Positions 1-64,000 are shown, numbered from the stretch's first letter. The stretch: DNA of 64,000 bases from Takakia lepidozioides (GCA_030704615.1 CM060733.1:69998001-70062000), one strand, 5' to 3'. A program made the numbers and translations. Notes: a model not told the origin generated them from the letters alone.

Positions 1-1
1 C

Positions 2-430
2 GCATCCGAATCTCCCAACAATACAGCAGAAGACATCTCCAAGGATACCCTGGCGGAAATAAGAGAAAGAGTTCATGTAAACAATGATGTCAACGGATCT
101 CCTGCCTACTCCCAAAATTATCCGACGTACGCCCTTCCAGACTATTCCCCGGACACATTGGCGGCGATACGAGTGACCATTTTTGGATATCCCGCATCTC
201 CGGGTTACTCGCCAATATCTCCTGAATCCACAACAGGATCTGCAGGATATTACCCTCCAACCTTCTCCCTGGACACTGCAACGAAACAGGGAATCCTGGA
301 ACTCCTGGACGTCTCCGGATCTCCAGGATACTCCCCTGCGTCTCCTGATAGTATCACCGGATCCCTAAAATATACCCCTCCAGACTATTCGCCTGATACA
401 CTCAGAGAGATTAGAAGAAGCATTTTGTAG
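2..430 (+). CDS. 3' end of a low-complexity ORF with YSP-containing peptide repeats (open from window start)
   Basis: Frame +2 is open from base 2 to the stop at 430. It contains recurring SPGYSPxSPxS and PDYSPDTLxxIR units. Confidence 0.35.
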   Translation, partial: ASESPNNTAEDISKDTLAEIRERVHVNNDVNGSPAYSQNYPTYALPDYSPDTLAAIRVTIFGYPASPGYSPISPESTTGSAGYYPPTFSLDTATKQGILELLDVSGSPGYSPASPDSITGSLKYTPPDYSPDTLREIRRSIL

Positions 431-605
431 TTCTTGGGTATATAATCTAGAATCGTCTGAATATAGTGCGAGAAGTCATGAGTATTTTTTGGACAAATTA
501 GGTTCGAAGATTTCTTTTGTAGATTTGTCCTGTTCCAGGATGATGTACTCAATGGCTCCTGAGCCTCATTTTCATTAAAGTTTTTTTCTACAGCATCTGT
601 AAAAT

Positions 606-2610
606 ATGGAGGATTTCCCATTTCATGTAGAAAGCCTCGTACATACTAACCTCCACTGTCCAGTGGAGGTTCTTATTTCTGGAATGATGGATGCTAGTAA
701 GAGAGATCTTGTTATTTTATTATCTAATGAATTTGTGTTTGGTTGTAACAGAAGACATCCTACACCACCAGATTGCGTCCCAGGATTGATTGGAGATATT
801 TGTGGCGCATTTGTATGCCAGAAGTCCTCACATTTCAAAACTGAGCATACCGCAATTTTTGAGCTTAACCCAGAGGTGACAGATTGGGGAATCGTGCCTG
901 TCGGTACACCTCCTGATCACAAACTGTCTTTTCATTACAGAAGTCATGGAATAATAACAGACTTAAAATACGCGGAAGCTCTCGATATAGAGTTTGAGTC
1001 TAAAGAGGAAAACCCGATGTTGGTTTTGTTCCTGCATGAGGATGCAAGAACCCCCGGGACGTTTGGTTTCAAAGTGGAGGTGGGTCGTCTGAACAAGTCT
1101 TTGATGAGTGAATGCATTGCAATGGGATTTAGATTTCTAGACAAGGGCTCAGTATTTACCGACGTAGGTTTGTCGAGGGCCTGGAGTATTTTTCTGGATC
1201 TTCTGCATGCAATGGGGAACGACATTTGCAAGAAACGAGCACTAGAGGAAGCATCAAAGCCGAAGAGGGGAAAACGCAAGTCGTCGACAGCCGGCAATGA
1301 TGACAATGAGGCCGAGACTTCCGCAGGAAAGAAGAAACAGAAGGAGGATCAGGATCCAGCATTGATGTCAGATAACAAGAGACCTAAAGCTGGGGAGATT
1401 TTCGACAAGGAAAAATGCGAGAAGATGGAGGAGAGGCTCACGAAGGAATACAATGATGTATTTCCATTCGGATTCGAGAGTACCTTCCTTGTGAAGGTTT
1501 CCATGATGGAACTAGCTCCAAGGAGCATGGTTTACAGGCCGTTAAATATCAAGCATAAGGACGAAGGGAAAACGCGACTATTCCAACTTCATTTGTTCGA
1601 CTCCAAACATCCGGTGTATCTTGCGCCAATCAATCCTTCTAATCCCGAGAAGATTACTTCATCGCGACCGAAGCAATGGAAGGAAATGGACGTATCCAGG
1701 TTCTTCGTCATTGGTGGACAACAAACCATCGTGGCAGCAAAGGTAATGGACTTCACTTCCACCCAGACCTCTCTTTTAACGAACCTCCACTGGGCAGTGG
1801 AGGTTGGTGATCCCACGAAATTGGATATGTCCCTACCATTTCAACTCTCTCACCCATTTTACATTAACTGTAGCAGGAACTTCTCGAGGATCTTGCCGAC
1901 AGCGAACTGAAAGAGTACTACCGGGAGTGGCCTGCAAAGATTGTATGGTCTACCGATGAACAAAGGCTCCTGAAGTTGTCAAAGCTCCTCAACGATCCCA
2001 ATAAGGCGCAAAAGTTTGATACAACAATGCCGAAGAAAGTTGCGCATGCGCGAATGTTATTCAATCTGAGGGGGAAGCCAAAGAAATACAACGATCACAC
2101 CACCACGTTCGAGACGAAACAATTCAAGGTATGCATTTATGGAATGAAAATCTACTATTCACATTCATTTTATGCTAAATAATACTTCTGTCGTCGGAGT
2201 GACACCTAATTTTTCCGTGGATGAATGTGCAGGAGTTCATGTTTGTCTGTCATTTGATACTTGAAATGGGTAGCATTAAGGAGGCAATGGTCCTGATACT
2301 TTGCGACGACGACGTTTGGAAGATCTGGGAAGATGTTTTCAAAAACTGGGAGCAGAGAAAGCTACTCGACCCGCTTGGGATACAGTACAAGGGTGAACAA
2401 CAACAGCTCACGAAATCTGCTATCGCAAAGCTGCAAGGGTCAAACAGATGGCAGCTGATAAAAGTTGCGCATAAAATCCTGGACCTAAAATTGACCATTC
2501 GAGATTACAAAGGACAAGACAAATCAATTCAAGGCATGAACAAGTACATAGACGACTTGAAAATGCGCCGGTTTATTGTCGACGATGTTTTCGTCGATCT
2601 GAAGGTGTAA
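606..2610 (+). pseudogene. Multi-exon gene with a ParB/Srx-like domain, probably TE cargo, 3' end lost at the LINE fragment
   Basis: GT-AG introns at 1743-1876 and 2129-2232 join three ORFs in frame (..IVAAK|ELLEDL..KQFK|EFMFV..). Motifs: VYRPLN..VYLAP..FFVIGGQQTIVAAK..YREWPAKIV, plus a basic NLS-like stretch. Confidence 0.5.
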
Positions 2611-4700
2611 GAATCTGGTAAGGAGGGCGAGCATTGACAAAGGTGTCCTTAGCTCTAATCCTTGCTGGCAGTTCTCCCCAGGGTTTGTCCAAGCAGTCTT
2701 CGTTGATCCACCAAGCCTTGTGAGGGGGAGTGTTGTAGATATCTGCGTTTTCCATCAAAGTGTGGAGGGCTTGCAACTCAGACCTGGATGCTCCTCCAGA
2801 TATGTGCCCCACGTGATTTTGGAGGTTTCAGCAATAGAGTAGCAAGACCATTGGTTGTAGAGAAATTCCTGGATTTTTGCTTTGATCATGCAGTGGGGGC
2901 TACTGTCCGGTGGGCAAGTTCTGATGAAGTGCCTGACATCCAGAGAAGTGATCCACAAGGACTCCAGTTCATCCCTGTCTTTAGCCATGACGAGAATAGA
3001 AGGAGGTGGTTATTTTTTGAAGATGACTGGGGTTACATATATGGCTTTTGGGACTTCCTTGCTAGTCAATCGGGAGCAGCCAGGAAGAGAGAAATCATGG
3101 TAGGAGTGAAGAGTTCTCTCAGACATTATCTGTTTACCTTTGTCAGTGGGAGCTGGCATGAAGGCACCAGCTTCCAGGTACATCGGGTCCGAAGGCTCTT
3201 TTTGTTTCTTGGCTATGTGGATTGGACTAAGCTGAAGCAGGTCAGAGGCGGGGGTTGTGCTGTGTATTAAGAGAGGGGAATCTAGTGGAGGGAGGGTTTA
3301 AGACGGGGTAGATTGGACGGGAGAGAGCACCTGCAGGCGGAGAGATGGCTGAAGAAAGGATAATACCATTCAAATTGCCCGGGGATCTCTTCCTTTTGTT
3401 TACAGCGCAGTCCACTTTGATGTGGCCTTGCTGTCCGCAAATGAAGCATGCTGAGGAAGTAGTCTCTTCAATTAACCTGATTGTATAAAAATTGCGCTTC
3501 GAGTCAATTGGGAGCCTAACAAAGTCAGGCAGCATATCCTCATTGGGCATCGTCAAGACCATCTTGGCGCACCCGTTGTCATATAGTTTAGTTGCAATTG
3601 TGGCTGTTTTCCATGCCGGGTCTTTTCTGATGGTTTCAGTGCACATGATAAAAAACACCCAGACAGCCCTAGTAGTGCCCAAAATGGTTTGCTATATCCG
3701 GGAGATTCACGAGGTACTGGTCAGGAATGAAAGGGAGGGAGACAATCCTTGGTCCCCCCAACTTTCCATTTTTGTTACCCATTTTGGATGACCATAGAAA
3801 AATATTGACATTAAACCCTTTCAGGTGAGGGTTGAACTGGAGGGCTTGGGAAGCTGCATCCTGGGACTCAAACATAATTGAGAAGAATCCTCTGCCCTTA
3901 GCATGGCATAAGTTGTTTAAGCTCCCCCTGGCCTCCCGAGTACCTTATGGCCCTGTCCCTGACATAAGCCCTACTGATCTTCTTTCCAGCGACATGAACC
4001 AAAATTCCAGACTCTTCCATACATGAGATTCTGTTGTTGAGCCCCTGAATATCCATCTCAATTAATGGAAAGTCACGATTCATGGCTTCTTGAACCTCAA
4101 GAGAGTCGAGCGAACAAAGCTCCTCATTTTCTGGACCAGGCGAGAAGTTGCCTCGAGCAGAATTGGTAGATAAGCCTCCTGCATTAACTTCCGCGATGGG
4201 TGCCCGATGGAGAAGAGCCCCAGGACTTCTTGCGGGGGACATGGGACCCCTTGAGAAGGGCGCAGGGATCCTTGGAGTTGACTGGAACCTGGGGGTACCG
4301 CCTCCGAGGGATCGCGGTTGGTGGGCCCAGAAAATCCCGGTACCCAAAGATGGTTGAGGTCTAGAGGATGACGCAGGTCTCCGCGGTCCGTGTTGGCGAC
4401 GGTCACCCATCGATCCAAACTGTCTATGGTGAGAGAAGCTGTTGGGAGCCATAGAGAGAGCGAGAGGGGGCAGAGATCAGAGAAAGCTATGAGCGCTAAG
4501 ACGGGGTAATTGGATGAGAGCGAAGGAGATCTGCAGAGAGCAGGAGGAAGAGAGAGGGACTAGGATAGAAGGAGATTGGGAGATCGGGAGAATGATCGAT
4601 GCGCGTGGAGGGATGTAGACGAGACCAGTCACTCACGGGAAAGTTGAGAAAGTCTTCTTACTGAGGTGACGGGGTGGCAGGACAAGGGGTAATCACTCAT
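2611..4700 (-). mobile_element. Degenerate plant L1-like LINE ORF1 fragment (RRM/DUF4283-like region plus CCHC knuckle)
   Basis: Frameshifted minus-strand ORFs 4452-3242 contain GFFSIMFESQDAASQAL and CFICGQQGHIKVDC (CX2CX4HX4C). No endonuclease or RT is visible. Confidence 0.6.
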
Positions 4701-5476
4701 AAATTCCAGCCGCCAAGGGGAAGGGGGGAAAAGGGTAGTAATGGCCTAAAGGCGGCTTTCATCAGGGGAGTGATGGATGGAGCTTGTAAACGAGAGGGAT
4801 GAGGCTTATTGAACTTCTCATAAAGCCTAAGAGCGGGTCCTGAAGGTGTGCAAGTTACAGGTGTTAGTAAAATGCAACACAGAAGGAGATCAGGTGCTCC
4901 TAGGTAGTCGATTTCAGTGAAAAATCCATGCAAGCCGAGGACCAGGTGTGAGAGACGAAGCGACCATTGGGCTCTCTCACCGCAAAACAGGGAGCTCCTC
5001 GGACTCACATCGCTCCCCCCATAATTGGGTGTAAGGCAGACCCTAATTGAGACCCTGCAATTTTATAAGACTTCTGCCTAAAAAATAATATTCATACAAA
5101 AAAGAACATTGTAATATACTCCACACTTGCATGCTTAGCAAAGAGTACCATCCAGTTTCTGCTTGAAGTAAATTAAAACTAGTCCACATCTGTGAGTTGT
5201 GAAGGTAGGGTAACCTGTCCATCCCATTAGAAAACCAACCCCTCCATTTGTCGGAGATTCTCCGAAAGATGGTCCAGCACAGCTATAAGTTTGTCTTAGA
5301 CAACCAGTCTACCAAATGGTAGCAGGTGAGCTTGTGCAGTACTAACATCTACTTAAATGCATCAGTATTCACAGGATCATTTCTGTTCTATCCAGTCATC
5401 TAGACATCCGCTGCCAATGGCAATACAACTCCGATCCACTTAGCCTCATGTCAGTCTGGCTCTGTCTTCCATCTCT

Positions 5477-8095
5477 CTACCCAACACTTCCTTCAAGCTT
5501 CAGGCTCATCAGCTGGTTGACCTCAGCTGCAAACTCAAGGGGAAGCTCCTTGAACACCTCCCGGCAGAACCCACCAATGATTGCTGCCACTGCCTTCTCT
5601 GCATCAATGCCCCTTTGCTGAAAATAGAAGAGCTGATCTTCACCTATCTTAGATGTGCTGGCTTCATGCTCAACCCTGGCTGTCGGGTCCTTAACCTGTT
5701 ATACAGAGACCTGATTAGAAATATTTGGTAGGTCCTGACAATGCAAGCCAAATTCCTGCTTTCTGGCAGGAGACACCAGCAGTTGAACCAACATGAGTAT
5801 AATCATCTATGGAGGAAATGACCGCCAATGAAAACAGGGATCCAGAGGCACCCCTGGTTGTATGTATCCACCAAAAACTCAAACTCTACTTAGTACGTTA
5901 CGCCCCACTCGTGAGCTCGCGGATCAGAAATCCACCCTGTCACTACAATAAAAAGAACAGATGATGGAGAAAGCTAAGGAAACAAATAGGTCCACGAAAA
6001 GAAGAACAAAGGGCTGGAGGAAGGGAGGGAGGCAGGCTCATCATCAACTACATGCACCATTCCCCAAATGTAGATCATATTGAACACTTGATGAGCACCA
6101 ATTAAGATGTCATAGGCACCCGAGGTACATAGGCAGATTTCCTGTAAGTAAATTGAAATAGGGAGCCCCGCCAGAATTTGGCAAACAGCAAACCTATGGA
6201 TGAAGATGTCAATGAAGAGAGGCACAGATGCATTTTGAAGGGAGATAATAGCAGGCTTACCTGGATGTAAGGGTAAGTGTTGGCACCCGCTTCATCTCCA
6301 ATGAGCATAGAGTCGCACTGTGAGAAGTTCCTTGCATTATGTGCCGATGGTTGCACCTGCAGGACCAATTGATGTTTCAGAATGCATTTATAGCAAAAAC
6401 CATTTGTCCAATAACACTAAACACAGTCTCCCTCTTACATTGAGGTACCCTGGGAAAAGACCCAATGATACCATTCCAACCACACAAATCCATTTAGTTC
6501 CCATTGGAAAGAGATGATAGGAAGCAAGACCTTCAATGCATCCTATTTCTGGTACTGAGCCAGATTCAGAAATTCGTCTTCACAGAAAATTTCTTGAAAC
6601 CCTAATCCATTAGGTTTAACCCATATTCACCAGCCATGCCTTCATACTCATTCCCATATCCAATCCTGTCATTCAGAATGTGGGGAACAGAGAGACCAAC
6701 CTGTACAAGTCCCCTGTAGCAGTTAACTGACTTCCCAGCCGAGATGCCCTTGGAGACAATCCTACTCCGAGAATTTTTGCCCACATGGATCATCTTGGTG
6801 CCTGTGTCTGCTTGCTGTTTGTTGTTGGTTAGAGCCACCGAATAGAATTCCCCCACAGAGTTATTCCCCTTTAACACCACACTTGGATACTTCCATGTGA
6901 TTGCCGACCCAGTCTCAACTTGAGTCCAGGAGATTTTGGAATTATCGCCATCACATAGACCCCTCTTTGTTACAAAGTTATATATGCCACCCTTTCCATC
7001 CTCGTCACCAGCATACCAATTTTGTACTGTTGAGTACTTAATCTCTGCCCCCTCTGCACAATAAAGCTCAACCACGGCAGCATGTAGCTGGTTCTTATCA
7101 TATGCTGGAGCCGTGCAGCCTTCCAAGTAGCTCACGAAACTCCTTTCGTCAGCCACAATGAGGGTGCGCTCAAACTGGCCTGTTTCCATAGCATTAATCC
7201 TAAAATACGTGGAAATTTCCATGGGGGACACTGTGTCCTTGGGAACATAACAAAAGGAGCCGTCACTAAATACTGCCGAGTTCAGCGCTGCATAGTAATT
7301 ATCCGCCACAGGCACCACTTTCCCCAGGTATTTTCTGACAAGCTCAGGACATTCCCGCACAGCTTCAGAAATCGAGCAGAAAATAACCCCTGCAGCCTGC
7401 AGCGTCTTCCTATGAGTGGTAGCAATGGAAACGCTATCGAAGACGGCATCCACTGCGACATTTGCAAGTCGCTTCTGTTCAGTGAGTGGGATTCCAAGCT
7501 TCTGGAAAGTCTCAAGAAGCTCTGGATCAACCTCATCCAGACTTTGTTTCTTCTCCTTCTGCTTTGGCTCAGTGTAGTAACACATGTCCTGAAAATCTAT
7601 AATCGGGTGGCGATTGTCTGACCATGTCGGCTCCTTCATTTTGAGCCATTGCCTGTACGCGTTTAGCCGAAACTGCAGCATCCACTCAGGCTCCTTCTTC
7701 TTTGCCGAGATCAAGCGCACAGTCTCCTCCGACAAACCCTTGGGAATAGACACTGATTCTATATCGCTCACGAATCCCCACTTATAATCCCTCTTTAGAA
7801 ACTGCTGAATTGTATCATCGCTCGAGCCTTTCGATGGCACCCTTTCCAGCACCGCCGACTCCCCCAACTCCACTGGCATAGCTTCGCATCGCACACTTGA
7901 TGTCTCTTTCCTGCAGAGCTTTTCCTGGAATCCATGACTGTGAACTTTTAGTCCCTTCAAACTGTAACGGTGAAACCCTAGCCTTGCACATTCTTCAAAT
8001 TGTCTAGTAACTTCTACTCTCCTACTCTTCGACTGCAACCCCAAGACCGTATGAGATCCCGCAGCAACTGACGCCGCCACTGTGCAAGCCTTCAT
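5477..8095 (-). CDS. SUFB: Plastid Fe-S cluster assembly protein SufB (ABCI8/NAP1-like), 3 exons: 8095-6701, 6356-6261, 5695-5477; about 569 aa with N-terminal transit peptide
   Basis: Hallmark SufB sequences: [72 protein letters not shown]. Canonical phase-0 GT-AG introns give an intact frame ending LEGSVG*. Confidence 0.95.
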
Positions 8096-9656
8096 ACCTT
8101 CAGATTCTTCTTATCGCCTGTAGATCAACTCGTGAGCTTCCAACAGCTTCAATATCAAGAGCAGAAAAGGAGCTCAAACAGATTCTGCCAGCACATACAG
8201 CAAACAGATCAGCTTCTTTTGCAGATATTACAAACCAAACCTCCTTCCTAATCTTCGTATCAACAATTCTGAAACGATTGAAATCCTCGAGGGACCGACA
8301 TAAGGAAGCGTGGCATGACAAGATTCTTGTGAGCATACGTCAAAGCACCTGACGTACAGATGGATGAATACGCTGCCCGCTAGATGGATGTAAAGTTGAC
8401 TGTCGAGTCATCCATCGATCATCCTTCTCGGATGAAAGTAGCTAGTAAAGAGGAATGATGGATGGACAGACCTAAACCGCAAACCCTGAAGACAGGATGC
8501 CCCTCATTATTGGCCCAAATAATACCTCGGCGACCGGTTCTGCCCGTCTCCAGAGCAAAAAGTATTGACCGGCATCGTACAGAAGGATGCATAGGATCGT
8601 AATCTGACCGGTTATAACCGGTCCACGTTGGAATGCCAAAGACAGATTGCGAGAGAGGAGGAGGGGGATAGTGTTGTGAGACCAAGGAGCTCCGATATGG
8701 CGGCGCCACCTTAGTGATGAAGGTGTGAGAAGCATGCACGGTGCACCGGGGTGCGAAACAGCAAGGTGAGAAAGAAATGAGTTGAGTGCATTCCCCGGTA
8801 GCCAGCTTCGCAATCAATGTTGAGTAGTATCTGAAAGTAGGGAAATGGAAGGCATGTAAAGTGGCGCTGAGAGAGGGACAGAAATAAGAGAGAAAGAGAG
8901 AGAGAGGTGAGACTGTTCGTCGAACAGCCACAATGTGTGGGGCCTGGGGTAGGTAACAACTAGACAGATTCATTGGGCCGAAAATTCAACGCTCTCTTTG
9001 GTGTTTGGGATGAGGGGTGAGAGATAGAAAATTGCGGATATGATCCAACAGAGCAGGAGGTTCCGTGAAGGAAAGTTTTCGCTAGATAGTATCTGTATCC
9101 TTTTTGCTTGTTCTCGTGAGATCAAAAAATTTCTTAGTCTCATGTCTTCATGTTGGCTGTGATCTAGCCGGAAAAAAAGAAAGCAGGAAATCGTTTGCAA
9201 GTAACGTGAGGCCACCAAGCAGGCCTTCATGTCTCTCCATAGCTTTTTTGGCTGGTAAAATAGGTGGTTACAATCAGGGTTACTCTGGTTGGGCAGATTT
9301 TTCCTGGATCTTGACGCATAGCTTTCACCAGCGTTAGTGCAGCATGGAACTGCCATTGGTTCTGAAATGCGGCCAGCTGCTGCTTTGTTCATTATTCTGT
9401 GGCCGGCATCCTGTCAACATGAACAAAGGAGCAAATGTGGAATCCAGTTGTGGCTTTAATACAAACTATGTTACCTTAGATAACGATACTACCCTAACTG
9501 TCAGAGTTATGCAGTGGAACATGCGAGGTGAGAGGGTAGCCATGGGTGGCGTTCTCTTTCATGACAGAAACACAGTTCTCTGTTACAATTGCGCAAAGGA
9601 TCTCATTTGACAATTGAAATGGTTTACCTCTACAGATTCATACTACAGCAACAGGG

Positions 9657-10547
9657 ATGGCGACAGAAGGCTTTGATGGCATTAGAGCAAGTTCCCCCTA
9701 ACACTGGGTTTTGGCATGGAAAGAGAAACTTTTGGTCTAGTGGGAGGATCTAGCGGTCTTTGGAACTGCATTTGGCTACTGTCTATCTGCCGCTCTTTTG
9801 TCCATCATCGATAAATGGGCAGTAATGATATTCCCCTTCCCAGGTTCGCTGACAGCCCTCCAGTACGCTGTAAGTACTGGAGCTGTCTTCATTCTTGGGA
9901 GATTTCATGTCCTGCAGCATGATCCTCTCAGCCTTCAGACAGTGTGGCATTTTTTGCCTGCTGCAGTGTGCTTTTATCTCTCGCTTTTCACCAACAGTGA
10001 GCTCCTCCTCCATGCTAATGTGGATATGTTCATTGTGTTCCGTTCAGCTGTTCCGATATTTGTAGCAATTGGTGAGACCTTGTACTTGAAGCAGCCGTGG
10101 CCCTCACTGAACACTTGGCTGGCTCTTGGATTTATTTTGGGGGGTTCCATTGTTTACGTGATCACGGACTCGCAGTTCCCCCTCAATGCGTACATCTGGG
10201 CTTTTGCCTACCTTGCCAGCATGTCCATAGATTTCGTTTACATCAAGCACATAGTCATGACCATTGGTTTGAACACTTGGGGTCTTGTTTTGTACAATAA
10301 CTTGGAGGCCTTCCTCCTTTACCCCATTGAGCTCCTTGTGATGAGGGAAGCAATTGAGTTGAAGAAGGGCACAACAGACCACACAATAGACTGGACGTCT
10401 TTCCAAGTTGGGCTCCCTGTGGGGCTTTCTTGTCTCTTTGGGCTCTCTATTTCTGTGGAAGGAGATGTTGAACAGCAACCGCTGAAGCTGACAGAGGATG
10501 AGCCCCAGAGCAAGGGGTCTCCTGGAGGCAGCTACCTAGGCTTTTGA
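9657..10547 (+). pseudogene. GONST3: GONST3/GGLT1-like Golgi GDP-sugar transporter, pseudogene or internally deleted allele
   Basis: Matches GYCLSAALLSIIDKWA, FTNSELLLHANVD, DFVYIKHIVMTIGLNTWGLVLYNNLEA and GLSCLFGLSIS. In-frame stops occur at 9699 (TAA) and 9738 (TAG). The last conserved TM block is absent. Confidence 0.8.
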
Positions 10548-12346
10548 GAGTACATATACTAGCTGGTTGGATCGTGCAACACATGGATTTATATACGTGA
10601 GAAGCAAAACTCTACTTGAAACAGAGCCTGCCAAGTTGTAGGGACTGGGATTAAACAAAGCAAGGAGGGATGTGGCTTCTGGCTCTCTCAGGTGGATGAA
10701 CTGCCTTGTACTGGCAAAGAGGAAACTAGAGAAAGGGGTGGGAGGGAGATGGTGGGTGTGTTACTTTTGGAGCTCTCCCAACAAATCAATACTGGTAATT
10801 TTGTGAGCGACTTATCTGGTACCTTCTAGTCCACTTGGACCATTAATCTTTTGTGGTGGCCAGTGGCGTGTTGCCTCATTCAGATTGCCTCATTCAGATT
10901 ATTCTTCTGTGAACCACCAGATTGTCAGGCGTGCTAAGGGAATGCATTCCTTGAGAGTGTGGTGGGGGGTTGTGGCCTAACTTAGAGTTTGTTGCTGGTC
11001 CAACTTTGTAGATTCTGGTGGAGTTGCTGCACCAACTGCCAAGTGGTAGGCAAGGGACATATATATTCTCTAATGCAAACTTTCCTTAACATTGTTGGGA
11101 AGTCCCTACTGTTGAGGCGGTCTCCTGCCAGTACAAGACATCTATCTGTTAAGTGGAAATGTGTCTTTGCAAACCTCAAACACCACCCCCGTAATGTCAC
11201 ATGTACCCCCAATCGTTCCAAAAAAAAATTAAGTAAAGTAAATTGGACATCTAGCAAGCTGTCCCAACAAAGGTGGCCATAGCATGCACATGGCTACTGC
11301 ATGCCATGTGAAAGTGGCAATTGCATGTTTTGGCAAGCTGGCAAGCTATAGCCAAAGATGGAACTTGGGAAGAGATGGAGAGTAGGGAATGGAGGGTCTA
11401 GTAGGGAGCCAAGAAGAAGGATGAGGGAGTGGGAGGGGGGGTCAATTAGTTGGCGGTGGGCAGGGCACGCACCAGTGGCAACGGGAAAGGCCCATTGGCA
11501 TGGGATCCAGCTATGCTTCAAGTGGGGTGGCATATTACCTCTTTCTCTCTCTCTTGAAGTTGAAGTGTATAGGTGGATTGGTCTTCATTATAACCTTCTT
11601 AGGAGTATGTGACTGGTATAACAACCGACGAATTTTATGCCCACCTATATTTTTATTATGTCACGCTATCCGTATTGAAGGCTAAATTTCCTGCTCGAAA
11701 TTACATCTCCGATGCACTATTTCGTATTCTATTACGACGTGATATGCCTCTACACCTTTTTATTTTTATTTTTAAGAAAAGGGGAATGTGGGACCAGGAT
11801 TTCTTCCCTTCTTTTATTCCCTATTATGGATGAACGGATGCTAGGTAGAAAGGGATGTTGTTGTGCTCGATGAACCTATTTTTATTAAGCTATCTTGTTT
11901 TCTTATAACAGCTAGTTTTAGGATTAGGTGGTTATCCTAAATGGCCGCTGATGTGTGAATTACATGGATTGTAATCTGGACAGCCAGATATGTGTGGACA
12001 CCTGTCATTCTTGATTAGCCTTTTGGCACTTCTATTTAAGTAAGGCCTTTGGGCCTTAGGGGTGGTGATTTTGGATTTCAACAATGTATCTTTGTGTACT
12101 AAGTGTGTGAATGAAGCCTTTGTGCATGTGTTGGATGATAGAGTTCATCTAAGTTCTCTAGAGAAGATTCCGTCGTCTCGGTAGGCAGGCTCTGTCAGCT
12201 CACATCCCTAGTTTCAAACTAATCGTAGAGGAAGGGGAATAAACCCCATGCACCGGGATCTTGGTGGAGTTGCGGGGTAACCAAATCTGTTAAGCAAGAG
12301 AATGTATGTTGTATAGTGTACATGGTAGTCGGTGGATTGCAGGTGG

Positions 12347-13880
12347 GAGCCTCCCTTGGCTTATCTCCCCGCCACCCTTCTCATTCCTCGGTCCACGCGT
12401 AAGGCACACATTCTAGAAACGACCGCCACCATGGCGGTCGCTACATTTAAAAAAAACAACAAAAAAACGACCGCCAATACTGGCGGTCGCTGTATTTAAG
12501 AAATTAAACAATAAAAGCGACCGCAAGTAACGACGGTCGTTCTATTAAATTTTTAAAAAAAAAAAACCGATATTACTGGCAGTCGCAACATTTTCAGAAA
12601 ATTAAAAATATACAAGCGATCACCAGTAATGGCGGACGCAATGAAAAATAAAAGCGACCGCCATAATTGGCGGTCGCAGCATTTTCAGAAATTAAAAATA
12701 TACAAGTGACCGCCAGTAATGGCCGTCGCTCTATCTTAAAAAAAACAAAAACAAAAGCGACCGCCAATAATGGCGGTCATACATAAGTTGTGTGGAGAGG
12801 AAGTGAGGGGAGAATGAGCCTCCCTTGGCTTATCTGCCCCCCCCCCTCTCATTCCTCGGTCCACGCGTAAGGCACACCTTCTAGAGGCGACCGTCATTAC
12901 TGGCAGTCGCATTAAAATTAAACAATAAAAGCGACCGCTAGTAACGACGGTCGCTCTATTAAAAAAACCAAAAAAAATAAAAACGACCGCCATAACTGGC
13001 GGTCGTAGCATTTTCAGAAATTAAAAATATACAAGTGACCGCTAGTAATGGCGGTATAAAAGCGACCGCCATAACTGGCCGTCGCAGCATTTTCAGAAAC
13101 TAAAAATATACAAGCAACCGCAGGTAATGGCCGTCACTCTATTTTAAAAAAATAAAAAAACAAAAACGACAGCCAATAATGGCAGTCGTTCTATTTTATT
13201 TTATTTTTAAAAATGCGACCGCCATTACTGGCGGTTGCTATATTTTTCAAAAATTAAAAATATACAAGCGAACGCCAATAATGGCGGTCGGTTTTTTTTT
13301 TTTTTTTTATAAATGATCACCAATAATGGCGGTCGCTCTATTTAAAAAAATAAAAAATAAAAGCGATCGTCATTACTGGCGGTCGCTGCATTCTCAGAAA
13401 TTAAAAATATACAAGTGACCGCAAGTAATGGCAGTCAAATTAAAAGTATTTTTAACTTTTTTAATATTGTTTTTTAAATAAATATTTTTAAAATAAAGCG
13501 ACCGCCATATTATGGCAGTCGCTGTTTTGTTTTGTTTTGTTCTGTTTTTTAATTAAAGCGACCGCCATATTATGGCGGTTGCTGGTTTTTTAATATATTC
13601 TTAAAATAAAGCGACCGCCATATTATGGTGGTCGCTGGTTTTTTTAATATATTTGTAAAATTAAGCGACTGTCATATTATGGCGGTCGCTTATTTTTTAT
13701 ATATTTTCAAAATTATGCGACTGCCAATATGAAGGTTGATATTTTTATATTAAAAAATTAGACGACCGCCAATGCGACCGCCAATTTTTTTTTTTTATTA
13801 AAAAAAATTAAGCGAACGCCATGGTCGCGGTCGCTCTTATTTCTAAAATTCCGAAATATAAAGCGACCGCCAGAATAAGC
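12347..13880. repeat. Array of GCGACCGCCA-N4/5-TGGCGGTCGC palindromes in A/T-rich spacers, probably a DNA-transposon subterminal or internal array
   Basis: Many degenerate palindrome copies about 40-55 bp apart. A ~70-bp block is duplicated at 12347 and 12816. Confidence 0.8.
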
Positions 13881-14076
13881 AATCGCTTTCATTTTATTAT
13901 TTTCCAAAATGTATTTGCTATCGCCATCGTGTCGGCGACGTGGCTGCTTAAGTGGCAATATTTTACCTGGTACTTTTTTTACTAGAATATTTCCGGAACC
14001 TGACATGACGGAGGTCCCGTCAGCGTCAGGTTTGACGTGACCTGACGCTGACTGACGGACGTGACGCTGATAACCG

Positions 14077-17000
14077 GGATTTAGATTATGTCTGAGACGA
14101 CCATGGAGGAGCTCTGGCGTCAAAATGACCGTAGGAAGCTGCATCGACAGCGAGTTAGGCTATCAATTCGGTACTAGTAACTACAACGTGCACCTATTCG
14201 AAACAATACATGGCGACTGTTCCAGTCCCAGATTGCGATATCTCTATTCTCCCACCTTTCAAGTCCAGTAGGAGCACGCGGCGAGGAGTCTTGGCAATTG
14301 GAGGAAACAATCTGTACAGCGATGAAATATCGCGACAAAAGCAAGTGCTGCATCGGAGCAAACGACGGATGAAGGAGCTTCCGACGAAGTTTTGAACTCC
14401 TCAGCGATGCAAAATGTGTAGGAGAAAACTGCAGATGATCTGTGACCCAGTAGCAGGGCCAAAGACCCCCTGGGGGCACCACCAGTATTTTTATTGTCAG
14501 GAAGCGGCAAGCGCACGTCTCCGCCCCTACGGCCCGCAGCCGATATGGGTCGGACCACCTGGTCGCGGCTCCTCTTCCACGGCAGACTGCCTATATGGTG
14601 AAACCATGAAAACCAACCAAAGGTGTGGCTTTTCTTCCCCGATTTCTTTGAGATTTTACGGGCAGCTACGAGCTAGCTAATTATAATTTATCAAGTTTGG
14701 GGATTTTTGGAAGTGATGAAAGACGACATCAAATTATCACGCCGGAGGCAGTTGCGAAAAGCGATTAAATGAAATTCTAGTTCATCCAATGGATGAAAAC
14801 TAGAAATTCGATCTGCAAGCTGGAGGGATGAGAAGACAACCTAGCGCCAACTGGTCATCCATTGGATGGATGAAAAACCAGATTTATCATTAACACCAAG
14901 GTTTTCCATCCATGGTTATTATTTTATGGTGTTATATCGTTTTTAAATTATAGACTCATGTAGGAAATAATACTTTAAGACTATCCTTCACTAGTTTAAG
15001 AGGCCCCAAAAACACAATAAAAGAAGAGCAGGCTCCTCTTGTTATTCAATCTAGTCTCATTTCCTTGTTTTGGCCTCTTGCTTGTGTAGTTAGTTTTGAG
15101 CTTGAGGGAGCTAGTTCCTAGAGAGTTGAGCTTGTGGCTCTCTAGTAATAAAAGCAAGAATAGTGAGAGCAGGATAGTCCTAGCTCAAGGCCTTGTGGAC
15201 ATTTGAGGCAAGAAATAGAGGAAGCGCTCCATGAAGTGGGAGACTTGAGGACGAGTAGGAGTGCCGGAGGAGGACCAGATTTGAGTACCATTCTACCGAG
15301 CGATTTAGTGTATCCCAAGTACCACTTGTTTTAGAGGGTGACTTATTATACTATCTTGACCTTTGAATTCGTTTGTTTCATTTGTTGTTCAAGCTTGTTC
15401 CAAAAAGGGACCTTATAGCATTGCTTGCTAAAAATCTATAAAAACTAACCCTCTTTCAAACAGGATGTGTGTGCATCTCTATGTACATGTGTGAAGAGCA
15501 CAGGTGTGAAGCCCCAGGAGACAGGGCCTTAGGAATCTAACCCAATTACATCATGGAAGTGAGGGTAGATGTACATTATTATGCTTAAGGAGAGGGCGAG
15601 CTCGCATGAAGTGACGAAGTGTCAAATTTCCCTTTCTAGCTTAGTGGCAACGGCCACATTCCATGAGACGGCGAAGCTATCGCCAAAATTTCCATATTAT
15701 TAAGTTCATATCTATGTTCATAAGCCCCCTGGTCATAGAGGACCATAGGAGGCGTTGCTAACTAGCTTTATAAGTGGTTAAGCTATTTTGTAGAGAGCTG
15801 CCAAAAAAAGCAGAGCCCAGCACTAAAGTGCCGGCACCTTAGGCGCCTTTGGGCTGGAGGTCAACCAATGAGGTTGCCTAGAATCGCCATGGAAAGGCGC
15901 ATCTAACACGGGTGGTGCGACCTTTCCCCGTGGGGGGAGTTGACCCCTGGAGCAAAGTACGGGTTGTTGGTACACTGCGTGGTAGCACCAGGCGCCATAG
16001 CTGGGCCCGCGCAGGTACGACACGAGCGGCAGAGACGACGGAGCCTGCTATTACCCAATGGACCCGCGCAGGCGGCGGGCCAGTCATGCCGCACCACGTA
16101 GCGCTGGTCGCGGGGTATCGGTTTTAACCGCTGGATATTACGACGGACCCCGCCAAGGACTGTTGGTCCTTGGGACGGGTATTTTAAGGGGGGTTTTCTC
16201 CCTATGCCTTTGATTTCTTGTGCACTATTCATGGTGTTATTCTTGCATGTGAATGAGGGCGTGTTTTAGCAAAGGATAAGGAATGGTTGGAACCATTGGA
16301 TAGGCCCCAGTGAGGCCATCAGTTTGATATGTATTCCGCGGCTTGTGAAAGCACGGCTCACGGGTGGATGCCACAGGCAGAGAGAGAGAGAGCCCAAAAA
16401 CAGGGAGGAGAGAATCCTTGGTAGGCGTTTCACAAGGTAGAAGATGACATGTTCCAACTTCGTTCTAGGCTGGTTGCTTGCATAAATTAATCAGATTATA
16501 TTGAAAGTAGGTGGAAGAGGCGCAGGGAATGGACCCTGGGACCCACTCAATGTTTAATCATTGTTTACACACCAGGGTGGCGATCAGATGAGAAACTGAG
16601 GGGCGGCAGATTTTATTTATCTTGGCCCGGTGATGGTTTTAAGTTGCTAATGCGTTATTGATTGGTTTGGTATAGGAATTAGGGGCGCTCCCAAGTGGAG
16701 AGCGGTTCCCCAATGCTCCCGATATAAATGGCGTTCCCAGGGTGTTCCCCTGGTACCTTGAGGGTAATTTAGTTAGCTCCAGCATCCCACGATGATTCTC
16801 TATTTCTACGAATTTCATGCATTTGTAGGAAGGTTTTAATGATTTGTTCTTTATTATTCAGCAGGGTAATTCGCCTTTATTAAGGGATTTATCCGGACCC
16901 CCTTAACTTTAAAAACGGAAGTTTTAAAGGAGGTATCGTCCCCTTCCGCCAATGATATTTGAAATCAAGTACCCGACCGCTGGGGGGGGGGGCTTGGGCC

Positions 17001-17588
17001 AAGGAACGGCAATTGTTTTATTAGATCTCCGAAATCACCTAGAGGTTTGAATTGTTATCGTTCACCTGATGGATTGACCATTGAGATTGAATTTTGGATC
17101 GCTCTAAGCATGAGAGACTGACTTGGGAAAGCGGATCCGGTCCCTTCCTAGGAGGTAGGACACTAATCCACCTCGAGATTTAGGGGGGGGCATTGGACGG
17201 GAGATAGATGATCCCCGTCTCCCTGGGCTCGAGATTCGTTTTGTGAAGGGATTTGAAGGTTTGTCCCGGCTATAAGCGTGTTGGGAGTCCTGACATGTAG
17301 GAAGTAGTAATAAACAAAGACTTGGAAGGCAATTATGATTAGAGACGTAGAAAACCCATAAACAAAACGTAGGACTTGGAAACGCAAATCGCCCTGTGAA
17401 GTGGAGTTGTTAAGCTTTGCTTTGCTGGTAGGAAGTTAGACTGTTTAGATCCGTCCATAGCTACCACGGACCCCTGCACTTACCACAGCCGGGTAGACGG
17501 TTCGTTGAGCCCAACCTACACCGCAACTTGCCACGACCCCCTAGGCTAGTATGTCGTCACCCTGGCCGCGCGCAACCAGGGCTCGTCA
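14077..17588 (+). repeat. 5' LTR of element 1 (first ~200 bp missing)
   Basis: Colinear with 24976-29106. Ends GGGCTCGTCA just before the PBS. Confidence 0.88.
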
Positions 17589-17593
17589 TATTT

Positions 17594-17611
17594 TGGTGCG
17601 TCTGCCGGGAG
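17594..17611 (+). promoter_or_regulatory. Primer-binding site complementary to tRNA-Gly(UCC)
   Basis: TGGTGCGTCTGCCGGGAG is the reverse complement of the plant tRNA-Gly(UCC) 3' end (CTCCCGGCAGACGCACCA, recalled from memory). It lies 5 nt after the LTR end. Confidence 0.85.
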
Positions 17612-17831
17612 ACAAGTGAAAGTCAGGTTTCTCCGTGGTAAGAATGAATGAGGATTTACTGACCATTATTCTTTACCTTGATCTTACTATCGCACTCTGT
17701 TTGATGTTGTGCATCTTTTGTTCGTGTCTCACGCCCAAGGAGGCTGATTGACTATTTTCTGTACATGTAAACAGATTTATCACACTTAAGTGTGCATTGA
17801 GCTAACCTCATGGCTCTCCTTGAGTTGCAGT

Positions 17832-18743
17832 ATGGCTGCATCGTCTGGAGCTCCCCGCCAGGAGCATTCATTTGAGTACTGCGTGATCGGACTCTATCGC
17901 ATTATCTCCGGCATCAGGACTGGAGATGTGCCTGGCCCAGAGGCCACAATAATTTGCAGATTGATGCGACGGCGCATCTTGACCATTGCAGAGGAGTATC
18001 GGGAGTATTGGATCTCTACCCGGGTGGGACCCCGAGGCCTCGGAGCCCGGACGGCTCCCATCTCCACATTCTTCCGGTTCAACACCCGTTGGCCGGGTTG
18101 TTGCCAGCCACCTTTCCTCGCTTATATTCATTTTGACTCGGCCCTTGAGGTCCATCTTGCTTGGCAGGTGTCTTATTTGGCATGTTGTGCGCTGTACTGC
18201 ACCATCACCGACACCCTGCTGTATACGCGCAGCAGGACGATTTGACGATCGGCCCCATCGAGAGAGTGCATAGGACGTGCTCTTTGTGGCCATCGCCCCG
18301 CCTTTGTGGATTGGCTGATTGGGATAGGACCAGGAGAGAGCGGGATTGAGGGCGAGAGTCTCCCACATCCGAGGAGGTCTTGCCGACCCTTCCTGCCACC
18401 CCGATATTATCACCGAGGGACCACACCAGCGTCCCTTATCCGTGAGTTGATTACGTCCGGTTCACTGTCATTGCTGCACACAGTTAGAGAGCGGCCAGCA
18501 GAGAGTTCTTTCTTTGCATCACCTACTACAGTTCGTGGGTTGATCCCATTGGACCCAGCCCAGCCAGCAACCTTTCCTTTTGGCCTGAGGACTCCTCGGA
18601 CATATCTACCTCGGTTACCACATCACGTGGTACATGCGGCTTCTTTAGTAAAGAGTGCCCCGAGTAGACCTATTGAGTACACTTCCTCAGAGGAGGACGA
18701 GGATGAGCCCGCCTCCAGTAGTCGTCAGGATCTGAGTGATTAG
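17832..18743 (+). pseudogene. Extra ORF 1 upstream of gag (uncharacterised Cys/His domain with acidic tail), disrupted
   Basis: ATG at 17832 follows an AG acceptor. ORFs 17790-18245 and 18306-18743. Shares a motif with extra ORF 2. Confidence 0.5.
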
Positions 18744-18932
18744 TGTGGAGATTTCAGGAACTTCTAGCGTGAGGGGTCCTGAGTCTTCATTTTGGGTGGG
18801 ATGCAGTAGTGAGAGGCGGTTATGCACTGTTGTATTAAACCAGCCAGGCTACATTATGTTCATCTCATCGTTCCTTGATTAACGCAGTGTGCAAACAAAT
18901 GTGGAATTGTTAAGCACAATTAAGAAGCTGGT

Positions 18933-19342
18933 ATGTCCTTTGACGAAAACGTGAAGTGCATTCGACATCGGTTTTTCCACAAACCCTTATCTACCCGGGA
19001 GAGGATCGAAGAATATATCCGGTATCTGGGAGAAAAAAAGTGCATAAGAAACGTTGGATTGACGAGAGAGTTTGGAATACCCGAATTCTTCCAGACGGCA
19101 CCACTCAAAAAAATTATTGGTGCCCAGATAGATTTGTGTTTTCGGGTTGTCGCTGCCCAGGTATTTACTTGGGAGCATTACACCCGAGATCATCCCTCCT
19201 AGCCCACTTAAGGTGGCAAGTTGATTTCTTTACTCATTGTGAGTCTTGCCAGTTCTTTGCAAGCCAACATCTAATACTCCGATCCGAGTGCTCGCATTGT
19301 GAAGGTTGGTTATCCCTTAATGCACCATCGATTGCACACTGA
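18933..19342 (+). pseudogene. Extra ORF 2 upstream of gag (paralogue of extra ORF 1), frameshifted
   Basis: WIDERV..GCRCPGIYLGALHPRSSLLAHLRWQVDFFTHCESC. Its stop is 1 nt before the putative gag ATG at 19344. Confidence 0.5.
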
Positions 19343-19349
19343 CATGCCT

Positions 19350-19750
19350 CCATCGCCACGATTTCATGGAGTCGCATAGCTCCCTGAATCGCATTTCGAA
19401 GTCTGCTACCTCCTCTGTGGGGCCTTGGCGAATCTTTGCCAATGCCATCAAGACACTGGTGAACTGGTGGACTGCCCGAAAATGGTCTAGAAATGCGTCC
19501 CGAATCTGCTGCCAAGTAATAAATATACCTATTGCCAATATCAAGTAGATGCTCTTCCCCTCATGGTTGTGGGAAACCATATCAGCGAATAGGCATCGTT
19601 TAGTGCTTGGTTAGAGTAGCAACATTGAATGAAGCTTTTCACATGATATTCTGGATTTTCATGTGCTTCCCCGGAGAACCAAGGCAGATGCCTGGGCAAT
19701 GTTAGCAGGGGTAAACCTGCTAGAACCACAATGGGTACCTCAGTTGATGA
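19350..19750 (-). pseudogene. gag: Inverted gag (Retrotrans_gag) fragment inside element 1
   Basis: Minus strand reads LPWFSGEAHENPEYHVKSF..FPTTMRGRA..ITWQQIRDAFLDHF..LAKIRQGPTEEVADFEMRF. Confidence 0.8.
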
Positions 19751-19751
19751 G

Positions 19752-22700
19752 TATTCTTACGCACTCCTACTAGGGAGGCCATGGTTGGTCCAGTCCCGAG
19801 CTTGAACGGACTGGGAGGCAGGTACCATCACTTATGGGATAAAACCTTACACGACTACAGTCGCTTTTCTTTCGGGAGCACCTCACCACGAAACAGATGA
19901 GGATGAGCTCAACATGATTGGTTCTGAAGAGGAATCTGCAGACTTGAGTGAGGAGGACTGGTGGACAGATGAAGAGATCCATCCAACGTCACATGCCCAC
20001 CGAGTATTAGCAACCAGCACCGCGCCTCGCAGGGAGGTTACGCGAAGGAAGGTAGGACTAGAGGATGTCGTCAAGTCCCTAGGTCCGGGTTTATATGAAT
20101 GCAAGTCTGATGCAGACTGCATCGCCTGGTTGTTTGGAGAAAACCAAGGCAAGGAGGTGATGGTACACTCGGTATCAACCGAGGCACTTCCAGAGTTCGA
20201 ATCACTAACCGAGCTCTTCTCGATATCCGCCAAACAGGTTGGTCTGCATGAACCGGAGATTCCTCAGGAGGAGAACGGCGAGATCATTGACATGCGAATT
20301 GTAGAGGAGCCCGACCTAGAAAGGGTTGTGATGAAACATAGTGCCCCCTACATTCCATATTTATAACAAGGGTCAAACGGATCAAGGTTTGAACCAAGAT
20401 CAACCTTCACAGCCGAGCCAACAACGCAATTGGTCGATATGGCGGTGGGAGGAGAATCATCCAAGATGGTGAAGGTTGGATCCCATTTGACAGTAGAACA
20501 GACGGCAGAGTACCAGGCTTTGTTCAAAGAATTTAGAGACATCTTCGCGTGGTCCTACACCGAGTTGAAGGGGGTGCCTTCTTATGTGGCCATGCACTCT
20601 ATTCCCCTAATTCCGGGAGCTACACCATGATGGCAGCGAGAAAGAAGGGTGATTCCCAATCTGGCCCTTCTCATCAAAGCAGAAATAAAAAAACTGCTAG
20701 CCTCTGAGTTTATCTTTCCAATGGAGACATCAGCATGGGTGTCCCCCATGGTGATCGTTCGGAAAAAGAACGGAGGATTAAGGGTATGTGTGGACTTCCG
20801 CCCTCTTAACAAGGTAACGCACAAAGATCATTTTCCCTTACCGTTTATAGACACATTAGTGGAAGAAATAGCATGGAAGGAACTCTACTCTCTCATGGAT
20901 GGATTCTCGGGCTACAATCAAGTGTTGATCGACCCGAAAGATGTGTTGAAGACCACATTCACCTCACCCTGGGGAACATTTGCCTACACAAGGATGCCCT
21001 TTGGCTTGTGCAACGCACCCCTGACATTTCAGAGGGTCATGACGTATGCTTTCTCGGACATTGTGAGAAAGAATTTAGTCATTTTCTTAGATGACTTTTG
21101 TTGCAACGGGGATGCGAAGGATCACCTTGTGGCACTACAAGAATGCTTCACCCTGTGCAGAGAAAATGGGATATCTCTCAATCCAATGAAGTGTGTATTC
21201 GCAGTCACACATGGACTGCTACTGGGACACATAGTGTCCAGAGACAGTGTGGCGACAGACCCAGCAAAAGTAAGCGCCATCATCAAACTTCCCGCACCAG
21301 AGACGTCGTCCAAAGTGAAGGGGAATCCTTGGCCACACAGGGTGGTATAGGAAATTTATGGACAAGTATGCAGCAGAGGCATTACCTCTGACTCGACTAT
21401 TGAAAAAGAACCAGGTATTCTCCTGGGATGTAGGGTGTCAGGAGTCTTTTGAAATGCTCAAGGAACGATTGGTGTCTGCACCAGTCTTGGTAGCTCCGGA
21501 TTGGAACACGCTTTTCATGTTTCTGTTGATGCTTCAGCGGTGGCAGTAGGATGTGCCCTTTGCCAACCAGACGCTGAGGACCATGATCATCCAATATCTT
21601 TCGCCAGTCGACAGCTGACATTCGCTGAGACTAGGTATAGCACCACGGAGCGAGAGGCTCTGGGAATGATTTTTGCCGTACAGAAGTATCGGCATTATTT
21701 ATTGGAGACCCCATTTACATTTTTTGTTGATCACATGGCATTGCAATACTTGATTAACAAACCTGACCTGACAGGGAGAATAGCAAGATGGGTCATTTTA
21801 CTTCAGGAATTCGACTACAAGGTAGTCTACAAACCGGGAAGGCTGAACACCCAGGCTGACCACCATCTCTCGCGGTTGTCAGAGAAGATAGGGGACGAGC
21901 CTATTGACGATGACTTTCCGGATGCCTTCTTATTCTCGATTGAGACGGTTCCTCCTTGGTACGAGCACATTGCTCAGTATCTTAGCACCCTGGAATTTCC
22001 ACCATGAATGGATCGACACGCACGAAGACAACTTCGATTGCGCAGTATGAAGTTTGCCCTTGTGGGAGGGCAACTTTATAGGAGGGGATTGGATGGACTC
22101 TTGAGGTGATGCGTCACTCCAGAGGAGATTCCCCAGATTTTAGAGTCAGCTCATGACAGCATGTGCGGAGGACACTTTGCAGGGCGACTCACGGTCCAAA
22201 AGGCTTTGAGGGCAAGATATTACTAGCCCTCCATGTTCAAAGATGCACATATACATGTGCGAAAATGCGACTCTTGCCAGAAAATACGCTAAAAGGGATA
22301 ACAGGCTTGGGATGTTGTTAGTTCCCACTCTCCCCCTTGCTCCGTTTGAGAAGTGGGGAATCGACTATGTAGGGGAAGTGCACCCTGCTTCAAGTCGACA
22401 AAATCGCTCCATCATCGTAGCCACCCAGTATCTGACCAAGTGGGTAGAGGCCAAGGCGGTCAAGAGGGCCAACGCCCAGGTAACCGCCTCTTTCATTTAT
22501 GAAAATATTATTTCCCGATTCGGATGCCCCAAGGAGATAGTGAGTGACAGGGGCTCTCACTTTATTAACGACATCATCAAGGAAATGATGGCAGTATTCT
22601 CCATCAAGCATCGCAAGGCTACCCCCTATCACCCTCAGACAAGTGGTCAAGTAGAGTGCGCCAATCAAACCTTGTGCAACATCCTCTCCAAAACAATTAG

Positions 22701-23205
22701 GGAGCACAAGCGGGACTGGGACACCAAGTTGATCTCAGCTTTGTGGGCGTTTCGCACTACACATAAGGTAACCACTCAACACACCCCCTTTTCATTGGTT
22801 TACGGGGTGGAGTCCATTATGCCCATCGAAACAAAGATTCCCTCATTGCGACTGGCCATCACCGAGAGATTGGCAACATCCGAGTCCCTGAAAGAACGAC
22901 TCGAGATGCTGGAGGGGTTAGACGAGCTTCGGCAGGCAGCAGCTCAAAACATTGAGGCCGTCCAGCGAAGGAGAAAGGCTCGGTTTGACCTGAAGCGCAA
23001 AAAGAGGATTTTTGATCCAGGAGATCTGGTATTATTGTTCGATAGCCGGAATGAGGAATTCAAGGCCAAGTTCGACTCATACTAGATGGGGCCCTATCTT
23101 GTCAAGACAGTCTTTGATAACGGCTCATTACAATTGGAGACACTGAGGGGAGTGGAGTTCCCCAATCTGGTGAACGGTGTCCGGTGCAAGCACTACTACA
23201 TGTGA
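19752..23205 (+). pseudogene. pol: pol of element 1 (protease C-terminal half, RT, RNase H, integrase) with stops and frameshifts
   Basis: YALLLGRPWL; LRVCVDFRPLN, MDGFSGYNQ, MPFGLCNAP, FLDDF; VDASAVAVG, YSTTEREALG; WGIDYVG, IVSDRGSHF, YHPQTSGQVE; ends GPY..KHYYM*. Confidence 0.92.
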
Positions 23206-24767
23206 GTTCCTTTAACCAATGAGTTCTTCCCCCATTAAGGGAAAGGTGCTAAGGGAGATCTTAGTGGCCTTTGCCTTGTCGGGAGAGATCTTTAGGATTT
23301 CTACCCGGTTTTTCGGAAGGAAATGTTGGTATTTCCTATCCATGACAACTAAGTTGCAATCATCCAATGAAACTTCTCCACTGGGAAGAGGTCAATAGGA
23401 CTCTTACCCGTTAGGTTGTTGTACACCCTTTATTGGAGTTCCAAAGGTAGACCTTGGGATGCGGGGCAACGTCGTTGCAGTACAGAGGTGATTTGTTCTC
23501 CACTTATGTTGTGGGTAGTCATTGGAATTCACAAGGAAAGACCTTGGGATGCGGGGCACATATAGTGCAGTAATCTAATCCACGTTGTAGAATTAGATTT
23601 TTGTTGATATGGCATAAGCTATGAAAGCTATGACTATCCAATTGCCAATGTAGAAGACTTCATACATCTTCGTTACTAATCACGTGTTGTGAGTTTCTCT
23701 ATTTTCTTCTTCACCAAGTGAAGAACCACAGGTGCAGGAATAGGAACAATGGGATGGCTAATATATGCACTCTTGTTCAATGCACACTGTTGATCATTAC
23801 TTGTTTTTTTATCACATAATATATCTGTGTTTGCTCAAAGCATATCTCGAGAAAAAGTAAGTGCTTGCTGCATCAAGCACTCTGCAGTATACTGATGCTC
23901 CCTGCATGAGGCACAACGACTTCCCGCACGGGGATTCTAACCTTAAACCTTTTGTCATTTTCACCTTGCCCCGCTGCAGCATTCCTCGAAGAGAGAGAAA
24001 AGTCAAAAGCAGTGAGGGGGTAAAAGGTGAATTGTAGAGCAGTGGTTGCTGCTCCCCTCACACGAGTGAAGGATGTTCGGCATAGGAAAACCCAGAAAGG
24101 CCTGTGACCTTTTAGCATTAGGATTAGCATATGTTGCTTCGTCTATTACCAGAGTGTGGTCCTCTGAGGTTCAGAAAATATCCAATCTTCTTAGGTGTCT
24201 CACCATGAACTCTGCGATCCTGCGAGTCATGAGGATAGTTACCAGAGTGTGGTCCTCTGAGGTTTAGAATGTATCCAATCTTTTCTGTTGACGCGGGAGC
24301 TGCTCTTTAGCCCTCCCAGATGCTTCATGTTTAGGGGCATTTAGGCCCGTCCGAGCTCGAGTCGAGGCCCTAGCATTTTACAATGAGTTGTGCAAATCCA
24401 TGAGAGGTCCCTACAAGCCATATCAGTAGTAGTATAGAACCAAAGTCCTTCCAAGACTGTGTTAGAATATGATCATCAAATTGCACCGCGCATATCTCTC
24501 TTGCATCATCTAGGGGATTCGAACCGAGTCCGGTGGGGGAGAATGGCGGTTTTGAAGTATTTTTTATTTGGGAACTCCAACTCTCTCCGAAGAGGGCGAA
24601 TCGGGTGGTTTTGAAGTATTTTTTGGCTTTTTGCTTTTATTTTTCCCTCCTTTCTCCCGGAAGACTTGAACTCTCTCCGAAGAGGGAGAGCTGAAGGGAA
24701 ATTACTCTTTATTTTTTTCATGTCACATAAGAGAGTCGTTGACTCCAAGAGATATCAGTGATACCCT

Positions 24768-24778
24768 AGTAGGGGGAT
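24768..24778 (+). promoter_or_regulatory. Polypurine tract of element 1
   Basis: AGTAGGGGGAT directly precedes TGTGCGAACC, which is roughly complementary to the LTR end. An equivalent tract occurs at ~35020. Confidence 0.6.
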
Positions 24779-27700
24779 TGTGCGAACCGGAGATTCTGAG
24801 TTCTTTTATACTCGGGGCGAGTGTTTCCCATTGGTCGCCATATATGTAGATGCATATATTGGTACAAATTTCTTTTCAGATCGTTTTTGATCTTAAGGCA
24901 GATAGTTTAGGCATTGTACTACCAAAGCAGGGCAGTTTGCGAGTTATCTGGAAATCGATGGTAAAGCACGTAGGAATTTAGATTATGTTTGAGACGACCA
25001 GGAGGAGCTCTGGCATCAAAATGACCGTAGGGAGCTGCATCGACAGCGAGTTAGGCTGTCAATTCAGTACCAGTAACGACAACATGCACATGTTCGAAAC
25101 AATACATGGCGACTGTTCTAGTCCGGGATTGCGATCTCTCTATTCTCCCGCCTTTCAAGTCCAGTAGGAGCACGCGGCGAGGAGTCTTGGCAATTGGAGG
25201 AAACAATTTGTACAGCGATGAAATATCGCGACAAAGCAAGTGCTGCATCGGAGCAAACGACGGGTGAAGGAGCTTCCCGGCGAAGTTTTGAACTCCTCAG
25301 CGATGCAAAGTGTGTAGGAGGAAACTCTAGATGATCTGTGACCCAGTGGCAGGGCCAAAGACCCCCTGTGGGCACCACCAGTATTTTTACTGCCAGGAAG
25401 CGGGCAGACCGCCTATATGGTGAAACCATGGAAACCAACCAAAGGTGTGGCTTTTCTTCTCCGATTTCTTTGAGATTTTACGGGCAGCTACAAGCCATCT
25501 AATTATAATTTTTCACCAAGTTTGGGGATTTTTGGAGGTGATGAGAGATAGCATCAAATTATCACGCCGGAGGCAGTTGCGAAAAGGCGATTCTAGCTCA
25601 TCCAATGGATGAAAACTGGAAATTCGACCTGCAAGCTGGAGGGATGAGAAGACAACCTAGCGCCAACTGTTCATCCATTGGATGGATGAAAAACCAGATT
25701 TATCATTAACACCAAGGTTTTCCATCCATGGTTATTATTTTATGGTGTTATATCGTTTTTAAATTATAGACTCATGTAGGAGATAATACTTTAAGACTAT
25801 CCTTCACTAGTTTAAGAGGCCCCAAAAACACAATAAAAGAAGAGCAGGCTCCTCTTGTTATTCAATCTAGTCTCATTTCCTTGTTTTGGCCTCTTGCTTG
25901 TGTAGTTAGTTTTGAGCTTGAGGGAGCTAGTTCCTAGAGAGTTGAGCTTGTGGCTCTCTAGTAATAGAAGCAAGAATAGTGAGAGCAAGATAGTCCTAGC
26001 TCAAGGCCTTGTGGCCATTTGAGGCAAGAAGTAGAGGAAGCGCTCCATGAAGTGGGAGACTTGAGGACGAGTAGGAGTGCCGGAGGAGGACCAGATTTGA
26101 GTACCATTCTACCGAGCGATTTAGTGCATCCCAAATACCACTTGTTTCAGAGGGTGACTTATCATACTATCTTGACCTTTGAATTCATTTGTTTCATTTG
26201 TTGTTCAAGCTTGTTCCAAAAAGGGACCTTATAGCATTGTTTGCTAAAAATCTATAAAAACTGAGATGGCAATCTTGAACGTGCAGGACTTGCGGTGCTC
26301 GACAAGACCTCCTCAGGCAACATCACGGGACCACGAGGGAGCGTGCGAATATTCTTGTCAGCTAGCCATGAATCCTCTTCCCCGCCAGGTGCCTCGTCAA
26401 GTCTTCGTCTCACTGGATGGGTATGAACATCTTCTTCCAAATGTTGGCCTCTTCGAAGCAATGGCGTGTCCCGAAGGCCCTCTCGCAAGGCCGCCGCCCA
26501 CTTCCGAGGATTCTTCGATCTGGAGGCAGTCCGCATCAGCATTTCCTGCCTGTCCGGCCCCAAGCCCCACTGTTTCCCTTTCAAGAACTCGTTGTACTTG
26601 CATTGCTACATAATTGACCTCACAATGTCCTCCGTTGTGGCAGTGAGGATGTCCACCAGATGCGCCGCAGAGGAGGCACGCCAGGAAGAATGCACTGATT
26701 CGGCCATGTTTGTCGTGGGCATGTCGGTGTCGGAGTCGAGACACATTTCCTGCACAAGCACATGTTGAGGTTACAAGCAAGTTACAAATAATGCCAAGAA
26801 TAATAATCAACGGGACGCGAATTCGTGCAACTCACCTCCCGCATATAGTCGCCGAACTGGAGGAAACGATAATGCCACCATGCTAGCCAACTGACCATTG
26901 CTCCCTCGTCTGATTTCCTTACAGCACCTGACGATGTCCACCAAACCTGTATACATGCAAACTGTGTAATCATCTTTCAAAGAGGATGTGTGTGCATCTC
27001 TATGTACATGTGTGAAGAGCACAGGTGTGAAGCCCTAGGAGACAGGGCCTTAGGAATCTAACCCAATTACATCATGGAAGTGAGGGTAGATGTCCATTAT
27101 TATGTTTAAGGAGAGGGCGAGCTCCCATGAAGTGACGAAGCTCTTGTCAAATTTCCCTTTCTAGCTTAGTGGCAACGGCCACATTGCATGAGATGGCGAA
27201 GCTATCGCCAAAATTTCCATATTATTAAATTCATATCTATGTTCATAAGCCCCCTGGCCATAGAGGACCATGGGAGGCGTTGCTAACTAGCTTTATAAGT
27301 GGTTAAGCTATTTGGTAGAGAGCTGCCAAAAAAGGCAGAGCCCAGCACTAAAGTGCCGGCGCCTTAGGCACCTTTGGGCTGGAGGTCAGCCAAGGAGGTT
27401 GCCTAGAATCGCCATGGAAAGGCGCATCTAACACGAGTGGCGCGGCCTTCCCCCGTGGGGGGAGTTGACCCCTGGAGCAAAGTACGGTTGCTGGTACACT
27501 GCGTGGTAACACCAGACGTCATAGCTGGGCCCGCGCAGGTATGACACGAGCGGCAGAGACAACGGAGCCTACTATTACCCAATGGACCCGCGCAGGCGGC
27601 GGGCCAGTCGCGCCGTGCCACGTAGCATTGGCTGCGGGGTATTGGTTTTAACCACTGGATATTACGACGGACCCTGCCAGGGACTGTTGGTCCCTGGGAC

Positions 27701-29106
27701 GGGTATTTTAAGGGGGGTTTTCTCCCTATGCCTTTGATTTCTTGTGCACTATTCATGGTGTTATTCTTGCATGTGAATGAGGGCGTGTTTTAGCAAAGGA
27801 TAAGGAATGGTTGGAACCATTGGATAGGCCCTAATGAGGCCATCAGTTTGGTATGTATTCCGGGGCTTGTGAAAGCACGGCTCACGGGTGGATGCCATAG
27901 GCAGAGAGAGAGAGCCCAAAGACAGGGATGAGAGAATCCTTGGTAGGGGTTTCACAAGGTAGAAGATGACATGTTCCAACTTCGTTCTAGGCTGGTTGCT
28001 TGCATAAATTAATCAGATTATATTGAAAGTAGGTGGAAGAGGCGCAGGGAATGGACCCTGGGACCCACTGAGTGTTTAATCATTGTTTACACACCAAGAT
28101 GGCGATCAGATGAGAAACTGAGGGGCGGCAAATTTCATTCATCTTGGCCCAGTGATGGTTTAAGTTGCTAATGCGTTATTGATTGGTTTGGTATAGGAAT
28201 TAGGGGCGCTCACAAGTGGAGAGCGGTTCCCCAATGCTCCCAACATAAAGGCGTTCCCAGGGTGTTCCCCTGGTACCTTGAGGGTAATTTAGTTAGCTCC
28301 AGCATCCCACGATGATTCTCTATTTCTACGAATTTCATGCATTTGTAGGAAGGTTTTAATGATTTGTTCTTTATTATTCAGCAGGGTAATTTGCCTTTAT
28401 TAAAGGATTTTATCCGGACCCCCTTAACTAAAAAACGGAAGATTTAAAGGAGATATCGCCCCCTTCCGCCGATGATATTTGAAATCAAGTACCCGGCCGC
28501 TGGGGGGGCCTTGGGCCAAGGAACGGCCATTGTTTTATTAGATCTCCGGAATCACCTAGAGGTTTGAATTGTTATCGTTCACCTGATGGATTGACCATTG
28601 AGATTGAATTCTGGATCATTCTAAGCAGGAGAGACTGACTTGGGAAAGCGGATCCGGTCCCTTCCTAGGAGGTAGGACACTAATCCACCTCGGGATTTAG
28701 GGGGGGGCATTGTACGGGAGACAGATGATCTCCATCTCCCTGGGCTCGGGATTCGTTTTGTGAAGGGATTTGAAGGTTTGTCCCGGCTATAAGCGTGTTG
28801 GGAGTCCAGGCATGTAGGAAGTAGTAATAAACAAAGATTTGGAAGGCAATTACGATTAGAGACGTAAAAAACCCATAAACAAAACGTAGGACTAGGAAAC
28901 GCAAATCGCCCTCACAAGTGGAGTTGTTAAGCTTTGCTTTGCCGATAGGAAGGTAGACTGTTTAGATCCGTCCATAGCTGCCACGGACCCATGCACTTAC
29001 CGCAGCCGGGTAGGCGGTTCGTTGAGCCCAACCTACACCGCAACTTGCCACGACCCCCTAGGCTAGTATGTCATCGCCCTAACCGCGCGCAACCAGGGCT
29101 TGGTCA
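24779..29106 (+). repeat. 3' LTR of element 1, containing a ~0.7-kb foreign insertion
   Basis: Homologous to 14077-17588 apart from the 26263-26967 insert and small indels. Confidence 0.85.
26263..26967 (-). pseudogene. Captured fragment of a Mutator-like transposase gene (paralogue of ~41750-42480), including its intron
   Basis: WWTSSGAV..SWLAWWHYRFLQFGDYMRE and GKQWGLGPDRQEMLMRTASRSKNP match the gene at 42 kb, with the same intron position. Absent from the 5' LTR. Confidence 0.85.
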
Positions 29107-30250
29107 ACAGTCAGATCATGATTCCTTCCCTCCAACTTTTTGAGTTTGGCCTCCAAATTCGAATTATCAATGCCTAAATAACCAATTCGATGTACAAGAT
29201 CTGTCTCAATAGGTGTCATCCAGGAATTTGTCTCTACAGACCATGAAAGATTTAAGTTTTCTTCTCGCAACCTATTTATTTCACTATGAAGATCACAATT
29301 ATTTCTTTGAAATTGTTGAATCACACTCTGAAAGTTCACATAATAATTATAAAGATATGCTTCCCTAGGGGTTGAAGGAACAAATTGCTCCATCTCAAAT
29401 TGGTATGTAATTGTTTCACATCCAAGAAAATTGAAAAATTGAAACCAAAGAAAAAACAAAAGTCTAAAAACACAAAATCCCCGACAATTGTTTTTTTTTT
29501 TTAAGCCCTAACCTCACAAGCTTCATAATTCAGTTTCTCTTTTGATCCAACGTTTCTCTTACCAATAACATAATGTTCTAAAATAGCCTACTCGATTGGC
29601 CTTTTCCCGGCAGCGGCGCCAAAAAGATGTAGGATAAAACTATAATCAACCCTAAAGAAAAGGATCAATCAGTCTAGAGTTCGTTCGCTGGGGAAAGCAC
29701 ACAATTGAATTGTTATGTCGTGATTAGAACACTATATCTACTTCTAATTGTCTCCCAACAATAAATGTCTTAATATTCATCTCAATTAAATTCCTCTCGT
29801 ATTGATCTGCACTTCATCAAATGATCCTCATCTTTTTCTTTCACACAAAATTCTTCCCATTAAACTCCAACATCTCATCACATTAACATGAAATTTACAG
29901 AGTCTTTCATCATATCTTTGTCTCATCACACTACTCATATTCTTCTTATCTCTTACTTAAGCTACTGAAAACGACAAACTAGCATCTCATGTGCTAGGGC
30001 CTCGACACTCTCGCTCGAATGACCATGAATACATCGATTCAGCTGAACTCATAGTGTCCTACTCTAACTACCATGACTACCTAGCACTGATTCAATGGGC
30101 TAACATCTATCCTAATAACCCCATTCCTACCAATTATCATCCCCATTATCTGAATTTACTTCCTTTCTAACACCCTACCCAATTCTATCAAATTATCAAA
30201 CCCCATAGTGCAATTTCACATCCAATTCTTGTTCATTTGCACTTGTAGTG
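29107..30250 (-). mobile_element. Fragment of an Athila-like LTR element (LTR end, PBS, start of a coiled-coil ORF) cut by element 1
   Basis: Minus strand reads ..ATCCTACA (LTR end at 29628), then TGGCGCCGCTGCCGGGAA (Athila-type PBS, 29621-29604), then ORF MEQFVPSTPRE.. truncated at 29107. The upper boundary is uncertain. Confidence 0.55.
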
Positions 30251-31699
30251 TGAAAAGAAAGGGGCATAAATCCCCTTATGTCTAATTCTATCTAGTTCTT
30301 AGTGAAAGATACGCTTGCTACCCTAAGACTCACACCCCTAATGAGTGCATCTACCCTGTTCATGATCAGAGACTAGATGCCCTCATCCACGCCGCAGCGG
30401 AAGAGAAGACATGGATGGGACTGAGAAGTTTCTCCATTTTATGACTTGGTACATCCAAGTCCGGTTTGCATACACCAATAAGACTGTTGTTATGATTTCA
30501 GTGTCACAAACAGCTCACTATCAGGGTGAATACACAGCCTATAGGTGGTTACCTTTAAAAGCAGTACATGCTAAACTTCCTCTAGAATGAAAGCATTGTG
30601 ATGTGAGGATGCAACATGGATCTACCACCATGTGCAGGTACAGGTAGTTCACTGCCTCTCATGGTTTTTCCTTTAACTCGCAAGTGACCCTCCCTTCATC
30701 CTTCATTAGTCTTTCTCTCTTTCCACACAGAGACCCTCTTCATTCTGATTGCTTGCAGAAGCAATCAGTTTGTCAGTCAGTAAATACAAGCCCCTTAACT
30801 ATATGCATTCTACAAAACAAAAACCTTAGTTTGCATTCAACTCCCAATTAAGAGAGTTCCAGAAACAGATCCCTCTCAGTCTAACAACTAACATGAAATG
30901 ACAGTGTCACTTATGCAGCTACATGCAATGCAGAAGCACCCAACAGTCTGCAAGAGATCTACCATGCATTCCACTACTTTGTGCATGCATATGCCAGGCC
31001 TTAATTCTTGGTAACCTGAACCCTCATTCCTATGTTGTAATACTGACCAACAAATCTTGCTTGTTTCTAATCTACAGCATCCACTTTGCAGGTATGATCA
31101 CCACTAAAACCCTAAAGCAACGTTGATTCCAGACTCACAGTGCTGAACCAGAATGAAAAGAAAACAGAATCAAGACAATACATTTTGTGACTGAGGGTTT
31201 GGAGAATCTCCCCTCAATCATCATTCCACTGCAATGCTTGCATCACCTCTCGTTCTCTCTACACCTTCCTGGTTTGAAGTCCAGGCCGTCCCTCCATTCC
31301 ATTTTTCAGAAAGTTATCACCTCTCTCATGCTAACTTGAGAGCATCACCAAGAAATTTCAACAACATCTATCCTAAGCAGAAGAACCAGAACTATCTCGC
31401 ACTTAACTGATATATAGCCCAGTTGAAGCGATGGGCCTACTGCCCAAATTGGCACCCTTCTTGGAAGCTGCTGCTCTAGTGTCTGCTATCACTTGCATCC
31501 AAGGGCGCTCTCTGAAACAAAGATCTTACTTACAGATCGTTCTATTGCCGTAGTTTCCCATCCTACATTAATTCCTAAACTCAAGAGCTCATCAAGACCC
31601 GACAGCTCTGCCCCTTCTACTGGCAGTGACACTCTGTCATTGCTAACAACTCCTTCCTTCCCTTCATTACTGCCCTCTTACCCTAGGATAATATTCACC

Positions 31700-32135
31700 A
31701 CTTGATCACACAAGTTTTTGTGGCACACCGCCCTTTTCCTAGCTACAATCGTCTTCCCTACCGCTCCCTTCATCTCTCCGTAGGCCTAAGTTTCCATACC
31801 CTCCGTTTGCAATACATGGTATCAGGCTGATGCTTCCCCGTAATTCCCACACTTCCGGACATCAAAGCAATGACTGCAACGCCTCTCCTCTTCTGGCTTG
31901 ATCACACATTACCAAGTTGTCTCCTTCCAAGAATATCCTCCAGCAGGCCTAAGTTTCCATCCCTTCTGGGAGCACCACATGATGTCAAGTTGCTCACTCC
32001 CCTACTGAACTATCCTGCAGCAATTCCCATTTCCCAAAGCACCAGAGCAATCACTGCACCGCCTCCCTTCATCTGCCCTGAGCACACATTACCAAGCTGC
32101 CTCTTCGCAAGATTATCTTCCAGCGAAACCTAAAT
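31700..32135. repeat. Degenerate ~174-bp tandem repeat (2-3 units)
   Basis: GCAATGACTGCAACGCCTC..CACACATTACCAAG recurs at ~31867 and ~32047. GGCCTAAGTTTCCAT recurs at ~31783 and ~31946. Confidence 0.5.
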
Positions 32136-33284
32136 TACCACTCATTATAGTAACGACGACACCTTCTGACAGCTGCACAGGTTACAATGTTGTCTCCCTT
32201 GTGTCTCCCCTCACCCTTTCATTACTTCTCTCCTAAACAATGGACGGGGCTCCAATCAAGTCCGAGATAAAAGGCCATAAAGTTTTTATGAGATTCATGG
32301 CAAATTAAGACAAGCAGAATGTGCTTAAGTCACCTTCTACACACTGCCCCTGCTCATTCCCTTGCCCGCAGCACTCTCAGGGCCTCCCCGATATTGCATC
32401 CGCGATGACAATGAAAACACATCTATCCATCGAGAGAAATTCGTTTATCCAATGAATGAAAAACCCACTGGGCATGACTTAACCCCTTTCACACTCGTAC
32501 TAGGTCCCTCTCTTGAATACAAACAACTCAATGAGCAACAATAAAGTTTTAAACTGCCCCCACTGCATTCACACTACACACTCCAATTTTAAATGCTATT
32601 CCACAAAGAATTTTCTATTATTCTACAACATGGGCCAAGACTCAACGCGACTCTTCACCGGGAATCGAGGATCTTTGTGGTGGTTCGCCATAAAAGGATT
32701 GTGTTGTTTGTGAAACCCCCGCAAACAGTCACAGAAGTATATATAGGGGAGTAGTAACCCCGAGAACGGTGCAAGCCCGTTGGTGTCCAAAAACAAGTGA
32801 GTAAGCGTGCGAGCCGGAAAGCGACCAAGGTGTGGGGAGCTGTTCCGGACTGCCAACAACCAAAGGGAATTTCCACTAGGCCCAAAGTGTGCGAGGGTCT
32901 CGTGGAGGAGCAAAGGGGGACCGTTATGCCTCGGTGAGCAGCCGAAGCTCCGAGTTGGCCCGACGGCCAGTTTGGGAATTAGGCGCGCGCATCAAAGCGA
33001 GTAACTATGACTTGAAGGCGAGTTTACCCTTTTCTGTCACATGACTCCCTTGTGCACCCTTGAGTGCGATACACCATGCAAACTCTTTCCTCATCACAAA
33101 CAAGACCTTCTCCCCCAATATGGAACTAACCCAGCCCCCTCTATTCTCAGTAAGTTGGCAGTACATACATCTCACCATGACCCTACTAATGCTCACACCC
33201 CTCCCTTATCACCATGCCACTCCACCCCCTCCCAAATGGCTGATTCAAATTTGACCATACCCACCTCCCCTTGCGCAACCACCA

Positions 33285-36200
33285 GTCGGAACGAGGAGTT
33301 CAAAGCCAAGTTCGACTCATACTGGATGGGCCCTTATCTCGTCAAGACAGTCTTTGACAACGGCTCATTACAACTAGAGACACTAAGGGGAGTGAAGTTC
33401 CCCAATCTGGTGAACGGTGTTTGGTGCAAGCACTACTACATGTGAGTTCCATTAACCAATGAACTATATTTCCCCCCACTAAGGGAGAGATCTTTAGGAT
33501 TTCGTCCCGGTTTGTCGGAAGGAAATGTTGGTATTTCCTATCCATTGACTCATTGGTTATTGAAGCTCCACAACGAGGTGGAGTGCATGGCAACTAAGTT
33601 GCAATAATCCAATGAAACTTCTCCAATGGGAAGAAGTCAGTAGGGCTCTTATCCAAGTAGGTTATTGACACCCTTTCTTGGAGTTCCAAGGGTAGATCTT
33701 GGGATGCAGGGCAACGCAATTGCATTAAAGAGGTGGTTTGTTCTCTAGAGTGAATTTTCGGGTAGTTATTGGAATCCACAAGGACAGACCTTGGGATGCG
33801 GGCACATAGAGTGCAGTAATCTAACCCACCTTGTAGAATTAGAATTCGTTTGATATGGCATAAGCTATGAAAGCTATGACCATCAAATTGCCAAGTAGAA
33901 GACTTCATACATCTTCGTTACTAATCAGGTGTTGTGAGTTTCTTTTCTTCTTCACCAAGTGAAGAACCACACGTGCAGGAATGAGAACAATGGGTTGGCT
34001 AATATATGCACTATTGTTCAATGCATACTATCGATCATCATTTGTTTTTTTTTTATCACAGAGTAATCTGTGTCTGCTCAAGCATATCTCGAGAAAAAGT
34101 AAATGTTTGTTGTATCAAGCATTCTGCAGTATACTGATGCTCCCTGCATGGAGCACAACGACTTCATGCACGGGGATTCTAACCGTAAACCTTTTGTCAT
34201 TTTCACCTTACCCCGCTGCAGCATTCATCATAGAGAGAGAAAAGTCAGAAGCAGTGAGGGGATAAAAGGTGAGTTGTAGAGCAGTGGTTGCTGCTCCCCT
34301 CACAAGAGTGAAGGGCGTCAAGCACAGGAAAACCCAGAAGGGCCTGTGACCTCTTCAGATAGAATGGTACGTTGTTCCAGAGTATGGTCCTCTGAGGTTC
34401 AGAATGGATCCAATCATTTCCTAGGTCAAGAATTTCATCATGAGCTCTGTGAAATCCATGAGAGGTCCCTGCGAGTCATGAACCAAGTTAGATTGTAGTT
34501 AGAAATGGTGCGTCTATTTCATGGGTAGGGTCCTCGGGTATCCAATCTTTTCTGTTGTTATGGGAGCCAAGAATTAGGACTCCCAGAAGCATCCTGTTTA
34601 GGAGCATTTAGGCCCGTCCGAGCTCGAGTCGAGGCCCCAACATGTTACAATGAGCTGTACACATCCATGAGAGGTCCCTGCAAGCCATGTCAAGTAGGGT
34701 AGAACCAAAGTCCTTCCAAGGCTATTTTAGAGTAGAATCATCAACTTGCACCGCGCATATTTTTCTTACATCATCTAGGGGATTCGAACCCAGTCCGGTG
34801 GGGGAGAATGACGGTTTTGAAGAATTTTTTATCTAAGAACTCCAACTCTCTCCGAAGAGGGCGAGCTGGGTGGTTTTGAAACATTTTTTGGCTTATGCTT
34901 TTATTTCTTCCTCTCTCCCGGAAGACTCGAACTCTCTCCGAGGAGGAAGAGCCTGAGGGGAATTATTCTTATATTTACTCAAGGGAGTCGTTGACTCCAA
35001 GGGATATCAGGGATACCCTAGTAGGGGGGTTTTACGAACCAGAGATCCTAGATTCTCTTACACTCGGGACGAGTGTTCCCCATTGGTCGCCATATATGTA
35101 GATGCATATATTGGTACACTTTTCTTTTCAGATCGTTTTTTATCATAAGACAAACGGTTTCGGCACTGTACTGCCAAAACATGTTAGTTTGTTAGTTGTC
35201 TGGAAATCGTTGGTAAAGCACGTAGGAAATTAGACAGTGTCTGCGACGACCATGGAGTGGAACTCTAGCGTCAAGATGACCGTAGGAAGCTGCATCGACA
35301 GAAGATTAGACTGCCAATTCGGTATCAGAAACGACAAGTTAATCCTGTTCAAACTATACAGGACATCTGTTCCAGTCCCAGATTGCGATCTCTCTTTTCT
35401 CCCGCCTTTCAAGTCCAATAGGAACACACAGCGAGGAGCTTGGCAATTGGTGGAAGTGACATGTACAACGATGAAATATCGCAACAAAGCAATTGGACGC
35501 ATCGGAAGGACAGCAGGTTAGGACGACTTCAAACGGCGAAGCCTGGACTTGTTAGCAGTGCAGGACAATTGGAAGGGACTCCGGACAACCTATGACTCAG
35601 TGGCAGGGTCAAAGACCCCAGAGCCATCACCAGGGATTTGATTTCCAAAAATACCACAAAATCTGTGTGTAGCGAAAATACGACGAATGGCGAGAAGCGT
35701 AACTTTTTACCACCAATGGAGCTGAGAATTTACAAGTTAATACGGGATATATAATTGTAGTTTGTCACCAAGTTTGGTGATTTATGGAGCTGATTAGAAG
35801 CAGGGCCAAATTATTGAGTCGACGGCACTCATAGGGCCTATTATTTGCATTTCTACTTCTTGGATGGATGACAAATCCTGGAATTCGCCTTGAGGAGCTG
35901 GATGGATGACATGACAACTCGCGCCAACTGGTCATCCAATTGGATGGATGAAAAGCCAGCTTTCATTTGCCTCTAAGACTTTTCATCCATGTTGAATATT
36001 ATATTATAGATCCTCCAAGGAAACAGTATAAAAGAAGGGCAAGGCTTCTCTTGTTCTTCATCTAGTTCTTCTCTTGTTTAGTTTCCTCTTGTTGTTGTAG
36101 TGTTGTTAGTTTGAGGCTTGAGGAGGCTAGATCCTAGGGAGTGGAGCTTGAAGCTCCCTAGTTAGGTAGAATTCTTGTGAGCTAAGGCAAGTGGCCTAGC

Positions 36201-38290
36201 TTGTGGGCCTTTGAGCCATTTCATTTGTGAAGGAAGAGGGCAATTTCATGTATAGGAAAGTGACTTGGAAACGAGTAGGAGGGGCTGGTGTGGACTTATG
36301 GACGAGAGCCCAAGTGGAGGCCGCATAGAGTACCATTACTTGAGTCGATAGAGCATCCCAAGTACTCTCGCATAGAAAGGTTGATCCCATCTTACCATTT
36401 CACCATTTATGTATGTGATTCATTTATTTTCCAAACAAAGCTTGAAGTTGAAAATCTAATTTAGGCTCTTCAAAAGAGGAGAGTGCATTGTGGAATCCCA
36501 CTATTTCATGTCTAGAATTGACAAGGGGAAGAACCCCATAGCCTATTGGAAAGGGTACCAATAGAGGCTTGTATTTGAATTGTTTGAAGAAGGAATGTTT
36601 GTGTTTGAGTACTAATTTGAAATATAGCCAGCTCTGACAAAGGCAGGCCAATAGGCTGGATCTATGATATAAGGCCACTATAAGGCCACTATGTGCTAAT
36701 CCCCCCCCCCACTAGCAAGCCATGGAGGCCTAGGGGAGGGTGGGTTGTATTTTTTTTGTCTTGGGGTTTGGGCGGGCTGATTTCGCTAGGCAACAGCTGC
36801 CCCAAGATCGCGAGCAGTCCGGGAGGAGCCCGGGTGCTGTGCCTAGAGAGTAGGCTCTCGATTACTAAAAGCGTGGAGGCAGCCGTGGCCCAGCCACGAC
36901 ATACGGAGAGCGGGGCCCAGCGCTGTCCTTAAGTCGTACTGAAACCAAGTACATCAGTCGTGGCGTGAGGCCCTGAAGCGTGCGAGCAGAGGGCGGGTCT
37001 TTACCCGCAGGATAACCAGAAGCTGAGACGGACGCCGGCGTTAACCGCAGCGGTCCACGGCTTGGACCGCTACGCGCGGATCTGTGCCCCGCCACGTGGC
37101 GGGGGCGTTTTACCCAACGGGCAATGCCTCTGCAAATTCCCTTAAAGGGGGGTATTCCTAGCGTTCTTATGACTCCAAGAGAAAGCCAAGCGGGTCTCTG
37201 AGCAGTGAGCTAGAGGCGGAGACCTTGAGAGACAAGGGAGGAGAGAAAATACTGTCCTAAAAACTCGGCTACAGTGCGCCTTTGAGTAGAGCCCAAGGTA
37301 GAGGATGACTTTTTCCACGGAGGGAAATGGCACCAGCACCTTAAAATAATGTAAAGGGGTGAAATCTGGCTTGGACCCACCAGTGGTTATTTTATTATTT
37401 ACGCATGCATGTTCTGGACTAACGAATGTAGTGGCAGGGATGAGCTCTCAGCGAGATTCATTCATCCGATAAGGCCGCGGGAGTTCCCCGCGGCAGGGAA
37501 CGGTTCCCGAGTGTTCCTCGGTTCTCATTGGGTTCCCACAGGGTTCCCAAGGGCATCTTTAGGCGCCAAGGGTATCTTTGGATTCCCCACATGACTTCCC
37601 ATAGGGGAGGTATTTTTCCTGATTTTCTTATTTTATTTTATTTTCCAGTATTTCTGATTTACGAAATTGCTTAAATAGGATAGATGCACGTGGTGCACGT
37701 TATAGCCAAAAGGGCATTGATTAAACTGATTGAACTTATTGAGTTGAGGGGCTTAGAACCACCTTATTGAACTTGGTGAACCTATTGGATTATGATAGGT
37801 ATTTTGGCCATTCTTTTGTTAAGACAAAGTATTTTAGGCACTGGGGTAGGAAGCGTTGGCCCTTGCATCAGAGATGACTTGAACTTAAGCACTCGGTGAA
37901 GGAGGGGCATTGGGAGAGGAAGATTTTCCCTCTTCTTCCTAGGCTCGGCAGGTGTCTTGTGAAGGGATTAAAACATGTCCTGGCTATAGGCGGCTCGGGG
38001 GCCTAGGCGGTAGGAATTAAACAATAAAACACAAAGACTTGGAAGGCAGTTACTGAGTAGATTGTAGGATACCGTAGGACTTAGAAATGCAAACTCGCCT
38101 TGTGAAGAGGAGTACGTGATTTCTCTTTGCCGGTTAGATAGTGATCATAGCCACCATGTACGACCACGGACCCCCTGCACTAACCGCAGTCGGATAGGCA
38201 GTTCAGGGAGCCCAACCTACACCGCAACTTACCACGACCTCCCTAGACTAATATGTCGTCACCCTGACCGCGCGCGCTCAGGGCTCGTCA
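33285..38290 (+). mobile_element. 5'-truncated second member of the element-1 family (integrase tail, 3' UTR, PPT, LTR ~35030-38290)
   Basis: RNEEFKAKFDSYWMGPYLVKTVFDNGSL..KHYYM matches 23045-23205. Diverged colinear homology continues to the LTR end GGGCTCGTCA. Confidence 0.85.
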
Positions 38291-38740
38291 CCAGGTGGCC
38301 CTATCTTCCCCCGAGACCATTTCATCCAACCCCCCTTGGATGGAAATGCGGCGCCAAATTTCCATCTGAGGGGGTGAAGTTGGGTGTTAGGTGGCCCTCT
38401 CTTCTCCCGAGACCATTTCATCCAACCCCCTTGGATGGAAATGCAGAGCCAAATTTCCATCCGGGGGGGATGAACCTGGGTGCCAGGTGGCCCTCTCTTC
38501 CCCCGAGACCATTTCATCCGACCCCCCCTGGATGGAACTTCGTCGCCGCATTTCCATCCGGGGGGATGAAGCTGGGTGCCAGGTGGCCCTCTCTTCCCCC
38601 AAGACCATTTCATCCGACCCCCCCAGATGGAAATTTGGCGCCGCATTTCCATCCGGGGGGATGAAGTTGGGTGCCAGGTGGCCCTCTCTTCCCCCGAGAC
38701 CATTTCATCCGACCCCCCCTGATGGAAATTCGACGCCAAG
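38291..38740. repeat. ~96-bp tandem repeat (about 5 units), each with a hairpin built on the GGAAAT..ATTTCC palindrome
   Basis: CCAGGTGGCCCTCTCTTCCCCCGAGACCATTTCATCC recurs at ~38291, 38387, 38483, 38579 and 38674. Confidence 0.9.
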
Positions 38741-40831
38741 TGTCCATACATGTCCACAAGTGGACACATGATCTGCTGGACAGGTGGGGAGACGAGCTGC
38801 GTAGTGGTATTTGGTGACTCTGGAATGTGCGGATCGGGGACACGGATTTATCTCTTTCCAAGGACCCGGATAGATTCCGTCTTGCAATGTTACACGAGTG
38901 GAAGTGTTGTCAGTGGTTGTTTGTGGATAACATCTACATGCAGTACAACGGGGAATTCTCTCCGGAGACCCAGCATCGTTTGGGGATTAGGGGTGAGGAG
39001 CTGAACGGACATTCTGTGCACACCGTTCGATCCATTTCTACAATGGGTGGGACGATTCGGAGGAAGACGAGGTGGTGGTGCACTTTGATCAGATCCGCAA
39101 ACAAGTGCACTATGTTTTCAGGGTGATTGCAGCCTACATTGTCCATTTTTTGACGTAACAGCGTTATTTTTGCTGTACATAGTTTGCTGGTTTTGGTCTA
39201 CAATCCTAGATTTTTATGAAATTTGTAAAAAGAGACTCACAACATTGCACCTATCTACATGTAGTATCTACCTTCCAAGACTTGCCACCAAAAACCGTTA
39301 TCTCTAGAAGTGATGGACTTTATGAAAGGCCATAAGCTTTTGTTATAGTCCATACAAAACTTGTTATGGACTCACGAATATTTGCTAGATTCTGTAACAT
39401 ATATGGAATTTAATTGGAATAAGGGACTTGGTCCTCCCTTGCTCTTATGATAAAGAATCTAGTGTGAGAGTTTTTAAACATTACTCGTTAAACTAAATTC
39501 TATGTACTTTATCAACCTACCAATAACACCCATTTTCATAAAGTCCTTTACAATATGAAAACCAAAATACCCCATGAACTATCTTCATTAAATACAACCA
39601 TTTATTGTAGATGAAGGGTGGGGCAAGGTCAAAATTTCAACAACATGTATTTTTGTGATTATGGTCAAGTTTGGATTACGTCACCGACGGCACGTGGCGG
39701 CATATATCCTCCATACATCCCCCCCCCCCCCACAGTATCCCAACAATAGACGTTCCACATGATATAGTGCAAGTGAATCTATTTTTTTGGCTATTTTTCA
39801 CAATTTGTTTTTTTTTAAAATCTTATGTACTTTTATGTAGGCCACATCTTCAACTTTTTGGTCCACTCTTCGTTGCAACTACCCTTCACGTCGTCAGGAC
39901 AGGATGGTTAGTATGAATACCTAGTCAGTGTTACAGAGAAAACATTTTGCATCAGCATGTTTTTGTTCTCTGTAATATGGGAGGTTTACTATTTCATGAG
40001 CAGAAACCATGAGCCATGAGCCATGAGCCGCATGAGCCGCATGAGCGGTGAGCCGAAGTCTAAGATACGCGGATTTCATGAGCGGACTCCTCCAAATTTG
40101 GAAATGCAGCAGATTAAACAAGTATTAAAATAATAGTTTTTTATTTGACCTTGCCATTTTTGGACGTTCCAGATCATGTAATGCGGCGAAGATATGTCGT
40201 CAGTAACAAGTCCGCTCATGGTTTTATAGATCCGCTCATGGAAATAAGTGACCGTGCAACGGGAAATCCAGTATACCACTGCAAAAGGACGTCGCATACT
40301 GGCCTGTATAGAGTATTCCGCGGTTTTACATGCCTTAACATTGGAATGAAGCTGACCCTTTTGCCGCAATTGAACCAATGGAGTCTGCACCAATACAGTC
40401 TGCAGTACTTCACAATTCTGTCTTCTTCGGGTATTCGGCGGGAAAGGTTTGCAACTGAACTGGGAAATAAGGTGCCGCATTAGGGTTCGCACGTGCGAAA
40501 TTTCGGAGCGGTTTGGTGTTGGCGAAGGCCGCCTCTACCAGTACCTACGACGATACTTGGAAATGCGGCGCCGCATTTCCTTGTCGGAGGTCGAATGAGG
40601 AAAGCAAGTTTTCGGAAAGCAGAAAAACATGAACCCTCCAACATACAAAAATACATGCACGTGGAAACAAGTGAACGATATAGTAATATCTTAGTTCGAG
40701 CAAAACAGATTACTGGTAGGCAAGACATATGTCGGACCTTTCTGTGGCCAGAGTCTGAGGTACTGGCAGCAGTACAGTTCTACTATCCGAAAAGGATGGG
40801 CGTACCATTGTATTGGGACCGCAAGCCAAGC

Positions 40832-43800
40832 TCACTGGTCCCCTGGATCCATATTCAGAAGAGTGTGAACCTCCTGGGGGCTCAACCCTGGTGCATATAT
40901 GAAGTGATGAGTTGTGGAATTACAACGGAGTCTCTTTAGGTACACGTAGTACAAATGCTTGCAAGGGCAGTATGATGCCCCCTTGTTCGCCATGATCTGG
41001 AAGTCGGTGCAATTGCAGGTGGGTAATTCTGAAATGATGATGGTGTACACCTCATTGCGAACAGCTGAGCCTGCCGTGGCCATCTGATACACACGCCCGA
41101 ATCCGGGTGGGGGCACTTCAGTCGAGCTCTGGATTGTACAGTTCATCCGAAGTGCATTCCACATCCTTGTCTCGTTCACTTTTGAGGGAGGTCGCCGCCT
41201 CTTCGGTTTCCCCCAACGGTGTGTAGGATGCTTAGAGCTGTCGTGTCCCATTGTTCTTGCTCTCACAGGGGTCGGTGGTGGAGGCTGTGGAAGCGGAAAT
41301 GGTTGTCTGGGGACGTCAGTGCGCTGCACCATCCAAAATCCTGCGGCGGTAAGGGCGTCGGCCTCAACCTGACTCAGATCGCAGCCTGGTTCCACCGGCC
41401 ACACCGGGGGAGCCTCTGGCATTGTTTGTATGCCGTACTTGGGCTTTCCATACACGCAAGTCATAATGTCGTGCCTGCAGAACCAGAACTGGGTGGTTGT
41501 CGCCTCCGCAAACTTTGCATGGACAAATCTTCCTGTAAAAGTAGGAGCAGGGACAGCCCCATCTGGATTCCTCCTTATCATCTCTAAACAACGTTGCCGT
41601 GTATCCACACGAATTGCGGAACACCTTCCTCGAAACGACGGCTTTGTGCGAGCAATTCTCCACTGTGATGCAGACACAGTCGTCTCCACAATGGCTTGGC
41701 CATACTGCATAACAGCGGGCGGAATCTGGGGCAAGGGAGCGGTGGGAATTTCTCGCACGAAATCCCCGGTTGAAGACGACGGCGATCTGGAATTTCTTGG
41801 GCTTCCACTGCTGGAAGACACATTGTGCGGCAACATGACGGGACCTCGAGGTGCTGTCCGAATGTTCCTGTCGGATCTCCAGGAATCCTCTTCGCACCCG
41901 GGTTCCTCTTCAATCCTCCGCCTGACAGGGCAAGTCCGGACGTCCCCTCTAGGTGTTCACCTCTGCGGTGCAGAGGCGTCCCTTTGATCTTCTCTTGCAA
42001 TGCTGTCGCCCATTTCACTGGATTCTTGGACCTCGAAGCTGTTCGTACCAACAATTCCTCCCTGTCCGGCCCAAAGCCCCATTGTTTGCCACTCAGGAAC
42101 TTGTAGTACGTGGCTTGCTGCATGATTGCTCTGTCGATGTCCTCCGTTGTGGCCGTCACTACGTCCACCAGATGTGCGGTAGAAGACGCTCGCCAGGAGG
42201 AGTGGACCGATTCTGCCATATTCGTGTTCGGCATGTCCGTGTCGGAATCCAAGCACCGCTCCTAGAAGGACACAAACAATGGTGAGGGACCAATCGAAAT
42301 GTCCGTAACAGAAAGACAAATGAACGAAAATGACAGCAGCCTACCTCCCGCATGTACTGTCCGAACTGTCGATACCGAAAATGCCACCACCCCAACCAGC
42401 TGTGCAATGCTCCCAGATTGGTTGTCTCCACTGCACCTGACGTGTTCCACCAAGCCTCGATGATAGCAAACTTAACCTCCGCGTCATCAAATGTGGGTGC
42501 ATCCTTCCACGCCGTACAAATGACACGATGTTCAGCCTGGAATGAGCTAGCAACAAATTTGGTAGTGTAGTGGGATAGACTCTGCATCCAATGGAATCCA
42601 CAGGATCTCTCTTTCCCCTCCATTGGAACATTGGGGTCCTCACCGTACACACGCCGCACCGCTGCCCAGTTGGCCTGAGCGTTGTCTGCCATGAATCCCC
42701 TGAAATTGGGCTCTGGCAATCCCGCCCTTGCCATCTGCTCGTTTATGCCCTCCCACAGATGCATCTCGGACTGTGTGTCCTCCCCTTTCATCTCACAGAT
42801 TGCAATCGTCATGAGCCTCTTGGAGTGATAGTCATAAACATGCGCACCCATAGTCATCCACTGATGGTTTGTAATTCGCTTGATGTGATCAAACATCACC
42901 CAAGCATTCGACAAGTTTCCAGTTGTCATGCGAGTGACCAAGTCGACTCCACTCCCAGGCCCACACGTCGACATTTTGAAAATGTAACAACGATCGGATT
43001 CGCTGCCTTGCCTTGGAAACCTGCTACCTTGGATGTAGTCATATCCAGTCATTCGTTTCACCTCCAGGATTGAGTACATGTCCGACCCCCTGCCGAACTC
43101 CTGCTTGCAAGATACGATGTGATTCCGCACATTCGGACTACAAACGTGCGAGACGGACTCCAAGAGGTCACGCATCTCGTCTTCGGTCAAGGGCTCTCGG
43201 TCGGAACCATCTTCAGACATGATTTTGCCAAGAGCAATCTTGTGGGCTGCCTTCAGCTGAATCTGCTTTGGTCTGGCTCCGGGGCTCAATTTCACCTCCT
43301 CTTTTATGATGTCGTGTGCTTCCTGCACAGCCTCACGCATGTTGCCTCTCGCCAAGGGGTGGCAGTGGACCCCAACGTGTATGCAAGCTCAAGTCAAGTC
43401 CGGGAGCAAATGGATTACGTAATATTGCTTGGCTCTGCACATGGACATGCACATCGGTGGTTCTTTGCAATGTGCACACTTGAAAGAACCCGCAGGAGCT
43501 TGGCTGGAGACAATGAATGGATGATGCGTTGTGCCAGTCCAATCCGTCTCGTTTCTCCGCCCTCCTTTGGAGAGAAAGTGGAAGCAGGTGGGATTGAGGC
43601 ACCTCAGCTTCCCCGCACAGAGGACATATCGTACACGAACACCATCAGCAATTTTCGTGCTACTGGTCTTCGTCACACACCAGGGGTGTCCGTCATGCTT
43701 TCGATCCATGTCTGTTAACATCCCGGAGGCTTTGTTTGACGAAGAAACAGGTGGAAACTCGAAGATGACATTGCCATCGACTTTGGGAGGCAGAAACGTT

Positions 43801-44361
43801 ACCTTTCTGACTGGGAATTTGGCATAGTCGAGAGCAGCCAGCTCGGAGCGAGAACCATCGAGGTGATGTTGTCGTAGGAGCTGCACAATGGACCGGGTTG
43901 GAGTTATCAATGCAATCATCTTCCTCGTCGGAAATGTCAAATACGTCCACACGAGAAGCTATGGAGGGTCTTGACGGTCCAGGTCGGGAATGATTATCGT
44001 TGCATACCTCTCTGTTGGCAGTGGCCGCCTGTCGGTTTCCGGACTCCTTTGTGGATGGTGTGGGCAGCGACTGATTCGGAAAGGGAATGGGCATTCCCAC
44101 AGCTTGGTACAGGATGGTGTCTGATGGGGGTACGTGCCATTCGATTCCGCAACCTCCGTCGTTACCTAGCACGACAATGGTCTCGTCAACCTGTCCAGGA
44201 ACATCCTTCCTTTCTTCTTCCAAATAAACTGTGCCCGGTTTGAGCTTGAATTTGGAACAAAGGTAAGTTTCAGTCACTCTGCAAAGTCCTCCCTCGTTTG
44301 GGATCCAGGCTCTCCCAAGTTGCGGAGGACAGCAAACTATAGCGTAGGAATTCGGAGCCAT
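40832..44361 (-). pseudogene. Mutator-like transposase: WRKY/GCM1-like Zn domain, DDE core, SWIM finger
   Basis: CAGKLRCLNPTC..CAHC..HVGVHCHP; VMFDHIKR..FMADNAQAN..RSCGFHW (CxxH); an intron at 42344-42262, then TNMAESVHSSW (catalytic E); CNCTDF..CPCKH (SWIM). One in-frame stop at 43389 and several frameshifts. Confidence 0.8.
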
Positions 44362-44777
44362 CGAACACCGCACGAAGTTGGCAAGTGCGAGGTTCAGTAT
44401 AGCGACAGACCAAGGCTCACAGGCACCATGCGGAGTCCATCGACGATTGGAAGTCGCACATTGAAGTGGAAAGTATTGTTTCAAGCTACATGCATGAAGG
44501 TGGGAGGTTTGATTCCATAGCCAGTAAGTTAGACAATGATGGCCGATTCGGCGACGAAATAACATCTCCTGACAGTTTCTCCTAAGGGTGGATCCAGCAA
44601 TATTCTCGGTGCAGACAGGAACGTTCGCACTGACAAGTGCCAGTACTGTTAGTTAAAATGGTCAGACAACCAAGTTGTGCTCATCAAGACTGGCCGCAAT
44701 TGTGTTGTTTCCGAACAATGCAACCCATTCAGGTTCCAGATTTCCCGTCCCGAGTGATTCTTTCGATTGCTGGTGGA

Positions 44778-46325
44778 TGGAAATACGGCGCCGCATTTCC
44801 GTATTGCATCTTGGTCATGCACCAGAGCGACGGAAATGCGGCACCGAGTTTCCGTCCGGGGGAAACCTTTATACTCTCCAGAACGGAAATGCGGTAACGC
44901 ATTTCCATCCAGCAAGCACGGTATGTGAAGGTGGAACAGAAATGCGGTACCGCATTTCCGTTCTGATTGAGAATTATGAACAAAGGGAACAGAAATGCGG
45001 TACCGCATTTCCGTCCGAGTCGCACTTTCCGACATTCCAGAACGGAAATGCGGCACCACATATCCGCCCGGGTGAGACCTTAACACTCTCCAGAACGGAA
45101 ATGCGGTAACGTATTTCCATCCAGAAAGCACGGTATGTGAAGGTGGAACGGAAATGCGGTACCGCATTTCCGTTCTGATTGAGAATTATGAACAACGGGA
45201 ACAGAAATGCGGCACCGCATTTCCGTCCGAGTCGCACTTTCCGACATTCCAGAACGGAAATGCGGCGCCGCATTTCCATTTTGTATCTGATGCATGGAGC
45301 CGAGTGCAATTCCGACCGCTTGAGACAGCGCAATTCCGACCGGTTGAGACATTCATACTATCCCGCATTTCCGTTCTGACTGAAAATCGTGAACCATCGG
45401 AACTGAAATGCGGCAGCGCATTTCCATCCGAGTCGCACCTCCCAACATTCCAGAACGCAAATGCGGCACCGCATTTCCGTTCTGATGAAAAATCGTGAAA
45501 CATCGGAACTGAAATGCGGTCCCGCATTTCCGTCGGAGTCGCACCTTCCGACATTCCAAAACGGAAATGCGGCGCCGCATTACCGTTTTGTATGTGAGGC
45601 ATGGAGCTGTGGAACAAAAATGCGGCACCGCATTTCCGCCAGGGTCAGACCTTAATACTCTACAGAACGGAAATGCGGTACCGCATTTCCGTTCTGACTG
45701 AAAATCGTGAACAACGGGAACAGAAATTCGGCTCCGCATTTCCGTCCGAGTCGCACCTTCCGACATTCTCGAACGGAAATGCGGCGCCGCATTCCATTTT
45801 GTATACGAGGCCTGGAGCTGTGGGACGGAAATGTGGTGCCGCATTTCCATCCATGTGAGACCTTCAAACTTTCTTGACAGGAAATGCGGCACCGCATTTC
45901 TGTTCAAGTGAGACCTCTATACTTTCCCGAACGGAAATGTGGAACGGCATTTCCGTTCATCAACTGCGGTATGTGAAGGGGGAACGGAAATGCGGTACCG
46001 TATTTTGATTCAGATTGAAAATCATGAACCACGGGAACTGAAATGTTGTGCCGCATTTCCGTCCGAATCGCACCTTTCGACATTCCTGAACGGAAATGCG
46101 GCGCCGCATTTCCCTTTTGTATCTCATACATGGAGCTGTGGGACGGAAATGCGGCACCGTATTTCCGTTCAACAACTAAGGTATGTGAAGGTGGAACTGA
46201 AATGCGGTGCCGCATTTTCTTCCAACAAGTACGGATGTGTAGCTTCGTGATGGTACTTAACGGAAATGCGGCGCCGCATTCGCATTTTCACTCCAACTCA
46301 TCAGACGCTGGGACGGAAATGCCTT
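44778..46325. repeat. Array of 22-bp palindromes GGAAATGCGG(C/T)(G/A)CCGCATTTCC with ~53-bp period and ~211-bp higher-order unit
   Basis: About 27 copies counted by eye (e.g. 44833, 44885, 44939, 44992, 45043, 45096, 45150, 45203). Spacer types recur. Confidence 0.92.
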
Positions 46326-46719
46326 GAAATGTGAACACGTGGAGCAACGGAATTGCGGCACATGTCTGCACTCTATCTGACTGAAGTGGCATGAGGCGGC
46401 GCGGCCTGACCGTTGGATAATGATGTTTGTTTTTCGGACGGCAGGCGTACCCTAAACGATTCGAATTTCGTAATGACGCAAAGTCCATGAGGAGACACTT
46501 TCGTCCAACCCTTTCAAACCCAAGTGGTGCATCACCACCGTTTCATCTACTTTTGTCGTGTCTCCTCAGTCACCCCTCTCGCGCCCTTTCCATCTGCACT
46601 CTTTGCCCCTTTTCCCTGTCTCTGTTCTTCTTATGCTCGAACCTGAGAGGGGGGGATTTCGTGCACCATACAGGAGACCTCGTCGCAAGCTCCGAAAATT
46701 ATACTTCGGACGTAGGCCA

Positions 46720-49700
46720 ATGCCGAAGGGGAGGAAGCAGATGCGTCTACAGGAGGAGATTGCCATCTCCGAGCAGCAGGCCACTCAGGCAACCCAGCCA
46801 CCAGTGAGAGCTCCATGCGATCGGGCTGCGCGCAGCTGATCGAGCACCGAACCCCCCATTTTGCTTCTGTAATTCTTAGACTGAATGCTAGGAGACTTGA
46901 ATGCAGAACATGTTTGCATGCCTAACAGGAAAGGTGGACGTGCTGGAGGGATCGCAGGAAGAGTCCGAGGAGCTAGCTGCAGCACGTACACCCACCCGAT
47001 CCCCGAGCGCGAGTATTCCTGCCGGGCCTAGCCCTGTGCGTTTCAAAGACGTGGCTTCGAAGGGCAAGTTCAAAGCCCCAGAGATCGACTCGCGTTCTTC
47101 GGTCATGGAGAATCGCCAGCAGGGGTCGGGCCCTTCTCCAGCAAAGTCGAAGAAGAAGCAGCCCGTCCCTCTACTGGTTTCTGAACCGGCTCAGGCCGCT
47201 TCACCCCCACCAACGCGAATGAAGCAGCCTGGTAAAAGACAGATTCAATTGCAGCAGACACCTTCACCTGCAAGGATGAGGAAGCAGAAGGCAATCAGGG
47301 CGACGGCCGAACAATCTCCCGCAAAACCGCTTCCACGAGCTGAAGCTCAGTTCCTGGAGGATTTCCCGCCTGCAGATGTTGGGGCCGACTCTGCTGCAGC
47401 GAAGGCAATGGGATCGACCGTTTCTGTCGATTTGGTACCGGAGGAGGGTGTTGCCGCTCAACGTTCGCAGCAAGACCTCACCACCGATGAGCAAGCAGGC
47501 CCGGAGGAGGCTCTGCAATGGCAGAATTGCCCGCAGACAGGCCCCAGAGTGCAGCTCCAGTTGAGGATGCTCCAGCTGCTCAGCCACTACCGGCCTACAG
47601 ACATGTCTCCGGAGGATTTCAAAAGTGCAGCTGATAAAATGTTGGAGGAGACACACAGTAGCATTGGCAGAGTTCTGGGCAGCAGGGTATTCCAGCTGAC
47701 TCTTCGAATCCCACTCTGTCGCATGGTCTCCCTTCCCATCGTTAGGCAGGCCCTTCCCGGAGATGTGGATAAGCTCAAGTTCGCATTTCGAGAAGGGTAC
47801 CGTCTGGGATCGGCAGCGTTTTACGTTTCCATTGAGAATGAGGACGGCGAAACTCGTGGACCCACTGCCGATGAATTGTCAACGTGGGATACCACTGGCA
47901 CACTCGCAACAACGAATTCAAGGCGACGCTGAAGGGTGATCCAGACTTCGGCCATATGTCGGGTAAAATGTTCTTTGTGTGGGACGGGAATCACCGACTT
48001 CTCGCGTGGTGGGAGTACATCAAGCAGAACCATGCCAAGCACATTGGCTGGCATTACATGGTGGAGTGTGTCATCCTCAAGGTGAAGGCGGCAGACTCCT
48101 CCTTGCTCAAGAATGCCATGGCGGACCTCAACTCGTAAGATACTCATACCCTCCCAAGCACGTTTGAAATGCGGTGCCGCATTTCGGTTTCCAATCTGTT
48201 TTGTTTCCGTGCTTTCGTGGACTGAACTGGAGAGTGTGCCTTGCAGGGTCACTGAAAATGCATACGTGCATACCCACATGGCACATATGCTGTACAGGGT
48301 GAGGAAAACTGGTCTCACTGATCCGCACATGTTCGCGGAAATGCTGGAGCCCGAGCTCATTCAGAAAGCCGTGGCAAAAACTGACCGGACATGGTATCGT
48401 CTCACTATGGATGGAATGGTGGAGGTGATATACAAAGTAAGTCGTCCTCCGATTTCCCTCTGCTCATCCTTCAGATTGAAATTTCCAGTAATCTTTCCAC
48501 ATGAATCGAATGTAACGCTTCTGCATGTTTTTGTTGGCAGTCAAACATCAAGCTGGATTTGGCCCATGCCAACGCTTCTTCATGGAAAGTGAGGGGCAGG
48601 TGAAAACGTTGCAGTCATTGACTGAGCACTTGAAGGAAGCCGGTGTCAAGTCCAGAACCAAATACAAGTCAAAGCTTGTGAAGCTGGTGGCAATTGCAGA
48701 TCCGGCACTTGGAAAGGACTTCATCCCCGAGATTGCAAAACACTATTCTCGGGCCATGCAGCCGACCATGCAATTGGAGAAACTGCATCACCTCTCAACG
48801 GCATGTGTTGAGGCAAAAGAGAAGGTGAGGTTTCAATGCACTGAAGTTCCTTCCTAGCAATAGCCACTCTCTTCCAGCTCCTGACATTGGATCGGAAATG
48901 GCAGACACGGTGGCTGTCGATCAGGAATGCATCCGAGAGCATAAGGACAATGTGGTCTTTTCCACTCGAAGTTTCCGACCCTGCAGTGGATGTGTGGCTC
49001 AACCGCATGACTTGGTGGTTCCAGGTAATTCAAGGTACTTCCCCAGATTTGCTTTTCTGAAATGAATTCCCTGAACTGCTACGTGACAATGCATGTGGGA
49101 ATCGCAGGTAATGTCGAATGCGAAGGAGCAAGTCGTAATGCACACAAATTCGTTCGGGCTTGTACGTCAAATGGGATGGAACACAGACATTGGAAGACTA
49201 CGTGACACGTTTCAGATGTGCGTACAAGGACAACCTTTTCGCCAGAGAGCTACAGACAGCAAGAAGAGCGTGGAGTTTACACATCAGGAGGGAGCGGGGA
49301 AAGCTGCAATGCGAATTGTTTACAGGTGAAGCACAGCTGCCCTTGTATGCGAAGCCTGGTTACGAGGTTTGTCTCGGAAATGCGCACCCCGCATTCGCAT
49401 TTTATGTTTTCGGTGGCACTCTGCGAGTAGGTTCGTCCAATCTTATGCTCACGCATGCTGACTGCCTGTAGGTATATGAAATACGTGCTCCTTCAGACAG
49501 GGGCCCTGGCTCAAGAGCCCCGTTCTTCATGGCTTGGACCGTGGCGGGCCCAAGCTGTGTCTACACACCCGAGATGCAGAAACAATGGCATCCGCGCATC
49601 TCGTTGGATGCCCTGGTACCTGGATATGTCTGGCGGTATTGTTGACGAGTCTGAGAAAGATCTGCACGCCTTGGCAGAAGAGAAGAGAAAGGAAAGACGT

Positions 49701-51803
49701 GTCCCTGCTAGGCCAAAGTTGGCCAAGGAATCTGCTGCTCTGGAAGAATCCAGAAAGGCAGCTGAGATGGCACAAAAGACGGTGGATGCAGCTGTGCAGG
49801 CCCAACAGAAGGGGTCGAAGAAGAGAGAGGACTCGCCAGCAAGGAGCAGCTGTTGTGACACCCGCCAAAACGAAGAAGCAGAAAACAGCCTGTTCAGGAA
49901 GAGGGTGAGGAAGAGGACTCCGATGGAGACTTTGCAACCAGCCCACCCCCCCAAACGCAGGTTGCCTCCCCTGTGCCCACCGTTGTCACGAGAGGCACGA
50001 GAACTGGCTCGGCAAAGAAGGCACTCTTCAACCCCCCAGGGGGCACCCTTTCGAGCCGGTGGAAATGAAGAGGCCAAAAGTGGCTCCCAAACATTAGTCC
50101 AGTGTGTAAATGAGAGTTTCTTGCGGCTTTGGATGGACGGGCAGCCAAGTTGGCATACATGAAGACCATGGAGGGTCTGAAGGGCAGAGCACTGAAGAAG
50201 GCGACTGCCAAGAGCCTTCCGACACCCCAGGATTTCAGAAATATGGTCTCGTTCTTTGAGAGGGGTGTGCAGACAAGGATTGTAGGAGGGGCGGAATGCC
50301 ACCGAGTGGTCTTGCGATATGATCATCTTGGATATTCCGGACGGAGAGCCTGTGGAAGGACTGCAAGCTTTGCCATCTGGAACAGGTACCGGAGGACTTT
50401 TGGAAGAAAGGATTCGGGCTTGCCCGCATGGTGTTGGACGACAGAGGTTGTGTGGTTGTCCTGGCGAGCAGAGGAAAAAACACTCAGACAGGAATTGCGA
50501 AGTGGACCCGCAAGAGCGCCGTCCCGATTCTGAAAAAAAGAAGTGGACGTGCATCAACACACTGGGCCTTCGGTCGGAAGGGAAGAAGGTGATTACGACA
50601 CTGGCACTCGTCCATCATTTGCTTGGGTGTTTTCAAATGCGGTGCCGCATTCGGTTCTATCGTTCCCCTGTGTATGCAGACGAAGCAGTTCGATGCATAC
50701 TGCTTTGTGAAGGAGAACTCCACCTTTGCTTTTCGGAAGGAGGGAGGAAAGGTTGACCCGAACTGCGACCCCTCGATTACGATGTTCTGTTCAACAACGT
50801 TCCCAAGGAACTTCTCCCTCATAGCCTCAATTCACGGAACCCCTACGGTACTCACGGACTCGGAGCCCTGCCTTCATTCAGACAATTATGGAGACATGCA
50901 CAGACGTGGAGGGCACAGTGCTCGACCTCATTGTGGGACAGGTATGCAGAATCTTGATCTATGCTGTTCTGCAAATTCTCGTTAGGATGTAGTTCGCAAC
51001 ATCTGAAGCGCCATGTGGTAATGTGTGGATGGCATGTAACAGGTGCCTCAATGTGGGCTGGGCGGTTTCCGACGGCACCTCTTTGCCTACGAGGAGGATT
51101 CATCCGTGTGGGGATCCCATTGGAGGGCTGCAACGGAATGTTAAGGCTCCCAAAGAGCGGAAGTCTCCTCGGATTTGTCGGAGTCCGAGGAAGACACAGT
51201 GGACATTGATGCGGAGGAGAACCGGAATACGAGTGAGTGCAAACATTGTAAGTTTGCAAAGCCTTCTGGGTCATTTTTTGTCAAACGAATTTCCCGACTG
51301 TGGTTCTCATAGTCTCGTTGATGATTGTCATGTGCAGGGATTGCAGGGTCGGGTCGAAACATGTAGGGCCTACACTTCCTGCCAGGAAGGAAGAATGTCC
51401 CGTTTCTTGCGAGGGCCGACTTCATGACGAGCCCGGTGAGGGACTACTCCCTTCCTAGTTATGCAGCTAAACTCGCCAATACAGCGATTAGAAGAAGTGA
51501 GAATCCCAGTAAAGTACGCAGATTTTGGAGAGGGCTAGGGAGGACAGAAGGATAAGGAAAGAAAGAGTTGCAGCAGCTCAGACAGGTAGACGGGTACGAA
51601 AGTACATATGTGATTCAGCGGATGAGAGCGACGCAGACAGGGAGGAAGACGACCCAACGGAGGTTAGTGAGATGGACAGTTCCGCAAGGGGAAGATGGGA
51701 TTTTCGAAAGCCTGGCCAACGAGCAGTCGCTGGAGATGAGAAAGGCACTGAGGGGGTGGAGGCGGAGCAGGACAGTCTAGAGAACATGAGAGGATTCGGA
51801 TGA
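46720..51803 (+). pseudogene. Multi-exon gene: low-complexity N-terminus, ParB/Srx-like domain, C-terminal beta-class amino (N4C/N6A) DNA methyltransferase-like domain
   Basis: FFVWDGNHRLLAW at 47980; CDMIILDIPDG at 50331; FGLARMVLDDRGCVVV; RSPAFIQTIMETCTDVEGTVLDL-CGT|GASMWAGR..RRHLFAYEED (50860-51100). Reconstructed across frameshifts and GT-AG introns. Confidence 0.65.
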
Positions 51804-51949
51804 TTTTCAAGATTAATAGAATTTTAATGAAGTCTCTGTAAATGTAAATTCTCTTCCAGAGTATATAAAGGAAAATCTCCCCGACATTCGTGACCCCTCT
51901 CCAGTGTGCATTCCAGCCACACAATCGCCCAAACCACGACGCTCCAAAA

Positions 51950-52645
51950 TCAGAAATGGGGCACCGCATTTCCAAAATTGGCAACTCTAAAAACCTCTTT
52001 TGGAAATGCGGCACCGCATTTCCAAAACAGGGGGAGGGACTAAATTTTCCATTTCAATGTTGGCATAGTAAAAAGTAATCGGCCGATTGGAAATGCGGTG
52101 CCGCATTCCAAAATTTCCTTGGTCCACACGCCAGTTTTGGCTTCTCCGCTCATTGCATGGATGCCACCACGCTTACAGAGGTTCGAACAAGGAGGATCCA
52201 GATGGCGGAATTGGAAAATGCGGTGCCGCATTTCCATATTGGGGATGGTCGTGTTCGAACTGCAGGCCCATCAGCAAAAATTGGCACGCATTCCCATTGT
52301 AAAAAAAAAGCGATGACGGACATGGAAATGTGAGTGGTGGTAACGATTCCTCGAGCTGGTCGGAAATGGGTGCACTTTTCGAAGTGTTGGACGGAAATGA
52401 GGCACCGCATTCCCTTGTCAAAAAAGTTTCCATTGCCAAGCTGGAAGCGTCGCCGCATTTGCAATGCCAACCTCGTTGTCTGTCAATTATAGAGACGTGT
52501 TGGTATTTCGTGTACCTAGACGGAAATGATGCACCGCATTTCCATTGTCCGACACTGAAATGGGTTCATACATTTCCATGTCGGCATGGAAATGCGGAAC
52601 GCGTTCCAATGTCCGACATGGAAAGCGCGGGCGCAGCATTTCGAG
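51950..52645. repeat. Looser cluster of the same GGAAATGCGGCACCGCATTTCC palindrome
   Basis: Copies at ~51952, 52002, 52089, 52214, 52393, 52522 and 52588. Confidence 0.8.
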
Positions 52646-52776
52646 GACGCATGGCGTACTCTGATATTCTTGACACAATGACTCTCATACGGTTACTCTG
52701 GTATTATTCATCCGGACAGACAAAATTGTAGAGAAATGAGACATCAAATTGTAAACAGTGGGCCAAATGCCGACAG

Positions 52777-53346
52777 TTATTCAACAGAAATAAAACACAA
52801 TTTCATACAGAAGTGAGGTACGATGGGTTTATTGATCGGACACGATTGTCTCACATTACACACTGCAGACAAAACTAAGCCCTTCCTCCTTCTACATGGG
52901 CTTTCACCAAAGTCGACGGGAACTTCAATACCCCTCAAAACAAGCTCATCACTGCTGGCGGCACCCTGAGGGGTAAACTGCAATTCGGTCGTTCTGCTGC
53001 CCTTGCTGGAGACGACGACAATTTCATGTCCATCAATGATACCACCATCATACATTGACAAGGTCTCATTGGGGCCTATGTGCCGGTGCGATTCGTCTTC
53101 GCAACTCAGCCGAATGTCTCCATACACTGGAAAGAGCGGAGTGAGTGATCGCAAGTATATAGTTTTCCCCGGTGCGTCCTCCCTGGTCCACTGGCAGCGT
53201 TCCAAGCGCCAAAAGCGAGGCCGTGCGTGATCTGTCCGGCATCCATTTCCAGCTTGGTATATCGAGGTCAACAATTTCAGGACCCACGGACCGCATTGAC
53301 CCTCGCCCTCACCTCCCAAGCGGTTAATAGCCCTCAGATACTCCAT
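52777..53346 (-). CDS. Uncharacterised cargo ORF of the MULE-like element
   Basis: Long open frame (MEYLRAINRLG..) convergent with the MTase gene. No recognisable motif. Confidence 0.3.
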   Translation of the reverse strand: MEYLRAINRLGGEGEGQCGPWVLKLLTSIYQAGNGCRTDHARPRFWRLERCQWTREDAPGKTIYLRSLTPLFPVYGDIRLSCEDESHRHIGPNETLSMYDGGIIDGHEIVVVSSKGSRTTELQFTPQGAASSDELVLRGIEVPVDFGESPCRRRKGLVLSAVCNVRQSCPINKPIVPHFCMKLCFISVE

Positions 53347-54195
53347 TGCGCGCAAAGACTCTTGCTTGATTCCAGCCGGTCTGTGAAAACAGAGAGCCAG
53401 ACAATGATGTCTCCTGATTCTGGTTTGAACATAGCATAATCGTGGCCATGAGAAGGGCAGTCTGTGCTGGATTTCGGCCTGGCGGCACGGCATCCTTGAA
53501 AAAGAGTCGCGGAGTAGACGCTGCAATGACAGCAGCTCCCGGGAGGAGGAGAAAGAGCAGCGCGGTGGCTGGAAAAAGTTAAGCTAACGCTTGCTGAAAT
53601 TCCTCACAAACACTCCAGGGCAGGATTTATTTAAATTCCCCCCTACAGGATCCTGGACCGATGAAGATTGGCTGCTGCATTAGAATGTAGCCGTTTCAGT
53701 TTCCTACCTGCCATGCAAACTATTTGGCAGTCACTGCCAGGTGGGCGATAGCCACTGCGACCACCGAAGAAGTCCCTCATCCACCTCCTCTTGATTGTAA
53801 ATGCGGACGCCGCCGATTTCAATCCGGGGGAGGGACTTCGGTGTGTGGCAGATCTCAAACTATAACTTGTTGATGAGAAAGAGTATGGGTTCATCCACCG
53901 CTGGCGTGATGAACACGTTCCACCTCCGTCGGTGGGTACGTGGGACCCAGATGCTCCATTATTGGAGGCCAGACTGCTCTTCCGCTTCGCATCATTTCCA
54001 AAATCTAAGGGCTTCGTAGCTGTCCGCAAGGTCATTGGCATCCAAGTCGTCCTCAGGTCCTCATTTGCAAGGATGCCGTGCTTTCCGGAACCGGGACGAC
54101 TGCCCATTTGGAGGCATCGATTATGCAATGTATTCGGCCACATCGGGAGACATTGTTATCTGGTACACAGATTACAGAGAAGATACTGGTTCGAT

Positions 54196-57100
54196 TGTGG
54201 AAACATTGGTGGCTTTTGAGTATATCCTAGTGGTTTTTGCTTGAGAATGAGAGAAACCAAGTTGTTATGCAAGGAGCACCGTGGAGCTCTTGGTTGTTAG
54301 AAGCGGAGGCGATGTGGGTTACGAGGTGGTAGACCTTGGCATTCGATCTTCAGCTTCAGAGATGAAAGCACCATGCTGCAGGTAATTCCAGAGCACCTTG
54401 ATGGTTTCAGATTGTGTACATGCATGAGCAAGCACGATTGGGAAGAGGACCAGTCAAGAGCAGGTTATAGTGGCTTTGGTGGCAAAGCTGAGAACTGGAC
54501 TTGGGAATGCGAGCTTTCATTGTGTGAAGGATTGCAAGACCAAGCAAAAGGGCTGATTTGGCTTGGGGCAAATCAGTGCACTTTGTGGAGTATGGTGAGA
54601 TTGGGTTTCAATCTCGAGCTTCAACATTGAGAGGGCTCTTGTCATGGCAAGAGCAGGCTGGAACAGAAGCTAAGAGGTGTGGCAAGGCCATGGAATGTGC
54701 ACCTAGGGTTTCAGAGCTTGGAAGAAGAGCTCTCGCACCAACAAGAGAAGTGTCTTGTGGCTGGAAATGTAAGCCTTAGGGTTTCAGGAGCTTGGCAAAG
54801 GTTGTGGAGTGCTTAGTCTTGTCTTAGAGAGCATCAAGGAGCCAAGGAGCCAAGATAGGGGGCTGATATCTCTGTGTGTGAAGAGGTTGCATGTGTGGAG
54901 CATGTATTCAGCTCATTGAAGCTTCCATCTTAAGCTTGGAGGGCAAGCAAGGAAGAGGGAAGGGCTGACTTCCCTTATGTGAGGGCAATGCATGTGTAGA
55001 GCATGCTATCAGCCTGGTGAAGGCTTGCACTTTCAGGTGTGGGAGTGCAAGAAAGGAAGGAAGGGGCTGGTTTCCCTGTAGGGCATGTGGAGCATGCTTT
55101 CAGCCTGCTGAAGCTTGTATTTTCAGGTTTGTGGGTGCAAGAAATGAAGCAAAGGAGCTGATTCTCTTATGGTGAGAGTGGGGCATGTGTGGAGCATGCC
55201 TTCAGCCCATTGAGGCTCTTGTTTTTCAAGCTTTAGAGAGCTAGAACGGAAGGTCTAGGGCTGGTTTCCACTTGGAGTGAAAGAAAAGCACTTGTAGGGC
55301 CTATGTGAGTTGGGGTTCAACTTCAAGCTTGAAGGGAGCGCAACTCTTGAAGCAGCAGGTGTAGGGGGCTGGAATAGGCTCTAAGACAGATGTTATGGCC
55401 AAAGAGAGTGCTTGAATGAGTGCTCACAAGGGCTGGGAACCAGCAGGGCTTGGTTGTTTGCCATTGAGTTTAGTGGCGTGTTTGGGGAGGCTAAGTGAGA
55501 AAGAAGGCTTGGTTGTGGCAACCACCTCATGGCTTAGGGCTACTATGGTGGTGTGTGGGAGCCGAAAGAGCAAGAATACCTTGCTGATTTCCTCACAGCC
55601 ACCATAGCTCGGTGGAAAGAAGCCTAAAGTCCAAGAGACACAAACCCTAGCTTGGCGTGGCTAAACCCCTTGGAGAAATGGCTAAACTGCCAGAGCGGCC
55701 ATGGATGGGGCTGTGCCCGTGGCCTTTGGGGCCGTGATGGGCTGTGAGGGGCTGTGACAGGCCGTGCCTGAGGTCTTTGGGGCTGTGACGGGCTGTGAGG
55801 GGCTGTGACAGGCCGTGCCTGAGGCCTTTGGGGCTGTGACGGGCTGTGACGGGCTGTGTCAAGCCGTGCCTGAGGCCTTTGGGGCTGTGAGGGGCTGTGT
55901 CAAGCCGTGCCTGAGGCCTTTGGGGCTGTGAGGGGCTGTGCCGGGCTGCGCCGGTGGCCTTCAGGGCTGTGACGGGCTGTGGGGTGGCCTTCGGGCTGTG
56001 ACGGGCTGTGAGGGGCTGTCACGGGCTGCGCCGGTGGCCTTCGGGGCTGTGACGGGCTGTGAGGGCCTGTGAGGGCCTGTGCCGGTGGCCTCGAGGTTGT
56101 GACGGGCTGTGAGGGCCTGTGACGGGCTACGCCGGTGGCCTTGGGGGCTGTGATGGGCTGTGAGGGCTGTGCCCAGTGGCCTGTGGGGTTGTGACGGGCT
56201 CTAAAGGGCTGTGTCAGGCCGTGCCTGAGGCATTGGGGCTGTGAGGGGCTGTGACAGGCTGTGCCCAGTGGCCTGTGGGGCTGTGATGGGGCTGTGACAG
56301 GCTGTGCCCAGTGGCCTGTGGGGCTGTGACGGGCTGTGACAGGCTGTGCCCGTGGCCTTTGGGGCTGTGATGGGCTGTGACAGGCTGTGCCCAGTGGCTT
56401 GTGGGGCTGTGACGGGCTGTGCGGGGCTGTGACAGGCTGTGCCCAGTGGCCTGTGGGACTGTGACGGGCTGTGTGACAGGCTGTGGCGAGCTGTGACGGG
56501 CTGTGCGGGGCTGTAACGGGCTGTGACAGGCTGTGACGAGCTGTGACGGGCTATGAGGGGCTGTGACAGGCTGTGCCCAGTGGCCAGTGGGACTGTGACG
56601 GCTGTGACCAGTGAGCTGTGTGGGCCTGTGCTGGTCTGTGGTGGCCCGTGTTGACCTGTGGACGGCCTGTGCTGACTCGTGGAGGCACTGGTGGACTGCT
56701 AAGGACTGGCATGTGGTCTTGAAGGCCGAATTTTGAAGCTCGTGGAGGGCGGTTTGAGGAGTATCTTCATGATATTCCCATGGTCATGCAAGTGAGGGAA
56801 GAGAGGAAAGGAAGAGTGTTGGGATGAGGGCATGCTGGGGTTAGGCATTGCTTTAGCTTCTCTTCCTCGTCGTTTCCACCCTCTCATTAGGCCAAGACCT
56901 TTCCGTAGGTGGAGACAAGAGTCAGTCCGGGTTTGGGCTGGGGTGTCATTGCAGGAGCAACACCGTGGAGTTGTTTTTGGTGTGGGGGAGTTGTCGTTAT
57001 GATTTCTTGTGTTTGGATCCCCTCCATACCTGCATGCTTGACTGTGCGCCATGCTAGTTTTGTGTGGGCGCTTGTTTTTATAGGTGATTGGTCCGGATTT

Positions 57101-57289
57101 GATCACCGACCAGTCCTAGAGCATGCTGTCGATGGTGAGGCTGGGGTGATGACCAGCCAGACCATCATTGTTTCTCCTGTGGTGAGGTTGGAGGTGATGA
57201 CCAGCCAACCATAGGAGTGCTTGCGGTGGATGCAGGTACAGGTGTAGGCTATGTTAGGAACTTAGTATTCCAAACCATAAGCCGCAACA
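54196..57289 (+). repeat. Putative ~3.1-kb 5' LTR of the DNMT-gypsy element
   Basis: Abrupt compositional change at TGTGG (54196). Ends CCGCAACA just before gag. The second LTR is not in the window. Confidence 0.5.
55700..56660 (+). repeat. GGGCTGTGAC-type ~10-bp minisatellite inside the putative LTR
   Basis: Dozens of GGGCTGTGAC/GGGCTGTGAG/AGGCTGTGCC units with higher-order variants. Confidence 0.95.
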
Positions 57290-57305
57290 GGTTCTCTAAC
57301 CTCTT

Positions 57306-58858
57306 GTGTCTTCTACAGAAGGTTCTGATTCGGATTGTGAATCAGGAGGACTCATACCGGCGGTGCAAGTTGTTTCTTTGCCATTGTTGTGGGACACAAT
57401 GGAGGAGATGTATGGAGCTATCAAGGGGCCACGAAGGTACTCTAGGGCGGTGGGCACCATCGAGTTGGATGATTTTATCCAAGAGTTTGATAGTTGGTGT
57501 GATTTGCAGCAAATGCGCAATCCACAACTATTTACGCCTTTCATGGCATGGAAGGGGCTGTTTCAGCACCTTGAGGGGCCGCCTATGGATGATTACCATG
57601 AGTTCAGGCGGGGGCATGAGGTTGAGATCGAGGAGTGGAGGATGTACTGGTCACCCGACTATGTCTCCATCACTAGGGGCACTAGAGCCACGAGGGCAGT
57701 GGCTACACCTGCCGCTGCACCGGCAGCTTCAGCAAGTAGCAGTGGGACTAGTGGGACTGGTGGTACAGTAGCTACAACGTCCACCCAAGCCACTACCGCA
57801 CCAGCACTAGCACCCATGCCTGCCTTCAACCCTGTTGTGGAGTTCTTCGAAGAGTTGAGAGGGAACTACCAAGGGGTGAGGACAGAGAAGTTGCGAAGCT
57901 TGCAAGAGTTCCAACGGAAGCCGACCGAGAGCTTGAGGGAGGCTTTCACTCGCATGAGGCGCTTGATAAATGTAACCCAAGGGGTTACGGAAGCTCAGGC
58001 AGTCCAATTCTGGTATGGGATATTGGACTACGGGATGCAACTCTCCTACAAGCGGCCCAACCCACCTTAGCAAATGTGTTTTTGCTAGCAGAGCGGATAG
58101 AGCTCACCATGGTGGAGGAACGAATGGTCATGGTGGGATTTGCTAAGGAGACGCCATGGGGTAGTGATGCTCTTAGCCAACCACTACCTCAACGTGCTCA
58201 AGGCAACAAGGGGGCTCAGGTGAAGCTCAGGGAAGGGCAGAGAGGACCTCAGATGCAGGGGTCTCTCCCTTTATTTGCTGGCCAACAACGGGCGGATGTG
58301 GTGTGTTGGACATGTGGAGGACCCCATGTCAAGAAGGATTGCCCAGATGGAGGCAAAGGGTCGGCACATGCACAGCCTACACAGTTGTAGTGTGGGCATT
58401 GTGGCAAGTACGGGCATAGAGAGGCCCAGTGTTATGGTTTGCATCATGAGTTGCACCCAGGCCAGTTCCAAGGGAACAATGGTGGCTGGGGGCAAGGTGG
58501 AGCAGCCCAGAGAGGACGAGGTGGCCAGCCACGAGGTGCAGGCCAAGGGCAAGCTCAACGTGGCCAAGGACGCGGAGGTCAGGGTGTTGACCAAGGCATG
58601 GCCAACCGGCTTCAGCAGCTAGAGCATACGCTCGTTGCCATGGCTACAGCTCGGGTGGTACCGGCTCTAAGGCCGGATGGTCCACCTCCTGCTCCTGAGG
58701 GAGGAGATATGGGAGGCATGGGATTCAAGTGTGGAGCAGCACTACCACTAGTGCAGGTGGAGTCTGCTGCAGCCGTGACTCGAGGAGCAACACGAGTTCC
58801 TGAGCCACGAGGTGCAGAGGTGGAGTTGGATCCACAGCGTGGGGAGGCAAGCCGTTAG
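57306..58858 (+). pseudogene. gag: gag with two zinc knuckles
   Basis: LRSLQEFQRKPTESLREAFTRMRRL; CWTCGGPHVKKDC and CGHCGKYGHREAQC; Gly/Arg-rich tail. Frameshift near 58040 and TAG stops. Confidence 0.85.
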
Positions 58859-61800
58859 GCTAGGCTTCCTCAGTCATTTACATTGGCAGAGACAGTGTCG
58901 GCGCCATCCATGGCACCTAGTTCTCGCCCGACGGTTACCGAGGCGGAGGTTACAATGCCATTGGGGAGAGCTACACGGGTAGCACCACTACCTAGTGTTG
59001 CCAAGGCTACGGCAGCTAGTGTGCTGCTAGGAGCGGCCACATCTGTGTGCCAGGCTCCATTGTTCTCGGCTACCATGATTGCGACGCCAGGGGTAAAACC
59101 AGCTGAGGTGTTCAGGCTGGCAGCTACACTTTGTGAGAGTGGGGAGGTTACTTCATCTTCTGCGGAGATAGTGGGAGGTGTAGTGCCGGAGGGATCCTCG
59201 GATTTGAGGGTCAAGACTGCCACGGCGGCGCCATGGCAAGCTGCAGCTGCCAGGTTGATGGAGCTGCCAGCTAGGCCAGCCATTGAGCGCGCCATGGTGA
59301 CACCTGGAGTTGTCATATTAGACAACCAGGATGACATTTTCTGTTTGAGTGGACCGGCAGGCAAGAGGTACTGGCCACTGCGGGTCTTGTTGGACTCGGG
59401 AGCTCAGCCATTGATGCTGGGCAGAGCTGCTATTGCAGGCTTGGGCCTCACGGAGGCGGATATGGAGCATTGTCCTTTCCAGATACATACGTCTCTGGGA
59501 GGATCGGAGCAGGCTCGAGGCATGACACGACGTGAGTTGGCTATCAGACTACGGCCGGATCACCCTACAGATGGCTCAGTGATGCGAGCCAAGGCCATTG
59601 TGACAGACGCAGTCTCATACGATGTCATGGTTGGTGGGGCAGTGTTGTACCCTATGGGCTTCACCCTGGATTTTTGGGAGGAGTCAGCTTCCTATAGGCC
59701 TGCATGGCAATCAGGGAAGGGCCAACGTGTGCAGCTCCCTGTGACGTTCATAGGAGGAGTTGCGGTTGCCCAGCGAGGCAAGATGCCGACACTAGCAGCA
59801 TTCACAGCGGCAGTGAGTTGGCCTAAAGAGTTGCTTGAGGGCAACGCTCATTCAGAGGATGTGCCACCTCCGGGAGAGCAGGATGACATGTATGGTATGG
59901 CGGAGTTACCTACCATGGTTGCTCAGACTCCATTGTGGGGCACGAGCAAGGATTTGCAGCGGGATGCTGATCGACGGGTGCAACAAGCCTGGGTGGAGGC
60001 TTTTGTACCGTCAAGAGAGGAGGAGAGTGCGGGGATTGCACCAAGACCACCTCAGTTGTCTCCATTGGACACCACACCTATTGTGTGGCAGTATCCGGAT
60101 GAAGACATTTGTCTTCTGGACTTGTTTGGCGGGATCAGCACCGGATTGGCTTCTGTGTTACAGGCAGGTGTACGAGTTTTGCGTTACCTGTATGTGGAGA
60201 GGGATGAGACTGCACGACGCATTTCACTTCGTCATGTTGCTCAGTTGGTGCAGCGATACCCTGAGTTGTTGTCGGTGTCTGCAATTCGTGGATATCAGCA
60301 GGCCTTGCCAGCAGACATTTCGTTGCTGGGGGCGCAGGATTTGGAGCGGGTTGGCTCCATTGATCTGGTAATGGCAGGTTGGCCCTGCCAAGGGCATTCA
60401 TCAGCCGGGCATGGCAATGGATTGCGAGACTCAAGGTCGGGTCTGTTTTGGGAGATGGTGCGGGTTTTGCGCCACTTGCAGCTTCATCAAGCTGTATCTC
60501 TAGCATACATCTTGGAGAATGTGCCACTGATGGGTAATTCTCGGGCCAGGGTGATGGCCAGTGTGCATCAAGTCCGGTCGTGGCTTGGGTCAACAGTGTT
60601 GCTAGATGCAGCTACAGTAGGGTCACGGGCTCATCGACCACGGCTATGGTGGACTAACTTGATGCCACCCGCATTGCTCAAGCGTGCATTTGATGGGGTG
60701 CAGCGGCCAGCACATCTCACAGTGGATAGCATTCTGGACACAGGGAGGCAGTCTCAGCGTGTGAGACACGATGACCGTTCGCCCTTGGCAGTGGTCAACA
60801 AGGTGGGTCAACCACGAGCAGCATTACCTACACTGCTCAGCTTCCCAGGATCGCATGCTTTCCGGGATAGTGGACCTGGCCTCCTGTGGGATGCTTAGTT
60901 GCAGCAGTTAGTGGAGCCTAATGCTGATGAGCGTGAGCGGGCAATGGGTTTTACCACTGGTACCACGGCGGTGTCGTCTCTTTCTGAGGCATCACGTCGT
61001 CAAGTGTTGGGGCAAGCAATGGATCTCAATTGCTTGACCTGGATTATCAGCTTGGCTCTGGCTGAGCAACGCAGAGTGCGGAGTACACTTCCCTCGATGG
61101 TCTCTCTACCTACCGAGACGGTACAGGCAGTGAGTGGGGGCGAGCATGTGAGGACCACGGGGTGCATGCATCCATGGCACACGTGGGAGGTGCTCGAGGT
61201 TCAGATAGTTGGCAGCCAAGGCGGCTGTGATGGATGAGGTTGGGGATTCTTCTTGGGTTGAGGAGGTCCTCAAGGATGAGATGATGGGGCAGGATGAGGC
61301 CTTGTCATTGAGTGAGCAGGCAGGGAGTACTGCTCAACAGGTTGCAACATAGCAACCACTGGACGCGTCCTCTACCTCTAAGCCCACTGGACTTAAGGTT
61401 GCAGTTATGGAGAACAATTGGGAGCCTGACATTGGACCCATTGTCACCGGAGGAGAGAGACGGCATATACGGCGGTTCCTGAGGGCTTATAGGAATTGCT
61501 TTGCCTTCAGTTTGAAGGACTTGGGAGCACTGAAGGGTCAAGAGATCCGTATTGAGTTGGCCACTGACACGCCAATCTTTCGGAGACCCTATAGATACAG
61601 TGACATGGAGAGGTCTTTGATTCAGATGAGGACTCAAGATCTCTGGGAGGCAGGTTTGGTGGAGCTCTCTGGTGGAGAGTATGCTTCAGCCACAGTGATG
61701 CCAGCCAAGAAGGATGTCTATGGCAATTGGATGGAGAGACGTATGTGCGGTGATTACCGGCCTGTAAATCATCAGACCAAGTCCGATAAGTATGCCATGC

Positions 61801-64000
61801 CCACACCAGAGAAGATCTTTGATGCCATCGGGCATGCTAAGGTCTTTAGCACTTTGGATTTACGATCCGGATATCACCAGTTGCCAATCAAGGAGGCGGA
61901 CAAGCAGAAGACGGCATTCTGGGGGATCAATGAGCATGGCAAGGATTGCCTATATCAGTGGCGGTTCTTACCATTTGGGCTTAAGAATGCTCCTGCAGAG
62001 TTCAGAAAGTCATGGATAGAATTCTAGCAGGGGTGGACTTTGCTCGGTGCTACATAGATGACATCATCATCTTTAGTGTTACGATGGAGGAGCATGAGAG
62101 ACACCTTCAGGTGGTATTGGAGCGCTTGAGAGCGCACGAATTGAAGTTACATCCGGGGAAGTGCAAGTTTTTCCACAACCAGATTGAGTATCTGGGTCAC
62201 ATGATATATCCTGGAGGATTGGGGGTACAACAGACTAAGGTAGAGGCCATTGCACAAATTCCACGCCCCACGGATGTGAGCCGAGTTCGAGCTTTCATGG
62301 GGTTGGCAAACTATTATAGACGGTTTGTCAAGGGATTTAGTACCATTACAAAGGCTCTAACCAAGCTGACCAAGGTGGACCAGGAGTGGCAGTGGGAAGA
62401 TGAGCAGGAACGAGCTTTTCAAGAGCTCAAGGCGAGGTTGACCTCGGCGCCTATCCTGAGACGACCTATCAGGGGGCGTCCTTTTCAGCTGCATACGGAT
62501 TAGAGCATGCTGGGGCTTGGAGCGGTGCTCACACAGGTGGATGATGAGGGAAGAGAGTTCGTAGTGGCTTATGCTAGCCGCTCGAACAACGCTGCAGAGG
62601 CTAAGTACAGCTCATATGAGGGAGAGTGCTTAGCTGCAGTGTTGTGTGGCACACTTCAAGTGCTATCTATACGGCAATCTTTTCACCCTTGTCACGGATC
62701 ACCAGCCACTCAAGTGGTTGATGGAGTCAGACAAGCTTACGGGGAAGCTTTCACGGTGGGCACTCATACTCCAGGAGTATGACTTTCAGGTTGTGCATCG
62801 ACCGGGTTTGGTCAATCGGGATGCGGATGGATTGAGTCGCAATCCATGCATGAGCCAGCAGGATGACACTGGAGCTCGGTGGCATGGTGAGACGGACGAG
62901 GAGATGGTGCCGGGATGGCACGCATCTGCATTTTTGTGTATCTTGGCATCGGGAGGTCAGGTTGGACCTACAACAGGGATGACTGTAGACGGAGTGTCTG
63001 AGGACCCTGAGGCTAGTGATGAGCCAGGTGGTGCCAGAGATATACATGAGGATTCGGCTGTGTTGGACTACCTCCGCACTGGAGACACGGCAGCCACTGT
63101 GACTGCCAGGGAGAGGGATCGGATCCTGCAACGAGCCAAGAGGTTCAAGTGGGAGGGGATACACCTACTTCAAGTGTGGGAGGATGGTCGGGTGAGGATT
63201 GTGCCTCACCCCACAGAGCGTGCACGGTTGGTGCGGCATGCCCATGAGGAGTTGGGGCATTTTGGAGTGCGACGCACTCACAGTTTACTGCAAGGGCAAT
63301 ATTGGTGGCGTGGTATGCATACAGAGGTACAACAGTTCGTGGCTAGGTGCATGGTGTGTGACAGGGTGCATGCTTCATTCAACACCCCTACACCACAATT
63401 GCATCATTTACCAATCATGGGATTGGGCTACAGGTGGAGTCTTGACTTCGCAGGACCGTTGCCACTGACTATGCGCCACCACAGATATGTGTTGGTGATG
63501 GTAGAGCACTTCTCCAAGTGGATTGAGTTGGTTCCATTGCCTGACAAGGCTAGTGAGGGGGCTGCGTATGCATTCTTGGATCGTGTGCTTAGCCGATTTG
63601 ATGCTCCAGCTGAGGTACTCACGGACCAAGGGAGAGAGTTCTTGGGGGAGTTTCAGGCTTTGTGTGATAAAGCCTTGATAGACCACCACACCACTTCTCG
63701 GGATCATCCTGAGGCCGATGGCTTAGCAGAGAGAGTTGTTCAGACGGTGAAGAGGGGTTTGCGCAAGTATGGCTTGCATAAGGGACACCTAGGAGATTGG
63801 GATCTTCAGGTTCCTTGGTTAGCCATGGGCTACAGGTTCAGCAAACAAGCATCACTTGCCTCCTTCTCACCATATTTCCTTCTCTTTGGCCGAGAGCCGG
63901 ATTTGCCTGCAGCCATTCGTAGGGACATTGCTCAAGTCCTTAACCTTGACGATCCGGATGTGGGGGTACGTGCATGTGATCAGCGTGCAAAGTTGTTCAA
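58859..64000 (+). pseudogene. pol: pol: protease, DNMT, RT, RNase H, integrase (partial)
   Basis: LDSGA; RMCGDYRPVN, LDLRSGYHQ, LPFGLKNAP, YIDD; [15 protein letters not shown]; HEELGHFG..CMVC, SLDFAGP, VLTDQG, AERVVQ. Confidence 0.92.
60101..61060 (+). pseudogene. C5 DNA cytosine methyltransferase domain (DNMT3-like motifs) embedded in pol
   Basis: Motif I LLDLFGGISTG, II YVERD, IV IDLVMAGWPCQGHS, VI YILENV, VIII HRPRLWWTNL, IX ERERAMGF, X RRQVLGQAMD. Same frame as the protease (VLLDSGAQ). One TAG at 60896. Confidence 0.93.

Follow-up and report, generated by a model that had tools for sequence, protein, structure and literature searches.

The window, the whole 64,000-nucleotide stretch of DNA analyzed here, carries a Ty3/gypsy retrotransposon in which a C5 cytosine methyltransferase (DNMT) domain lies in frame with Gag and protease (PR). 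A conserved stop codon stands between this domain and the reverse transcriptase (RT), and the domain does not belong to an open pol frame. An earlier note on this DNA had placed the domain between PR and RT within pol. The position stands, but a TAG at 61350 intervenes before RT, which would put the enzyme at the Gag level and not at the pol level. What appears to be new here, as judged from sequence, is that the DNMT ends the Gag-protease frame, that the stop behind it is of the leaky TMV type, and that the integrase (IN) of relatives is tipped with a PHD finger.

The window element and its decay

The window element is a decayed member of a Ty3/gypsy family that is present in many copies in a non-seed land plant, and it is almost certainly a Gypsy-Dnmt3 copy. 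Assigned by Pfam frame by frame, its domains follow the gypsy order Gag-PR-RT-RH-IN (RH, RNase H), all on the plus strand. The gag region (57399..58855; Retrotrans_gag, E 5e-4), with two zinc knuckles at 58304 and 58391, is followed by an aspartic protease (59300..59761; a weak Asp_protease_2 match, E 0.078) with the motif LLDSGAQ at 59387-59407, by a DNMT3-like C5 cytosine methyltransferase (60080..61063) recognized from Pfam, from its unpermuted motifs I to X and from the fold of a relative, and by an unconserved linker of ~95 codons (61064..61349). Beyond the TAG and the CAACCA (CAR-YYA) next to it, a predicted read-through site between Gag-PR-DNMT and RT-RH-IN (61350..61358), come RT and connection (61353..62500; RVT_1 in two frames, YIDD at 62051), RNase H (62501..62850; RT_RNaseH/RT_RNaseH_2) and an integrase with zinc finger and core (63033..64000; Integrase_H2C2 and rve), which is cut by the window end. 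No chromodomain match was found in the distant intact relative L023 or in the closest relatives, which have a PHD finger instead. This C-terminal integrase PHD finger is present in L023, P0392, P0393, P0420 and P0441; its place in the window element is beyond the end of the window, which falls inside the integrase.

The 5′ noncoding part (LTR/leader, 54230..57398, plus strand), with its 5′ boundary unresolved, is covered by contigs of the same runs as the coding region. No LTR pair is visible in the window element because its 3′ end falls beyond the window. The 5′ region includes a G-rich tandem array (55709-56608) with units of ~10, 41-42 and 83-92 bases. In run X1, which is recorded as probably DNA, contigs join 56791 to 57236 or 57215 with GT..AG ends, and these junctions (56791-57236) possibly reflect a leader intron that may have been lost in some retro-copies. 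A hairpin in the leader (57086..57121, plus strand), whose loop contains a self-complementary hexamer, is the sole significant noncoding match between the window and L023 (L023 8497-8530; blastn E 1.7e-4). The two hairpins have an identical 9-base loop and different stems (z −0.73 in the window and −2.49 in L023), and the structure looks like a candidate dimerization or packaging signal.

The earlier note had drawn a pol with an in-frame DNMT at 58883..61237, which did not hold as stated for the present copy. The region 58859-61237 is a single reading frame with one internal stop, at 60896-60898, which cuts the DNMT ahead of motifs IX and X, and there is a frame break in the linker near 61205. 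Elsewhere, gag has a frame break near 58030 and stops at 58388 and 58856, RT a frame break near 62004, and RNase H a stop at 62501 and a frame break near 62640. With a stop inside the DNMT and several frame breaks, this copy is dead. The stop at 60896-60898 and the break near 61205 are each either confined to this copy or missing from relatives, and a linker indel that distinguishes other copies from the window sits at the 61205 position. The differences listed for run X1 comprise 107 A>G and 84 T>C, compared with 56 G>A and 43 C>T, an excess that fits decay of this copy by C-to-T changes.

Elsewhere in the window, a plastid-type SufB gene for Fe-S assembly (6605-8110, minus strand) is closest to Sphagnum proteins; a SufB tree puts it within the non-seed land plants, with Sphagnum as a weakly supported neighbor (83/55), and from this gene the host would be a non-seed plant, likely a moss. 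A second gypsy element (19806-23082, plus strand) is unrelated and decayed and has no DNMT match. Several long frames on the minus strand (40835-43958) have cysteine/histidine motifs that recall what we take to be a SWIM-finger, Mutator-like transposase.

The methyltransferase domain

The C5-methyltransferase motifs share one frame with the protease motif LLDSGAQ at 59387: motif I lies at 60113, motif II at 60191, motif IV (GWPCQ) at 60362-60391, motif VI (ENV) at 60509, motif VIII (HRPRLWWTN) at 60632, motif IX (ERERAMGF) at 60929 and motif X (RRQVLGQAMD) at 60995. This bears out the earlier observation that the motifs, including the catalytic PC and ENV, are in the protease frame, and the profile search proposed with it gave a Pfam DNA_methylase match to the window DNMT with an E value of 1.8e-12. 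The description of the domain as DNMT3-like was equally sound: human DNMT3A/3B are its best solved relatives by sequence, and for the natural relative P0085, which is 68% identical and has a predicted fold with a pLDDT of 84.5, all of the Foldseek matches listed are DNMT3A/B/C (best E 1.2e-18). The domain is closer to DNMT3 than to DRM, DNMT2 or bacterial enzymes, with family-profile scores of 62 bits for DNMT3A, 53 for DNMT3B, 25 for HhaI and 18 for DRM2. In the single-frame relatives P0081 and P0027, motif IV reads GWECQ and not GWPCQ, and the catalytic cysteine is kept.

Related elements in bryophytes

Gag-PR-DNMT proteins 57-73% identical to that of the window were found in Marchantia, Calypogeia and Sphagnum. 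When longer proteins were searched, 34 of 5201 candidates matched, and the 20 that have an organism name are from Marchantia (16), Calypogeia (2) and Sphagnum (2). Protein clusters contain several full-length Gag-PR-DNMT proteins of 1278-1332 residues, at least five of them in Marchantia; examples from Marchantia polymorpha are Mp_4g09160, Mp_5g06330, Mp_5g06860, Mp_Vg00370 and Mp_Vg00540. More distant protease-DNMT forms occur in Closterium, Mesostigma and Klebsormidium. Among the matches listed with an organism name there was no vascular plant, which is weak evidence given the limited candidate set. The earlier note was right about a charophyte precedent (KnitGypsy-Dnmt3), but it took the arrangement to be exceptional in land plants, and the matches indicate that the DNMT-bearing arrangement is widespread in bryophytes.

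In run X1, 121,780 contigs lie along the whole length of the element, and a 1.7-kb contig from a second organism spans 59362-61047, from the protease to the end of the DNMT; it shows 54 differences and is free of gaps. Summed contig depth, which represents coverage and not copy number, is even across DNMT and RT. Identity to full-length relatives is 67-75% in the DNMT, 54-65% in Gag and 52-58% in the protease, and the DNMT is thus better conserved at the protein level than Gag or protease. Among 30 full-domain relatives, hand-picked from the Gag-PR-DNMT group and including many near-copies, strict patterns detected motifs I, IV, VI and IX in all 30 and motifs VIII and X in 27. Loss of the domain from other family members, or its neutral evolution, had been named in the earlier note as the outcomes that would tell against it; we found the DNMT in other copies and species, and a protein identity above that of Gag and protease suggests that the domain is not neutral.

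These results bear on the possibility, which we regard as highly improbable, that the DNMT does nothing for the element, either as a passenger or as a single capture event in a copy now dead. A passenger would be in keeping with a dead copy that has a stop inside the DNMT, and no activity has been shown for any Gypsy-type DNMT; it sits poorly with a domain that recurs across copies and species, that is conserved above Gag and protease, and whose tree is largely congruent with that of RT (see below).

We found no footprint of self-methylation in the form of CG depletion, the observed/expected ratio being 0.51-0.52 in the element, 0.64 in the neighboring DNMT-less gypsy element, 0.58 in a host exon and 0.73-0.84 in L023, and CHG depletion was likewise without sign of self-methylation in the element. 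Among viral contigs, only distant phage-type methyltransferases were found. A metagenome scan returned three distant loci, of which two are decayed and the third has the RT-RH-DNMT-IN layout.

An intact distant relative

L023 is an intact plant-type retrotransposon on a 9.3-kb contig (1-9285) filed in an uncultured cyanobacterial genome bin, in which it is most likely a eukaryotic contaminant; the ends of the contig overlap, as in a collapsed repeat. It has an open Gag-PR-DNMT frame of 1162 codons, then TAG CAA TCA, then an open RT-RH-IN-PHD frame of 1047 codons. Identity between L023 and the window is 44% in the protease, 51% in the DNMT and 67% in RT, and the linker cannot be aligned. The second L023 frame has no Met before residue 117, and the conserved RT start is at residue 75.

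A conserved stop codon and a predicted read-through site

The RT frame of the window is closed by the TAG at 61350, ~95 codons beyond the DNMT, and the next six bases are CAACCA. We examined this junction in a variant table that is complete at an 8% threshold and covers 61250-61440 with 1447, 21, 29 and 2 contigs in four runs from four studies, run X1 possibly being the window's own source. In 4/4 runs none of the 16 variant places lies within 61350-61358; positions 61338, 61347 and 61360 vary in all four. The frame break near 61205 is common neither to most X1 contigs nor to X6, and there is no such row in X7. Since this break is not family-wide, the DNMT frame in the family reaches the TAG at 61350 and RT continues in phase.

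Of the 4992 stop triplets in the window, 10 are followed by CARYYA, as expected by chance; the element has a single case among 211 and L023 a single case among 299, and both are the junction. The family and L023 each have a UAG with CAR-YYA and an in-phase open downstream frame. For TMV, CAR YYA 3′ of the UAG is described as essential for read-through (PMC2754532), and CAR-YYA is reported to be sufficient, as the sole signal, for read-through of the UAG (PMC2194720). By analogy, RT-RH-IN is likely made by read-through of the conserved UAG-CARYYA. We propose no pseudoknot or stem 3′ of the stop, because no stable structure was found there in the window (z 0.47; L023 z −2.82).

Junction DNA is known only for the window family and L023, and for other relatives the stop is read from protein ends. 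Nearly all close relatives terminate soon after the DNMT domain: eight proteins from Marchantia do so 79 residues past it, those from Calypogeia 81 and the P0083 cluster 95. Measured from motif X, the proteins of relatives end after 42-196 residues, an interval in which a frameshift or a splice could sit.

An alternative is that the stop is a true end and that RT-RH-IN is produced from a spliced message or an internal promoter, in which case the DNMT would still be made at the Gag level. Gene models from Marchantia and Sphagnum (P0008, P0009, P0015 and P0031) do join DNMT to RT and skip the stop region, but these models are automatic, mutually different and located in decayed copies. Ogre elements have an intron between protease and RT. 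The transcriptome open reading frame P0392 starts 80 residues upstream of its RT match, and for Candida Tca2 a junction promoter has been proposed and the stop context is reported not to be read through in yeast (PMC2194720). Yet in each of the elements for which there is DNA, the window family and L023, the second frame is in phase with the first, the exact hexamer is retained where the rest of the linker is not, and there is no early Met in the second frame of L023; in the window RT frame, an early Met at residue 19 is not common to other copies. We therefore consider a true end quite unlikely.

Trees and layouts

The DNMT and RT trees come from quick searches in which no host DNMT3 sequences were included. 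Among the 150 best representatives from 4147 matches (E 0.001), 61 have the layout RT/RH-DNMT-IN, 16 have the DNMT after the protease or before RT, and 73 show a DNMT alone. Both trees split the two layouts and they are largely congruent; DNMT and RT appear largely to have descended together. All 13 relatives labeled as ending after the DNMT, a label that rests on protein ends in 11 of the 13 rows, form one clade in the DNMT tree (SH-aLRT 98). This stop-type clade takes in the Marchantia and Calypogeia rows, and all named land-plant members are there; Klebsormidium P0436 and the Closterium rows run on into RT. In P0400, the RT is nested among stop-type RTs, but the frame is open and the DNMT is of the other group, which shows that the stop does not strictly follow the RT lineage. 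The doubtful row P0099 falls outside the stop-type clade in another tree.

The second layout, RT-RNase H-DNMT-integrase-PHD in one frame, forms a clade of its own that includes L003 (2-4147), P0104, P0108 and others. Six of its members were looked up, and Scenedesmus is the only named one; we found no description of the RT-RNase H-DNMT-integrase layout in the accessible text of the literature on transposon DNMTs. P0491, a related gypsy polyprotein, is listed with PF05869, presumably a Dam-type adenine methylase, and a PHD finger.

A proposed mechanism

Retroelements require Gag in large excess over Pol, and the ratio is reported to be set by frameshifting, splicing or read-through (PMC2194720). 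If the stop is leaky, as we think, then a single transcript would carry both frames, as in established retroelement biology, with Gag, protease and DNMT made in every round of translation and RT-RH-IN made only on read-through, at a level that the same biology would place between a few and a few tens of percent. Because the switch sits after the DNMT, Gag-level output of the enzyme is predicted. The DNMT would be coassembled into the particle with Gag and freed there by the protease, and it would meet double-stranded cDNA in the particle and methylate the new copy, with a predicted specificity for CG and possibly CHH. The new copy might benefit by arriving premethylated and resembling resident heterochromatin, or alternatively through a quiet arrival or protection. 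The integrase PHD finger of relatives would read target chromatin, so that a methyl writer would be paired with a chromatin reader.

Alternatively, the DNMT might act outside the particle or by binding: it could methylate chromosomal copies or their flanks in trans, as a self-limiting device or to silence competitors, or it could tether the integration complex to CG DNA. Gag-level output would be far more enzyme than one cDNA requires, the element shows no extra CG loss, a PHD finger on the integrase of relatives fits action on chromatin, and the moss host enzyme DNMT3b is reported to carry out de novo CG and CHH methylation in heterochromatin (PMC6453930). We nevertheless judge such action unlikely, as a pure tether has no need of the catalytic motifs that are retained, fusion to Gag-protease puts the DNMT in the particle, and nothing here shows nuclear release.

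We thus favor methylation of the cDNA inside the particle, although we would put it only slightly above an even chance. The whole reading, in which Gag-PR-DNMT is made at the Gag level, a leaky UAG-CARYYA gives RT-RH-IN by read-through, and the packaged enzyme methylates cDNA, seems to us reasonably likely. Its broadest form is tentative and falls a little short of even: a bryophyte-wide gypsy clade would have shifted its recoding site to a position after a DNMT3 that it had captured, the DNMT would have become Gag-level particle cargo through TMV-type read-through, and every new copy would be methylated before integration.

Why retrotransposons carry an enzyme that silences them has been a question since 2018, and the known carriers have been algae without genetics. 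The lineage described here is present in Marchantia polymorpha, for which methylation mutants and reporters exist, and if the reading is true, the role of transposon DNMTs would be testable in a genetic model plant; several full-length Gag-PR-DNMT frames have gone unrecognized among Marchantia gene models. Conservation of the leaky stop suggests that the element is selected for far more DNMT than RT or integrase. Counts of DNA_methylase domains in bryophyte annotations include transposon proteins.

Comparison with known systems

Like the window element, KnitGypsy-Dnmt3 of Klebsormidium nitens belongs to Ty3/gypsy and has an unpermuted DNMT3-like domain in its coding region; a single ORF is described as holding this DNMT together with RT and RNase H, and the element is also described with a DIRS-like layout of split direct repeats (de Mendoza et al. 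2018, PMC5890265). In both the DNMT and RT trees with a chlorophyte-type root, a branch with a support of 99 places Klebsormidium P0436 (PR-DNMT-RT-RH-IN) and the window together on one side. Unlike KnitGypsy-Dnmt3, the window family has a UAG-CARYYA after the DNMT and a land-plant host, and because the TAG at 61350 is family-wide and is found in L023, we regard the family as a variant and not as KnitGypsy-Dnmt3 itself. The KnitGypsy-Dnmt3 kind is characterized by purifying selection on the DNMT, with a Ka/Ks of <0.2; in the window family the comparison is one of protein identity, which is higher in the DNMT than in Gag and protease. The Klebsormidium Gypsy DNMT, the one Gypsy-type enzyme that has been assayed in yeast, gave no methylation, a result reported as inconclusive by its authors (PMC5890265). 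The best precedent for activity is SymbioDIRS-Dnmt3 of Symbiodinium, which likewise has a DNMT3-like domain in a retrotransposon polyprotein and is reported to cause de novo CG methylation in yeast (PMC5890265); it differs in being a DIRS element with a tyrosine recombinase, an independent capture and a DNMT in the Pol frame.

EpiLTRs/DAM-LTRs resemble the window element in being LTR elements with DNA methyltransferases and a chromatin reader, but their DNMTs are described as sister to DNMT4 and accompanied by DAM and a chromodomain; in the accessible text of that preprint, "streptophytes (Gypsy-DNMT3)" is a separate acquisition, and Marchantia and bryophytes are unmentioned (bioRxiv 10.64898/2026.05.21.726589). 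The accessible text of PMC12344493 speaks of "streptophytes" and does not name bryophytes, and a 2019 opinion paper states that "land plants, such as tracheophytes" lack transposon methylases (PMC6338049). We found no account of a bryophyte DNMT-bearing gypsy element or of read-through in the accessible text of the literature, including PMC12344493, PMC11982613, PMC10508981, PMC9477723 and PMC7466625, although subscription papers, figures and supplements may hold one, and no mention of a PHD finger or read-through in Neumann 2019. The host plant DNMT3 proteins of non-seed plants (PpDNMT3a/b) share the DNMT3-type catalytic domain, but these are described as cellular genes with DUF3444 (PMC6453930), whereas the window DNMT is embedded in a Gag-protease frame.

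In its in-frame UAG, CAR-YYA and open downstream frame, the junction resembles the TMV type I read-through site. SIRE1, Tca2 and MuLV are reported as stop-separated retroelements (PMC2754532, PMC2194720); stops in retroelements usually split gag from pol or pol from env, whereas here the stop comes after the protease and a methyltransferase. Taken together, these comparisons identify a known kind of element, Gypsy-Dnmt3, that is extended here to land plants with a new layout.
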